Under the pieces are notes generated by a model. It ran no database searches, was not told the DNA's origin, and worked only from the letters and a program-made list of their open reading frames with translations. From Schizochytrium sp. TIO01 (lineage: Eukaryota; Protista; Bigyra: Labyrinthulomycetes), in the NCBI GenBank assembly GCA_004764695.1, contig SMSO01000034.1, positions 1,054,001 to 1,118,000 of the forward strand: a stretch of DNA of 64,000 nucleotides. Reading direction: 5' to 3'. Position numbers and translations under genes: made by a program. Below, in pieces: positions 1 through 64,000 of this stretch; position 1 is the first letter of the stretch; each line of letters starts with the position of its first letter.

Positions 1-1226
1 CACAATTACTTGACTTTATGTTGGTTGCACTTATATAGTGCAGTTGGAAATTCAACACCGGCTAGCTGAGGCAACCAAAGAGCCTCAAATTTCGATTACA
101 GTGTGTGACCATGAATCATTAAGGTAATTTCAATAACTAAATAAGAAGCACCGAATAGTGACTTGGTTCGCAAAGCCTTGATCGTATTCTATCCTACCTA
201 CCTAGGTTGAATCTATTGTCATACTTCAAGACTAAACACGGGTCTATTGTTATCTAGTGTTGAAAGTTGGGTTTTCTTCATTTGACTCAAGACGAGAATG
301 AATTGAAACAAAGAAGTTGAGTTCGTCTTGAGAGACCGATTCTAATTTACTTGGTCCGCGGTCTTTACAAGGTGTATCTATTTCTGTTTCCTCGGCCTGT
401 CCAACCTAGTATACCAATCTTACATCAGTCGAAAGGAGTATTATATTTAGTCCCGCACTTCGAGTTAGACTTCAATTTGGATTCACTCATTCTCAAAAGG
501 CAGGATTGACATTTTGAAATTTACATCTAACAAACGAGTTGACCTATTCTATTTGCTCCAGAGGTTGCAATATGCTTGCATAAATCTATGCAGAAACTGC
601 AACCCGTATAAAACTAGCTCGATCTTTTGCAACTTCTTATCGATTGTGATTTACAAAAACTCTTGCCCATATTAGTCTTTAAGCAACCCTTTCAATTCTT
701 TCCACACTAATTGGAGATGTGAGGCTAAGGAGACTGAATACGAATAACCTTTGTATTGCACTATGCTAATTCTCTTTTGCGTGTGAAGACAAGGGATCAT
801 CACACTACGTAGATAACCTCTACCTACCGGACTATACAGCTATTACTATCGAAATGTCTCATTGTTTTCTGTGTTCCGCTCTCAAAATCGATACTCAACA
901 AGTAGCTACGTAGCCCATTTAAATTTACTCACGCACTGTTCAAGAACAATGAATGATGACAACACCACTCATCGCCACGAAATAGGTACATCCTGAGAGT
1001 GCTGCTTTTCGTGTCGCACCAACTTGACCGAGCGAAAGCTGCTATGAAACTTTAAAAAGAGAGAATAAGCACCATATGAATGGGAACTAGTGCCTATCCA
1101 GACAGTAAGGGTTTATAGTGAAAAACGAATGAAGGCGATGGGAAAATTTTTTCAAGAAAGCTCCTGACGCCAGAGAAAATCGTTGCTTCATTCTGCTTCT
1201 TCGACGCTCACCGCAGCGCGGAGACG

Positions 1227-3695
1227 ATGAAACTTCGAGCACGCGGAGCGAAAGTTCACAGTGTGTCTACTGATTCTCAGGATTCAAAGAAGCGTCGTAT
1301 TGAGGCGACACGCGATGACCAAGAGCACCAATCTGAGAGCTCGCGACGAGCAAGAGTCTCGAGAAGCGCACGTACGCCACGGGAAAACAAACGTGGACAT
1401 GAAGACAGCGATGGGGATTCAAGGAAGGCACGGCTTCGAAAAACATCTTTGAGAAAAAGACGAACGGGGAATAGCTGCAATTTTCAAAGCGGAGAAATCA
1501 CAGATATTCTGAGCAAGCACACATTGAAAACTATGGAACATGGGCCAGAAGTTAGCAACGATAACAGTTCCGGAAAGAAAAAGTCGCAAAGAACGAGGCT
1601 GAGAAAATTAAGCTCAGAATCAACCAGCAAGGCTGGTAGCACTAAGCAAAGGAAAGAGAATTCGGCCAGCGAAGAAATTGATACACTTAAGCATTTGAAA
1701 CTCAAAGAACCCGAGAGGCCAGTTTCGCCATTGCAAGTCAGGGGGCGCAAACGACAGAGACAAAGTGTAGATTTACCTAAAAGTAACACCGAATCACAAA
1801 GACGTCGAGGTGCTTTGCCAAGAGCTACGAAGAGATCGCGCAGATCTCCAACAAAAAGTAGATCACAGAGCACGGGTGATGAGGACGTCACTACAAGAGC
1901 GCGAGGAAAAGACTATTGTATTTCTGGATGGACGCCCACGACTCCTGGTACCAGCCCAGTCCGAAATTCGGTTCGTATCTCCAAACGTCGGGAAAAGATT
2001 CTTAGGCTAGGATCAGTGAAATCATGCAATACTTTTCAAGACCAGGAGAATGTGCTCCAACAACAAGAGAAGATCCCCCTTTCAGTATCTAAAAGGCGGC
2101 AACGAGCTCCCTTGCAGTCCTTATCTAATGCCCAACTAAAACACTGTCCCATAAGAAGTTCAGGTATTGTCGCCGATAAGGATTTGCAGATCCATAAGCG
2201 TAAGAAAAAGCAATGCCAAGAAACGCGCGTGGTCCGGTCATTAAGATCCACACCTTCGCAGAAAGCACATGACGTCTTAATCAAACATGATGAACCAGTA
2301 TGCTCAAACTTAAGAAACAGTAGGAGTACTCCGAATCTCAGTGGCAGAGATTTGTCCGATAATCATGGAACAATTAGCAGACAATGCAATAATATATCCT
2401 CGCGACAAGATGACCAAGGTGCGGGCTCAAAATCAAAAAGTCGTAAGGCACGGTCGAAGCTTAGTTGGAATGCAAACAATCCAAATTTATTGCTTGAAAC
2501 GGACTGCAAACGCCCACAAGCTCAATCGCCTTTGACAAGGAAAGCTAAAACTTCTTATGAAGCCACCACAGCTGATGCAAAAAGGATAACTCTGCGGCCC
2601 AGAAACAAAAGGCTAGACAATGAATCTGCCCAGGCAACTCTCGGAACACAAGCACAAGAAGAAAAATCTTTATTGTCCAATGGGAAATCTCCAAGAACCC
2701 GCTCCCAACAGAAGTCTAAGCAGGGAATAGTTGACGCGTCCCTCCCTTCTCAGAAATGTCTACCGTGCACAAAATCTCCCTGCAAATATTCTCGATCGAA
2801 TACTGCATCAAAGAAAAAATCAAGCCCTGCAAGGGAAGTAAATACTGATCAACAGGTGATTCAAAGAGCAGGAAGAGAGAAAATTCAAGCCAAAATATCA
2901 TTGAATCAACTTGGTGCTGATAAGCATGATAACAGTAGCAAAAGTGGGCTTGCAGAAACTGCATCAGCATCCATAGCCAGAAACAAGAAGCAGGCACGTT
3001 CTAGAACTTCCAAAATTTTGAAAGCTCAGGACAGAGCAAACTCTTCTCAGGCAAAGATGCGTTCTACAGAGGCTTTGCATGGAGTTTTGCACCCAATTGG
3101 CGACGACGAAGAACTCAGGGCAAAACAACAGCGTTCAACAAGGAGAGAGATCGATTCACTCAGCGTCCCATCTGTGAAAGAGAGCCTAAGTTTGACAAAA
3201 GAATCCAGATTGTCAGTTTCAAAAGCCTCATGCGAGAAGCAAAATCGTTTGAAAGCAAGTTTGGTGGAGGGAAAAAAGATTGGTCATTCACGAAAAGATC
3301 GTAAACAGCGGTCTGAGAGTACGACAACAATGATCCAAAGCCACAGTAATTCTGGGCAACCTACTACTTTCGATACTGGTTCAGTCGGGAAAAGGCTCAG
3401 ATGTGGAGCTCGTAGTGCACCAAGCTCAAGCGATTCCCTGAATAAATCACTTGCAAAAAAAGTGTCTTCGGAACCCAAATGGGTTTCCGAGGCCGTTCGT
3501 GCAACAGCTTCGGCCTTGTCAAGACGGAGCTCGGCTTTGACTAGTTCTCGTGTGCGCACGTATTCAAAGCGGCATGCTTTGGATGATGTTTATCTTGCTG
3601 TGTTGGATGACCTTTACGAGTCAACTGCGACCCAACGTTCGCGGGGTCGCAGAAGTATCTCCAGTCGTCTCAGTCTGCACGGATCTGAGTGGTAG
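1227..3695 (+). CDS. Hypothetical basic, K/R/S-rich disordered protein with KEN box, D-box and many S/T-P sites
   Basis: 822-codon ATG-initiated ORF. Low-complexity basic composition. KEN at 1653-1661, RAPLQSLSN at 2103-2129, RTYSKR at 3555-3572. No folded domain recognised. Confidence 0.8.
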   Translation: MKLRARGAKVHSVSTDSQDSKKRRIEATRDDQEHQSESSRRARVSRSARTPRENKRGHEDSDGDSRKARLRKTSLRKRRTGNSCNFQSGEITDILSKHTLKTMEHGPEVSNDNSSGKKKSQRTRLRKLSSESTSKAGSTKQRKENSASEEIDTLKHLKLKEPERPVSPLQVRGRKRQRQSVDLPKSNTESQRRRGALPRATKRSRRSPTKSRSQSTGDEDVTTRARGKDYCISGWTPTTPGTSPVRNSVRISKRREKILRLGSVKSCNTFQDQENVLQQQEKIPLSVSKRRQRAPLQSLSNAQLKHCPIRSSGIVADKDLQIHKRKKKQCQETRVVRSLRSTPSQKAHDVLIKHDEPVCSNLRNSRSTPNLSGRDLSDNHGTISRQCNNISSRQDDQGAGSKSKSRKARSKLSWNANNPNLLLETDCKRPQAQSPLTRKAKTSYEATTADAKRITLRPRNKRLDNESAQATLGTQAQEEKSLLSNGKSPRTRSQQKSKQGIVDASLPSQKCLPCTKSPCKYSRSNTASKKKSSPAREVNTDQQVIQRAGREKIQAKISLNQLGADKHDNSSKSGLAETASASIARNKKQARSRTSKILKAQDRANSSQAKMRSTEALHGVLHPIGDDEELRAKQQRSTRREIDSLSVPSVKESLSLTKESRLSVSKASCEKQNRLKASLVEGKKIGHSRKDRKQRSESTTTMIQSHSNSGQPTTFDTGSVGKRLRCGARSAPSSSDSLNKSLAKKVSSEPKWVSEAVRATASALSRRSSALTSSRVRTYSKRHALDDVYLAVLDDLYESTATQRSRGRRSISSRLSLHGSEW

Positions 3696-3920
3696 GCATG
3701 CCAGACACTACTGGTAGTATTCTGTTTCTGGCAATCTGACTTATTTAATGTAGCATAGTGATCGATAAAAATCTAAATCCATGTGTTATGATAATGTTTC
3801 CTTCTCTGCGATTGCTTAATCTTTGAATCACTGCTTCGTATCTTGTCTCAACCACCCTGGTATTGATTATCACAGTTAAGTTGCCACCCTCGGGCCACAC
3901 ATCAGTAGGTGCGCGGGTGT

Positions 3921-4475
3921 TTAGTGGGCTTTGAAGTCCACCACTTCTGCACCCAATAACTCCAAAGCTTTTGTGCTGAAGTGCCCGAAGTCAAGACATT
4001 TTGGCCCTTTTACGTGCCAATAGTGCCAACATATCCCTGCACTCGCATCGCAATGACACCTGAGTTGGATTACTATTCTATCGATAGGAGTGCGAGCCAT
4101 AGCATGTCGAAGCCTCCTTTGTAGATAAACACCGTGACCTTTAAGAGTAATGAGATTCATGGCTTCGTCATCATCGCGGAAATAGATTGCGCACACTTTC
4201 TTAGCGCTTTCAACATTGGCGACGTCAACTCCAAGTTTTTGTACATTTAGCCAAGAAAAGGGAACCGAAACGGCATCGCCACCACCGAGTCAGCAAGGAA
4301 ACCCAGCCCTGTCAGCAGTTTGCAGGCCAACTCTTTCATGAACTAAGATCCCTCTGCAATGCGGAGTGCCACGGTCGTGAACAACACGCACGAGTTCATC
4401 ATTTACAAAGCAAAAGCCCGGCCAGGCTGTCCAGTAGTACCTGCTACTGCCTGTTCTTTCTGCAATATCGCGTCG
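3921..4475 (-). pseudogene. Possible decayed coding relic of unknown family
   Basis: The 91-aa track ORF has no ATG start. Its frame stays open back to 4475 except for one TGA at 4290-4292. Family not recognised. Confidence 0.25.
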
Positions 4476-5360
4476 TCATCGAAAGCAAATTCACGCACAC
4501 TCGATGGTCGAAAAGCTCTCCCGAGCTCGTCTGCGACAGGTCTGCACACACCAGCAGCGCGAGTATTTCAACAGCGTGTCAAAGCACGCTCCACAGGCAG
4601 TAGAGGCATTCATCGTGGTGGCCACGCACCCATCTCTTCTTGCGTGGCATACACCATATTAACATTACAGTGCCGGATTTAAAGGAGAATTGTTAGTTAG
4701 AAATTTTATGGAAAATCTATTGAAACCACCATAGCAATAATTATATTCATACCATGATCAAATGATCATCAAATGAAACACTTCGATGTCATACTAGGCA
4801 GCAGTCGTGCCCTCTCGCCCCATTGAACTCAAGTGCTTTCATAACATGGTAGAAAGTATGGGGCAACGCAATCATCACTATGGTACCGTGTTCTGCGATC
4901 AATTATTTATGACAGCCAAATGCAAATGTATGACTGACGCCATTTTATATACTTCGTATACATTTTCTTAGCGTTTACGGTAGGAGTGCCCTTTTTACCA
5001 GGAACAGAGCGCCGGTCAATCAAAACTGGCGAATCCTTGGAGCGAGCGAGCCTTTCCGCAGGTTGCTTTCTCTGGGCCTTTCAAGGCTCGATCTTATTCG
5101 TGAAAGTGAAGTCCGCGGAGGAACTTCGGTGCCATTTGCTGGTGTCCAGACTGTCAAGTTAGCCATTGCGAGACACAGGTATCAGTATCTTGTTTGCAAT
5201 GGAACGGTGACAAGCTTTTGTGTACTTTTCTTAGATTCTTTTTATTCCTACGGACATACATACATACATACTTATCTTAAAGCCGTGCTATCTCACTATA
5301 GTTTACTACTATGTGATAGTAGGAGTGGCAGCGCAATCTTTCATTAGAAAGGCGACGAAT

Positions 5361-5384
5361 TTCATTCATTCATTCATTCATTCA
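5361..5384. repeat. (TTCA)6 microsatellite
   Basis: Read directly from the sequence. Confidence 0.95.
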
Positions 5385-5790
5385 ATCCATCGATGATCAT
5401 TTATGGATTGAGCAAATGTGCTTTCAATTAAACGATAGCGTCAGCGGAAAGATACCGCTGCAGCCAGTTCCCGCACCGCCGCAGCCCGCTCCCTCCACCC
5501 TTTCGAGACGGGTTTTCGCCACAAGCTCTCGGCTTTCTGCAGGTTTGCCAGCCCGAAGGAGCCCAAAGAGAGGACCACCGCTTAAATCGATCAGTCCTTT
5601 CGAGGTGAGTTTTGCTCCATTTCTATTTATCCTAAGATTGATGATTCTTTATCGATCGATTGATCGATCAATCGATTTATTAGAAAACCTTTTTTTTTCT
5701 TTTCTTTTAAAAAAAAAAGAGGTATCATTTCATCCCTCGTTTACAGAGGGAGCTGTTCTCTGTTCTCCCTAAGCTGTTCTTTTCTCTTAC

Positions 5791-5836
5791 TTTGTTTGTT
5801 TGTTTGTTTGTTTGTTTGTTTGTTTGTTTGTTTGTT
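5791..5836. repeat. (TTTG)11 microsatellite
   Basis: Read directly from the sequence. Confidence 0.95.
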
Positions 5837-6038
5837 CATAAACTCATTGAGTGTTCATAAAAAAACAGAATGATGAGCAATCAGTCTCGACGATCGATCT
5901 TCAGGTCACTCTTCGTGGAGCCTGATCACCCGCCTCGCCCCTCCAGGTGAAGAAGAAGAAGAGGAAGTCCGCAGCATGTCAACCTCCAAGCTCAAGGTTC
6001 TTCAACCTTGAAAGGCCCTAAAACTGAACCTTCTTCGA

Positions 6039-6090
6039 TCATTCATTCATTCGTTCGTTCATTCATTCATTCATTCATTCATTCATTCAT
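6039..6090. repeat. Compound (TCAT)/(TCGT) microsatellite
   Basis: Read directly from the sequence. Confidence 0.9.
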
Positions 6091-7507
6091 CATCGATCAT
6101 CGATGATTTGCAATAATTAACTCAACAACGACGACAACAACAGAGACGTCTCTAGCGACGCACATAGCCTAAACTGTAGCGCTCGGACTCCTGCGGCGAG
6201 GTGCTTCATGGTCCTGCGGCGCCCTTTGGCCCTGGGAACGAGGCCGTGGCCGCTCCTCCAAAGACGAAATTGAGGCCCCGAGGACGTGCACCTGGGCCAC
6301 CTCCTGAGCAGCTTTGCGAGCAATTTAGCAGCTGCCAGGCGCTTGCGAAGGCTCGAAACAGGCCGAAGCAGGCGCCAGCGACTCCAGCTCCAGGCCTATC
6401 CATCCCCTAGCAAGTCCTACAGTGTAGGGGTCCTTAGGTGAAAGTTAGGGGCCCTATACTCTGTGAGAGTTGCTGCGGCAGTGCTGGCGTTGGAAATTCC
6501 ACATAGTGTCCCCCCAGCCCCCCTAGTTGTCCATAATCTATTCGATTGACAGGATGAGATAGATTTGAATGGGGGTATAGTGTAAGATTGGGATGTTTTA
6601 GGACCGTCTTAAATTAGCTGTAGGAGCGAAGAGGGAGTAGGGAAAGTATGGAGTAAAATACAGGAGAGAATAAAATACGGGGCTGTTAGGGGTGGATAGG
6701 GTAAATATGTAGGAGTGGGTTATGATAGGAGAAAGGGGAAGAAAGCGAAAGAAAGGGAAAGAAAGCGCTTCGAGAGACAGACTTGGATCGATCTCCGCGC
6801 GAGCGTCTCGCGGCTGATTCGGCTGCGGCGCCGAGCCTCGCGGGTACCTCAGGCGCTGCGTGTGCAACGCCGCGTGTTCCCGCGCTGTCGGTAGCTGGCG
6901 CTAGCGCTGGCTGCCTGCCGTGGAAGGATCGTCCGCCGCGCTTTCTTTGTTAATATCTGGTGAATTTGAGGCATTTCATTTCACTTCGTTATTTCAAGTT
7001 TCCTCTGTTTCCTCGCAGGCGCTCGCGGCGACGCTTCTTCGGCATCGCTCAGAGGGTTATCTAACGCGTGTGAACCCTGGTACGCTCACATCTGTAGCGC
7101 TTGGGGAACTTGTGCAAAATTGGGGTCGGTTGCAGCGTCGAAAGAAAAGATTGAATAATCTTTATCTTCAATCTCAAGACCTCGAAAATCGCCGGATTTT
7201 GAGCTTTTTGTAGACTTTAACCTGCAAGTATTGACGTACTTTGAAAGAATTTACCATCTACGAAAGCTATTGTTCAGAGAATCGTGTGGAAATACCCCCC
7301 CGCCCCATTGGCATTTGTTACATTTGCCAAATTATTTTCGTGGATTGGTCTCACGGAGCTTGCATCTCGGAGTTTGAAGCCAGAGCTTTTCGTGCGGTTG
7401 TACTTTGGTACGTTTCTGCTACTCTTGGTGTAGAGTAAATTTCGCACGGGGCTTGTGATCATAGTGATTGATCTCTGTCGGTCAGTGCTAGATTGCTGTG
7501 TGGGAAA

Positions 7508-9469
7508 ATGGCGAGCGAGCATGCCGGGCGCCAGGCGCCTGGATCCTCATCGAACTCGTCAGCAGCAGCAACGGCGTCGTCTTCAAGAAAGAGGTCTACA
7601 AGTAGTGGTACATCATCACGGCGACGAACGTCTGGACACAGCAGCAAAATGCGCGTGCAAATTGGCGAATACGTCTTGGGCAAGACGTTGGGTCTGGGTT
7701 CTTTTGGTCGTGTACGGCTGGCAGAGCACGTGTTGACGGGTCAACTAGTGGCAATCAAAATCCTAAACCGGCAAAAGATTAGGAATCTAGGTATGGAGGA
7801 AAAGGTCCGTCGCGAGATCCAAATTCTTAAGATGTTCAAGCACCCCCATATTATCAGATTGTATGAGGTAATTGAAACCCCAACCGAGATCTTCTTGGTA
7901 ATGGAGTACGTTTCAGGTGGAGAACTTTTCGATTATATCGTATCAAAAGGACGTCTTCATGTTGATGAAGCTAGACAGTTTTTCCAGCAAATCATTTCTG
8001 GTGTCGCTTACTGCCACAGTATGGGTGTGGTTCATCGCGATCTCAAGCCTGAGAATCTCCTGCTGAGTGGAGACAATAACGTCAAACTCGCAGATTTTGG
8101 ACTTTCCAATATTATGCACGACGGAGAATTTCTGCGCACCAGTTGTGGCTCCCCCAACTATGCCAGCCCACAGGTCATCAGCGGGTCGCTCTATGCAGGT
8201 CCAGAGGTGGATATCTGGAGCTGCGGCGTCATTCTTTACGCACTGCTTTGCGGCAGCTTGCCTTTTGATGACGAGTCGATTCCTAAGCTTTTCCGTAAGA
8301 TTAAAAACGGCAACTACGTCATGCCATCTTACTTAGACGAAGCAAGCCGAGACCTCATCCCACGTATGCTTGTTGTAGAACCTACACAGCGTATTACAAT
8401 TGATGAAATCCGGCGGCATCCCTTCTTCACTACTAAACTTCCGCCTTATCTCGAACTTCCAGTGTCTCTACAAGCTATCACAATGGATTCTGAGGTGCTA
8501 GAGGACGAGTGCATAGATCGTATCCTTGATATCAAGCATCCTTACATTCAGCGGACGGGCCGCATCGGCATTATCAAAGCCCTGCAGTCCCACAAGAAAA
8601 ACTTTATCAAAGTCGTGTACAGTCTTTACCTTGATCAGATGCAAACCAAGATCCGCGTCGCTGAGCAGAGAGCCTCCGCTACTGCAAAGCATAATAACAG
8701 CGAGTCTTCTATGCGTATTGCCTTCTCGCCTCCGGTAGCGCCCCAGTCAGCACCAGGACCTGCCGTTCGTATTCAAGGATCATCTGCTGGTGGACAAACA
8801 TCAGCCAACTCGCGGGCATCCATGCAAGCAAACTCTGCGGCACCAACCTCGACGACTGCCGCATCCATGCCAGGGCAGTCTGCCTTACAGAGCCTTCGTG
8901 CAGGTTCCTCATCTTCTTCAAATCCTGCTTATGCTGCTCCGCGCAATTCTTCGGCCTCTGCCAAAGCCAACTCATCTCGGTCTCGAAATGCAAGCTGCAT
9001 GCGCAAATGGTACCTTGGAATCCAATCTAAAAAAGATCCGGAGCTGGTTATGAGCGAAGTTTTCCGTGCATTACGATCTCTACGTTCTCAATGGCATTAT
9101 GCCCCCGCAAACCCATATCGCGTGACATGTCGATGGCGACCATCCTGTCTCGGAATCGTAGATCCTGATATCCCAGACCAATGGGTTTATGTGTCTTTAC
9201 AGCTCTACAAGGTGCAATCTTCTATTTACCTCCTTGATTTCCAAAGAGCAGGTGGGATTAGTGGGTGCTTCTCATTTATGCGGCTTTGTTCTCTCATCAT
9301 CAACGCCCTTAAGGCTCCCAGCTCCGCTCCATCAGGCCCAGGGGGCTCCTCGGCCCAGAACGCAGGCGCACTTCCATCAGGAGGGGGGCAGTCTGCTTCC
9401 CCGCATGATGATCCGCGTGCTGCACATACCGGAGTATCACCTAGGCAGCCCCAAGCCACTGGACGATAG
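7508..9469 (+). CDS. SNF1: SNF1/AMPK catalytic alpha subunit (SnRK1-like Ser/Thr kinase)
   Basis: GLGSFG P-loop, VAIKILNR, HRDLKPEN, DFG, activation loop FLRTSCGSPNY, YAGPEVDIWSCGVILY, C-terminal KWYLGIQS...EVFRAL...YLLDFQ domain. First ATG at 7508 (track starts at TTG 7493). Confidence 0.95.
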   Translation: MASEHAGRQAPGSSSNSSAAATASSSRKRSTSSGTSSRRRTSGHSSKMRVQIGEYVLGKTLGLGSFGRVRLAEHVLTGQLVAIKILNRQKIRNLGMEEKVRREIQILKMFKHPHIIRLYEVIETPTEIFLVMEYVSGGELFDYIVSKGRLHVDEARQFFQQIISGVAYCHSMGVVHRDLKPENLLLSGDNNVKLADFGLSNIMHDGEFLRTSCGSPNYASPQVISGSLYAGPEVDIWSCGVILYALLCGSLPFDDESIPKLFRKIKNGNYVMPSYLDEASRDLIPRMLVVEPTQRITIDEIRRHPFFTTKLPPYLELPVSLQAITMDSEVLEDECIDRILDIKHPYIQRTGRIGIIKALQSHKKNFIKVVYSLYLDQMQTKIRVAEQRASATAKHNNSESSMRIAFSPPVAPQSAPGPAVRIQGSSAGGQTSANSRASMQANSAAPTSTTAASMPGQSALQSLRAGSSSSSNPAYAAPRNSSASAKANSSRSRNASCMRKWYLGIQSKKDPELVMSEVFRALRSLRSQWHYAPANPYRVTCRWRPSCLGIVDPDIPDQWVYVSLQLYKVQSSIYLLDFQRAGGISGCFSFMRLCSLIINALKAPSSAPSGPGGSSAQNAGALPSGGGQSASPHDDPRAAHTGVSPRQPQATGR

Positions 9470-10134
9470 AAACTCTCGTTTTGATTTTGTTGTTGTTGTT
9501 ATTGTTGTTGTTGGCTAACAACTAGTCTTGCAGGCTTACACATGAATATCTGGCGAAACGATGTTGCTGAGACGCGTCTTGCCTGTTCGCGCACCTCGAA
9601 AGTACTAGTTCTTTCAGATTTTTTCTTCACTGTTCTATTCATTACACGATGGACATCCCATGAACCTGCTACGTGCTTATAAAGTAGAATCCATTTCTTC
9701 AATACTCCGTATCTTATATTACAAGCCATCGCAAAAGTACGTCTTCATAAGCTCACTTTTTATTTGGTTTTGAAGGCATCGTGCGCTCATGCGCTTTTTC
9801 TCGCTTTGCATCTCATCGAGGTACTAAGCACATGTCTATGAATGATGCGCAAATCCGAATGAAGGATTCTTATGTGAGACAAAACTGTCAGTCAGGGAGA
9901 AGACATCAAGTTAAAAACAACGGTGATTGCTGACGTTAACTATAACCAAGAAGGTTTACAAAAACACACAAAATATCTTTAAAAACAAAACATAAATAGT
10001 ACATATAGAATGAATATTTCTCGCTATCCTGAATCAGCAAGCAAGGGAATGTAAAAATGATGTGCCTCGATTGGAAAATCTTTTCGTTTTGTTTTCCTCT
10101 AGGAAAACAAAACCTTAATATCTGAGCAACTTTT

Positions 10135-13100
10135 CTAGTCTGTCCCAACAACTTCCAAATTCTGGATGCCTTGGACAATTCGCTCATTCCACAGCGTTTG
10201 GGCCTCTTGTTTTCCATCATCTTGAAAACCTCGGACCCATGGAAGTTGACGCTCTGTAAGAAATAGTGCATGCCGTAAACCAGGACTTAATTGCACAATA
10301 CGCACTTGCCTATTCAGCGCAAGATAATGTGCTTTTAGCATATTAGTAAAACCAAGAACATTCGCATCGCATTCATTCCACATTGTATTTTCCGCTGTCC
10401 ATGGAAATGTTTTTCTTAAATCTAGCCAACAATCCTCCTTGTGATTTTGGGTTAAACTTAATATAAAAGATTCCTTCACAGGGGGGGCAGCACTATGGAA
10501 GCTTTCACGACATAAATTAAAGAGCTTGTGCTTTAGTTTTATTGTTACCTTATACAGCTGTCCATTGGCATGAGCTCGATACTGTAAAAGGTGAAATCGC
10601 TCCCACAACAACTCTCCAAACGTGCCGAGTTCTTGTACAAGAGCATTAATCTCCTCTTGTTCCCGTTTGACCTCATCTTCGGTAGCAGCGTTTTTGCGTT
10701 TACGATTTAACATCTTCATGTTTGAATCTTGAGCAAGATTTACAATGTGCTGCTCTAGCTCGTCAAGAGTCACAAAGCCATTTCCATCATTGTCAATTTC
10801 AGCAAACATACTCTTTGCCAGTTTACGATCAATACCTAGACGTACCAAACAGACACGAAGCTCCTTTAGGTCAAGATAGCCAGAGTTATCTGCGTCAGCT
10901 TCGAGAAAGACGCGACGGATCTCTCGAATCTTAGTGCTATGGTCGACATGTTGAGTTAGCGCCCTCTCAAAGTCTCTCTGTGCCCTTTCGATACGAAGAT
11001 TAAACCATTCTCGAAAGTTGTCTTCCCCAAACGTTTTGGTAGGCTGGGAATGCGCGTCAGCAACGGGGTCGTCCTCGCGCACGTCCACAACATGTCCTTT
11101 AAGGAATGTTCTCATTGTTAGACCCTTCCTCAATGCCCGCGCAGTGAAGTTATCAAGCTCTAATGCCAAACTTATCTTGTGAGAGGCCATGCGCTGTTGC
11201 TTGGTCATAGGGTCCTCAATGACTACATGCTCTAAGAAATACACAGGCAGCTGGTAAAGACGGCCACCACGAGAGCCAGGGCTACATGGACAACTTTCTG
11301 ATTTTGTGCGTGGATTACTTGGATTATCAAAATCAAGAATTTGGCCGCAAGTTAAGCACTTTGCACACTCTTGGTAATCAGCAAGCTCGTCATGAAACAC
11401 CATGACTGTCTTAATAAAATCGGCACCCACCTTAGTGATGTGATTGTGGCGAAGGTCGATTCGACGAATCATCGGAGCGCATTTCAAAGCTGTGCATAAT
11501 GCCTCAACATACGGATCAGTCATGTCGCAATCCATTAAATCAATCTCTCCAATATGGAATAATGGCTGAGCACCTGGAACGCAAAGTTGATGGCGTAATC
11601 TTGGTGGGATGTCACCCCAGATTGATAGCTCAACACACTCTCGCATAAATGCCTTTACAAACCGGGAGTACGTGTCAGGGAAAACACGAGGTACGGCGCG
11701 AAGGCGCCTTCGATACTTGAACCAGAGTCTATACTCCTTCTCTTCGCGTCTCAACTTTGCAGGAGGATCTTTAGGTGGAATGGCAGGCGGTGGATCCGTT
11801 CTGCCAACAACAGGTCGACGAAGAAAAAGACGCTGAAAAAAACCACCATTGCGCCCCTTGCGAACAATCTCAGCATAGCAAAAATCCAAAAATTCTTCTA
11901 GAGACATCGTGCCATCTTTGTTGTCATCGTATTTTTTCATTATACGCTTTGCTTTCCGAAGTCCAATGTTGTAGCCAAGCTGTTGCATAGCAATCGCCAT
12001 CTCATACACGTCAATTGAACCTGAGCCATCTTTATCGAAATAAAAAAAGATTCGACGCATCTCCAGAATTGAGTTGTCATCTTCGAGCCTCCGACCATAA
12101 GCTTGAATATCATATAATGTATTGTAGGGAATGTAATTACCTGCTTCAACTTCCAGAGACCATCCCTGCTCTTCTAGAAGATCACCCCAGTTTGCAGCTT
12201 GTTCGGCTAAGACTCGTCGGTATCGCTCAAAAGATCCTTGGCCTCTGTAGCCAATATCCCGTCCAAGGTATTGAGTCTTACGACGTACAATAACAGGAGG
12301 GACAGCCTTTTTGTATTGGTTTTGGAAGGCTTCGCTAAATTCTCTTGCACGGCGCGCTACAGTGCCCGGAGACTGTGCACGCTCAGGGAGATCACCAGGT
12401 CTGAAGAATGGAGATTGCCCTGCATATAGTAGTGTGTCCACAGGTTGCTGGACTCCATCATAGAGTTTTTCCAAAAGCGTTGTACTTAGAAGTTGTGATG
12501 CATCCCATGCTTTGTGAGCTTCGTTGCATGCAGTAATTCCATTTTCATCAATCTCTACAAGCATATCATCAATGATACCATCGAGATAGGCAACCTCCTC
12601 AGCAGGTTCCTTCAGATGCATAGGGCATAATGGTGGTCCCTCAATATCACCTTCAGCAGAAATCGGCAAAAGTTTCGAATCCGAAAATAGAGGAGCTTTT
12701 CTTTGTAATATATTCGAATGCGTCTCACAAAGAATAGAATAAGCTCGACCATTAACATCACGTACAAACAGGTGAGGCCCGCCACTCCGTATTTCCGCGA
12801 TAGCGTCTGCTCCTACAGCACTGAAGTCAATAGCAATGCCTTGCTTATTTTCCTCGTATGCAAGCCCGCCATACAAATATAAGGTACCCTCAGTTGTTAG
12901 AATACATGTATGCCTTGCTCCACAAGTAACTTGTACAACGACCTTATTTTGTAGGTGGTCTAGCACACGAGGTACAAGTATATCAAGGGTGTCCTGGTTT
13001 CTAACCTTTGTGGCTTGGCAAAGCTGGCCATGGCGCCCACGGCCCCAACACCATAAGTCACCTGCCTCAGTTACAATCGCAGAATGGCGATCACCTCCAG

Positions 13101-13764
13101 ACATCATAGCAACGCACGACCTCCACCAGGTTTCTGCTCGGTTCAAAGTTTCTGGCTCAAAGGTATTAAGGCGGGTCCCGTTACCCAGTTGGCCAAAGTC
13201 GTTGCGCCCCCAAACACACAGCATTTTTCGATCCTTGGCACTCAATGCCATTGCGTGATGAGCTCCACACTCTATGAGAGTAAACCCTTCATTACCAACC
13301 GCTGGGGGGAAAGTTTGAATTCGCTCGGGCTCAGGTGCAAATTTGTGCTTGGAGCCTAAGCCAAGCTCACCATAAGGACCAGAACCCCAAGTGTAAATTT
13401 CTCCTTTGGCAGTAAGAGCCATGCTAAACGTCATTCCTGCTGCAAGAGCCACAACATGGTTATTGTTGGTACCAAGGTTACCAGGATGTAAGAGTTTGAT
13501 TGCTTGGGGTTTTATAAGACAGTCTCGAGACCCATGGCCCAGTTGTCCATGCGAGCCTTCTCCAAAAGATAGGACCTGGCCAGAATCATCGATCATGAGA
13601 GTGTGGTGGTGTCCTGCAGCTATCAAAGTAACACGAGCACGGCTGAGAGAAAGAACAGGAGTAAACCTGTACAGCAGTTTTTTGGAGCTCCATTGCTGGC
13701 GATCTGCTAGACGTTGCTTGGCTGATATCTGTATGATAGCACCGTTTCGAATTAGTTGACCCAT
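10135..13764 (-). CDS. RCC1-repeat protein with two EF-hand pairs and an LRR-like segment
   Basis: RCC1 repeats (IAAGHHHT..GEGSHGQLG; AAGMTFS..WGSGPYGELG; ECGAHHA..WGRNDFGQLG; GGDRHS..WGRGRHGQL; TCGARHT). EF loops DKDGSGSIDVYE, DDNKDGTMSLEE, DADNSGYLDLKE, DNDGNGFVTLDE. LRR-like IDLRHNHIT. N-terminus may lack an upstream exon. Confidence 0.88.
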   Translation of the reverse strand: MGQLIRNGAIIQISAKQRLADRQQWSSKKLLYRFTPVLSLSRARVTLIAAGHHHTLMIDDSGQVLSFGEGSHGQLGHGSRDCLIKPQAIKLLHPGNLGTNNNHVVALAAGMTFSMALTAKGEIYTWGSGPYGELGLGSKHKFAPEPERIQTFPPAVGNEGFTLIECGAHHAMALSAKDRKMLCVWGRNDFGQLGNGTRLNTFEPETLNRAETWWRSCVAMMSGGDRHSAIVTEAGDLWCWGRGRHGQLCQATKVRNQDTLDILVPRVLDHLQNKVVVQVTCGARHTCILTTEGTLYLYGGLAYEENKQGIAIDFSAVGADAIAEIRSGGPHLFVRDVNGRAYSILCETHSNILQRKAPLFSDSKLLPISAEGDIEGPPLCPMHLKEPAEEVAYLDGIIDDMLVEIDENGITACNEAHKAWDASQLLSTTLLEKLYDGVQQPVDTLLYAGQSPFFRPGDLPERAQSPGTVARRAREFSEAFQNQYKKAVPPVIVRRKTQYLGRDIGYRGQGSFERYRRVLAEQAANWGDLLEEQGWSLEVEAGNYIPYNTLYDIQAYGRRLEDDNSILEMRRIFFYFDKDGSGSIDVYEMAIAMQQLGYNIGLRKAKRIMKKYDDNKDGTMSLEEFLDFCYAEIVRKGRNGGFFQRLFLRRPVVGRTDPPPAIPPKDPPAKLRREEKEYRLWFKYRRRLRAVPRVFPDTYSRFVKAFMRECVELSIWGDIPPRLRHQLCVPGAQPLFHIGEIDLMDCDMTDPYVEALCTALKCAPMIRRIDLRHNHITKVGADFIKTVMVFHDELADYQECAKCLTCGQILDFDNPSNPRTKSESCPCSPGSRGGRLYQLPVYFLEHVVIEDPMTKQQRMASHKISLALELDNFTARALRKGLTMRTFLKGHVVDVREDDPVADAHSQPTKTFGEDNFREWFNLRIERAQRDFERALTQHVDHSTKIREIRRVFLEADADNSGYLDLKELRVCLVRLGIDRKLAKSMFAEIDNDGNGFVTLDELEQHIVNLAQDSNMKMLNRKRKNAATEDEVKREQEEINALVQELGTFGELLWERFHLLQYRAHANGQLYKVTIKLKHKLFNLCRESFHSAAPPVKESFILSLTQNHKEDCWLDLRKTFPWTAENTMWNECDANVLGFTNMLKAHYLALNRQVRIVQLSPGLRHALFLTERQLPWVRGFQDDGKQEAQTLWNERIVQGIQNLEVVGTD

Positions 13765-14499
13765 CCATAGATAAATTTATTTATAGATATCCAGTACATC
13801 GGAGGTCGCATTCACAATGCGTTAACTTACCCTCTTGGATTTTTGTACAACGTCTACCTGACGCTCCTTGACTTGAGTCTGAGCAAAGCGGTGCAAGTTT
13901 GGAATAGCTTTTTTGTTCTCCACTGGCATGGTTGCTGGCAAGGACAAAACGGTTTAATACTCTCAGCCCTCTTAACTTTCCAGTGAGCTTAACAAGCAAA
14001 GATACGCCACATCATCTAGCGTAGCAGACTTCTCTTGTCTATCGAGTTGACGGTCCTCCGCCTGCGAGGTATTATTGCAGCTTTGTTCCACCTCCACCAA
14101 GGTCCTCCTTTCTTTAATATACTTTGTTAAATTGCAGATATGAAAAGTGGCCCAACGGGTGGATACGCCTCTTTCCAACGGATCGATGTGCGCACCACTT
14201 CTGGAACTCGTTGTCTCACAATGCCTCTGTGCCACACTACCTACTTAAATAGATGGGTAGATAGATACCCTGAAGTCGATTACATGGCGCCTATTGATAA
14301 GCAATGCTTGTTAAATAAATCTCTACTTGAGCAGATAGCTGGTCTGCCGGGATTTGTTTGACTTGCAGCAAGGTATTTATGAGCTAGCTGTACCTTCCAA
14401 GAAAAACAGCGAGGAACTTCAAGTTGTATAATACAAGAACAACAAGGAAAACATCATAGACAAGTTGCCCTGCCAGTGCAAGAACTGAGCATTTGCAAG

Positions 14500-14582
14500 G
14501 TAAGTCCTTGCAAAGGCAGGGTCTTGCACAAGCAGGCTCCTAAAAAGACGCTCTGACAATTAGAACATCTGAGGTGCTGCAG
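14500..14582 (+). other. Putative 5'UTR intron of the ARM-like gene
   Basis: AAG|GTAAGT donor, CTGAC branch-like motif near 14553, TGCAG acceptor 23 nt before the ATG at 14606. Confidence 0.4.
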
Positions 14583-14605
14583 GCAGCTCTTCACGAGAGG
14601 CCGCC

Positions 14606-17600
14606 ATGCACTATGCAACAGCACTCAGTAAGTCGCAAACCAAACTCTCAGCGCAAACAAGTTCAAAAAGTACATCTCTGAGGTCATCCAAAGCCGAAAG
14701 CTCCCCAACTAATGGCACAAGCTTGGAAACAGAGGTTTTGGCTGAGGAAGCTAAAGAGACTGCTATTCAACAGGCTCAAGCCTTGCAACACATGAATGAG
14801 ATAGCAAAGAGATTAGATCGCGAGCAAGTCGCGCTCAGAGCAAAAGCATTTGCAATATCTGGCTTTAACTCCTTGCAAGAAATAGATCGAGAGTTAAGGC
14901 CAAGGTTAGATATTGATATTATCTTCGATAGTGATTATTTAGAGGAGATGATGAGACGTAGACGTTCCATCGCAACATCACTGTCATATTTCCAAACAAC
15001 ACTTTCAGTAACAAATAAAAGTCCTTTGGAAGGCCTGAACGCTCGTTTAATTAATAAGTTTGCAGCATATGCTCCTAATGGAAATCAGGAATCAGCAGCA
15101 TCACTAGGGCAGGGCTCAAGATTACTGGTTCAGGCTGGTGCTGCACATGGATGGAAAGAGGTTCGTAATGAAGCAGACTTTCGGGATGCTATACGCGTGT
15201 ATCTCACTGAAGAAAAGCAGCAGTATTTTTTTCAACTCCAACGAATTGTAGACGCTCTACTAGAAATGGTTCTGGCCAAGGAGGAGCCTGCATGTACTTT
15301 AGCGATACACGCAATCTGGGATTTAAGCGTCAATGAAGCCAACTATGAGGTGATTCGGGGGAGCTCTTCATGGATTGACGCAATTGTGCAAATGCTTAGT
15401 GATGATCGACTTATATACAGTCGCGATAGCACAATTACTTACGGTGAACTGTTGAGCGTTCAGCAGGCAGCAGGGGCTGCCTTACTCAATCTTTGCATAG
15501 ATGGAAACCAAAACTTCTTGAGACAAGTTCACGAAAGAAAAGTTCTTTCTTGCTGCTGCGCAAGCCTTTATTTGTTTGGGAATGAAGCTTGTGCTGAAGC
15601 TGACTTTGAAAATCGTACGCGCATTGAAATGCTGTGTTCTCTTATTGACAAATTGATTCGTTCCTGTCCTCCACCTCAAAGCATTGAGAGTGCAGAAGTT
15701 CTTCGAAAATACTCAAACTTTATTCTTTGTGTTTTGCAATCAACGCAGCGGAAGCATATATTTAAATTACTCTTAAGGTCACTAGTTCAACTCATGGATC
15801 CTGAAGGTCTGCAGCAAATGCCCTATCTGCTTGAGGCAGGTGAAATGAGATGGAGCCTTACACTGTGCTGTTTGCAAGATATTGTTACTCATAGCGAGTG
15901 TGCAGACCATAGTGATCGGCTCTTGGTTATGGATTTGTTGGCTCGCTGTGTTCACTCAAGTGCTGCTGACTTTGTTGCAGGCGTTTATTCTTTAAATTCT
16001 CAAAGTTCGCAAACGTCTAAGCATGAAGGTTACCAAGTGATTAATCTAAGCCTTATATATCATACACTACGATGCACGAATTTCAGCGCATTAGTGAGTG
16101 GGAATTTACTAGTAACAGTAGCTTCTGTTGAGGATCCTTTAGCTCAGGAACAGTGGAGGCCAGTAGGACCAAGCATAATTAAAGAGGAACAGGAGATTTG
16201 TAGCATGATTGTCGAAAGAGGATTGTGTGCTCTGAGGGGCCTTGTTTTGCAACATGCTCGTCAAAGTGGGATTTTAATGCCTCCGGGAACCTGTTCTATA
16301 CTATGGAGATGCCTGATGTACTTTTACGAAACAATGGGGAAATTTAAAGAAAGTGTACTTGCAACGCTCGCGTCATGTTGCTTCTTGACAGGTTTTTTGC
16401 AGAAAATCCCAAAGGAATGCTTGAGTTCCTTAATCTTGATTTTGGAGTGTGAAGAACTTCACGGAAGCCCTAGCCTTGCATTGATCTTGCGATGCCTTTG
16501 TGTTACACAAGAAGGCTGTATTTTGCTGAGCAACCGACTTCATGGCATAGAGATCCTAGTTCACCACCTCGAAGCAGCTGAGGGTGTTTCTACACGTAAA
16601 CTTCTTGGCTCCGCAATTGTAGAGTTCTCAACAAATATGTTCACTCCCCTTTGTAATCCTGGGTTAGGCCATGATTCTCGTTCAAACAAGTCAGGAGAGA
16701 GGAAATATGAATGCTTACGCTGGGTTAGGGGTGTTGACAGAATTAGCCCTCACGAAGAGCTCGGGCGCTTCGGAGTTCTCACTATGGAGTCTGGAGATGA
16801 CTTTGACGAAGCTGGGTTAACATTCCATTTCCCATATGAACAGGCATTTGACACAACACCTGAGTATGACATTGTCTCAACGCAGGAGGTTGATGCACTA
16901 TGTAGGGCACTGAAAAATGCATGTTGTTCATCTTGGTCTGACGAGTCTGTGACGATCGATCTTTCTTATGCACTGCGCATCCTCGTCCAGCATGAAACTC
17001 GTAATCTGAAACAATTCACAGAGCACGCAATTGCTACCCTCCTTGAAGTTGCACTAAGTTGCATGTCTTGTGGAGGCGTCAACGCCATATCACGACTCTT
17101 ACAGCTCTTAGAAGATCTAGCGCTCACTGATGTTGGCCAACAAACCATGGATGAACGACACAAAGAGGTTTCGTCTTTAGTACAACTATGCTTGTATCTA
17201 CAGGCAAAAGAGCATCGCTTACTTGAATTTGAGGCCCTTGTTGATAGTTGCTTAAAGCTTGTGTGGAAACTTGCATGGGCTGGGGCATCATTACGTGAGA
17301 ATATACATTTGCTGACCATCGTGCATGCTGGCATTTCGCAGCCGGACTTTACACCCTTTCAGCGTGAATTATGCGCAAATGCTTGTCTCGCCCTCACTGT
17401 GCAAAATAATCCTGCGATAACGCAAACATTCCAGGATATCACAAAGTCTTCGGACCCTGCTCTCGAAGCCTGTATAGAATGCTTATATTCAGACCAATTT
17501 AACGTGCAAATGGCAGGTGCACAATTTATTTTATGTGAATGTATTTGTGCGGCTTCCACTGCCCCGTTTGTTAGGGCGCATGGTCTGCGGCAACTCGTAG

Positions 17601-19078
17601 AGATGGCGTGGCAGTCTGAGAACTCTATTGTACAAGCGCATGGTTTGCATGCCCTCTTAAGGCTGGTTATTGACAATGAACTCGTTCAGACGACTCTTGC
17701 CCGAGAAAGCATGCTTGCCTTAATTTTGTTAGCTCAGCACCTTTTTGCGGTCGATGGCAAAGTTTTTCGAAAAGGTTCTGCTAGTCAAATTGACCCTCAT
17801 GAGGACATGCAAGAGTCAGTCCACGTAGATTCCTACCCCAACTCCAAAATCAAGGACGGGTGTATTGAGTATACGATTACACAAAAGGTAATTAGTCGAC
17901 TTATCAGTACTCTTGAATCGAATTTCAAGAATCGAACGGTTTTGTACCAAGCAGAACTTCGTTTAAATAATGAGGTAGGTCTGTCTTATGAAACTTATGA
18001 ACTCCCATGGGCCAACGAAGATCGACGTTCAAACCTCGGACAAAAAAATACGAGGAATCTTGAAGACGATGATGCTAGTATCCGTGACCAATTTGACAAA
18101 TGGATGGGAGATATGCTGCGTAGAGATGCGGCAAAACTCAAGCATCATCAGCTGCAGCGAGTGTCAGTAGTTCCAGTACCACCTTGTGGGAAGGCATCGT
18201 CTAAGGGGCAAAGTCCTTCAGTGCAACGGCGTCTTTACAAGTCTGCACATCTACTTTGGAAGCCATATTCCGAGCGAGAAATGCGATGGCAGCCCAGAGT
18301 TATCTCTGCGAAACTTACAGAAAATCCTGAAGTGACGGAGTTCTCCCAACGCACTTATGGTGATGCAGGGGTGTTGACAATTAAGGGCAGGGAGACTGAG
18401 AACATTGAGAGTGCCAGTCCAGCCAGTGGTGATGAAGATCAAAGTGACATACTAAGTGTGATGGATGAAAATCATATTAGAGCAGAAAAAACGCGAGAGG
18501 AGAGACGTGAACGAAAACGGAAAGCTGTCTTGCGCCAGTATGGTGTCCAACTACGGGAAAAGCCTCTCAAAGATAGAAATGTGCAAATTGTGCTTGATCG
18601 ACCATACGCATTCTCAGCGACTAGTATGACATCACCATACATATCTCAGCCATTAAATAAATCAAAAGCAAAGGCAAAGAACACTGGTGCGTCCAAAGTA
18701 TGTCTTTTTCATCACATTGAAGGCTCTCGAGTTTATGATAATTACGGTATGACCAAAATAGCGGTCGACACTAATAATGCTGTTTTCGTATACACTACAA
18801 TGGAACCTATCCTACCTCACAACGAACGATGTAGCCCCCCACCAACAGACGAGGTAGAAATAACTATGCCTTCATTTGGTACATATCAGAAGACAAGTAT
18901 AAGCTTGTTACGGAGGGTTGAGATACGCTCGAGGCCGGTTAGTTCTGTGGTAGTTCTCTCTAGCGTTTCGGAGCAGGACGGTCAAAAATTCGACCACCAG
19001 GGACAGTATTTGCACGTTTTGCAGATTTTATGGCAGAAAGCAAGCGAACAGTATTTTGGGGGAGTGATGGTCTTGTAA
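14606..19078 (+). CDS. Large armadillo/ARM-type helical repeat protein, function unknown
   Basis: 1490-codon ORF with GCCGCCATG context. Leu/Cys-rich helical repeats of ARM character (AIHAIWDLSVNEANYEVI, QQAAGAALLNLCID, VQAHGLHALLRLVIDNELVQ). Confidence 0.8.
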   Translation: MHYATALSKSQTKLSAQTSSKSTSLRSSKAESSPTNGTSLETEVLAEEAKETAIQQAQALQHMNEIAKRLDREQVALRAKAFAISGFNSLQEIDRELRPRLDIDIIFDSDYLEEMMRRRRSIATSLSYFQTTLSVTNKSPLEGLNARLINKFAAYAPNGNQESAASLGQGSRLLVQAGAAHGWKEVRNEADFRDAIRVYLTEEKQQYFFQLQRIVDALLEMVLAKEEPACTLAIHAIWDLSVNEANYEVIRGSSSWIDAIVQMLSDDRLIYSRDSTITYGELLSVQQAAGAALLNLCIDGNQNFLRQVHERKVLSCCCASLYLFGNEACAEADFENRTRIEMLCSLIDKLIRSCPPPQSIESAEVLRKYSNFILCVLQSTQRKHIFKLLLRSLVQLMDPEGLQQMPYLLEAGEMRWSLTLCCLQDIVTHSECADHSDRLLVMDLLARCVHSSAADFVAGVYSLNSQSSQTSKHEGYQVINLSLIYHTLRCTNFSALVSGNLLVTVASVEDPLAQEQWRPVGPSIIKEEQEICSMIVERGLCALRGLVLQHARQSGILMPPGTCSILWRCLMYFYETMGKFKESVLATLASCCFLTGFLQKIPKECLSSLILILECEELHGSPSLALILRCLCVTQEGCILLSNRLHGIEILVHHLEAAEGVSTRKLLGSAIVEFSTNMFTPLCNPGLGHDSRSNKSGERKYECLRWVRGVDRISPHEELGRFGVLTMESGDDFDEAGLTFHFPYEQAFDTTPEYDIVSTQEVDALCRALKNACCSSWSDESVTIDLSYALRILVQHETRNLKQFTEHAIATLLEVALSCMSCGGVNAISRLLQLLEDLALTDVGQQTMDERHKEVSSLVQLCLYLQAKEHRLLEFEALVDSCLKLVWKLAWAGASLRENIHLLTIVHAGISQPDFTPFQRELCANACLALTVQNNPAITQTFQDITKSSDPALEACIECLYSDQFNVQMAGAQFILCECICAASTAPFVRAHGLRQLVEMAWQSENSIVQAHGLHALLRLVIDNELVQTTLARESMLALILLAQHLFAVDGKVFRKGSASQIDPHEDMQESVHVDSYPNSKIKDGCIEYTITQKVISRLISTLESNFKNRTVLYQAELRLNNEVGLSYETYELPWANEDRRSNLGQKNTRNLEDDDASIRDQFDKWMGDMLRRDAAKLKHHQLQRVSVVPVPPCGKASSKGQSPSVQRRLYKSAHLLWKPYSEREMRWQPRVISAKLTENPEVTEFSQRTYGDAGVLTIKGRETENIESASPASGDEDQSDILSVMDENHIRAEKTREERRERKRKAVLRQYGVQLREKPLKDRNVQIVLDRPYAFSATSMTSPYISQPLNKSKAKAKNTGASKVCLFHHIEGSRVYDNYGMTKIAVDTNNAVFVYTTMEPILPHNERCSPPPTDEVEITMPSFGTYQKTSISLLRRVEIRSRPVSSVVVLSSVSEQDGQKFDHQGQYLHVLQILWQKASEQYFGGVMVL

Positions 19079-19817
19079 AAGTACCAAGCTTTGCTATTGC
19101 TCTCATTTGCCCTGCCATGCTTAAAGAGCTACGAATTAACCCTGATCAAAAAGATGATGAAGATACCTCAATGATGAGCTTCACAACACGTAAAAAACGC
19201 GGCAAGCTAAAGAAGCAACGGAGCCAGCTATCTGCGAACCCAAAACTATAGGAAGTAGCATAATTGCTCCTAGGTCACGTTTGAACTTGGTTATCTGAAG
19301 ACTAGATTTTCTTGAACGTTGTACAAAAATAATTTTTAGTTTTAAAAAAAGGAAAAAAAAAGGAAGAAGGACAAATATAGTTCTGGTGGTGATAGACTTC
19401 GATTGTAGTAGTAAAATCTCTCGGCTGTATAGTTTGTGGCGCTATGATGAAGTTGGTGAACAACACGTAAACAAAAATGATCAAATAAGCTGGTCTGACT
19501 AATCGCTCATAGTTCCCGGTAGAAATGTATCAAGGTACAAATTGCAGATTCAACAGATCGGGTCCTCAAAATCCAAAGACTATTGAATAGGGCGAGTTTT
19601 TTTAAATAATTTATCTCAACCCCGCGAATGGATGATAAAATTTGGATATTTTGGAACGTTTTAAGTAGTTGGGTCAGTTCAATTGAATGGTGAGAATGAG
19701 CCTTGCCACCACCAAACTAGATAACTTCAATTAAAAACTGACACTTGAAGCAGCAGTAGCCAGCACAATGAGGGAAGCTGAATCAGGGTCAGAAAGATCA
19801 AACATATTAATTGTTTT

Positions 19818-21785
19818 CTATGTTAACTTTAATTTTGTTCTTCGGCCAGCTAGACCACGTCCTCGAGCCGCGCTTTGATTTGATGTCTGATGTGTCTTAC
19901 GCCCACTGGCAGGTCGATGAAGCTCGTTCGATGAAAGGCCAATAACATTTTGTAGTTGAGGTACCCGTGGCATCATCACCGACTTAGGAGAACCCATAGC
20001 TCCCGAAGAATTGTGTAACTTGGTGGAGTCGTAAGTAGGCGTAATAAAATTGATCTGTGGGCTATGCACGGTGAGCTGAGGTGATAGTGGTGCTTCTATG
20101 CGAGGGGAGTTGTTCATTTTTAACTGTGCACTCAGATGAGCAACTTGGGCACGAAGCTGGGAGGAAAGAAGTTTAGCACGGCGGTGAGCCTGGGCCTCAC
20201 GCTCAAGGTCCTCTTCGACCTTCATTCGCTTCGAGTCTGCCTCCCATCTGATCTTACGGGCGTCACTAAGCTCTTTTTCCATAGCTCGACATTGTTCTTG
20301 TATGTATCGATGAGACTGCTTTGTCCATTCAAGATCTTGAGTCATGTCCCGCAAAGATGTTTCTAGGGAAACAACTTGTTCTTGTTGTGAGCGAAATAGG
20401 ACACGAATATCGGCTACCTTTTTTAATCCCAACTCAGTCAGTAATGTTCGTAAGATAGATTCCCTGTCCTCCATCTGCTGCTGACGTTGCGCATGGCTGC
20501 GCATTTCCATTGTCATGGTGCGAAGTTCTTTAGAGAGAGAATTGATATCCCTTTCGTATTGTGTTCGAACGCGCTCTAAATCCTTCTTGTGCTCCCGCTC
20601 TCTTAAGAGTTCTTGTTTGCACTTAGCAAGTTCCACAGAAAGGTTGTGAACGTCAGCAGAGAACTGAGCTACCGTCTGTTCGCACCTCTTCTTTACATCC
20701 CCGAGGCGCGCATGAGCCATCTGCTCAGATTGTGAAAGGCGCGGCATTCGCGGGAGAGGTGAGAATTGTTCTGGTGACCATGGATCGTCCAGGTTCTCAA
20801 AGTCTGAATCCTGAAAGTAATTTATGTCTTCCCTTTGAATTTCCTCTTGCATAGAAATTGCATCATCGAACTCGGCGCTTTTGTTTCTAGTTTGACCTGG
20901 CATGTTTTGTTGAGATGCCTTTTGTAGAGTTGAAACACCCTTTGGAATAGCATAGCCAGCTTCAAAGTGATGAAGATAGCTGTTCGTTTGTTCTGAGTTG
21001 CCAGCTAGTTTCTTTTGTTGTTTTTCTACGACACGGGGTTGGTCTTTTATCGTTTTTTTCAGCGAAGTCTTGGAGATTTTGTCAGCTTGCCTCCCAGAAT
21101 CCATCTCATCGCACATCGCTTGTTCATGTTCATCTAAAAGGTTGTCAACTTTTGGTGACATTGGTTCCGTACGCCCTGGGGTGATTGTTTGCTTGCCACT
21201 AGAAGGTGGCTGCTGAATATTTTTAGAAGATGGTGCTTTACCTTTAGTTTTAGAAGGTGTTGAACGAGGGATGTTCTTTCGTCTCGATGAAGACGGCGCC
21301 TCTTCAGATTGGTCTATTGCGTCAGAAATCCTTTGCGGCATTATTTCCTCCTGTTTTTCTGTATCAGTACTTATTTCTAACCGGGAGTTTCGTTTACCAC
21401 TTAATATGGATGTTTGTCCTTCATTCTCGTCTTGTTTTGTTGCTAAACCAACTTCTTCAGATAGTATCTGTACCTTTTCGCTATTCAAGGCATCGTCTGC
21501 ATTTTGGGGGCCTTCCATGGAATGGTCTCTTCCAACATTGTCCGCGTCCTTCTCTTCATAGGGTTTTTGTTCAACTTGCCCAAGTTCCGTAGCCTCTTTC
21601 ACTTGTCGATCCTCATCCGCGTGATCAGGGCCTTTACTCTCTCCATTTGCATTGTGCCCAAGCTCAGGTGTTTCAACTTTCTCTTTGTCATCTAGTACTT
21701 CGATTTCCCCGAGAGGATCTGGCACTTGTGAAGACTGCGGTGAGCGCGGCGACTTGGGCGACTGGCCTCGCAGGCGCTTCCACAT
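19818..21785 (-). CDS. Hypothetical protein with disordered acidic N-half and long coiled coil
   Basis: 655-codon ORF with about 200 aa of heptad-like E/Q/R/L-rich sequence in the C-terminal half and SP-rich termini. Confidence 0.8.
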   Translation of the reverse strand: MWKRLRGQSPKSPRSPQSSQVPDPLGEIEVLDDKEKVETPELGHNANGESKGPDHADEDRQVKEATELGQVEQKPYEEKDADNVGRDHSMEGPQNADDALNSEKVQILSEEVGLATKQDENEGQTSILSGKRNSRLEISTDTEKQEEIMPQRISDAIDQSEEAPSSSRRKNIPRSTPSKTKGKAPSSKNIQQPPSSGKQTITPGRTEPMSPKVDNLLDEHEQAMCDEMDSGRQADKISKTSLKKTIKDQPRVVEKQQKKLAGNSEQTNSYLHHFEAGYAIPKGVSTLQKASQQNMPGQTRNKSAEFDDAISMQEEIQREDINYFQDSDFENLDDPWSPEQFSPLPRMPRLSQSEQMAHARLGDVKKRCEQTVAQFSADVHNLSVELAKCKQELLREREHKKDLERVRTQYERDINSLSKELRTMTMEMRSHAQRQQQMEDRESILRTLLTELGLKKVADIRVLFRSQQEQVVSLETSLRDMTQDLEWTKQSHRYIQEQCRAMEKELSDARKIRWEADSKRMKVEEDLEREAQAHRRAKLLSSQLRAQVAHLSAQLKMNNSPRIEAPLSPQLTVHSPQINFITPTYDSTKLHNSSGAMGSPKSVMMPRVPQLQNVIGLSSNELHRPASGRKTHQTSNQSAARGRGLAGRRTKLKLT

Positions 21786-22831
21786 CGCAACCTCAACACC
21801 GTTCCATCACCAGCGGTGCGCTATTTGTGCGAGTCTTGCTCTGCTTCTCTCCAACAAGCTCAATTTTAGCACGGCTGTACTAACGCGTGGCGTCCTTCCT
21901 CTTGACTCCTAGCTGTTCGGGCAGTTGAACTTGCTCGACATCAGCATCATAATCATTCGTCAAGTCTTGGAATCAGTGAGCAACAGATACACACCTTCGA
22001 TTATTAGGTGTGTACTGCTCTATTTAATCCTTTTATTTACTTTGGTACATTACTGATATCGCAGGGGGTACTGATAACAAGTGTCCTGACACTTTCCAAG
22101 TTTTGTTTGATCTAAGGAAAATCTAAATATACATATGAGACATCAAGACAATGATATTTGACTCGCACAACGAATACAAGGGATTATTGGGTACGAAAAC
22201 GTTACCATTTCCAGTAATGCAGGCCTATCTTTTGGAACGGAGCACCAGCGCTAAGCAACCCGAGCAATAAGACTACCTAGACTGACCTACACCCTTCAAA
22301 TCGAAAATGAAGGGAGTTTCGGGTAATAGATCCTTTTTATTTGGGAATACAAGTGTGGTCGTTTACAACGGGATAATATCTACGATGTGCCATACTTATG
22401 TGTTCATTTTAGATCTTAAATTCCAGTTTTAGGTTCATTCGATGACATTAGAGTTATAATTCCATCAATGTTAGTTCAACGAAGTATGCTAACATCCGTG
22501 GCCCAGTATACTTAGCAAACGGAGCTCAACTGACTTTTAAGATTTCACAAGATGTCTTCGTTTCCAGAATCTCTCCCTTCATCATACAGAAAGAGAGGAT
22601 ATCTTGGCACATACAATGATGTCGTGGACTGCATTTTATAAAGACTGCGCTCATTTCTGCATGAGAAGAGACTTCACAAATGTATCTAAGAAGTCTTTTT
22701 GTCTTGTACTTCTATCTAATGAGAAAAAATAGCAGTTTCATTTTTTACCTCATTTACTCAACGACTTAGATGTCGCCCTGTTTTTCATAATGTATTTAGA
22801 CATTTAGTAGCCATTCAGGCTTATATATTCT

Positions 22832-22869
22832 TAAGAGACCATACTAGTTGTAAGAGACCATACTAGTTG
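22832..22869. repeat. Perfect 19-bp tandem duplication (TAAGAGACCATACTAGTTG)x2
   Basis: Read directly from the sequence. Confidence 0.9.
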
Positions 22870-24112
22870 CGATCAAGCACGTGAAGAATGCTTACACCAT
22901 GGACTTGCTGTCATTTCAAATGTTCTGAGGTCGACGTCTTTGAAGTGGAGAAATTTTCATAACATAGTCATTCTCAAAATGGGTAGATTGAGTTGATTTG
23001 AACTAAAAAAAGGACTTCGCAGTCTAATCATGCATGGCTTTTCCATACACAGGACCAAGTGTAAACCTGTCACCTTTTCACTTCAAGATATATCAGTACA
23101 TCAGCAAAACAACTACTTGTGGAATACCTCCAATGGTCTTTCATTCTTTTGGTATCCAGCACCAAAACTCAACCACGAAAATTTAAATGTCCGAAAATAC
23201 TCTCACTTTCTGCTCAACCATGATTCAAAAAGTATGTGTATTATAAAATATATAAGTTTTTTCATCTGTTTATCTTTGAATTGGTCCCTTTCAACAATGA
23301 TGAGGTTTGCACTATACCAAAATGAGTTATCCGTGTTGGTTTATATTAACCCCCTTCATATTGGTTAAAACTTTATTTCAATGTGGAGAAAACATTGCAC
23401 GGCGAAATCAGACTGATCAATGTTTTCCTGATATATGCTGACTCAATTTGAAATAACAATCAGCTCCTAGCGTCTGATTTCCCGAGAAAATAACAATTTT
23501 GTTTTACCAACGGGATATCAGTTCTTTTCAGTGCTTATCGATTGATCCTCATGGGTATGTAAACAAAACGTTCCCATGCCCAATTTCGGCAGGCTCCACC
23601 ATATCATCGAGAGCTTTTGCGCTCAAACGCGCACATTGTCCCACGGTACCAGTCTATTTCGCTATACCCAGTACATACAGAGTCCAAATTCGAACTCTAT
23701 TCTCCTAACAAACTGATTGCATCTTAAATTTTCAACTTGAAGACGACCACACAAACAGCGTAGACATATTTATTCTTCAAATATGCGAGCATGTGAATAG
23801 TAAGGCAACTTACTATGTTTATATTTAACTTATTTGCTCGCCCCTAGGCTGATTCGTATGCATGCATTTCGTCGCTAGACACTATTACGAAGTGATTATA
23901 TTTTCAGTTCAGGGAACCTTGCCACATGTCGACCTTGGCTGTTTAGCAACAAATCACCCATCGTCGAAGCGCTAGACCCCACCACGGATAGCCAATTTGC
24001 GTTCAAAAGACCATTTTTTCTTAATGTGCAAGATGTTGCTTCATGTTGAACACCAAGATAATACCATCCTCTGACAGACATAATATATATTTGCTACAAT
24101 CGAGGAATGCCA

Positions 24113-24595
24113 TTACACTGTCCAGGCTTCCTGATCCCGTACATCTTGAAGAAGAGCATTGGCATCAAGCATAGCGTGTTTAAATGAATCAAGATCTCTA
24201 CAAAACTCTTGAACTGCACTTGGTGGTTTCTTCCACGAATACTCCTTGTAAATTGTTCCAACAGGTACCTTAATATGCGCATTGCCAACCTCCAGATGGC
24301 TGAAGTGGTGCATTCCAACAGCCAGGTACCGCCTCAGCGTAGACGTGGGTAGCTTTTGAAGCTGGTTCTGCCCAAACACTGCCTCAAGATATGCCATATA
24401 TTGTGCTATACTTGTCCTAGCTGCTAGAGGACTTGCATCGTGCAGTAGAGCACGTTTGCTCAGGGCTGGCTGCGACGCGCTATAGTATACAAACGCCAAC
24501 GTTTCCCAAAACAAGCTTGGCGGCGTTAAAATCTTCAATTCAGTTCCTCGAGATGCTATGCACCGCTCGCACATTGCCGTCACCATCTCCCTCAT
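24113..24595 (-). CDS. Hypothetical protein or gene relic
   Basis: 160-codon ORF with globular-looking composition. Frame open about 27 codons upstream without ATG and broken downstream. No family recognised. Confidence 0.3.
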   Translation of the reverse strand: MREMVTAMCERCIASRGTELKILTPPSLFWETLAFVYYSASQPALSKRALLHDASPLAARTSIAQYMAYLEAVFGQNQLQKLPTSTLRRYLAVGMHHFSHLEVGNAHIKVPVGTIYKEYSWKKPPSAVQEFCRDLDSFKHAMLDANALLQDVRDQEAWTV

Positions 24596-24977
24596 TGCTA
24601 CCGCTATCCACCGGCATCCAAATAGTTCGCAGAATCGAAAAAATAATGAATGCCGCGCATTGCCATTAACATCACATCAACATCTTCCATCGTTAGTCTC
24701 CTGTAACCAGTCTAGCTTCTTTGCTCCTTTCGATTCCATCATCCCAGACTTTGATTGAGCTGGTGTGAGCAAGTATAGCCAGATGAAGAATCGTTGACAA
24801 AGGAAGGCGTTGCAAGTTTTCGCAAATTTCAAGGTTGTTTTGGTCTATCTTTCAATACATTGATCAAAGAGAAAGAGACACAAAGCATTTTTTTGAGTTT
24901 CTGGGATCTCTCAAATTTGAGGTTTGAAATTCAAATTTGGAGGACCCAAAGCGCGGGCTTCTTGCTTCGCAGCAAGC

Positions 24978-25256
24978 CTATGGAGGCGCGGTTTTATTGC
25001 ATAACTTACTGGCAAGCCTGAGCGCGCTTCCTGTCAAGCTGTTCTCCACTTGGGCCTGCTTCTTAGGCTTGAGTGTGCGGATCAGGTCTGAGGCGGTCCC
25101 CGCCACGAATGCCTGCTCATGGACTCCTGGCTGAGACGGGATGACCAGCCTCCGCGGCTGCTTCTGCTTTGACTGAGGCCTGACATCCTTGGCACCTTTC
25201 TTCTTCTTCCTCGGCGGGCGGCGCCTGCGAGGTTTCTGCGGAGTCTGCAGCGCCAT
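24978..25256 (-). CDS. Small basic protein (92 aa) with NLS-like N-terminus
   Basis: GCAATGG start context preceded by an AAAC-repeat leader. GC-rich codons. KPRRRRPPRKKKK basic patch. Confidence 0.45.
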   Translation of the reverse strand: MALQTPQKPRRRRPPRKKKKGAKDVRPQSKQKQPRRLVIPSQPGVHEQAFVAGTASDLIRTLKPKKQAQVENSLTGSALRLASKLCNKTAPP

Positions 25257-26836
25257 TGCTGAGGGGTCTCCACGGCGAGTGGTGATAGTGCTTTGTTTGT
25301 TTGTTTCTCCTCTCTCTCCTTTTGTTTTCTTCTGTTCTTCCTTCCTCCGCCAAACAAATGGAAAGTTTGCGTATTCTCCACTTGCAAAAGCGTATTCTCT
25401 ACTTGTAAAGCCGAATAGCCTACTTTGACCGACTCTGCTCCATTGAGCCGTACATGGTTCACAGGTCCGCTTTGTTTTTCCAGTTCAAGAGTTCTATTTT
25501 GGACCAATGTTTGTGCAGACTCTCGCATCGTCGTCTTGCAAAAGACTCGGCTAAGCGTCTCAAGGTTGGCGAGAGAGGGGTTCTCGAGATACCTACGCGC
25601 GAAAAACGGGCAGTGCCCAAGGTAGAAAGCTTGAGGCAAACGAGGAATTGCGTTTCTTGGTTCTTCGGCCTTTCTTCCTCTGTTCTTCCTTCCCTTCCTC
25701 TTCTTCCTTGGCCTCGTTTTTATGACACATCTTACTTTAGGCGGTAATCTAAAGACGGATAGAAGGATGCGAAGACCGTGTTGGGTACTGTGAAGGGAGA
25801 GCAGCGGCACATAGGGTGGAGGTTTCATATCTAAGCAGATTAAGACCACGGTGCCTGATGGTTGTTTCGGCGAGATTTTGTAGGTTGGAAACGTTTCCAT
25901 TCGTTTGCGATGCATTAAGATCTGTAGATCGTCTACCGTATCTGCAACATGCAAATTTGCAATAGAGATGGCAATTAAATGTCGTTTTTAACGTTGCTGG
26001 CGTCTTATTGATTGGTCATTGCTTCAAAGCGATAAGGGGGTTTCATAGAATGTTGTGAACCCAATGGGCTAGTTAAAGTAACATCAAATTTACAAGCAAA
26101 TGAGCTAAAAGGTACGAAAATTTGCAGCACCATTGAACAACTGTATTTTTCAAAGTGCAACAGATGAAAATTAGAAGAGGAGGGCACCAATCTCACGCGA
26201 GCTGAACTTCAGAAACTTGTACTTGTATTGCATCTAACATATAGTCTCTACATTTCTTCTACATCTTAGTTCGCAGTAGGGAAATGCCATTTTCAAATAT
26301 AAGTTTTGAAAATAAATTTGGAAATGATTTACAACAGAACCTGATGTTCTTTGGAAACCCAAGGCCTATTTGCATAGCACAAGCTTAAAGACAACGTGCC
26401 TAGAATCTGTATCTTGCATTTGCCCAAAATGTTCCACATCAACTCTATTCAGCATTCCTGGCTACCTTTGCAACACTAGTTCCTCTATATTTTAATCTCC
26501 AAAAGTTGTAGTTTTGCACGATTGCAAAGTCTACCACAAGGTTGATTCCAGACGTCTCTCTAGTTGACCCAATTTTCACTTTACGGTGGCTCTCCACTTA
26601 TTTTCCAATAAGTTTCATGTCCTTTCACCTTCAGCCTCTTGTGGCCATATATTTATTAGCAAATGACGAAAGAAGAATTCTTTTATTAAAGAATAAAGAA
26701 TGAAGAAGAAAGAAGAAAGAATGCAGAAGAAAGAAAAAAAAGAATGAAGTAAGATGGTGAACCAAGTTCATCCATTCGAAAAACCCAGATCACTAGGCTT
26801 GGGAGCAGTGCAGGAGTAGCGAGATCGAGCGCCAAC

Positions 26837-27907
26837 ATGTCGGTGACATGGAAGTCCCTCTCCGGCCACGATGACCGCGTCTGGCATGTTGCATGGTCCC
26901 CTTGCGGTCGCCTGCTTGCATCGTGTGGTGCTGACAAGTCCATCCGCATCTGGTCGCCGCTTCCACGAGCTGCTCCGTCTTCAACTCTAGCGCCGTCTCA
27001 AACCACCATTGACTTCGACGCCGAGTGGGTTTGCGTCGCGACTCTTGAGGACACCCAGTCGCGCACAGTACGCTCGTGTGAGTTCTCCCCGTGCGGGTCA
27101 TACCTTGCGGCGACGAGTTTCGACTCTACCACCGTGGTATGGCAGAGAGGTCGTCGCGCTAAAGCTGACGGATCTGGAGATACGGTTGAGGAGTGGGAAT
27201 GTGTTGCTACTTTGGAGGGTCATGAAAATGAGGTGAAATCTGTTTCGTGGAGCTCTGATGGATCGATGATTGCAACATGCAGCCGTGACAAGAGCATTTG
27301 GATTTGGGAGGCTCCACCTGCGACGTCTCCTCAGGCAGTCTTGCCTGAAGAGGATGTGGACTGTGAGTGTATCTCTGTGCTCACGGGACACTCTCAAGAT
27401 GTGAAGTTTGTAAAGTGGCATCCTTCGGAACCTGTTTTGGTCTCGGCATCGTATGATGATACTGCAAGAGTATGGGCAGAACAGGTTGAAGATTGGGGCT
27501 GCGTAGATATTCTGAATGGTCACACAAACACAGTCTGGGGCCTTTGCATGGACCCACAGGGAACTCAAATTGCAACCTGCAGCCAAGATTGCACTGTCCG
27601 GATCTGGAGGCGTAACGACAAGGGTGTCTGGGCATGCGATAAGGTCCTGGACCAGATCCACGATCGCACCATCTTCTCTATTGATTGGAGTCGTGACGGA
27701 GAGCGCGTAGCCACGGGCTCCGGCGACGACGCCATAGTGATTCTCAAAGCCAAGGCTAGCGATTTTGAAGTTGAGCATACTCTTACGAGCGCGCATGACA
27801 CCGATGTAAATTGTGTGCGGTGGAACCCACAGGATAGCCGTCTTTTAGCTTCCGCAAGCGATGACGGATCCGTCAAGTTGTTTTACCTGCCCCCCGCAAC
27901 TGCATAA
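26837..27907 (+). CDS. CIAO1: Cytosolic iron-sulfur assembly WD40 protein CIA1/CIAO1
   Basis: Seven WD repeats with family signatures GHDDRVWHVAWSP, RTVRSCEFSP, LEGHENEVKSVSW, ATCSRDKSIWIWE, GHSQDVKFVKWHP, SASYDD, AHDTDVNCVRWNP. Confidence 0.95.
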   Translation: MSVTWKSLSGHDDRVWHVAWSPCGRLLASCGADKSIRIWSPLPRAAPSSTLAPSQTTIDFDAEWVCVATLEDTQSRTVRSCEFSPCGSYLAATSFDSTTVVWQRGRRAKADGSGDTVEEWECVATLEGHENEVKSVSWSSDGSMIATCSRDKSIWIWEAPPATSPQAVLPEEDVDCECISVLTGHSQDVKFVKWHPSEPVLVSASYDDTARVWAEQVEDWGCVDILNGHTNTVWGLCMDPQGTQIATCSQDCTVRIWRRNDKGVWACDKVLDQIHDRTIFSIDWSRDGERVATGSGDDAIVILKAKASDFEVEHTLTSAHDTDVNCVRWNPQDSRLLASASDDGSVKLFYLPPATA

Positions 27908-28780
27908 TACACCACCCATTTCTACTTTCTACTCGTATAATCAAATAGATAAACACAAAAGTAACTCTTTTACTCGAATAGGGAAGGTACAATCGTCCTT
28001 CAGTATCAAAAAGGCATCCTTTCGTAGATATGCGAATGAATAAGAAGAAAATTAAGAAAGGTTTATTCTTATGTTGACCGCTCTTGAAACTCCTTCTTGA
28101 ACAATTGAGCAAGTTAATAACACGTAGAAATTGTCGCGAGCCATGTGCCTGCATAGATGCTGGAATATCAATTTTTATGATGGCTGAGAACGCAGCTCAT
28201 ATACCTGCTGCTACAAGAAATCTTTGGATTTGCTTGTTTGACAATCATTTCCGAGTAGAAATTTCCGAGTCTTATAGCTTGGTACTTGTCCAGTTATGAT
28301 TGTCCTTGATCATGCCGTACGCTCTTTGACGTGTCATTACTATATTGTATTCTGGCCTCCATAAGGAATTGCTTTAGATACGCCTCGACTTCTCTCACAA
28401 GGGCAGCAGATGACAAGAAAATGAAGGTATAGAATGACTGCTTTCGACACATCTGGTAAATAAGAAACAAAGGTTGTGGTGAGCATAGTTTCTTCACATA
28501 ACTTAACTCATTTAAATATCACAAATGCTACTACGTTTAAAAAAATAAAAATGCCAAGGTGGACTACCTTTGCCGCTTAAACAGGCGCCATTCATGAACA
28601 TTAAGACCGCGACCAAGGGTCGTAGACAACCAGCTAGCCAATCATTAACACAACTAATGTAACAATTTAACAAGAAAATGCTGATGAACATAACCCATTC
28701 TTGGTCCATTTTCCACGACAGCTTTGGGCGCGACCAAGCAGCTTGGGCAGCGCTGACCAGGCGGGCCTGCGTTGATCACG

Positions 28781-29839
28781 ATGGCTTCTCCTTCACCAGC
28801 GCCCGCTACCGTCAACCTCGCAACAGCGCTTGCTGAGCTTTCGGACCTTGATCGCCGAGGCATGGAGTTAGCTGTGGAGGCTCGCACTCTTGGCAACACT
28901 GCGCCCAAGACTGGCAACGATATGTAGGTGAGAAATTGCAGGAACTCTTTACTGCGATAAAGATCTAAAATTGTCATCCATGAGGTAGAGCTAAGAGTAA
29001 GGGTGTAGGGAGCGCCTGAAGTTTGTGACTGGGGTCATTTTCGATGGACTGTGCTAACTTCTGTTTGATGTCTGATCCAGACAAAACTCTATTTGAGCGA
29101 GTTAGGGTCAACTTCTTGCGATTTCATATGGTTTTAACAAGAACAACTCACGTGAATGTTTAAGAGAATTATTTTGGAACGCTTCGAGGCAACGATTACG
29201 TGGATTTGCTTTTTCATGATACTAAACAGGGGCGCTGTAGTGCTTGACGACAATGGGGAGATATTAGTTTGGGGCTTTGCTAGAAGTATGAAGCACAGTC
29301 TGGATCGGGGGCCAATTGATCTACACGCTGAAACTGACTGTATTACGCAAGCTGCAAAACGAGGCATCCCACTTGAAGGAAAGCTTATGTACGTGACATC
29401 GGCGCCATGCGCTAAGTGTCTGCCTTTGATTCTTGGTAGTGGAATACGACGCATTGTCCATTGCGATGTGCTTTCAAAATACATAAGCTGCAAAAATGAA
29501 CCTTGGGCCCGCAATTTAATTGAAGAATACTCTTGCGAGTTGATTGAAAACGTAGAAAAACCGCCCTATAAACGGTTGAATGTCTCAAACCGTATTCTTG
29601 CCACTCGTGAGCCAGAGGTCGAATCTCGTATCGACCTGAGTAAACTCCAGCCACGGCCGAAAAAACAAAAATCCAAGGAGGTTACCTTGGACAATGAGGA
29701 AGAGGCTGTAGAGAACGCAGACAACGAGGATATTGATGCTAAATCTGATGAGGGATATGGAGATTACAAGGATAAAAATAGTCAGAATGGGGAAGAAAGT
29801 GACGATAGTAGCGGAAGCAAACGAGCAAAGCTAGCATAG
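28781..29839 (+). CDS. Cytidine/deoxycytidylate deaminase family zinc protein, two exons (28781-28923, 29230-29839)
   Basis: HAETDC and PCAKC zinc motifs. Exon 1 encodes the N-terminal helix DRRGMELAVEA. Intron GTAGGT...TACTAAACAG joins in frame to give MGAVVLDDNGEIL. Acidic tail ends KRAKLA. Confidence 0.85.
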
Positions 29840-31651
29840 ATATTTTAAAACTTGCTTTGCTAAGCCTTCCGTATGAGGGTCTTTAGTTTATGCATAATTT
29901 GCATCGTATACTTAGTTCTATGGAAGGGCTAAAGCGTGCCTTTGGTAAAAAATTAATGTCTCTGTCACAAGTATAACTACGCCTCATTCATTCAACAAAA
30001 ACCAGCATTTTTGAATCTATAAGCTTTTGTGATGAGCTTTATTGAAAAGCTTCCAGTAGATTTATGAGATTCTAGGTTTTGAGAAACCGATGTTGAGGCA
30101 AACACTTGATCTGCTTACATGATAATATGAGTTGCTCAATATAGATACATAATACAAACGTTACTTTATTGCATGCGACTATTCTTGAACAGATTTCTTT
30201 TGGCGGAATCCACATAAATCATTTTGTAATAAACTTGAGGACAAATAATCTGCGTCTGAGAATCACTCCTAGACCGTGCATTACAAATGTTTTTCAATAG
30301 TGATTCTGGTGACTTGGTTGATCTCACGGTTTATAAAACACTGCTAGAGCTCAAGACAACCCTCTGTAAGACCTCATGAATTAATGGCTTGCAATTGAAT
30401 ATAACTAGACAAGGAGAATTGTGCGTTTGAGGAGTCAAGAACCACAGGTATGCATACACGTTTCCTATATCAATTTTGGTGAAATCTGAATTGATAATTA
30501 AAGAGACGAGCGAAGTTAACCTCGTCAAGTATATCTAACACAAATTAAGGAAATCCTAGTTTCCCAAGTTTTACATGAACTGTTCAAATTTTAATTGCAA
30601 AGACAGCAGTTCGCTAACTTTTAAAAAGCCTCAGGTTATTATTATACCTTGTTCATACCAACTTAAAGCTCTTGCCTTCATCTTCCTAGTCAACCTCTAG
30701 CTGACCAACATATTCTTTCAGCAGTGGCAATAAGAGCAGGGTGATTGCATATTAAAGTAGATACATCGAGACTGGTATCATCATTATAGGCTTATCTGTT
30801 TGCCTATGTACAGACACGGACTGTCTCAATACGAGAGTAGGTGTGCCATTCGGAAGGAGTTCAGGGAAGGGGATGAAGGAAACAACATTTTTCTAGTTGT
30901 ATATGCCAATGGAACCAGACACAGGCGTTACCTCTGTCAAATCAAATTAGAAAGTGAAAATTTGGAAAAATGATATTGATGAATATATTTGATTGAGGAA
31001 TGGACACATGATATGTTTTTAGTTTTTGTTTTTGGGGGAGGGGGGCATCGGGGGTCATTACTCACTATGGAGCAAAGAAGTTGACACTAGTGATGCTATT
31101 ACTACTGCTCGTCTCAGACCGAGAGGATATTCCAGATGACACATTAAGGCAACCAGGCAGATGTGGTGCTTGAAGAAAAAAGAAACAGGCTGGGAGTATC
31201 ATCCTCATCAGGAAAAGCAATATTACGATATGAAGCGTCACCGGTTGGTTTGCGCAGAAAGCGCAGGAGCTCAGGAGAAATATTGGGAAGAACTGCACCT
31301 TGAGCAGAAACGGCATGGCATTTTTTGACGACAAGGCCAGAAAAGAAATGTTGTGGTAATACAGTCGACCATGTACTAGCTCAAAATAAGCTCTCTTGAT
31401 AAGTAAAGAGAGAACCGAGAAGTCGCCTAAACTTTACTGATTGGAAAGTATAAGCTTAGCGTCTGAGATTTTGTAGAGAGAACGAAGCAAGACACTCTTT
31501 CTGACTATGCTTTTCTCTCCTTCCACTTGGAAAACATCCTCAGAGAATAAAGTAAAAGGGAAATTGAGGAAAAGGAGATATGCGAGAAAGCAGCTTACCC
31601 GAGAGTATGCTAGAGCAATGGCCAGTGCATCTCACCAGAATAAAAAAGTTA

Positions 31652-33931
31652 TTATCGATGCATGAACCATCGCCATACCATATTTGCTGAGCTAACTGGT
31701 CCACTAGTGCGTCCAGATTTGCTGCTTTCTGAAGATTTGCTGCTTTCAGTAGATTTGCGGTCATCAGCATGATCAGTACCTTGAGCGTCCGCAGCATGCA
31801 CAGCATGAGTGCTCGACTTAACTGATGCTGTGAAAGCCAAAGGAAGAGACGTCTTATAAGACTGGTTAGTGATTCCTGACAAGTTACTTGAGGATGTTGA
31901 GATAGCAGAGGCAGAAACGGTTTGCTGCACGCAAATTGTACCGGCTGGGTCCTTTGTATTGCTTGATGCATCGAGAGGGCCAGAGTGAGGACGATCAGCC
32001 TTGCATGCTTTGGAGGATGGACAAGGCGACGCATCTTCCTGGTTTGAGTTGTTGCATTGCTGAGTTTGCGAGACCGACCCTGCAGCTGCAGTAGAGTCAG
32101 CAGCATTCTTGTTGTGGTCATTGACATTTTCATTATTATTTGTGTTGTTGTTGTCACTGCTGCTGCTGTTCAATATGGTCGTAGGTTGTCGATCAGGCAA
32201 AATTGCAATTGGAGGCTGGGTGCCAGTTGGTTGCGCATCGGTTGTCACAGAAGTTGTGACAGATGCGAGAAGGGCAGTAACTTGTGGATCGATGGGTGCA
32301 GTGATAATATGGCCGATGTCAATCATATTAGTCGACACCGAGCCAAGGCTATCATCATAAACTTGTTTGACGTGATCAACAGCGGCACGCATTGCTTTAT
32401 ATTCACGATCACGAATAAGGCTGTACTCGAGAACAATAAACATAAAGTGCCGAAAAGACTCATGAAGAAAATCGCCTGCTTCGTTCTCCTGCAAGATGTC
32501 TTGGCAGTGATGAAAAAGAATGGCATAAACACGAAAAAGACGTGTGTAAACCGTGGTAATAATCTCCATAAAGTCATCAGGAAATAAGGTTTCTTCGTCC
32601 ACAGGAAAATACCGACGATCATTGATTATTCCCTCAACCCAGCCAAGGGCATGTTGTACATACTCGGGGCCAGACATGCGAACTGGTTTGCGTTTCTCCT
32701 TGACGAGAGGCGGAGCCCATCGGTATTCGTAATGTGGTGGAAAGCCCTGGCCAACTTCTGGGTAACGAATCTCCAACTCTTCATTGCACATGTCTGCCAT
32801 TAGACAAACTTCTTTGAAGAACTGATACAAATTTGTAGCAAGCCATTCATATGATTCTTCGCGGCGACCAAGCTCGCCAACCAAAAGTGGCATTGTATGT
32901 GTAGATGGCGTGGATGGTAGAGTGAGAGTCTCGTCGCTCGGACCACTCGCATCTGTGGATGCTGTTGATTGCGAGTCCAGTGAAGCAGCAGGTAGGGGCC
33001 TTGGCCGGGTTAAGGGGGGTGCTGTTGACTTATTAGAATCCCCTTCTTGATTTTGTACACGAAGTTTGTTGATGATGGTTGCGTTCTTTTTGGACATCGT
33101 CCCCAGTCGTCTTTCCCTTTGCACAAGGGCGCTTTCGTCAGTGGTGTCGGTCTCATCGTCGCATTCTGGAGAGCCCGTTGCCTCGCACTCCTCCTCGTTT
33201 TCACAGCTGCTCCTGCAGATGGGGTCGCTGCTTTCCATCACAAGTTGCTTGCGACGAAAGGTAGACTTCATCTTGGTTTTGGCAAGTGTAAGGATAGCGC
33301 TTGCCACTTGCGACTGAGATTGTTGTGGCCCTCCCTGGCTCATCATAGAAATCTTCTCTCCAAAGCCATCGTCCATATCACCAAATTCGCACCGCACATC
33401 ACCTTCCAGTGCACCAGCACGAATGGCCGCTGCTATAGCGCTTACATCCTCGCCACATTTGTCCATCCTGTCATATCTGTCGCCCTTTTTCACAAGGAGT
33501 CCCTTGCTCTTCATCAAGCCACCGCTTTTTTCGACCTCGCTTCCGCCTTTGGTGTCGCCTGGAATGTTATTGTTGTTATTATTATGATAAGCGCTATCGC
33601 CGCTGTGAACAGTGTGGGTATGATTATTATGTACGCCGTGCCTCGAAATCGCGCGAGCAAGCTTGCTGCCCACGCGAGCGGCCTTGGACGCAGGAGCTGC
33701 ACCCGATCTGATTGCCTCTGCTGCCGACGAAGAAACTGCCTCTGCAGAGCTCGAGCTCGCTGTGCTTTTGGAGCTGGTCGGCATTGCTCTGGGCTCCATC
33801 AAGGCTGCACGCGCCGTGGAAGACGGTGCTTGAGTCAGTGAAGAAGACAACGGGCTTGACAGAGAGGCTGCCGCGGGAGCATCCAGGCCGCCCTCCGGAA
33901 GAACAAGCAGCCGCGGTCCCTGCAAGAACAT
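31652..33931 (-). CDS. MOB1/phocein-family kinase activator with long low-complexity extensions
   Basis: MOB core EWLATNLYQFF...YEYRW...KPVRMSGPEYVQHALGWVEGIINDRRYFP...FPDDF...TRLFRVYA...FRHFMF..LEYSLI. The track start at 34165 runs through poly-A/T non-coding-like sequence, so ATG 33931 is preferred. Confidence 0.88.
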   Translation of the reverse strand: MFLQGPRLLVLPEGGLDAPAAASLSSPLSSSLTQAPSSTARAALMEPRAMPTSSKSTASSSSAEAVSSSAAEAIRSGAAPASKAARVGSKLARAISRHGVHNNHTHTVHSGDSAYHNNNNNNIPGDTKGGSEVEKSGGLMKSKGLLVKKGDRYDRMDKCGEDVSAIAAAIRAGALEGDVRCEFGDMDDGFGEKISMMSQGGPQQSQSQVASAILTLAKTKMKSTFRRKQLVMESSDPICRSSCENEEECEATGSPECDDETDTTDESALVQRERRLGTMSKKNATIINKLRVQNQEGDSNKSTAPPLTRPRPLPAASLDSQSTASTDASGPSDETLTLPSTPSTHTMPLLVGELGRREESYEWLATNLYQFFKEVCLMADMCNEELEIRYPEVGQGFPPHYEYRWAPPLVKEKRKPVRMSGPEYVQHALGWVEGIINDRRYFPVDEETLFPDDFMEIITTVYTRLFRVYAILFHHCQDILQENEAGDFLHESFRHFMFIVLEYSLIRDREYKAMRAAVDHVKQVYDDSLGSVSTNMIDIGHIITAPIDPQVTALLASVTTSVTTDAQPTGTQPPIAILPDRQPTTILNSSSSDNNNTNNNENVNDHNKNAADSTAAAGSVSQTQQCNNSNQEDASPCPSSKACKADRPHSGPLDASSNTKDPAGTICVQQTVSASAISTSSSNLSGITNQSYKTSLPLAFTASVKSSTHAVHAADAQGTDHADDRKSTESSKSSESSKSGRTSGPVSSANMVWRWFMHR

Positions 33932-36900
33932 GGCTCCGCCGCGCGGGCCAGCGCCCAGCCTCGCGGAATCAATGCAGCGAGGGTGCTGTCCTCGCGCGAT
34001 CTGGTGCGATTCTGATTTGATTTCTTGTTGGAATGATTTCTTTGTTTTGCTTATTCGTGCTACCCTCCTTAAAATATGTTCTTTTATTTGTTCTCTTTTT
34101 TTCTTTTTCTTTTTCTTTTTTTTAGAAAAGAAAAAAAAGTAAAAGTAGGCTTTAACCATTCGCATTCTACACTTTGCAATGATTATTAGTCATTATTAAT
34201 ATTAAATATATATATTTAATTAAAAGAGAACGAAAGAATTTAAAAAAGGGCTTTCGAAGTCTTTTTGTTTTCATGCTCAGCGAATTCTTTTTTAGTGTTT
34301 TTTTAAATTTATTTTTTTAAGTCTTTTCGTCAACTTACAAATTGAAAGAGTATTCTGGGTTGTTTGAGCAATCATTGCATTCGCGCACGCTGTTGCCAGA
34401 GGCCAGTCATGGAAAGAAATGGTTTACATTGCGCCACCACGCGCCTCTATTCCTCTGCAAAGTGCAGCCTCTGAGCAAAGAAGCGAGTTGCCAAGCTTAT
34501 TCGCGAAGCAAACAAGCCTCGTCCCTCTCCTCTGGGGGCCTCTCCTGTTTGGAGAGTTCGTTAGAACAGTTCCAACGAACGAACAGCCGACTTACTAAAA
34601 CATGTTTTTCTCAACTTGTTCTTTTAGAATGCATAAACAAAGCAGAGAGACAGGAAGACAGGAAGGAAAACAAACGTTGAACCTTTCCAATCATGAGAGA
34701 AATAAATAACGAACCGAAATAGCTTTTCGCATGCTAAGCAACTGCTTCAAGCCCTTCGGCACTACAATAGAATGAAGGTCGCTCTCGAAGACAGTCCCAA
34801 TCTCTTATTTACTCCTAGATTAGAACTTAGCACTCCTTCCGGAACCCACGAAGGCCTGGAGTTCAACTTATCCTGAAAGCAACAGGTAGAACCTAAACCT
34901 GCGTTTCATCATTACCTTGATTCTCTTAATGAATTCGAGCAGCACTTCAAGTTGAGGTTCTCAACTCTGGCCAGGGGAATCAACATCAACGTCAAGGACT
35001 TGAGCAGACACGGAGCCGAGGAAACTGAGCCTCTCCAAAGTGGCAAAGCGGTTCGGTTAGGGATAGAAAGTGCGCAGCGGAAGATAGATTCAAACGATCG
35101 ATCGACCGATTGATTGCACTTTTAAAATCCTACAACATCTATTTAATTATAGAAGATGGAAGGAAACATGAGAACATTGAGAACTTCAGGGCCTTGCAAA
35201 TTGCGCAGGCTGGTCGGCACGTGAATTTTTAATGACTGACAGCGCGTTTCCACAAGTCTATATTCTAAAATGGGACACTCAGTGACAAGCCAAACGCGCA
35301 GACTTGGAGGTGTACCGAAATGCGTCTGACTGCCGGGGTTGTCAGGGAGAAGAGGATCCCTCGCGGTAGCAGCCACCAGTGATGCAGATTATGGGCAACT
35401 AGTTCTTGCCACCGAGCTGCTCAGAAATAAACAAAACATCTGAACAGTGCTACAGTCACGTGTTTCAAGGGAAAGGCGAGGTAGAGTAAACGCTAACTAG
35501 TAATAGTTATACAGCTCATGAAGAAGTGTGATGTTAGTGGCGAAGTTGATTGAATAAGGGAGCTTCTGCGCTGTCTGTATACTGCGTGAAAACTGCCTTT
35601 TCTACGGGTTAACTCGAAGGCAATGGCGAGAGAGCCCGCGAGCAGTTGCTTTCTCAAGTAGTCCCTGTGGATCAGCAGCGTAGCATTTTAGAGGGCTGAC
35701 GGCTTGTCCTGACTTCGTCCTAATTGATGAATCGCGGCCCTTCACTTTCATTCTCCTCTCGGACTTTTAAAGTGTTCTTTTTTGTCCTCCTTTTTCAATT
35801 AATCCCCCCCTGTCTTTTTATATGGAAATGAGAAAATCAGAGAAAATGTCTCATCCGAGTTCTTTTTACTTTGTTTATTCTTTATGTTTATTCTTTATAA
35901 TCTAGGTATACAATTCATGCTTTTAAAAACTTAAAAAAAGAAAAAAGCTAAAATCTAAAAAAGTAAGAAAAATAGCATTTTAATGGGGGAACTCTTATTC
36001 GGTCTTATGAAGGAATTGATGTCCTTTTAAAAATTGATGGCTTTTATTTTAAGTCTTACTTTTTTTCTTTCCTTTTCTGGGTAGAGTCTTTGCACGAGTT
36101 CCTGGCGCTCCCTTTCCCGAGGCTGGTCAATGGCTTGCTCGCTCCAAACATCGATCAACAAGCAAGCTCTTTACGCATAAGATGGGATAATCAAGTACTT
36201 TCTGATTACGGAAATGTCTAGGCTACGGGATCGTCGAGCTGCGTATCGTCAGTGGATGATTCATTCGCTTGGCTGAACTGGTTCTTCACCTCTAACTTGG
36301 GCGTAAACTACTTTGCGCCAGGAGAATGGGTCCAGCTTTTCGAAGGTAGGGTAGTGTGTATCCACAAATGTTGTTGAACAAGAGATGCAAAACGCTGTCC
36401 TTCACTTTATGCAAGCATTTGGCGACTTGCCACCAGGTACCCCAATGGGAACAATGTATAAGAGCGGCTTGGATCGAAAAAAGGAAGGGCTAATCGTCCG
36501 CTGAGACTTAGTTCCTTTATAATTTTTATTTTCGCTCGCGTTCTTCTTGGCACCTCTTTGTTTCATTTCTTTCAGATAGTACTTACTTAGGAAGTACCGC
36601 AACAGCAATGAAGTTTAGAAAACTCAGTGGCCCTCTTCTTCAGATAATCGCGAAAGTCTGATTGATTCAAAGCTCGGGTTGATAAAAGGTCACCCTTTCT
36701 ACACCCCTCCAGAGCAGCCACTGAGATCGAACTAGCTAGATATTGTTTTGCGGGGCAGGCATGCGTCCTGGCTTAATGTTTAATTTCTGGCATCTTTCTG
36801 GGCCGTCTCTCCCTCAATCCTTGCGTTCCGAACTAAAAAGTTGATCTAGTTTTTAATTTTCTCCTAGTGTTTCGGGATGACAGTGATTAAGAAAAGTGCG

Positions 36901-39900
36901 CAACTCAAAGGTCGCGAATATAACATTCATGTGACTGATGAGGCAAGTGGTTTCGTAGCCAACGGTCGCAACTGCGCCTCTGAAATTCAACTCAGATCAT
37001 CATTCTGAGCGAATAATGCTATTAGTTATATTAGCTATTTATGTCACTGATGTGATTGCGACAAAGCTATCAAAATCATAATCAAAGGCTACAACCAGAG
37101 CCAACGGACTAGAAAGATCTCAATTTGAGCAATTTACCAAGCCAAGCTTGTTAGAATTTGTTATTTACAGTGAAGCAGCCATGCACTTGATATTACAAAA
37201 CAACTATCTTGTGAATTCTTCATTGCTGTCTGCTTTTCAGTGCAAGCTAGACTGTCTTCATCTTGACCTGTTTTCTCTGCATGATATCGGTTTGCAATAA
37301 GGCCCTAGCCGTTTAAATATAAATATGAAGAAATGCAAAAGAGCGGCTGTTCAAATGAAACGAGTGACTCGGACATCTCAGTGCTACTTGAAGGACTAAC
37401 TAACATAGAGAACAAAAAGAACAAAGACACCTGAAAGAGGCGGAAAGTGTTAAAAAAAGGCAGTTAGCTGCCGCGCGTGCATGCGAAAATATTTTTTGAA
37501 AAATATTTCTTTCCATAAAACGAATTTAGAAGTCAGGACAAGGAAAAGCGATAAATCAAATACCTGTCTGTATATAAAATGCTTTGTTGTTTTCCCTGTC
37601 TCAAACACAAGCCACGTTTTATTACCAATAGTCCTTCGTAGACTAATCTCGAATATTACTATGTTCATGCTTCCCAGGCTACCTACCACCTTGCGCCGAA
37701 GGGCATGTATTGGATACAGTTTCTTCTGTTAACAAATTCGGGTATCGAATGTGTTTTTTTTAAGTTAGCATTTTATTTTAACTAAAAATAGAATAAAGAC
37801 CTACAACGAAACAAATTTGATTATAAGTTCATCGCCAGCGGTTCTATAGCAACGCCTTCTCGCCTGCCTGTCATTGAGAATAATATTCAAAGGAGTCTTT
37901 TCCTCGCAAAAACTCAAGCCACGGCTAGGTGCATTTTGAGAGATCAATTGCTGCTGGCTGCCTGGCTGGCTGTTTCTCTGCTTGGAGCTCCGCTTGCTTC
38001 CTTTTCTGTGGCAGCGCGTGCAGCGAGGCTTCCTGTTCTGACCTGCTCCTCAACTGCTGAGGGTAAATGAGCTAGAAGTGGCAGCCTGAGGACGGTGCTC
38101 AGTGGGGTAGGGCTTTGAAGAGATGTTTAATTGCTCTATATCAAACTCCGTTTATCTTATTTGAACTCGAAGGTTGTAGTGATAGAAATAGCTGTTGGTT
38201 TCTTGACGTGATAAGCTATAGTACTACATTTTAAATGTTCAAATAGCTTATTTTAAAGTTATTATTATTATTATTATTAAAAAGAAGGGGAAAGAGAAAA
38301 AGCTTTAAATTAAAATGGTTAATAACATGAATAGTAATAATAACCAAGCATGTTTTAGATAATTTTGAGGGATGGTCTTTGGAAGTACAAGAATAAAGAA
38401 AATACAAGCGTGTTACTTTGGTAGGGAGAGATAATGATGAACGACGAAGTCTTCGTTCGAGGAGAAGAAGCGACTACGATGGATTTTGGCTGCTATGAAA
38501 GTGGTAAATGAGGAAGATTTAAGCATGGGCTGGTCCCAGAAAGAAAGTGATCTCCAAAGTCCAGTAATTAACTCAAAATGCTTTCTTCCTTATTTTTGTA
38601 AATCAGGGATCATGAAAAAAAATAATAATAGAAATACATGAACACTCCAAAGAAGATGAGATAATGCATGGACAATATGTTTTTGCTTGCAGTTTTGAAA
38701 GGGATTCAAGACAAACGTAGGTAAGACTCATTTATATTGTCCAATTTCTCTATATTAGTGGTTCTCATTTGAGAGTCACACCTTCCCACTGAAAGCAATT
38801 ATTTAGAAAATGATGGGTTGGGTTTCGAAGAGACATGGCCTGAGAATGATCCTTTAGACACAGAAAAAAAATCTGCATGCATGAGGTTTTAAAGCAACTT
38901 CTATGCAATTAAAAATAAGAGTACCAGTGCGTATTTCACAACTTTGAGCGGCTGATCTTGATGATTTTTGGGCGTGATGGTGGTCAATCACTCACAACAG
39001 AAGATAGTACACCTCAAGATCGTATTACGAAATGAAAATAGCATGCAGGAGCATAAGATCTGCTTGAAGAATGAAGTGATAATACTTTTCAGAGTTTAGT
39101 TTTAAGCAAATCTCACGATCGATTAAGAACTCCACCTGGTTGCTGTAACCTGGAATGAATTGAAGTTAAAAGTTAGATTCTCTCTTTCGAAATAACAAAT
39201 AATAATAAAAATCATCGAGCAGGACTGCCTGGCCACTGAGTTTAGCTGTTGAAGAACGCCTGATCTGTGGCTCCCAGAAAAGAGTCTCTAAATGAATAAC
39301 GTTAGGACAAGCGACAATAATGCTGTTTGGTAGAGATTTCGTTGCTAATTCATATTTTTTGTTTAATATTATCCCATGTAATAATTATGTATTTTAATTT
39401 AAAAAAATAAAAACAAAAATAAGAACAGACCAAGAAACCAAAAAAACAGGTAATAATCTAGCAGGTGAATAGGAAGGAACTCAACGCTGTCTTCTTCGTC
39501 TTGGGCTCCTCGTTCACAGTGAGTCTTTATTATATAACCCAATTTGGGTCGTTTCACCTTCCGAAGTCTTTCTACCAATCGTTTGCTCGAACGTTCGAGT
39601 AATAGCGAACGCCCAACGCCAGCCAAGACAGTCCATCTTGCACCGAGCGTGGGCGCGGCCCTCAAGTTTAGTTCGGCCATAGCCTCAAAAGAAGCAAATA
39701 CCTAGGCCTATATTACTCAGAGTACACAAAGCTCTGCGGCACGCGCGAGTTAATTTATATTTGTTTTTATTTCAGGTTTTGTGACTTGCCTTGTAGTCAG
39801 GCTTCTTCAGGGGAAATAAAATCGAGCTTGCTTGCTCGTTTGATACTCGCCCTCATTTTTTGTTTATCAACGTTGCAATGAAGAGCCATGTCACGCTGGC

Positions 39901-42900
39901 ATGATGATCTCTAGATTCCTTGTGAGTGCCCCAGCAATTCCGCGGCATGATAACACCCTAATTAGTAGCATACTACCAAAGTATATAGTAAATGCTACTA
40001 CCGTTATTGGACACAGTTTGCCGGGATAAGATCAGTAAGAACGAGACCTTAGCGAGAATATAAGCCATAAGCTCACGTAGCTGGCTTGTGGTGTTTGAGA
40101 ATAAAACCAAATATTTGCACACACACAAAATGAGGCGCAAGCCTCAAACTAAATCCGAAAACGTGGTTCTCTTCTTCGTAGCTTAATAATTAGACAACTG
40201 CGAGTTCTCACAAGCTTTTTTGCATAGTAGAAAGAATTTCATTAGAAAACGAGTCAAACCTTTTAGAATTATGTTAACATTTCAGTCATTAATCCATGAG
40301 AGTGTTACTTAGAATTTAGTACATGTCTGTACACGTCTATTTTGATAACTGATCTTGATCCAAAACTATTTTGTGAACAAAAGTCCTGTCGGCTCAGAAC
40401 GACTTCCTTAGACTTATGTGTAACACTTTAAGACACTGTACTAAAGACCTTGAGGAATAAAATTGCAGAGTATCCCAATTATTCTTTGATTATCTTCGGC
40501 ACTGAAACGGAATTTTGTATAAATCGCTTGACAACCTCCACTATGAACCGTAGACGTAGATAAAGATTTTGCAATTCATGCATTAAAAAGCAAATGGAGA
40601 CAAAATAGTGAGCGTAGGACGCAAGCAACGTACTAAAACGGATTGTTTTGCAACACCAAGGTTCGTTCAGACGTAATGTGCGAGGCTTCAAATCCCGTTA
40701 CAAGACAAAAAATGAGAATAACTCTATTCTGTATTTGTATCACCTGTTGGCAGAGTAATACAATTTGAAGCATATCCTATAAATTCACATTACAACCTAA
40801 ATATTCCCCATATGATGACGCTACGCTAAACGAAGCAAAGTCGTTTAGAAGACAACTGATGAGCTTACCAAGCAGTCACAGATCACTATGAAGTTTGTCT
40901 ACGAGCAATATGGCCTTAAGCTTTCTTATCGAAGTATGTGCAGAGTTTTCTTACAAACAAATTTTCGGATTACAACGATCTATCTTGCGTAGCAGAAATT
41001 TTAAACAAGATTAGGACAACTCATGTCCTCAAGGTTGGGCCCAACCTAAAATATCGTATTTTTTTTGTTGTTATTGTTGCTGTTTCTAGAAACCCTTGCT
41101 CATCTAAATGTTCTTCTTTGAAAATAAACTTAAACCTTGGAGGAGGTATACAAACACAATGGTCTTCGATAAACAAATCTAAAAAATATGTAGTCTAAGG
41201 ACTTCCATGTTATATCATTGTGGTTCCGATAAACTATATATATTGACATTAACAAACGAGCCTTGCGAAACGTATATCAGAAAGCATTGATACAGAAAAT
41301 CGTCTTGAGTTGCTGCTTTAATAAAGAACTTCGATATATAAACTTCCTAGATTCTAGTTCCTGAGCTGCTACAAGTAGAGAACCTAAAGTTAGTCTGTCT
41401 AACTCTGATCTCATCGAATAGGGTTACTTTCTTATGTCTCATATTTTAGGAACATGTTTCAATACATCCAAGGCATCCTCAATTTAAAGCTTCTTACATC
41501 TTTCTATCTCGCGCATCCGTCATAGGTGAAAAGAATTGTGAATTGTATCATGATTATAGGGTAGGTACTAATAATTTGGAGTTCGTGGTAGTACACACTG
41601 GCTTTCGTCTTTGGTAGGGCACGCTGGCCAGCCCAGGTTAATACGACGGAAAGTGTGTACTATAGTGCACGCGGAAACAACTTGCACTCAAGTGAGCGAA
41701 CCACCCATTGGTTTCAAATGCTTCTGCTTATCAGTGCGAGAGCGTGCGTTACAAAATGTGTACCGCAGCACGCAGTAGTTTTCTGGAATCATCTTTGAAC
41801 TACCACCTTTCGTTGCTAGTTGAATAATTTCTTTTGAGAGAGGTGTGTTTCTTACCAACCACTGTATCTCATGATGGAGGTGGTCACGGTGGTAGTACAC
41901 AACTCGCACCACTTCGACGCACTCTAAACTTCCTTCTTCTGTTTCATCTAAAAAGAAAAAAGAAAAAAGAAAAAGGCGTAGATTTGTTAGTATTTTATTT
42001 TTTTAATATTAAAATAAAAACTTCCTTTAAGTTTACATAAGAAAACAAAAACAAAAACAAAAACACGTCTTTATGTGTAAAGTGAAATATTCTCCTTTTC
42101 TATTGTATTAATGAATTTTTTATTTTTTTTTTAAATCTGCACGTGCAAAACAAAAGTTAGGATTTTTTTAATTTTTTTAAAATTATTGCATTAGCAGGTA
42201 GCATATATAGTAACAACGATGTTGAAGTCACTGTTGTTTTTTTGGTTTCTATATACATATATATAATATATTATATAAATGGGGTTGTTTGTTTATATAT
42301 ACATGTGTATATATTCCTAATTTCTCAAAATGGAAGAAAACTAGAGTCATTGAAAAAATCAAAAGCCTAGGGCTAACATCCAATGAAACAACCGTTATGT
42401 TTATTACACAGCAATCAATTTGTGAAAGAGACTAGTCTATTTCACCAGCCCCCCAGTGTTTTGTTCATTGCTCGTTTGGCTTGCGTGTCAAATTCTGCAA
42501 CATAAGTCCTTACCTTTGAAGGTGGGTAAAGCTACTTCTTTGTATACTTTGACTGGCAAATGAGTTCGAATGGGAACCTGGCGACTACGTGAGAGCATGC
42601 ATTTATATCGCGTCAAGGAAGAGCTGGCGCATCCTATTCGGCAAAAAATTGGAAAGTGCTCTAATATTCAATTATAGTCCCGGGGATAGCATATCATCAT
42701 GTGTGTCTTATAATGTGATGAAAAGATACCAATCTCAAGATTCAATCTGGATCAAATCTATTTGAGGGTTGCATAGATGCTGAGTACTTAATCCTTAATT
42801 CGACAGAGTGAAAGTATAACTAGAAGCACTCTATGTTTTAAGTCCATTCCTTTGATCTTTCGAAACATGATACTTGCTGACTCGTTCTTCCCGAATCTAC

Positions 42901-45048
42901 ATTAAAAAAGGTTATCAATATGCTCCTATTTAAATTTGCTTTAGTGAAAAGGAGTTTACAAGCATATATATGCATTCAACGTTATCTACTTAGGCTTGCT
43001 CTGGTTTTACAGTACAATCATTTCAGCCAGCCAGCTATCATTGTGTCTATGGTCCCCTCTGTAACAGAAGGTATTTCATTCTGTAATCCCCAGCTGCTCC
43101 TTCATTCTAAATCACTAATAAGTCAGAATGCATGAAAGAACATAACGAATGCAATTCTAAGTTCCTTACCCTATCTCGCTTTTGGCGGTGGTGAGCTCGC
43201 CACTGGCTTCTTTTCTTCTTTCTTTCTTTCTTTCTTTCTGAATGTATTAGGACCAACGGAGCCCTTTCTTGCTCTGTAATGGGGATGGGAGAAGAGATCC
43301 AGAAACAGGCAATCGAATACAAAGCGATATCTTTAAAGAATGTTTACACATATTGAAATATTTAAGGGTGTTTTCGTTCTTCGCTCATGAATGAATTTCA
43401 CAACATGCCCAATTATAAACACGACTAATCTTTAACAGATGCTGTATTGTAAGTAACTGGGCAATTCGGGCTCTCTTTTGCAAACCATGCAATTCCATAA
43501 ATTTATGTTGCTATGATATTTGGAAGGCTAAGATTACCATTTAAAGCATTGTCAACAAATATGGAATCAGTTCAGCCGCCCGAATATCTTAATGTTGAAA
43601 ATGTTTGAAATGTCTTTTCTAATGATAGAGCTTTTAGCTACTCTCATAAAAGGGCTCGGAACTACTGCAGAAACTTTGATACGACAATAATTTAAAGAGG
43701 TAATCCAGCTATTCACAGCGTCTCTATACTTTGTATATAGCTCTTCAACACTCACCATCTTTTGAAGATGAGTTAAAGTAATGAACGGGAGACCTTGCCA
43801 TGATAAGAACTTTAACCCAACATACGTCTGCCTCAATAATGTGTCTTAAATAGATGGTGCATAGTATATTGTATAACGGGAACGGGAACACAGTATAGTG
43901 AAGGAATTGAAGCATTAGCTATTCTATCGTGTTCTCGCAAATAATGGTAAACCTAGAAGATTATATTGTATTGAAACTTGGTACCTGCTAAAAGAGAAAT
44001 AGGAAAAGTGATGTCAAGAGTCTTGTCTACAAGAGCAAGGGAAGACAGAGAGTTAAAGCTTTTGTTTAACTTTGTTATGAAAGGTCACGGTCGTTAATTA
44101 GTCTATTTGTGAAAAATCCCGAGCTTGTTCGTATTTCAGGGATGTCTCACACTGCCTTCCGTTAATCATGCTGGTTTTGTCTAGTGGCAGGTATTCTACG
44201 AATGCTTCAACAAATGAGCCAGCCACGCGCTTTCGGTTCTGCATGCACTCTGCTGGGATATATATGCATCCCCTTAGTATGTTATATTGCCCTCAGTCTT
44301 ACAAAGGATTGTCATGAACTCTTGCTCTGTTCCATTTACTGGTTCCTCCAATGGTGTATTTCAACAATGCATGACTGATCATGAAAACAAACAACCTGGA
44401 GGTATCAATATCACGGGGTCATAATGTTCGATTCTTTTTACAGAATGACTCTTGAAGCGCTGAATATGAACTGGATGAACTGATATTTTTAGTAAAACTC
44501 GTACAACGTAGATACTAAATTAAAGTAGCGAGAACACAAGCATTGATTTCATGAAAGTAAACAAAATGGGTAATTCGGAAGCTGTTCAAATGTTAAGACA
44601 TCGAGAGTAGGTGCGGTGCAGCGTCTCTGTTGTACTTATCAGCACACTGTTATATTTATGGATATTCTGAAGCCCACTGCATTATTGCAACCAGCCGGGC
44701 TCATCCATGTCGTGGTTCTCAAGCAGTAATGCAAAGAACTCTTTTCATCAATTAAACCCTTTTATTTAATACAGCTTTTGCTTTCATTCCATCGATATAT
44801 AGTTTACGATCATGCTGTGGTATCATGAGTTCAAGAAGGGAAGCCAACAAAGCTAAGGTCCAAACTTTATTACCTACCTAGCTAGAGAAGTTTCTCTCTT
44901 CAAATTTTCCCTCTGTTTGCCTTCCTTTCCTTACCAACTCTTTCCTTAGGAATTCTTTATAAATCGGTAAGTACTCCATTTATGGACTTGCTAGAATAGC
45001 GCATTCTTGAAATTCTTCTCTCCAGCAGCCGCGACACTCTTCTGCACG

Positions 45049-46359
45049 ATGAGGCTTATTTTGCGTGGCGCAGAGGCAGAGGCAGTGCGGGCTTCACGCG
45101 CAGCTGCTACAAGCTCCTCTTGCAACACCGAAACTCGCAACAACGCGCCAACTGCAAACGAAGACAGCAGCGATGAGAATGTGCTGCGCCACTCTGCCGT
45201 ACATAGCTCGACTGTTGACAGTTCTATCTCAAGTCCAGTTGCTCAAGCGGCAGCTGAATGCGGTAGCTCATTGCATAGCGGATCTCGAAGGCTAAGTCAC
45301 AGTAATTCGCCATCAATACCTTCCACGAAGTCTTCAAAGAAAAATTCGTCGAGCTCTTCTAATAATACTGCCTCATGTGGGAGCGCTTCAATGTCTCCGC
45401 CCTTCACTCGGCAGATCACCGAGAAGAAGCCGAACGCTGTTAAAACAAATAATCTCTCAGAATCTTCTGGGTCGGTGAAGCTGTGTTTCGAAGAATATCT
45501 TGTGCAATTAAAGAAGAAACGAGGTCTGGAGTGGAGACGAATGTGTGGCGACGGGAATTGTCTCTTTCGGGCGGTAAGTGCCCAAATCTTGGGAGAGCCC
45601 GACTGGCACGCAGAGATTCGTGTGCGGGTCGCGGACCACCTTGCAAAGGACAAATCACATTTTGCGAACTTTGTTTCTGGCAGCTTTGAAAACTATGTGG
45701 AGAATATCAGGAGAGATGGTGTATTCGGAACTAATGTAGAACTTCAAGCAATCTCGGAAATTTATAATCGCAGCGTTGAGGTGTATCAGTTTCCGGGCGA
45801 AGCAAAACGAGATTGTGGCAAAGTTTTTGTTGAAAATTTGCAAGATTTAGTGAAACCGATGAATACATTTCAAACGACGTATGTAAGCAAAGACCCTCCT
45901 ATTCGTCTCTTGTATTCAAATGGTAATCACTATGATGCACTTATTGATCCTTGGGAAGCTTCAGTTGGTGTAGGTCTCGGGTTGCCTGGTCTAGAAGCTG
46001 GTAAATTGGAACGCGATCTTCTCGAGGAAACACGGAAGCGCAGTATTGCCGATTTATATGGATTGAGCTCAACAGAACCAACATCAAGGTCCGTCGTGGC
46101 AAGTTCCTCGTCGTCTTCTTCTTCTTCTTCTTCGTCGTCGTCGTCGTCCTCATTGGCAATTTCAACCTCGCAACCTCTCACTGAAACTGCGGACCAGCTG
46201 CATAATTCTAGCACATCATCATCTTCTTCGTCTTCACTCACACGAGCTGGTCATGAATTGAACAACTCACCAATTCTTCAGGATAGCATTAGTGATACTG
46301 AGGCTGCTTTGCTCGAAGCCGCTCTGTGGGAGAGTCACAAGAGGTCACGTAGTTCATGA
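45049..46359 (+). CDS. OTUD5: OTU-domain deubiquitinase, OTUD5/DUBA-like, with C-terminal UIM-like motif
   Basis: GDGNCLFRAVS catalytic Cys box, VELQAISEIYNRSVEVY, PPIRLLYSNGNHYDAL His box, GVGLGLPG, UIM-like DTEAALLEAALWES. Probable 5'UTR intron 44967-45025 (GTAAGT...TCTCTCCAG). First ATG at 45049. Confidence 0.88.
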   Translation: MRLILRGAEAEAVRASRAAATSSSCNTETRNNAPTANEDSSDENVLRHSAVHSSTVDSSISSPVAQAAAECGSSLHSGSRRLSHSNSPSIPSTKSSKKNSSSSSNNTASCGSASMSPPFTRQITEKKPNAVKTNNLSESSGSVKLCFEEYLVQLKKKRGLEWRRMCGDGNCLFRAVSAQILGEPDWHAEIRVRVADHLAKDKSHFANFVSGSFENYVENIRRDGVFGTNVELQAISEIYNRSVEVYQFPGEAKRDCGKVFVENLQDLVKPMNTFQTTYVSKDPPIRLLYSNGNHYDALIDPWEASVGVGLGLPGLEAGKLERDLLEETRKRSIADLYGLSSTEPTSRSVVASSSSSSSSSSSSSSSSSLAISTSQPLTETADQLHNSSTSSSSSSSLTRAGHELNNSPILQDSISDTEAALLEAALWESHKRSRSS

Positions 46360-47033
46360 TTTAACAAACCATCCTTGTCACAGGTGAATATTTTTAAAAA
46401 GGTGGTCTTCTAGTAAATAATCGAATACAAATGCTCACTTCACTATTGAAAATTAACAGGCTGAATAGCTGCAAGATTAAATGAGACACAAATCCCTCCG
46501 ATCCTGAACTGTAAATATCGATATGACATGAAAGAGAACCTTCCAGCTCCAATAAGCGATTTGATTGTCTGCTTTATGGTGTTCTATATTTTTCTACTAT
46601 ATTGAAAGTCATAATTGTTATAACGAAGAGAGATAAAAGTTAAATTAATAGTGCGTATCCTTTGTACGCCTCGCATATTCTACAAAATAAAAACAGAAAG
46701 CACCGATACTACTCACCACCCACCCTTACTTTTATATATATTATGCTATTATACATATCTAGCAAAAAGATCTCTTGCTGAGCTATAAAAAAAACTTTGA
46801 ATATCGCTCCTCTTTATATCAAAAATTTTCAGGCTAGTCAGATTCTATTGGGAGATAAGAAACAGATACCAAAATTGGATTATATTAAAACAAGGTAATA
46901 TAATGTACGGTTAAAAGTAAAAAAGATAATAATGATGGGGTGCCTTCCCCCCAAAAATGAGAAAATGGAAGTGAGAAGAAAGGAAAAGCAAACACGGCTC
47001 TATTTGTAGTGTATCTACATCTGTTGAAGTGTC

Positions 47034-48374
47034 CTATTCAAAGAAGTGATCGTCATATGGTGCAACCTGTCCATGGTCACGACCGACAGCGCCAGATGAT
47101 TCATCCTCAACAACAGAAATGGTTGGAATCCCTGGCGCAGAGTTCTGCAGGTGCTCTTGAGGAGACTGATCCCGCTGGACCTGTGCTTGACCATGATCAT
47201 TGATGTGAGTTTGATGGGCATGATGATGAAGATGTTCTAAATCTGTATGGTGCTCGTGGTGCTCGTGGTGGTGCATGTGGTGTTCATGAGGGTCGTCCTC
47301 ACCTCCAGGCTCACCACCCGTCTCCAGCGCTCTATGATGCATGTCCTGGGCATGCAGTCCGGCCAAGTGTATGGCATGATGATGAACACCAGCTGGAACG
47401 CCGTCGTGCGTGTCAATTCGAGGTACCTTCGTCATTGCATGACCTCCAAGCGATTGATCTGACCTCGTGCGCTCTCCTTGAACCCTTTCAAGGCGGTCAA
47501 ACTCACGTAGGGTCTCCGCGTCACACAGTCCTCGTAACCTTTTAAGCCTTTGTCTAAGCAAGTTATTCTCTGCCTCCACGTATGCTAGCTGCTCCTGGAG
47601 CTCTGCAGCGCTCTTTTGGCCCCTCGACTTGAGCTCCCTGCAATCTTCCGGCGCGTGCATTGCACAATACTTTCTATGGGTTGTACCATGCATATAAAGT
47701 GCACGCGTGCCACAGGAGGGAACACAACACGTTCGTTTGCTCAGGTTCACTGCTCCTTCTCTTTTGTGTTCGCTGCACCACCTGCGTCTGTCTCCAGGCA
47801 TACCGAATGTCGCTTGGGTACCACACTGTGCTGCCTCACATAGTGCAGCGCCCTTGATGTAGGCACCAGCGGGTTTATGCGCAGCACACCAGCGTTTTTT
47901 AATGCCATCGAATGTGTACGAGGCATGTTTTTCACAGCCATTTTCTTCACAGAAACTAGACTGAAACGAATGGGAGCCAGGTAGTTTGTGTTGCGCACAC
48001 CATCGATATCGTTTCACGTTATCTCCAAAGGAAGCACGTTTCGAGCAACCAGGGAGTTCGCACAGTGCACCTCTTCGGGCACGCCTTGGTCTGCGAGCGC
48101 GCTGCTCAGGCACTAAGTTGCTGTCGTCAGTTATCAAATCATGATGGACGACACTGACAACTTCAGCAAGCAAACCGTCGGAAGCTAAGTGCAGGTCATG
48201 GTGGCTGCCATCGTGCGGAACAACCGTAGAGGTGGAGGAGGAAGACGAAGACGAAGACGAGGCAGCCGTCGAGCTGGGAATAAGGTCGTGAGAGTGCTGC
48301 GACTGAATAGGTGTCACTCCTTCTTCGGGGTGGACGTCGGAAAGTGGCCCGTGCGGGGCGCCGGCGTCTGTCAT
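47034..48374 (-). CDS. EsV-1-7 cysteine-rich repeat protein with leucine-zipper-like helix and His-rich tail
   Basis: Four repeats of C-x4-C-x3-A-x-F/Y...W/Y-C-x2-H, followed by LQEQLAYVEAENNLLRQRLKRL. First ATG at 48374. Confidence 0.8.
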   Translation of the reverse strand: MTDAGAPHGPLSDVHPEEGVTPIQSQHSHDLIPSSTAASSSSSSSSSTSTVVPHDGSHHDLHLASDGLLAEVVSVVHHDLITDDSNLVPEQRARRPRRARRGALCELPGCSKRASFGDNVKRYRWCAQHKLPGSHSFQSSFCEENGCEKHASYTFDGIKKRWCAAHKPAGAYIKGAALCEAAQCGTQATFGMPGDRRRWCSEHKREGAVNLSKRTCCVPSCGTRALYMHGTTHRKYCAMHAPEDCRELKSRGQKSAAELQEQLAYVEAENNLLRQRLKRLRGLCDAETLREFDRLERVQGERTRSDQSLGGHAMTKVPRIDTHDGVPAGVHHHAIHLAGLHAQDMHHRALETGGEPGGEDDPHEHHMHHHEHHEHHTDLEHLHHHAHQTHINDHGQAQVQRDQSPQEHLQNSAPGIPTISVVEDESSGAVGRDHGQVAPYDDHFFE

Positions 48375-50946
48375 GCCCAACGCATGGCGACGCTCCAGGT
48401 GAGCAGTTTGTCGTCTGCTGCCAATTATCAGGGTTTAGACACCCGATAGACAATGGGTATTAATATGCTAATTGAGGTAGGTAATGCAGGGACCCTGTGG
48501 TTATGCACACTCTCACGCTCTCAGAAGGTTGTTGATGGGTTATGGAGATGTTAAGTTTTGGTGAGCGTACTACTCGTGGAGAGCGATCGGGTACAGAACC
48601 ATAATTAACCCTTCAAATTTCAACAAGATTGTACGTACCAAGGCAGTGTTAACCTTCAAAGCCACTGGGATGACGGTAGCTGATGACATTCCGAGTGAAT
48701 TTCCCCTGAGTGGTAGAGTATGTAGTATTATCATATTGAAGATTATGCAATAAAGCCTGGTTGGGAGCGCGGGTTTCAACTTGTAATACCTTCATCCAGT
48801 CAGAGGCTACTCTAATAAATCTCTAAACCTTTTAGCTTGGTTGCAATTGCCACACTGTAATGAAATCCTGTCGGGGCTGACCAAAGTGGAGATCTGAGAT
48901 GTGGTAGTTATGCCTTCACAAAGAAAACACAGTGCTACTCCAGGTTGCTTTTAAAAGAATGTGTATAAAAAACACCAGCCAACTTTGTAAAAGAAATAAG
49001 CTCCAGTGTTGCATAGAATGTTTCAGCAGAATGCACCACTTCCATCTGTTCTGCAAGTGTGTGCGAATCCTGCAGATATCAGCAATTTATGCAAAGTCTA
49101 CTTACCTACCCAACTTATGTGTTACTCACTGACAGGGTAGGCACATGTCTGTCTAGCTCTAGCTGAGTGGACCCTATACAAACAACGAGCTGCCACTGTG
49201 CTACCTCACAGGTTCCGAAGACGAGGTGTCATAAGGCGGAGTGCAATGAAATAAAGCAAAGCGAAATGGAAACGAATATTCATCGATGCCTCCCTATCAC
49301 ACACGAGAACTTGCTCTTTGTACAAACACGCCGAATTGCACTTAACCTTACCTTAATTTATTTCAATAATATAGTCATATGTCCCGACTTTCGGGGACAT
49401 TTATTTACCTTTATTCACCAAAGACGTGCAGTTCAGTTTGCCTGCCTTCTCCCTGCCCTATCACCTGCAATGAATACAATATGATACATACGTACAGCTT
49501 GAATCCCCTCCAGGGTACAGTTAAATGATAAACTACTCTAACCACCATTCTCGCATATAATTCGCTTAACCTCTACCCTGCCCTACCTTACCCTAACCCA
49601 GTATCGGCTCCATCTCTTTTGAGGCCTGTACATTGCTGTATTTGACGGACGCTTTCTTTCGAACTGAGAATGGGAGACATGAAACACTGCAAAGATTCCT
49701 TTCAGAATGGAATCACGTGATCGGTTCCGAGACTTAGAATGAAATACTTCCAAGAAAGAAAGAAAGAAAGAAAGAAAAGGAAAAAGGAAAGAAAACACTA
49801 TTGGCCACATGAGTCTACCTCTTACTTAATCAAGTCCTTTGGATGCCTTTCTTCGGCAGGGTTCGAAAGCTTCTTCTTCTTCTTCATCATCTTCTTTTAG
49901 AATTGGCAGTAGAGAGGAGTGCCCCCAAAAGCTCACAGCCGAAGAGGGATAACTTGGCGAGACATTGGGAGAATATTCTACGTTTCCTCACAGAAAACTG
50001 TGTCGGCGAGTTTTCTAAAATGGATTTCTGATTGGATATGGGGATTAAACTGTGGGGCATGAGACGATATTTAGCTTTAAATAATCAGGAATAACTTTCC
50101 TCTACTTCCTTTCACTGAACATGATTGAGTCCTAATATATCACTGGGTCACATCCCAAGGTATGAATATACAATAGTGGTTTACAATGGCACATAGGAGA
50201 TTTAGTCCTTTTAAAGATTTAAATTATCTTGAATACCAAACTATTAAAGACAATGTTCAATCTGGGCATATGTTTTTGCGCCTGAACAATCGAAATAATG
50301 CGATCTAAAATAAAAGTGAATGTCAGGGATTTGGGTAGAGAAGTATTTCAGAAATACTGGTCTTCAGATATTGGCTTAAATATTTAGTCACCACATAGAG
50401 GAGTAACCAATCAAGGAAAGCAAGCGATTTTGAGCAACCCTCTAGAAACTTTTGAGGGTCTATTTTAACCTGGGCGATTTCAAACATACATTATCTGCTA
50501 TTATCAACATCTTTACAAGAACATGTTTTAATAATAAGTAATAGGCCAACCTATTCTATAAAAAATACTAGGCCTGTATCATATTCATTAAAATAGAAAA
50601 AGATGGAGGTAAAAATGCAAAATGTACATTCTCAGTTGGTAAAATTAGTGCCTAATTTGCTTGCGATTGAGGCAGCACTTTTTAATATAACAATGAGCGA
50701 TACTTCGAAGAAGACCTTGAATTGAACTGCACCCAATGTCGTTGTTCAAGCACGAAGCATGTGTGTCTGTTGCGATGAAATTATCGGGAGTCTCTGTTCA
50801 ACTTTAGCTGGTTCTTAGTTCGCACAGCTGATCATGAGAGGTGAGGCCTGAAGAATAACCAATAAAAATGCAAGTTCAAGGTTCACACGATGAAGAAAAT
50901 AAACAAGCCTGATCAATAAGTCAACCATTCACTCATTCATAATATC

Positions 50947-50975
50947 ATAAATTCATAAATTCATAAATTCATAAA
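50947..50975. repeat. (ATAAATTC) about 3.5-copy tandem repeat
   Basis: Read directly from the sequence. Confidence 0.8.
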
Positions 50976-52050
50976 ATTTAAGCTTCCATGGAACTTCTCA
51001 AATTCGATGAACCAGTGGACCAATGAGCTCTCGACGAGGGCCATATCTCAATTCGAAAACTTCAAAAGTCTCGACGCTGCAAGCAAATCCAGCAAGCTGT
51101 TAGGTGTTAGTTTGTTTTATTTGTTCTTGTGCGCGTTTATTCTAAATTATTAGCAAACGGAGCTCCGATTCGAATTGCTCTAACGCACAGTTTTATTCAG
51201 CTCCGAGAGACGAAAAGAGAAGTCGGAACATTGAGTTCACCTCTCTTAGAGACTATTCAGTAACAGCACTACTTACCACTTGGTATTGCGAATGTCTTTC
51301 AAGTCTTGGCTTTTGTAGAATTAACTTTGTTCAAAACCTAAAAGTCAAAAGGAAATAAATATTTACATAATCTCACCATTTTATACAAGCTACGACCTCT
51401 TTCAATAGTCGCTGCGTATACATATATATATCTTTAAAAAATTCACACACAAAAAATTACGATACTATAGTATGTGATGTAGGCCACAATAAAAGTTGAC
51501 GAAGTGGATTGAAAGGCCAAGTTGATAATGGACAGGCGCTGACTGCCGGCCTTACGCGTAGGCTGTGCACGGAAGGCGTGGCTTGAAGGCATTAGAGGGG
51601 GGCAATGCTTTGCTTGCTCCTTTCAACTACGTTGCACGAAATGGCCGAGTCTAATCTTAGATTGGTGAACAGATCTCACATCAAACAACATCATTTCGTG
51701 ACACGTCGTATTAAGTGATTGTTTGGAGTTTTTTACTTAAGGTTTAAAAAAAAAAAAAAAAAATCACTCTAAGATTGAATGGCGCAGAAAAGATCATACT
51801 CGGAACTACGATCATTGTACCGTCGACCTCTTCTTCTTCTTGAGTCCGCACCGCTCGCTTTGGCAGGACATAAAGCAGCTCAATAACCGTCTGAGCGGCC
51901 TCAGACGGTTCCTCTTTGGCTACTTTTCCATAGCGAGTCCCGCCCGGAGCTCTCTTTCTGCGAGAACGATGAAGCAGGAAATGAAATGAGCAGACCGTAT
52001 TTTCTATAAAACTCATCTCTAATGATAAGATGGGAAAAAAGAAGAAAACA

Positions 52051-52074
52051 AGAGAGAGAGAGAGAGAGAGAGAG
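52051..52074. repeat. (AG)12 microsatellite
   Basis: Read directly from the sequence. Confidence 0.9.
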
Positions 52075-52489
52075 CCCAACTCAAAGACACATAGTTCGTC
52101 GAAGAAGTCACGTGCAGTGTCGATTAAGTGCCATTTCGTGGACACTCAGAAGAAGCTCTCGGAAAACTCCAAACTGAGCAAGTTTCCAAAGCAGTTGCGA
52201 ATGCGATCATGATTGACTTCCCTTCTGCACCTTTGAACGTAGTTTCTTGCTGGAGGGGCTGATGAACTGACTGACCCCAGGCAGGCCTTCCAAAGTATCT
52301 ATCTATTTAATAATCTATTTAACTATTCAATAAAAATAATCTATTTAGCTATCTAAGTGTCTCCTAGGCACCTAACTTTGAGTATTTTACTAAGAAAGCA
52401 GAGAGAAGAAGAGAAAAGAGAAAAAGAGAAAGAAAAAGAGGCCTATTCAAAGTTATGCGAAGGAGGCGATCGCAGTGGACCTTGCCCAA

Positions 52490-52539
52490 TTGATTTTCTT
52501 GATTTCCTTGACTTCCTTGACTTCCTTGACTTCCTTGAC
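52490..52539. repeat. 9-bp minisatellite (TTGACTTCC), about 5.5 copies
   Basis: Read directly from the sequence. The first two copies are degenerate. Confidence 0.9.
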
Positions 52540-52820
52540 CCCAGACCTTATAGCAAGCCTTAGAAACACCGCAGCCTGGAGCCAGTCAGCCTGTCAATGC
52601 GCCTGCTTCTTTAACAGCCGCTGCGTGTTTTGGCGGACTCCGAGTGATCGGATCGTGTGCGTGGAGGTTGTTTTCGAGCGGCAGCTTACTTAGGCCAAAG
52701 CATGGAAAACCTACGTAGTAGCTCGTAGTAAAGAGCTACAACCTTTGACTACCCACAGAAGAAATAGGCAATTCATGATAAATAAACATAAAAGTATGGA
52801 TAAACAACGCGAATAAAATA

Positions 52821-52852
52821 AATGAATGAATGAATGAATGAATGAATGAATG
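52821..52852. repeat. (AATG)8 microsatellite
   Basis: Read directly from the sequence. Confidence 0.95.
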
Positions 52853-53544
52853 CACAAAAGAATTGCTGCGCTGTTTATTATTTATGAAAAGAGGGAGTGC
52901 AAACGGAGGTCGGCCAAAGCAAGAGGGAGTGCGGAGTCCATGGAGAGACCTCGAAGGAGCAGCGATGAATTAAAGCCAAAGGTGCCATTAGCAGCGATGC
53001 CGGCCACTTTCTATCGCGTCTCCTTTCTCGTGCTGCTGCTGAGTGCATTTGTGCTGCTGATTTCTTTACTTTTTACTTTTTCTTCTCCCATTCCGGGTCC
53101 ACTTGAACATAGGTACGTATGACTTATGTCTTATAGGTTTTGCTTTCTCTTGAAAAGTTTAGTTTAGTCAAGTCAATCATCCATCCATAGGTAGGACAGG
53201 ATAGGAGACTGCTAGAGAGGTCAAAGAAAGAGAGCGATCGAGTAAGCTGCGTGGGGAGTAGCATAGAGTAAGAGTTGGCTAGAAAGCTTGAAAATAGGCC
53301 GGTTTTAAAATTATTGATTTGATTTCGTAATAATGAAAATATTAAAAATAAAATAGAAGTGAAAAGTAAAAGAAAGAAAGAAAGAAGGAAGGAAGAGTCA
53401 TGGTTGTAATGGTTATAGACTGTCTCTGTGGATGTTAATGGGCACGAGCTCGGCAAATCGTGATCGACTTCTACGATTGAGGAGGTCGAGGTCGAGGTCG
53501 AGGTCGATTGACTCTACGATTGAGGTCGATTGTTTTGGGGAAAG

Positions 53545-55011
53545 ATGAAATCTCCTATCATGAGGTCTCCTAATGCGAGGACTCCCATGATGTCGCCAGG
53601 CTCGAGGTCTCCGACCACGATCGAGGCCATGTTCAAGGGTGGCTTCGTGGAGGATCACGTCGATGAGAACACTACATGGTCTCGTCGCATCTGGACCCTT
53701 CTGGGTATTGTTTTATTGACGGGCTTCTTGGCACTTGCTGGTAGCGTGTCGAGCAACAAAAGAGCCATTGGTGAGTCTGACACAGGCCTGCTCGTGGTCT
53801 CCATGGACAAGAATGGCATCGGTGAGGAGCAGGCGATGTCTGAGAAGCTGTACCGCAAGGAGCTTGAGGACTCGTACAGGGAGTTTGGCGAAGATACTGT
53901 AAAGCAGGCAGATGACTACATTCAACAGTCCACCGATGCTGAAATTGAGGAAATCGCTGACAAAAAGATCTCCAAGCTCAGTGGAGAAGCACCACTCCCA
54001 CGTCCGCCGCTCTACACCTCTGATGAGGAAGGCCGTCTTCGTGAGGAAGCACTCAAGGAGTTCGCATCCATGGGTCCTGACGCTGAGTTCTCCATCTTCA
54101 GCGGCGACAGACCTCCTGGCTTGCTCTTCTCAAAACTCCATAAGGTTGGTGGAACAAGTGTCGCTCTCGCTCTTGACAATGTCACAAAGTACTACGACCT
54201 TAAGGGAGGCCCCTCCCGCTCGTTCTTTACGAACTACAAAGATGGCAAGTGCAAGTACCGCAAGTTTGACGTATTCTACCAGCACGCATGGAGGGCCAAA
54301 TGGATGCAAGCATGCCTCCCCGGAGCTGCAATGGTCACCGTATTTAGGGAGCCAAGCAGTCGCTATATCTCGCATGGAACTTGGTACGACAATCGTCGCT
54401 ATTTTATTGAGTACCCTGATAAAAAGTGCGACTATGAAAACGGAGATCGCAAGCCTCTTGGTGGCAAGCCTTTTCAATGCCATGATGATGAGTTCCGCCA
54501 CCAGTTCACTCTCGACCTTCTCTTGAAACGCATCAAGGAAAAGCCTAACAACCCCATGCAATGTGGAGAGGTTTGCAGTTGGGTGACCTTGCCGCGAAGC
54601 CAGGATCCCAATGTCGCCATTGAGGCCTTGCAAAAAGATTATGCACTCTATGTCACCACTGAGCGCGTCGACGAGTTCCTCGTTATCCTTGCGCTTCGTT
54701 TTGGCTGGTCTCTGGACACCATGATTTATGAGAAGTGCAAGGATCAGGGCAAAGTCAAGGTATCTGGACGTGACTTGAAGGGAGAGCATGCTTGGGCCAT
54801 GGACAAAATCCGCATGCTTACCACCAATGAGCAAAAGGTGTATGACTTTACTAAGCAGAAGATTGAGAGCTACCTTAAGAGACTCGGACCTGGTTTCCAC
54901 GGCCTTGTAAAGATCTTCAGGGAGCGTCTTGGTGCTTTCCACAAGAAGATCCTTGCTGAAAAGAACGGAAGCCCACGCTGGCTGCCCCACGGCTCTGTAA
55001 TGATGTGCTAA
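53545..55011 (+). CDS. Type II membrane sulfotransferase (galactose-3-O-sulfotransferase-like)
   Basis: One N-terminal TM (IWTLLGIVLLTGFLALAGSV). 5'-PSB motif FSKLHKVGGTSV, 3'-PB motif VTVFREPSSRYISH, TERVDEFLVIL..FGW. Strong GC3 bias. First ATG at 53545. Confidence 0.82.
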   Translation: MKSPIMRSPNARTPMMSPGSRSPTTIEAMFKGGFVEDHVDENTTWSRRIWTLLGIVLLTGFLALAGSVSSNKRAIGESDTGLLVVSMDKNGIGEEQAMSEKLYRKELEDSYREFGEDTVKQADDYIQQSTDAEIEEIADKKISKLSGEAPLPRPPLYTSDEEGRLREEALKEFASMGPDAEFSIFSGDRPPGLLFSKLHKVGGTSVALALDNVTKYYDLKGGPSRSFFTNYKDGKCKYRKFDVFYQHAWRAKWMQACLPGAAMVTVFREPSSRYISHGTWYDNRRYFIEYPDKKCDYENGDRKPLGGKPFQCHDDEFRHQFTLDLLLKRIKEKPNNPMQCGEVCSWVTLPRSQDPNVAIEALQKDYALYVTTERVDEFLVILALRFGWSLDTMIYEKCKDQGKVKVSGRDLKGEHAWAMDKIRMLTTNEQKVYDFTKQKIESYLKRLGPGFHGLVKIFRERLGAFHKKILAEKNGSPRWLPHGSVMMC

Positions 55012-55824
55012 TATTTGGGTTTTGTTTCCGTGCTGGCGCAAAAAAGCCCTGTAAGTTGTTCAAACTCGTATTTTACATTCAAGAATAGTGCTTGAGATCT
55101 TTCCTGTTGCGCAATACTTGGGTCGTAGTAGTTCCCCAGTGGCCTTTCATAGAAAATCTGAGCAAACTCACACGTTCGTCAGAATGTTTGAGCAGGTTTA
55201 GTGTTTTTTTTCTTCTTGAATTACTTTATAAAAAAACAATCTATGTTTGCCAATGCACTTTTTGAGATCATACCCCATGCGCCGTATGATTGTTTGAGAA
55301 AATCAAACCCATGCATTCCATCAACCGGAGCTCCTCGCCTCGTATAATAATAATAATAATAAAGGATTTTTTAGAACTTTGATTATGTTCCTGGCAGCTC
55401 CATTTGCAGCAGCCCGCCTTACCAAACTAGCAGCATAGAACTCAAGTTTTGAATGCATATTACTTCCAACCTATGAAGCGGGTTTTCCCGCGTCATACAT
55501 TGTAGGGTATCTTCTACTCATGGACTTGAGAAATATGTTTACCCTTAAAGAAGAAAGAAGGCAATCTCTACTATCTCGGGAGTCAAGGTGTAAGCAACAT
55601 CGCCAAGTCCGACGTACCGCATCAAAGTCCCTTCCACCCTTTCAAAGTATTAAAATGGCCAATTCTATCGAGTCCTATCGTTTATGTTAACTACTATTAT
55701 ATGTCTTCACCCTTGATTCAATGTGGGTGGTGCTCCTGGTAAATTCCTTTGCTCGACAAACAGCAATCCAACAATAGATCAGCAAAGTGCCTGTGCTCTC
55801 ATAAACGCAGCTTTGCTTGAAGCC

Positions 55825-56856
55825 ATGGATGCACCGAAGATCGTCCGTGGTGGCGGCAAGCAGTCAAAACGAGCTCAGAAGCGCAGCCGCGCCGAGGCTA
55901 GCAAGGCGGACTCGTCTCATGGCAAACCTGCTCAACATGGACGGTCCTCAGCGGGTCAGAACCCTCGGGGCTCAAAGCGGCCACGTGAAGATGATGAGCG
56001 CAATGAAATCGAGAAAACCCCTGGGAAGGCTGCACCTTCAGAGCAGGCAAGCAAAAAGCCCAAGCAAACTAAGCCCAAAAGTTCCACGACACCGAGCACT
56101 AAGAAACCCGCAATCTCGAGTTTGCAATCGAAGTTCAAAGCTAAACTCGAAGGTGGCCAATTTCGGTGGTTGAATGAGCAACTTTATACAACAACAAGTG
56201 ACAAGGCAATGAAACTCTTCAAACAGAAACCTGAGCTCTACAATGTGTACCACCGTGGATTTGAGAGCCAGGTACAACGCTGGCCTGAAAACCCGGCCGA
56301 GATGATTGCCGCAGAGGTGAAGAAAATGCCCAAGGGTACTGTGGTAGGCGACTTTGGCTGCGGAAACGCACTTATCGCACGTACTGTTCCCCACAAAGTA
56401 TATTCATTTGACCTTTGCAAAACGAACAAACACGTCACGGTGGCTAGCAGCGCTGATGTTCCCCTTGAGGATAGCTGCCTTGACGTGGCTGTGTTTTCCC
56501 TCTCGCTTATGGGAACTGATTACCAGCGATTTTTACTTGAGGCTCGCCGTACACTCAAGGTTGGAGGCCAGCTTATTGTAGCAGAGGTCAAAAGCCGCTA
56601 CAGTTCAGGTTCGGCGAAAGGCGATGCCGAGGAGGAGATGGATCGTGGTATTGCATCCTTCAAGCGTGTACTCAAGAAACTCGGTTTCCGTCTTGAGGAC
56701 GAGGAGCTTGAAAACCGCATGTTTGTAATGTTTCACTTTCGGAAACTCAGCTTACCTGAAGAGCAGGAGACTAAATTGGGCAAACTAATTCGCGCGCAAG
56801 GTTTTATTGATAAAGATGAGGGCGTGTTAAAGTCTTGTATGTACAAGAAGCGTTAA
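55825..56856 (+). CDS. RRP8: Ribosomal RNA-processing protein 8 (25S/28S rRNA m1A methyltransferase, nucleomethylin)
   Basis: KLEGGQFRWLNEQLYTT, YHRGFESQVQRWPENP, SAM motif GDFGCG, VAVFSLSLMGT, AEVKSR, C-terminal LKSCMYKKR. First ATG at 55825. Confidence 0.95.
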   Translation: MDAPKIVRGGGKQSKRAQKRSRAEASKADSSHGKPAQHGRSSAGQNPRGSKRPREDDERNEIEKTPGKAAPSEQASKKPKQTKPKSSTTPSTKKPAISSLQSKFKAKLEGGQFRWLNEQLYTTTSDKAMKLFKQKPELYNVYHRGFESQVQRWPENPAEMIAAEVKKMPKGTVVGDFGCGNALIARTVPHKVYSFDLCKTNKHVTVASSADVPLEDSCLDVAVFSLSLMGTDYQRFLLEARRTLKVGGQLIVAEVKSRYSSGSAKGDAEEEMDRGIASFKRVLKKLGFRLEDEELENRMFVMFHFRKLSLPEEQETKLGKLIRAQGFIDKDEGVLKSCMYKKR

Positions 56857-57396
56857 GCCAAGGGTCAATGTTCAAGCATAATCTAGTTTTCGAAGAATCT
56901 AATTTGCAACGAAGACCTTGTATTTTTTTGTTGTTTCTGGATGCATAGCCCTCTAATATGTAAATTGTACAGTTTGTAGTGGCCTTAATTTTCACATGTG
57001 AACGAAAATGTTCAACTAAAAAACTAAGACAATTAGCCAAGCCCTCTTAGTAACGTACTTTTGCTAGTAGGACATTTTGAAAACGAAAAAAAAAGAAAAA
57101 AAAAGATGCATAAGGCATCTGGTTTGTTGTCTTAGGATTTACGCCCTGGGCATTGCGGTTTAAGAAAGCGCACAACGAAAAATTCTCGCTTCACGGAACA
57201 CTGAATACAAACTAAAATAATTAACGCATCAACGTGTGTTTTGCTGATTAATCAAGGTGCGTATTTGGATTCGAAAGCAAGAGCTCCAAGTGAGAAAATA
57301 TCATGTTTGCAGAAGGTAGTACTGGTAATTATGTTTGTATGGTTTTTCAAGGGTGTAGTGTTGTCGTAGTTGTTGAATGGGTTAAAAATGAGGGAT

Positions 57397-58170
57397 TTAT
57401 GCAGCCTTGGCTTCGGCCTTCTCCTCAGCCTCCTTCTCCTCGGCAATGATCTTGTCCAAGAGATGCTGAACCTCGTCATCATGCATGACGTGCTGCACAA
57501 GCTTACCGGTTGCCTTATCCATTCTGAGTACAGAGAACTCCATCTTGTCCGCGCTCGGGGTGACAGAGTCCATGGTCTTGTTAAGAACCTTGACAGCGAG
57601 CTCAAGGGCTTCATCAATAGAGCAGTCATCCTTGTACTCCTTCTTCAGGAGTGAGGTGGCAGCCTGATTGTTGGCGCCAATGGCGGTTGCCTTCCAGCCG
57701 CCATAGTTGCCGGACGGGTTAGATTGGTACAACTGGAATCCATAGTGGCGATCCCAGCCAGCATAGAGGAAGGAAACACCAAAGGGGCGCTGGCCACCAA
57801 ACTGGGTGTAGCCCTGCTTCAGATCACAAACCCGCATGATGAGCTGCTCGAGAGGCTGGGGCTCTTGGTACTGCAATTTGTAGTTCTGTGCCACGCGGCG
57901 CAAATAGCTAATGAGAACGTTGGCATCGGAGGTGAGACCAGCAACGGCACAGGCCACGTGGTCATCAATCATGTACAGCTTCTCGCTAGTCTTACTCGGG
58001 GCAAGAAGCTTGCTGGTGGCTTTTTTCTCAGCGGCAATCACAACACCATCACCAGCAAGGAGGCCTACACATGCGCCAGCATTGTCAATGGCTTGCATAG
58101 CGTATTCCACCTGAAACAGACGGCCTTCCGGCGAGAACACCGTGGTGCGCGAATCATATCTGGAGCCCAT
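57397..58170 (-). CDS. PSMA4: 20S proteasome subunit alpha type-4 (alpha3/Pre9)
   Basis: [21 protein letters not shown] alpha signature, [48 protein letters not shown]. Confidence 0.97.
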
Positions 58171-59975
58171 TTTCCCGGATTGAAGAGTGAAAACTACACA
58201 GAGATATCACAATGTCTTGCGATCAGAAATACTCAATCAACGTCGATGTTGAAGAGACGATAGATAGATACTCGCTCAAGAGCGTCGAGTTGTCAACCGC
58301 CCTCGATCTCACACTGACCCACAAGGCCACGGGCTCTAGAGAAAGCAAAAGGAAAAGTTGCGCAGATAGAAGCGTATTCGCAAGACGTCAGTAATCTCGC
58401 TCCGCCGCGAAGATAACCGTCTCGCACCCACGCGATCTTCGCCAAGTCGAACTGCCTTGGCTAAATTGTGCTCGAAGCTTCTCTTGCTTCTCTCCCCTTC
58501 TTTCTCTTAATTGATCTTCTTTATTATTATTATAATAACCCATGCAACTACTATTGTTAGTCGTAGCGGAGTGAATTGGGGTTCACTTGCTTCGTAGAGG
58601 AACAGATCTTGAAAGGAACACCTTAAAATATTATGTGTGCCGTTTTATAAATTAAAATAGAACACCTTAACTTAACTTTGATAATGATAAAGCAATTAAA
58701 ACATAGGAGCAAATGCGAACCAAGATAAAATTGAGGCTACTTATAGGCTGGAGTAGAGATGAATGATGAGTGGGTTTGAGAATTTAAAACCATGCACTAA
58801 TGTTCCAAACGAAATACATGTCATTATGTCAATTGGCCACTGTGTTTGTATGAATGCGCGGGGTATGATGAAATAGAAACTAGACACCTCGGTGCAACAA
58901 AGTTAAAAGCGTGATGATTATTTTAATCATTCATTTAGGACATCCACGAAAAGAAGTATTCAACAAGATCCTCGGCTTTTCCGCGGGGTTCTTAGTTATG
59001 GCATATGTAGTAATTCTAGTTACGTGGCTATGATTGGGCCCATGACGCAACATGGGTCAACTGAAATCATAAAAATGGTTTGATAATATGCTTTTGCAAA
59101 GGTCTACAATGAAAAACAGTTGATCAGGGGGCATGCACAAAATTGCAGATATAAAAATAAAAGCTATAGCGGGAATGTAAATCGGTTTGAATCAAGGCTC
59201 ACTAGTATAACTTACAGCAACAAATCTAACCACTGTTTCAGAAGCTTCCTTTAGACAGTTATAGTAAAATCTTTCATGCTTAAGGTTGCAATCACAATGA
59301 GTCCCATTAACTTCTTTCATCGTTTTAATTTCTATCAAAGTGCTGCGAAACCGGAAACTTTCTTCCTCTTCTTAACAATTCGTCTATGTGAACTTTCCCC
59401 AGCCATAGTGCTCTTTGTTACGAATGTCAAGTATAGTCATACCCTTCCAAGGTATATCTATCGTACAAGACGACTTGAAATAGGTTTAATTTTTAAAATT
59501 ATAAAAAATGAGGTATGCGGTACTCCTGTTCTACTATTACACTGTCGAAAACATTGATTATAGAATGACACAGCAACTCCGAGGTTTGAAGAACCCAATT
59601 TGCATTCTCCTGCAAAAAGCACAGAGTGTGGCCATTCTTACGCGTGGTCGGGTACTGGAATGGTACCTTTTCTTAGACTATTCGCAATTTGCTAGGGAGG
59701 TTAGCAAATGTGGTAGAAACCTACTAGGACTACTAGGTACGTATGGGTTTTGCCAATTTCTTCGTTTATTCTCCCAACTCTTTATCTCTCGCGACGTCGG
59801 GCCCGCGCGAGCGGGTTCCTGGGGTCCCTCCGGCGATCAGGTGGGATTCGATATCAAATTGTTCGTCTTGGCCTCCCTCGCATTTGCAGCAGTCTTCCTA
59901 GATACCTCCTCTCGACTGTGCTTGGAGAGAGTTCGTCAACTCCGAAGAACCCTCCTTGTACGGAGTCCATCGGAG

Positions 59976-60003
59976 CAGCAGCAACAGCAGCAGCAGCAGC
60001 AGC
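59976..60003. repeat. (CAG)n trinucleotide repeat upstream of the E3 gene
   Basis: Read directly from the sequence: about 9 units with one CAA. Confidence 0.85.
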
Positions 60004-60160
60004 TTTATCTTCAACTCACACAGCACATTGGAGCCTTCAGGAACGTGCGGCTGAGATACTAAATAGTTGCTAGATCTACAGATCTCATTTGTCGGTCCCA
60101 GCTACTCTTGAAGGCAGGCAGATATACTGACTGACCTCCTGATTGAAACCTGTGCATAAC

Positions 60161-62029
60161 ATGGGTAACGCTCCCAGCATGAGCCGTGGAACCAGTGATG
60201 TTGCTGCCCAAGCCGCTCAGGCCGCGTCACAGGCGGTACTTGCAGTCCAAGCTGCCGCCGGTCTAGGCGCCATCGCCGCCGCAAGGCCCTCTGCTGTAGG
60301 TCTCTTTCCCCGCGACGCCCAGATCCGAGACGACTGGGTGGTTATCTCTCGAGACTCTCCCGTCAGCGCGAATGTCAACAGTGCAAGCGCCTCCATAAAT
60401 CAGCGTAATAACCAAAGTGTCGACGTTAATAACCTTGGAAGTTCAGGGAGTAAACGCGCGCGGAGTAATGGAGCAGGTGCCGCAATCGGCCTTGGGTCCG
60501 GCGAGATTACTGGCTTAGAATGTGTTCGATTGTCGGCACAAATGGTGAGGGCAGTGAGAGCCGCAAATCTTCGCGGTGAAGACCTTCGGCAAACAATGGA
60601 GAACTTAAACGAGGCGATGGCGCTCTTGACGCAAAAGATGAGTGAGATTGAACATAGGTCGCTGGCGGCAATGAGTGACAGCCAAAGAACGTGCTGTGCG
60701 TGTGACGTGGCGGCCGAAGACACATATGCGGACTTTGTGGAGCTAGCAAACTGTGGGCATTCGATGTGCTTAGACTGCTTCAGGACGCATGTCCTGGCCT
60801 CTGCACCGAGGGCAAGCTGCATAATACCTTCGTGTGCATGCCTGATCGCGGAAAGGGACATTCGAGCAAACTTGCAAGCTGGTGACTTGGACATCTACAT
60901 GTCGGCGAGTCTACATAACATCGGTGACCAGATCTGTCACTGCCCGAATTGTGAAAGTCGTATCGCTCTTGATCGAGATAAAAAGGACACTCGGAACGCT
61001 GCACGTGTACGCTGCGTCTGCAACGCAACGTTCTGTGCTGACTGCGCTGTCTCGCCGTATCACGAGGGCCTCTCTTGCGAGGAGTTCTTGACAACGACGC
61101 CTTGCAGGTTCTGCGAGAACCGCGTCCCTGCACCATCATCTGAAAGCAGTAGCCTAGGAGTCGTTGTTCGCTGTGCATCTCCAAGTTGTGAACAAAAGGC
61201 CCAAGACCTCTGCGGGAAAATTCGTCCTGAGTGCGGCCACGTTTGTGGAGGCTTAGCTGGCGAATCCTCTTGCCCTGAAATGTGTTTCCAGTGCCTTGGT
61301 CCTGATGCCTTGTGTGTTGTCTGCCTTGATCCACTCGAGCAAGGCGCAAGCATTGAGCTTTCTTGTGGCCACCCGATGCACGTTGAATGTATTCGTGAAC
61401 GTTTTGCGAGTGAACGTAGTGCCGAGCGTGCAACTCTAACTTTTGCCAAATGTACAGTATGCAAAGCTGATATGGCTCACCCTGAGGCTCTAGAGGCAGA
61501 GTTTCTCGCTGTTGCAGAACTGCGAGCAAGTGTTGGCAGCGTACTTGAAGAAGCGCGCCAGCGTGCTTCGCCTGCCGAGGCCCTCCTTGAAGATGATGCA
61601 TTCACTTTGTTTTATTGCACACGATGCCGACGCCCATTCTTTGGTGGCATGCGCCAATGTGAGGAAGCAGTAGACGATGCCAACCATGGAGAAGGAGGTC
61701 GGCATTGTTCTTCTTGCACATGTGCCCTGCAGCAGGTGTCCATTTGCCCAGAACATGGACCTGATAGTATGCAGTTCAAATGCTCTTTCTGTTGCACACC
61801 GGCCAGTTTCTTCTGTTGGGGGACCACTCATTTTTGTGTAGACTGCCACGCCCGCCAGATGGCTGGTGAGCGTCTAAACAAGCTATCTATTTCTCAACTA
61901 CCGCAATGCAATAGTGCGGAAGATTGTCCTCTAGGTCTCAATCATCCTCCCAATGGCACCCCCCCATCTATATGCGCTCCTGTGGTTCTTGGTTGCTCCA
62001 TGTGTCAGGCGCGACATGCCCTTATGTAA
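60161..62029 (+). CDS. E3 ubiquitin ligase: RING1-IBR fused to a MYCBP2/Highwire-type RING-Cys-relay (RCR) domain
   Basis: RING1 (CCAC..CGHSMCLDC..CIIPSC) and IBR (CPNC..RCVCNATFCADC..YHEGLSCEEF), then CRFC..C..C..CGHVCGG, RING-H2 CVVC..LSCGHPMHVEC..CTVC, and YCTRCRRPFFGGMRQCE..CPEHG..FKCSFCC..FFCWGTTHFCVDCH..CPLGLNHPPNG..LGCSMC. First ATG 60161 gives MGNAPS. Confidence 0.9.
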   Translation: MGNAPSMSRGTSDVAAQAAQAASQAVLAVQAAAGLGAIAAARPSAVGLFPRDAQIRDDWVVISRDSPVSANVNSASASINQRNNQSVDVNNLGSSGSKRARSNGAGAAIGLGSGEITGLECVRLSAQMVRAVRAANLRGEDLRQTMENLNEAMALLTQKMSEIEHRSLAAMSDSQRTCCACDVAAEDTYADFVELANCGHSMCLDCFRTHVLASAPRASCIIPSCACLIAERDIRANLQAGDLDIYMSASLHNIGDQICHCPNCESRIALDRDKKDTRNAARVRCVCNATFCADCAVSPYHEGLSCEEFLTTTPCRFCENRVPAPSSESSSLGVVVRCASPSCEQKAQDLCGKIRPECGHVCGGLAGESSCPEMCFQCLGPDALCVVCLDPLEQGASIELSCGHPMHVECIRERFASERSAERATLTFAKCTVCKADMAHPEALEAEFLAVAELRASVGSVLEEARQRASPAEALLEDDAFTLFYCTRCRRPFFGGMRQCEEAVDDANHGEGGRHCSSCTCALQQVSICPEHGPDSMQFKCSFCCTPASFFCWGTTHFCVDCHARQMAGERLNKLSISQLPQCNSAEDCPLGLNHPPNGTPPSICAPVVLGCSMCQARHALM

Positions 62030-63019
62030 AAACAATCTTAGTCTACCTCCTACTATCTTGCATCATTGTCAGATGCGATACAACGAGGCTGCAAATCTTA
62101 TAAATCATTTAATTACAACTCTACTGTTCCTGACAGTTTCTACCAGTTAGTGGTTGACCCTTGTAGCTTATTTGCACAGACTGTAGGTGGCGCGGCTTGT
62201 CATCAGTGAGAGTGAGCGGATCAATGCCTCTCAATACTGATGAGACGTTTTATTTCAAACAAATGAAATCAATCTCTGTGATACCAACATATTTAATCAG
62301 ACAATTTTAATGACAGCGAAGAAGAAACAGTTGGATTTTTGAGGTATGATTGATACATTTTATTTAATCAATTATTTCGGTATGGACGCTGTTATGGGGT
62401 GCATCAGGGTTGTACAACGCTCAAAACAATCTGCTGGTTTAACACCAAATCAATGTTAATGCTGAGTGGGGCCATCGCTGAGATAAATTCAACTCTGGGA
62501 GCCTTGGCTCCCGTGGTTGTAGCTGACAATGTTTAGAATATTCTTGGCTCTATGATAGATCCAAAAACTTGATAATACTACAATGATTATAGTTGCAGCT
62601 TCTGACTCAATTTAATCATTGTGTGTGGATATAATTAGATAGTGACTAACTACAATCCTCCGGCGAAACAATTCAATCTACGCCCCTCTTAGATTCTTAA
62701 AAAGTTTCCTTGACCCTGTAACGTTAGGGAGACTGCTCGAGTCACAAAGATGCACGCTATATTGAGAAAGACATAATTTAAAACTAAATGGCAAAAAAGT
62801 TCTCTTTCCTTTTTATTTGAGAATAAACGTAATCGGAGGTCAAGCGCTTGGTGAGCTCCCTGCACCACAGTGCCTCTAAAGGGTTTGATTTAATTGCCGT
62901 GGCGCTCAGGAATCTGATTGTATAGTTGCTGGGTGATGCTGGGTGAATGTTGAATGTGTTTATGTAAAGGTCGCGAGCCCAGGCAGTGGAGGCAAGCAAC
63001 AAGACTCTATGTCATCATC

Positions 63020-63613
63020 TTATTTCTTCACCAGCTGGTACCAGGAAATCTCCGTGACCTTATGAAGTGTGATGACAATAGAGTCCGGCTTGCACTTGTG
63101 CGAAACCTTGCTAATCTCACTATGCAGCTTGGGCAACATGAGTTCGTAGTCCTTGCCGTCATCCATATTTTTCAAGTTGATGGTCAGAGACGTTTCGGAC
63201 CAGTCGAGATCCACATTGTCGTCAGAAGGCTCAGCTCCGGTAAGAAGATCATCCGTCGGCACGTAAACCTTGACAGTCTTCTTGCCATCAGCCCAGCTGT
63301 AGCGCTTAATAACGTTTTTCAGCTTTTTGACAGGTACCTCGTCTACGGCCTGGCTAGGGTCAATACGGGGCGGTTCGCCGCCGTAGTTCTTGACAGTCTC
63401 GCGAGACGAAGCGTGAGCGTAGTAGTAAGCGTTCTGACCCTTGCGGCGGATGTTCTCCTGGAGGGCATTCTTTGCAGGGCTGTCGTCCTCCTCCTCATCT
63501 GCGGCAGAAGAAGTGCCCGCAACAGCGTCATCGCCAGTGTCCTCCACGGAAAGGGACGCGAGGTCCTCGCCCGAGAGCGTGGATTCAGCAGCGTTACTCT
63601 CGACCTCCGACAT
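63020..63613 (-). CDS. CS (p23-like/HSP20-fold) domain protein, CacyBP/SIP-like
   Basis: IKRYSWADGKKTVKVYV...LTINL...YELMLPKLHSEI...KPDSIVITLHK...W CS pattern. Acidic N-terminus and KGQNAYYYAH motif. GC3-biased codons. Confidence 0.85.
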   Translation of the reverse strand: MSEVESNAAESTLSGEDLASLSVEDTGDDAVAGTSSAADEEEDDSPAKNALQENIRRKGQNAYYYAHASSRETVKNYGGEPPRIDPSQAVDEVPVKKLKNVIKRYSWADGKKTVKVYVPTDDLLTGAEPSDDNVDLDWSETSLTINLKNMDDGKDYELMLPKLHSEISKVSHKCKPDSIVITLHKVTEISWYQLVKK

Positions 63614-64000
63614 CGTGTCTGCAGCCGCCAGATCACACTACAAACAAGCCAACAAGAGTGCCAAAGGACGTTAACGCAATTCCGCCTTGGTTGCTGTGAT
63701 TTGTCTTTATGAATATATCACAAACAGAAAGAATAATGTTAAGCACTCAAGGAGTCTCGCTGCGCAACCCTTTTTCTCAGGACTTCTTCTGGAACGCAAT
63801 ATTGGCCTTAAACAGAGACTTTTTGTCGATTATTAATATGGTAATGAGTTGAGCTTTAAGGAGGGTTATAATAACTCGAAGCACGCCTTCGCTAAAGACT
63901 GAGTCCAAGCTGAAGAACGCGAATTAAGATTTGAGGCTTCTGCAAATGTGAAACGAGATTGCTTTCTTGGAGAGACACGCGCTTCAGATTTACATGGATG

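What the first reader, a model, noticed from the sequence alone, without database searches (positions are those of the whole stretch)
60161..62029. Compact chimeric E3: RBR front end (RING1-IBR) wired to a complete MYCBP2-type RING-Cys-relay module
Seen: a RING1 (about 60692-60842) and IBR (about 60934-61088) like those of Parkin/Ariadne RBR ligases, but no RING2/Rcat. Instead the rest aligns motif by motif with the C-terminus of MYCBP2/Highwire/RPM-1. Both relay cysteines are present: FFGGMRQC (codon 61658-61660; human YFGGEARC, C4520) and FFCWGTTHFC (codon 61814-61816; human FFCFGTTHFC, C4572). Established: the RCR mechanism was defined in the ~4600-aa animal MYCBP2, which esterifies Thr hydroxyls, whereas RBRs use RING1 to load E2~Ub and RING2 as the catalytic site. 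Inference: a 622-aa hybrid of two transthiolation E3 classes with two potential E2-binding RINGs, possibly performing non-lysine ubiquitylation in a protist. Similar IBR+MYCBP2-like models may exist in other protists, but I know of no functional description.
Basis: partly seen in the sequence, partly recalled or inferred. Interest (0 to 1): 0.85.

Follow-up and report, generated by a model that had tools for sequence, protein, structure and literature searches.

The report
Protist RBR-fronted RING-Cys-relay ubiquitin ligase
This intronless protist gene encodes a 622-residue ubiquitin ligase that joins the front half of a Parkin-type (RBR) enzyme to the two-cysteine relay so far studied only in the giant animal protein MYCBP2, and the same design turns out to be the commonest form of this enzyme class across eukaryotes, not a one-off.

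Summary
One open frame (60161-62029, +) encodes 622 aa.

- **C-terminal half:** residues 381-619 match the MYCBP2 RING-Cys-relay (RCR) crystal structures (E 1e-25; model Z 11). Both relay cysteines (C500, C552) and the catalytic His (H563) are aligned.
- **Front end:** residues 175-312 are a real RBR-type RING1-IBR. This protein alone scores below Pfam thresholds. A profile of the family hits HOIL-1 and ARIH2 (E about 1e-10), and the AlphaFold model superposes on RNF216, HOIL-1, HOIP, ARIH2 and Parkin RING1-IBR (Z 7-10).
- **No RING2/Rcat:** residues 313-381 form a separate conserved zinc module that MYCBP2 also has. It has no match among solved structures.

It is not an isolated chimera. Of the 151 nearest cluster representatives, 109 carry the full RING1-IBR + zinc module + RCR, from at least six eukaryotic supergroups. 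Giant MYCBP2-like proteins form one subclade without the RBR front.

Transcript-like contigs cover the whole gene in one unspliced piece.

One deviation: the acidic residue of the MYCBP2 catalytic triad is Gly here, so threonine esterification cannot be assumed.

I found no paper describing this architecture; databases name it automatically. I rate it a new variant of a known kind, with moderately high interest.

The parts
60161..62029 (+). Complete intronless coding sequence, 622 aa plus stop
   Evidence: in-frame stop upstream at 60140; single copy in the 64-Mb genome.
60017..62133 (+). Extent of transcript-like contigs (2157-2160 nt) that hold the whole ORF in one piece. They show no joints. 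They are separated by an uncovered gap from the next gene's contig, which starts at 62399 (X1).
   Evidence: runs X1, X2 and X7, from two studies. The run type 'RNA' is the tool's guess. Contigs cannot show strand or true transcript ends.
60161..60181 (+). N-terminus MGNAPSM, which fits the N-myristoylation pattern G-{EDRKHPFYW}-x2-[STAGCN]-{P}. The Hondaea orthologue (MGAEASR) fits it too.
   Evidence: This is a pattern match only; modification is inferred.
60194..60256 (+). Ala-rich helix (aa 12-32), conserved with Hondaea. It is followed by a disordered stretch (aa 36-116).
   Evidence: pLDDT 61-68 for the helix, below 50 for 36-116.
60512..60679 (+). Two long helices (aa 118-134 and 140-173) that lead into RING1
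   Evidence: conserved in P0003, P0004 and P0005.
60692..60835 (+). RING1, C3HC4 type (C178, C181, C198, H200, C203, C206, C220, C225), as in RBR ligases
   Evidence: Superposes on Parkin 235-327, HOIP 693-793 and RNF144A RING1 (1WIM).
60851..60925 (+). RING1-IBR linker helices (aa 231-237 and 240-255)
   Evidence: Lies inside the two-domain superpositions on RBR structures.
60941..61078 (+). IBR (BRcat-type) zinc domain: C261, C264, C285, C287, C292, C295, H301, C306. Family motif RxRCxxCxxxFCxxCxxxPYHxGxTC.
   Evidence: Pfam IBR_1 E 0.007, below threshold. Family-level IBR matches. Structure. Conservation.
61103..61294 (+). Conserved zinc module 'ZnX' (C315, C318, C338, C343, C351, C358, H360, C362, C371, C375, C378). 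It is also present directly before the RING of animal MYCBP2. It is not an Rcat.
   Evidence: P0094 residues 4065-4125. No PDB fold match. hhalign probability at most 29% against IBR, RING1, RING and TC.
61313..61462 (+). RING-H2 of the RCR module (C385, C388, C402, H404, H407, C410, C431, C434). V387 occupies the usual E2-contact position (Ile in 121 of 151 relatives).
61493..61582 (+). Linker helices between the RING and the tandem-cysteine (TC) domain (aa 445-468 and 471-474)
61601..62020 (+). Tandem-cysteine (TC) domain
61658..61660 (+). Upstream relay cysteine C500 (equivalent to MYCBP2 C4520)
   Evidence: Cys in 147 of 151 relatives.
61697..61699 (+). G513, at the position of the MYCBP2 triad acid (E4534 by my numbering). 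Relatives have E or D there in 114 of 151.
61814..61816 (+). Downstream relay cysteine C552 (equivalent to MYCBP2 C4572)
   Evidence: Cys in 149 of 151 relatives.
61847..61849 (+). H563 (equivalent to MYCBP2 H4583 by my numbering), the putative general base
   Evidence: His in 147 of 151 relatives. The Cys-His-Glu triad is stated in PMC9527308.

Best explanation
The gene encodes an active transthiolating E3 ubiquitin ligase of the RING-Cys-relay (RCR) class. It carries an RBR-type RING1-IBR in front of the relay.

**Most likely mechanism**
1. A UBE2D-type E2~ubiquitin docks on the RING-H2 (aa 385-434), as in MYCBP2.
2. Ubiquitin is taken as a thioester by C500 in the mobile loop.
3. It is relayed to C552 in the tandem-cysteine domain.
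4. It is discharged next to H563 onto a substrate nucleophile.

The RING1-IBR (aa 178-306) has zinc ligands and an IBR motif conserved about as strongly as the catalytic site. I think it serves as the ubiquitin or E2~ubiquitin holding platform that it is in RBR ligases, positioning donor or activating ubiquitin for the relay. I do not think it is a separate catalytic centre, because it has no Rcat cysteine of its own.

The N-terminal myristoylation-type signal here, and C2 or PH domains in relatives, suggest the enzyme works at a membrane.

**Shown here:** the domain identities, the conservation of the catalytic residues, the single unspliced gene and the wide distribution of the family.

**Inferred:** every catalytic step, the E2 site, the role of RING1-IBR, the localisation and the nucleophile. 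Because the triad acid is Gly513, I do not assume MYCBP2-like threonine selectivity.
For: **RCR module**
- PDB 5O6C/6T7F match at E 1.2e-25 over 381-619, with both relay Cys and the His aligned.
- Foldseek E 2e-15, and VIA-align Z 11.0 with 217 residues aligned.
- In 151 relatives, C500 is Cys in 147, C552 in 149 and H563 is His in 147. All eight RING-H2 ligands are present in at least 147.

**RING1-IBR**
- The family profile hits HOIL-1 (E 3.5e-10), ARIH2 (7e-10), RNF216 and HOIP across both domains.
- The model superposes 175-312 on RNF216 512-654 (Z 10.4), Parkin 235-378 (Z 7.3) and ARIH2 136-282 (Z 8.2).
- The ligands and the motif RxRC..C...FC..C...PYH.G.TC are conserved in 89-100% of 109 proteins.

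**One gene, under constraint**
- One contig of 2157-2160 nt spans the ORF in three runs, without joints.
- All 6 strain differences inside aa 178-622 are synonymous. All 3 in the disordered N-terminus change the residue.

**E2 docking**
- Residues 170-622 were co-folded with the genome's own UBE2D-like E2 (L002:1489-1929).
- ipSAE was 0.50, against 0.00 for the best of 3 controls. The tool's verdict is 'weak support'.
- That mark was reached by 51 of 78 solved complexes and 2 of 108 mismatched pairs. At 0.60 or under, it was reached by only 5 of those 78 and by all 4 mismatches that passed (of 180).
- The runs agree in 100% of contacts, and partner pLDDT is at least 86. A similar complex is already solved, so the pass may come from memory.

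**Membrane theme**
- The myristoylation pattern is present here and in the Hondaea orthologue.
- A C2 domain is present in 10, and a PH domain in 2, of 42 long relatives.
Against: - Gly513 replaces the acidic triad residue, which is E or D in 114 of 151 relatives. The window's own clade is variable there (H, D, K, N, T). Chemistry or rate may therefore differ from MYCBP2.
- The usual E2-contact position of RING1 is Ala180 here and Lys in Hondaea. It is L, V or I in 63 of 101 relatives. E2 binding by RING1 is therefore doubtful in this clade.
- This protein's own IBR and RING1 score below Pfam thresholds.
- The relative placement of the domains in the model is uncertain (pTM 0.56).
- The complex prediction gave only weak support and no interface, so it does not say which RING takes the E2.
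- There are no biochemical data for any member of the RBR-fronted group.
Confidence: 0.68

Rival explanations
1. RBR-style loading. RING1-IBR is the true E2~ubiquitin receptor, as in Parkin or HOIP. The tandem-cysteine domain stands in for the missing Rcat, so C500 plays the part of the RBR catalytic cysteine. The RING-H2 is then structural, or binds a second E2.
For: - RING1-IBR is retained in 109 of 151 relatives, with ligands and motif conserved like a functional site.
- The best structural matches include E2-Ub transthiolation complexes of RNF216 and HOIL-1.
- L, V or I at the RING1 E2-contact position in most relatives.
- Weak-support docking of a UBE2D-like E2 somewhere on aa 170-622: ipSAE 0.50 against 0.00 for the best control, with the counts given under the best explanation.
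Against: - The RING-H2 keeps the canonical E2-contact residue (V387; Ile in 121 of 151) and all its ligands.
- In MYCBP2 the homologous RING is the E2 site (PMC9527308; PDB 6T7F title).
- Ala180 here and Lys in Hondaea at the RING1 contact position.
- MYCBP2-type giants work without any RING1-IBR.
Confidence: 0.2
2. Altered or lost relay chemistry. Without the triad acid, the labyrinthulomycete clade no longer esterifies hydroxyls. It may act on lysine or another nucleophile, stop at a single-cysteine step, or be a poorly active scaffold.
For: - G513 sits at the acid position, and the clade is variable there.
- By alignment, the third Phe of MYCBP2's hydrophobic pocket (F4586 in my numbering, from memory) has no aromatic counterpart here.
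Against: - Both relay Cys, H563, W553, F558 and the GTTHFC motif are intact.
- Only synonymous strain differences occur in the catalytic half.
- The gene appears in transcript-like contigs.
- E511 lies two residues upstream and could substitute.
Confidence: 0.1
3. Gene-model artefact: two adjacent genes (an RBR fragment and an RCR ligase) read through as one.
For: None found.
Against: - There is no stop or frame change across 60161-62029.
- Single contigs span the whole ORF in three runs.
- The same fused order is seen in 109 proteins from many lineages.
Confidence: 0.02

Closest known systems
MYCBP2 / PAM / Highwire / RPM-1 RCR module (PDB 5O6C, 6T7F)
   Same: - The zinc module, RING-H2, linker helices and tandem-cysteine domain are in the same order.
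- Both relay cysteines and the His are aligned.
- About 27-31% identity in the structure-based alignments, with fold Z 11.
   Different: - 622 aa instead of about 4,600 aa.
- No RCC1-like or PHR domains, nor the other PHR-protein domains.
- An RBR RING1-IBR is added in front.
- Gly at the triad acid position; W553 in place of Phe after the second Cys.
- A myristoylation-type N-terminus.
RBR ligases (HOIL-1/RBCK1, RNF216, ARIH2, HOIP, Parkin)
   Same: - RING1 (C3HC4), the linker helix and the IBR (C6HC) are all present.
- The two domains superpose together at Z 7-10.
- The family profile reaches E 1e-10 to 1e-6.
   Different: No RING2/Rcat and no RBR catalytic cysteine. After the IBR come ZnX and a complete RCR module.
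Hondaea fermentalgiana 'E3 ubiquitin-protein ligase MYCBP2' (P0002, P0003), and the UniRef-named 'RCR-type E3 ubiquitin transferase' of Cavenderia fasciculata (P0073, F4PV64)
   Same: - Same RING1-IBR-ZnX-RCR order.
- 66% and 57% identity for the two Hondaea proteins.
- All three are automatically named and uncharacterised.
   Different: - The Hondaea gene models look truncated or mis-joined: P0002 lacks aa 90-176, and P0003 diverges after aa 482.
- The Cavenderia protein has a 630-aa N-terminal extension.

Membership tests
RCR-type E3 (MYCBP2-type RING-Cys-relay) | RING-H2 with eight zinc ligands, directly upstream of the relay domain | tested here: met
   C385, C388, C402, H404, H407, C410, C431, C434. 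Pfam zf-RING_2 E 3e-05. Aligned to the MYCBP2 RING.
RCR-type E3 (MYCBP2-type RING-Cys-relay) | Upstream relay cysteine in the mediator loop (C4520) | tested here: met
   C500 aligns with chain position 143, which is C4520. Cys in 147 of 151 relatives.
RCR-type E3 (MYCBP2-type RING-Cys-relay) | Downstream catalytic cysteine (C4572) with an adjacent His base | tested here: met
   C552 and H563 are aligned. Conserved in 149 and 147 of 151 relatives.
RCR-type E3 (MYCBP2-type RING-Cys-relay) | Acidic member of the Cys-His-Glu triad | tested here: not met
   The review PMC9527308 states the triad. The aligned position is G513. Relatives have E in 76 and D in 38 of 151. E511 is nearby but not aligned.
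RCR-type E3 (MYCBP2-type RING-Cys-relay) | Tandem-cysteine domain fold | tested here: met
   Foldseek E 2.2e-15. VIA-align Z 11.0, 217 residues aligned, rmsd 6.7 A. The model's pLDDT is mostly above 90 in this region.
RCR-type E3 (MYCBP2-type RING-Cys-relay) | Two-step thioester relay and hydroxyl (Thr) esterification activity | not testable with these tools
   Needs enzymology.
RBR (RING-between-RING) E3 | RING1, C3HC4 type | tested here: met
RBR (RING-between-RING) E3 | IBR / BRcat, C6HC type | tested here: met
   Below threshold for this protein alone (IBR_1 E 0.007). Met at the family-profile and structure level.
RBR (RING-between-RING) E3 | RING2 / Rcat with a catalytic cysteine after the IBR | tested here: not met
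   Residues 313-381 have no Pfam match and no PDB fold match (best Z 2.3; Foldseek E above 3). hhalign probability is at most 29% against the family's own IBR, RING1, RING and TC, while the RING1-versus-RING control gives 94.6%. It is therefore not an RBR in the strict sense.
PHR proteins (orthologues of Pam/Highwire/RPM-1) | Giant protein with RCC1-like, PHR and partner-binding domains upstream of the RCR module | tested here: not met
   622 aa, with no such Pfam domains. In the tree, the giants form a separate clade with 97% local support.

The most novel reading that the evidence does not exclude
The ubiquitin relay of MYCBP2 is not an animal invention. It would be a pan-eukaryotic, possibly LECA-age (last eukaryotic common ancestor) catalytic module whose normal, ancestral partner is an RBR-type RING1-IBR. 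MYCBP2-type giants would then be a derived branch that lost the RBR front.

In the RBR-fronted enzymes, RING1-IBR would load or position ubiquitin for a three-station path: RING1-IBR to C500 to C552. Recurrent membrane anchors (myristoyl, C2, PH) would point to hydroxyl-bearing targets at membranes, perhaps non-protein ones.
Probability: 0.15. Interest if true: 0.85.

Novelty: new variant of a known kind. Interest (0 to 1): 0.62.

Why it matters
The held reviews present RCR ligases through a single example, MYCBP2. One of them describes MYCBP2 as conserved from C. elegans to mammals.

This gene belongs to a large family that no held paper describes: 1,246 cluster representatives at E up to 0.001. 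The family places the same relay in small proteins of stramenopiles, rhizarians, ciliates, amoebozoans, discobids, CRuMs and Rhodelphis, usually behind an RBR RING1-IBR.

That matters in three ways:
- It links two transthiolating E3 classes in one polypeptide.
- It offers a 450-residue, intronless and probably soluble model for studying the relay, in place of a 4,600-residue one.
- Natural variants without the triad acid allow a direct test of what sets hydroxyl versus amine selectivity.

Tried and rejected
- **Word-indexed protein searches** found only the two Hondaea proteins. The exhaustive phmmer search was what revealed the family.
- **Single-sequence searches** of residues 174-380 against PDB sequences, and of pieces against Pfam, gave nothing significant. 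Only the family profile did.
- **ZnX (313-381) as a degenerate Rcat or second IBR.** Its C-x-H-x-C ... C-x3-C-x2-C spacing looked suggestive. I rejected the idea for lack of support, not as disproved. Folded alone (pLDDT 78.5), it has no PDB match and no profile similarity to the family's other zinc domains.
- **IQ-TREE 'quick' tree** did not finish in time. I used a FastTree tree instead. It is unrooted in effect, so the order of gain or loss of the RBR front is not established.
- **Complex prediction** gave weak support and no interface, so it cannot tell which RING binds the E2.
- **Primary RCR papers** (Pao 2018; Mabbitt 2020) are not held. The residue numbers E4534, H4583 and F4573/F4578/F4586 rest on my memory plus the PDB alignment offset. 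The triad itself is cited from PMC9527308.
- **Literature searches** joining RING-Cys-relay or MYCBP2 with IBR, Dictyostelium, protists, 'RCR-type E3' or 'tandem cysteine domain' found no description of this architecture. The library lacks most subscription papers, so absence is not proven.
Full report
**Observation**

Window 60161-62029 (+) is one uninterrupted frame of 622 codons plus a stop. An in-frame stop lies upstream at 60140. The first ATG has a good context, CATAACATGG. Coding G+C is about 0.52-0.56 against 0.36-0.40 in the flanks. The gene is single-copy in its 64-Mb, 37-contig genome.

The nearest named relatives are two proteins of the thraustochytrid Hondaea fermentalgiana, at 66% and 57% identity. 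Both are named 'E3 ubiquitin-protein ligase MYCBP2'. The next nearest is from Mucochytrium quahogii. I therefore infer that the source is a labyrinthulomycete.

**C-terminal half**

A phmmer search of PDB sequences matches residues 381-619 to the MYCBP2 RCR (RING-Cys-relay) crystal constructs 5O6C and 6T7F. The E-value is 1.2e-25, over practically the whole chain.

Counting along that alignment, C500 (GGMRQC) pairs with chain position 143 and C552 (FFCWGTTHFC) with position 195. The structural alignment (model 378..619 against 4383..4638) confirms the offset. H563 pairs with the His after the second cysteine.

An AlphaFold2 model was built on 34 homologues (mean pLDDT 78, above 90 over most of 190-620). 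It finds 5O6C and 6T7F first, by Foldseek (E 2e-15) and by VIA-align (Z 11.0, 217 residues, rmsd 6.7 A).

**Front end**

Alone, the protein gives only sub-threshold Pfam scores: IBR_1 at E 0.007 for residues 258-300, and C3HC4 RING at E 0.03. Family-level evidence is clear.
- A profile of 34 full-length homologues hits RBR (RING-between-RING) structures across RING1 and IBR together. These are HOIL-1 (E 3.5e-10), ARIH2 (7.4e-10), RNF216, HOIP, RNF144A and CUL9.
- Pfam IBR is found in 13 of 34 and 17 of 42 relatives.
- After the two MYCBP2 entries, the next Foldseek hits with E up to 0.001 are all RBR ligases.
- VIA-align superposes model 175-312 on RNF216 512-654 (Z 10.4), HOIL-1 279-424 (Z 9.5), HOIP 697-841 (Z 8.5), ARIH2 136-282 (Z 8.2) and Parkin 235-378 (Z 7.3). 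In each case the match covers RING1 plus IBR.
- In 109 homologues the eight RING1 ligands are conserved in 93-100%, where an aligned residue is present.
- The second half of the IBR, RxRCxxCxxxFCxxCxxxPYHxGxTC, is conserved as strongly as the active site.

**Between IBR and RING**

Residues 313-381 hold about eleven conserved Cys/His. I call this module ZnX. It is not RBR-specific. Giant animal MYCBP2 (P0094, Leptidea, 4,382 aa) matches the query from residue 314 onward. A ZnX profile finds it at 4065-4125, directly before the RING.

Folded alone (pLDDT 78.5), ZnX has no match among 48,161 PDB representatives (best Z 2.3) or by Foldseek (E above 3). Profile-profile comparison with the family's own IBR, RING1, RING and TC (tandem cysteine) domains gives at most 29% probability. 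The RING1-versus-RING control gives 94.6%.

**One gene, and expressed?**

Contigs of three public runs from two studies are 2157-2160 nt long. They lie on 60017-62133 in one piece, without joints. The next gene's contig starts only at 62399 (X1; 62384-62471 in the other runs) and has a different depth.

This pattern is what transcript assemblies give. However, the run type is the tool's guess, and contigs cannot show strand or ends.

Two runs from related strains differ at nine positions in the ORF. All six inside residues 178-622 are synonymous. All three in the disordered N-terminus change the residue.

**Family and distribution**

An exhaustive phmmer search over 1.84 billion cluster representatives gives 1,246 hits at E up to 0.001 and 129 at E up to 1e-30. 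I scored the best 151 with profiles for the three parts:
- 109 have the complete RING1-IBR in front of ZnX + RCR. Their median length is 649 aa.
- 21 have part of it. These are mostly fragments.
- 21 have none. These are fragments plus proteins of 1,200-4,400 aa.

Named members come from many lineages:
- Stramenopiles: Hondaea, Mucochytrium, Platysulcus.
- Rhizaria: Plasmodiophora, Nonionella, and a cercozoan MAG.
- Amoebozoa: Acytostelium and Cavenderia.
- Discoba: Acrasis.
- CRuMs: Diphylleia.
- Rhodelphis.
- Ciliates, from the ESM Atlas search, which is a lead only.

UniRef already calls the Cavenderia proteins 'RCR-type E3 ubiquitin transferase'. One of these, P0126, is a 3,603-aa giant.

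In a FastTree tree of ZnX + RCR (139 rows), all proteins without the RBR front that are at least 1,200 aa long fall in one clade, together with three shorter proteins that lack the front. Local support is 97%. The window protein sits in a six-member clade with 100% support. The tree has no outgroup, so 'MYCBP2 lost the RBR front' is a reading, not a result.

**Catalytic residues**

Across the 151 relatives, C500 is Cys in 147, C552 in 149 and H563 is His in 147. The RING-H2 ligands are present in at least 147. The RING's E2-contact position is Ile/Val/Leu in 140; here it is V387.

One defining feature is missing. A review describes the second site as a Cys-His-Glu triad (PMC9527308). The aligned acid position is E or D in 114 of 151 relatives but Gly513 here. 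It is variable in the window's clade: H, D, K, N, T. The equivalent RING1 contact position is Ala180 here and Lys in Hondaea, against L/V/I in 63 of 101 relatives.

**Mechanism**

By homology, the most likely path is:
1. E2~Ub docks on the RING-H2.
2. Ubiquitin forms a thioester on C500.
3. It is relayed to C552.
4. It is discharged beside H563.

I think RING1-IBR is an auxiliary ubiquitin or E2~ubiquitin binding platform, as in RBRs. It has no catalytic cysteine of its own, and in this clade it has a weak E2-contact residue.

I co-folded residues 170-622 with the genome's own UBE2D-like E2 (L002:1489-1929). The score was 0.50, against 0.00 for the best of three controls. The tool's verdict is 'weak support'. 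The mark was reached by 51 of 78 solved complexes and 2 of 108 mismatched pairs. At 0.60 or under it was reached by only 5 of those 78 and by all 4 mismatches that passed (of 180). The runs agree in 100% of contacts, and partner pLDDT is at least 86. No interface is given, and a similar complex is already solved, so the pass may be from memory. It does not say which RING is used.

**Localisation hint**

The N-terminus MGNAPSM fits the N-myristoylation pattern, and so does the orthologue's MGAEASR. Among 42 relatives with long extensions, 10 have a C2 domain, 2 a PH domain and 3 an N-terminal ubiquitin-like domain. Membrane association is an inference from these observations.

**Comparison and novelty**

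The protein works like an RCR ligase and passes every RCR test I could run except the triad acid. It has two of the three RBR domains but fails the Rcat test, so it is not an RBR in the strict sense. It is not a PHR orthologue.

Searches of the held literature found no paper that describes RCR modules outside animals, or joined to an IBR. [quoted passage not shown] The architecture is visible in databases under automatic names.

I therefore class it as a new variant of a known kind. It is well supported structurally, widespread and functionally unexplored.

The stretch given to read laying was 5,601 letters. No spliced model was needed.

Noticed in passing
window 59968-60016: An imperfect CAG/CAA trinucleotide repeat lies about 145-190 nt upstream of the start codon. 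It falls inside or at the edge of the transcript-like contigs, and the reads tool skipped it as a repeat. One run (X5) also has a separate 685-nt contig on 59320-59967, so something upstream may be transcribed.
   Followed up: no
window 55723-56856 (+), 57397-58170 (-), 63020-63613 (-): The neighbours are ordinary housekeeping genes. They are an Rrp8-type methyltransferase (Methyltransf_8, E 1.5e-68), a proteasome alpha subunit (E 2.5e-57) and a small CS-domain protein (E 1e-4). The CS-domain gene is convergent with the ligase gene. The two contig sets end about 265 nt apart in X1 (62133 and 62399), and run X5 joins them in one contig.
   Followed up: partly
P0029, P0045, P0069 (relatives; P0069 from a Cercozoa MAG): One subclade of the family has the order ubiquitin-like domain, C2, (PH), RING1-IBR, ZnX, RCR. 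P0101 adds C2 and SPRY domains. C2 is the commonest accessory domain, present in 10 of 42 long members.
   Followed up: partly
P0126 (Cavenderia fasciculata, 3,603 aa) and P0129 (3,368 aa): Giant MYCBP2-like RCR proteins without the RBR front exist in a dictyostelid. The same species also has a small RBR-fronted one (P0073). The giant type is therefore not confined to animals.
   Followed up: partly
P0162 (MDP2438426.1): A 787-aa member of this eukaryotic family is deposited as 'MAG: IBR domain-containing protein [archaeon]'. It is most likely a eukaryotic contig binned into an archaeal MAG.
   Followed up: no
G000:C30:4741131-4741499 and G000:C24:2334833-2335294: Only two loci in the genome reach the Pfam IBR threshold. 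Each has two IBR-model matches, as expected for IBR + RING2 of canonical RBR ligases. The window gene itself is not detected by that model.
   Followed up: no
P0002 and P0003 (Hondaea fermentalgiana): The two public Hondaea models look imperfect. P0002 lacks the helical region equivalent to aa 90-176. P0003 loses similarity after aa 482, so it has no tandem-cysteine domain. The cause could be a frameshift, a mis-modelled intron or a pseudogene.
   Followed up: no
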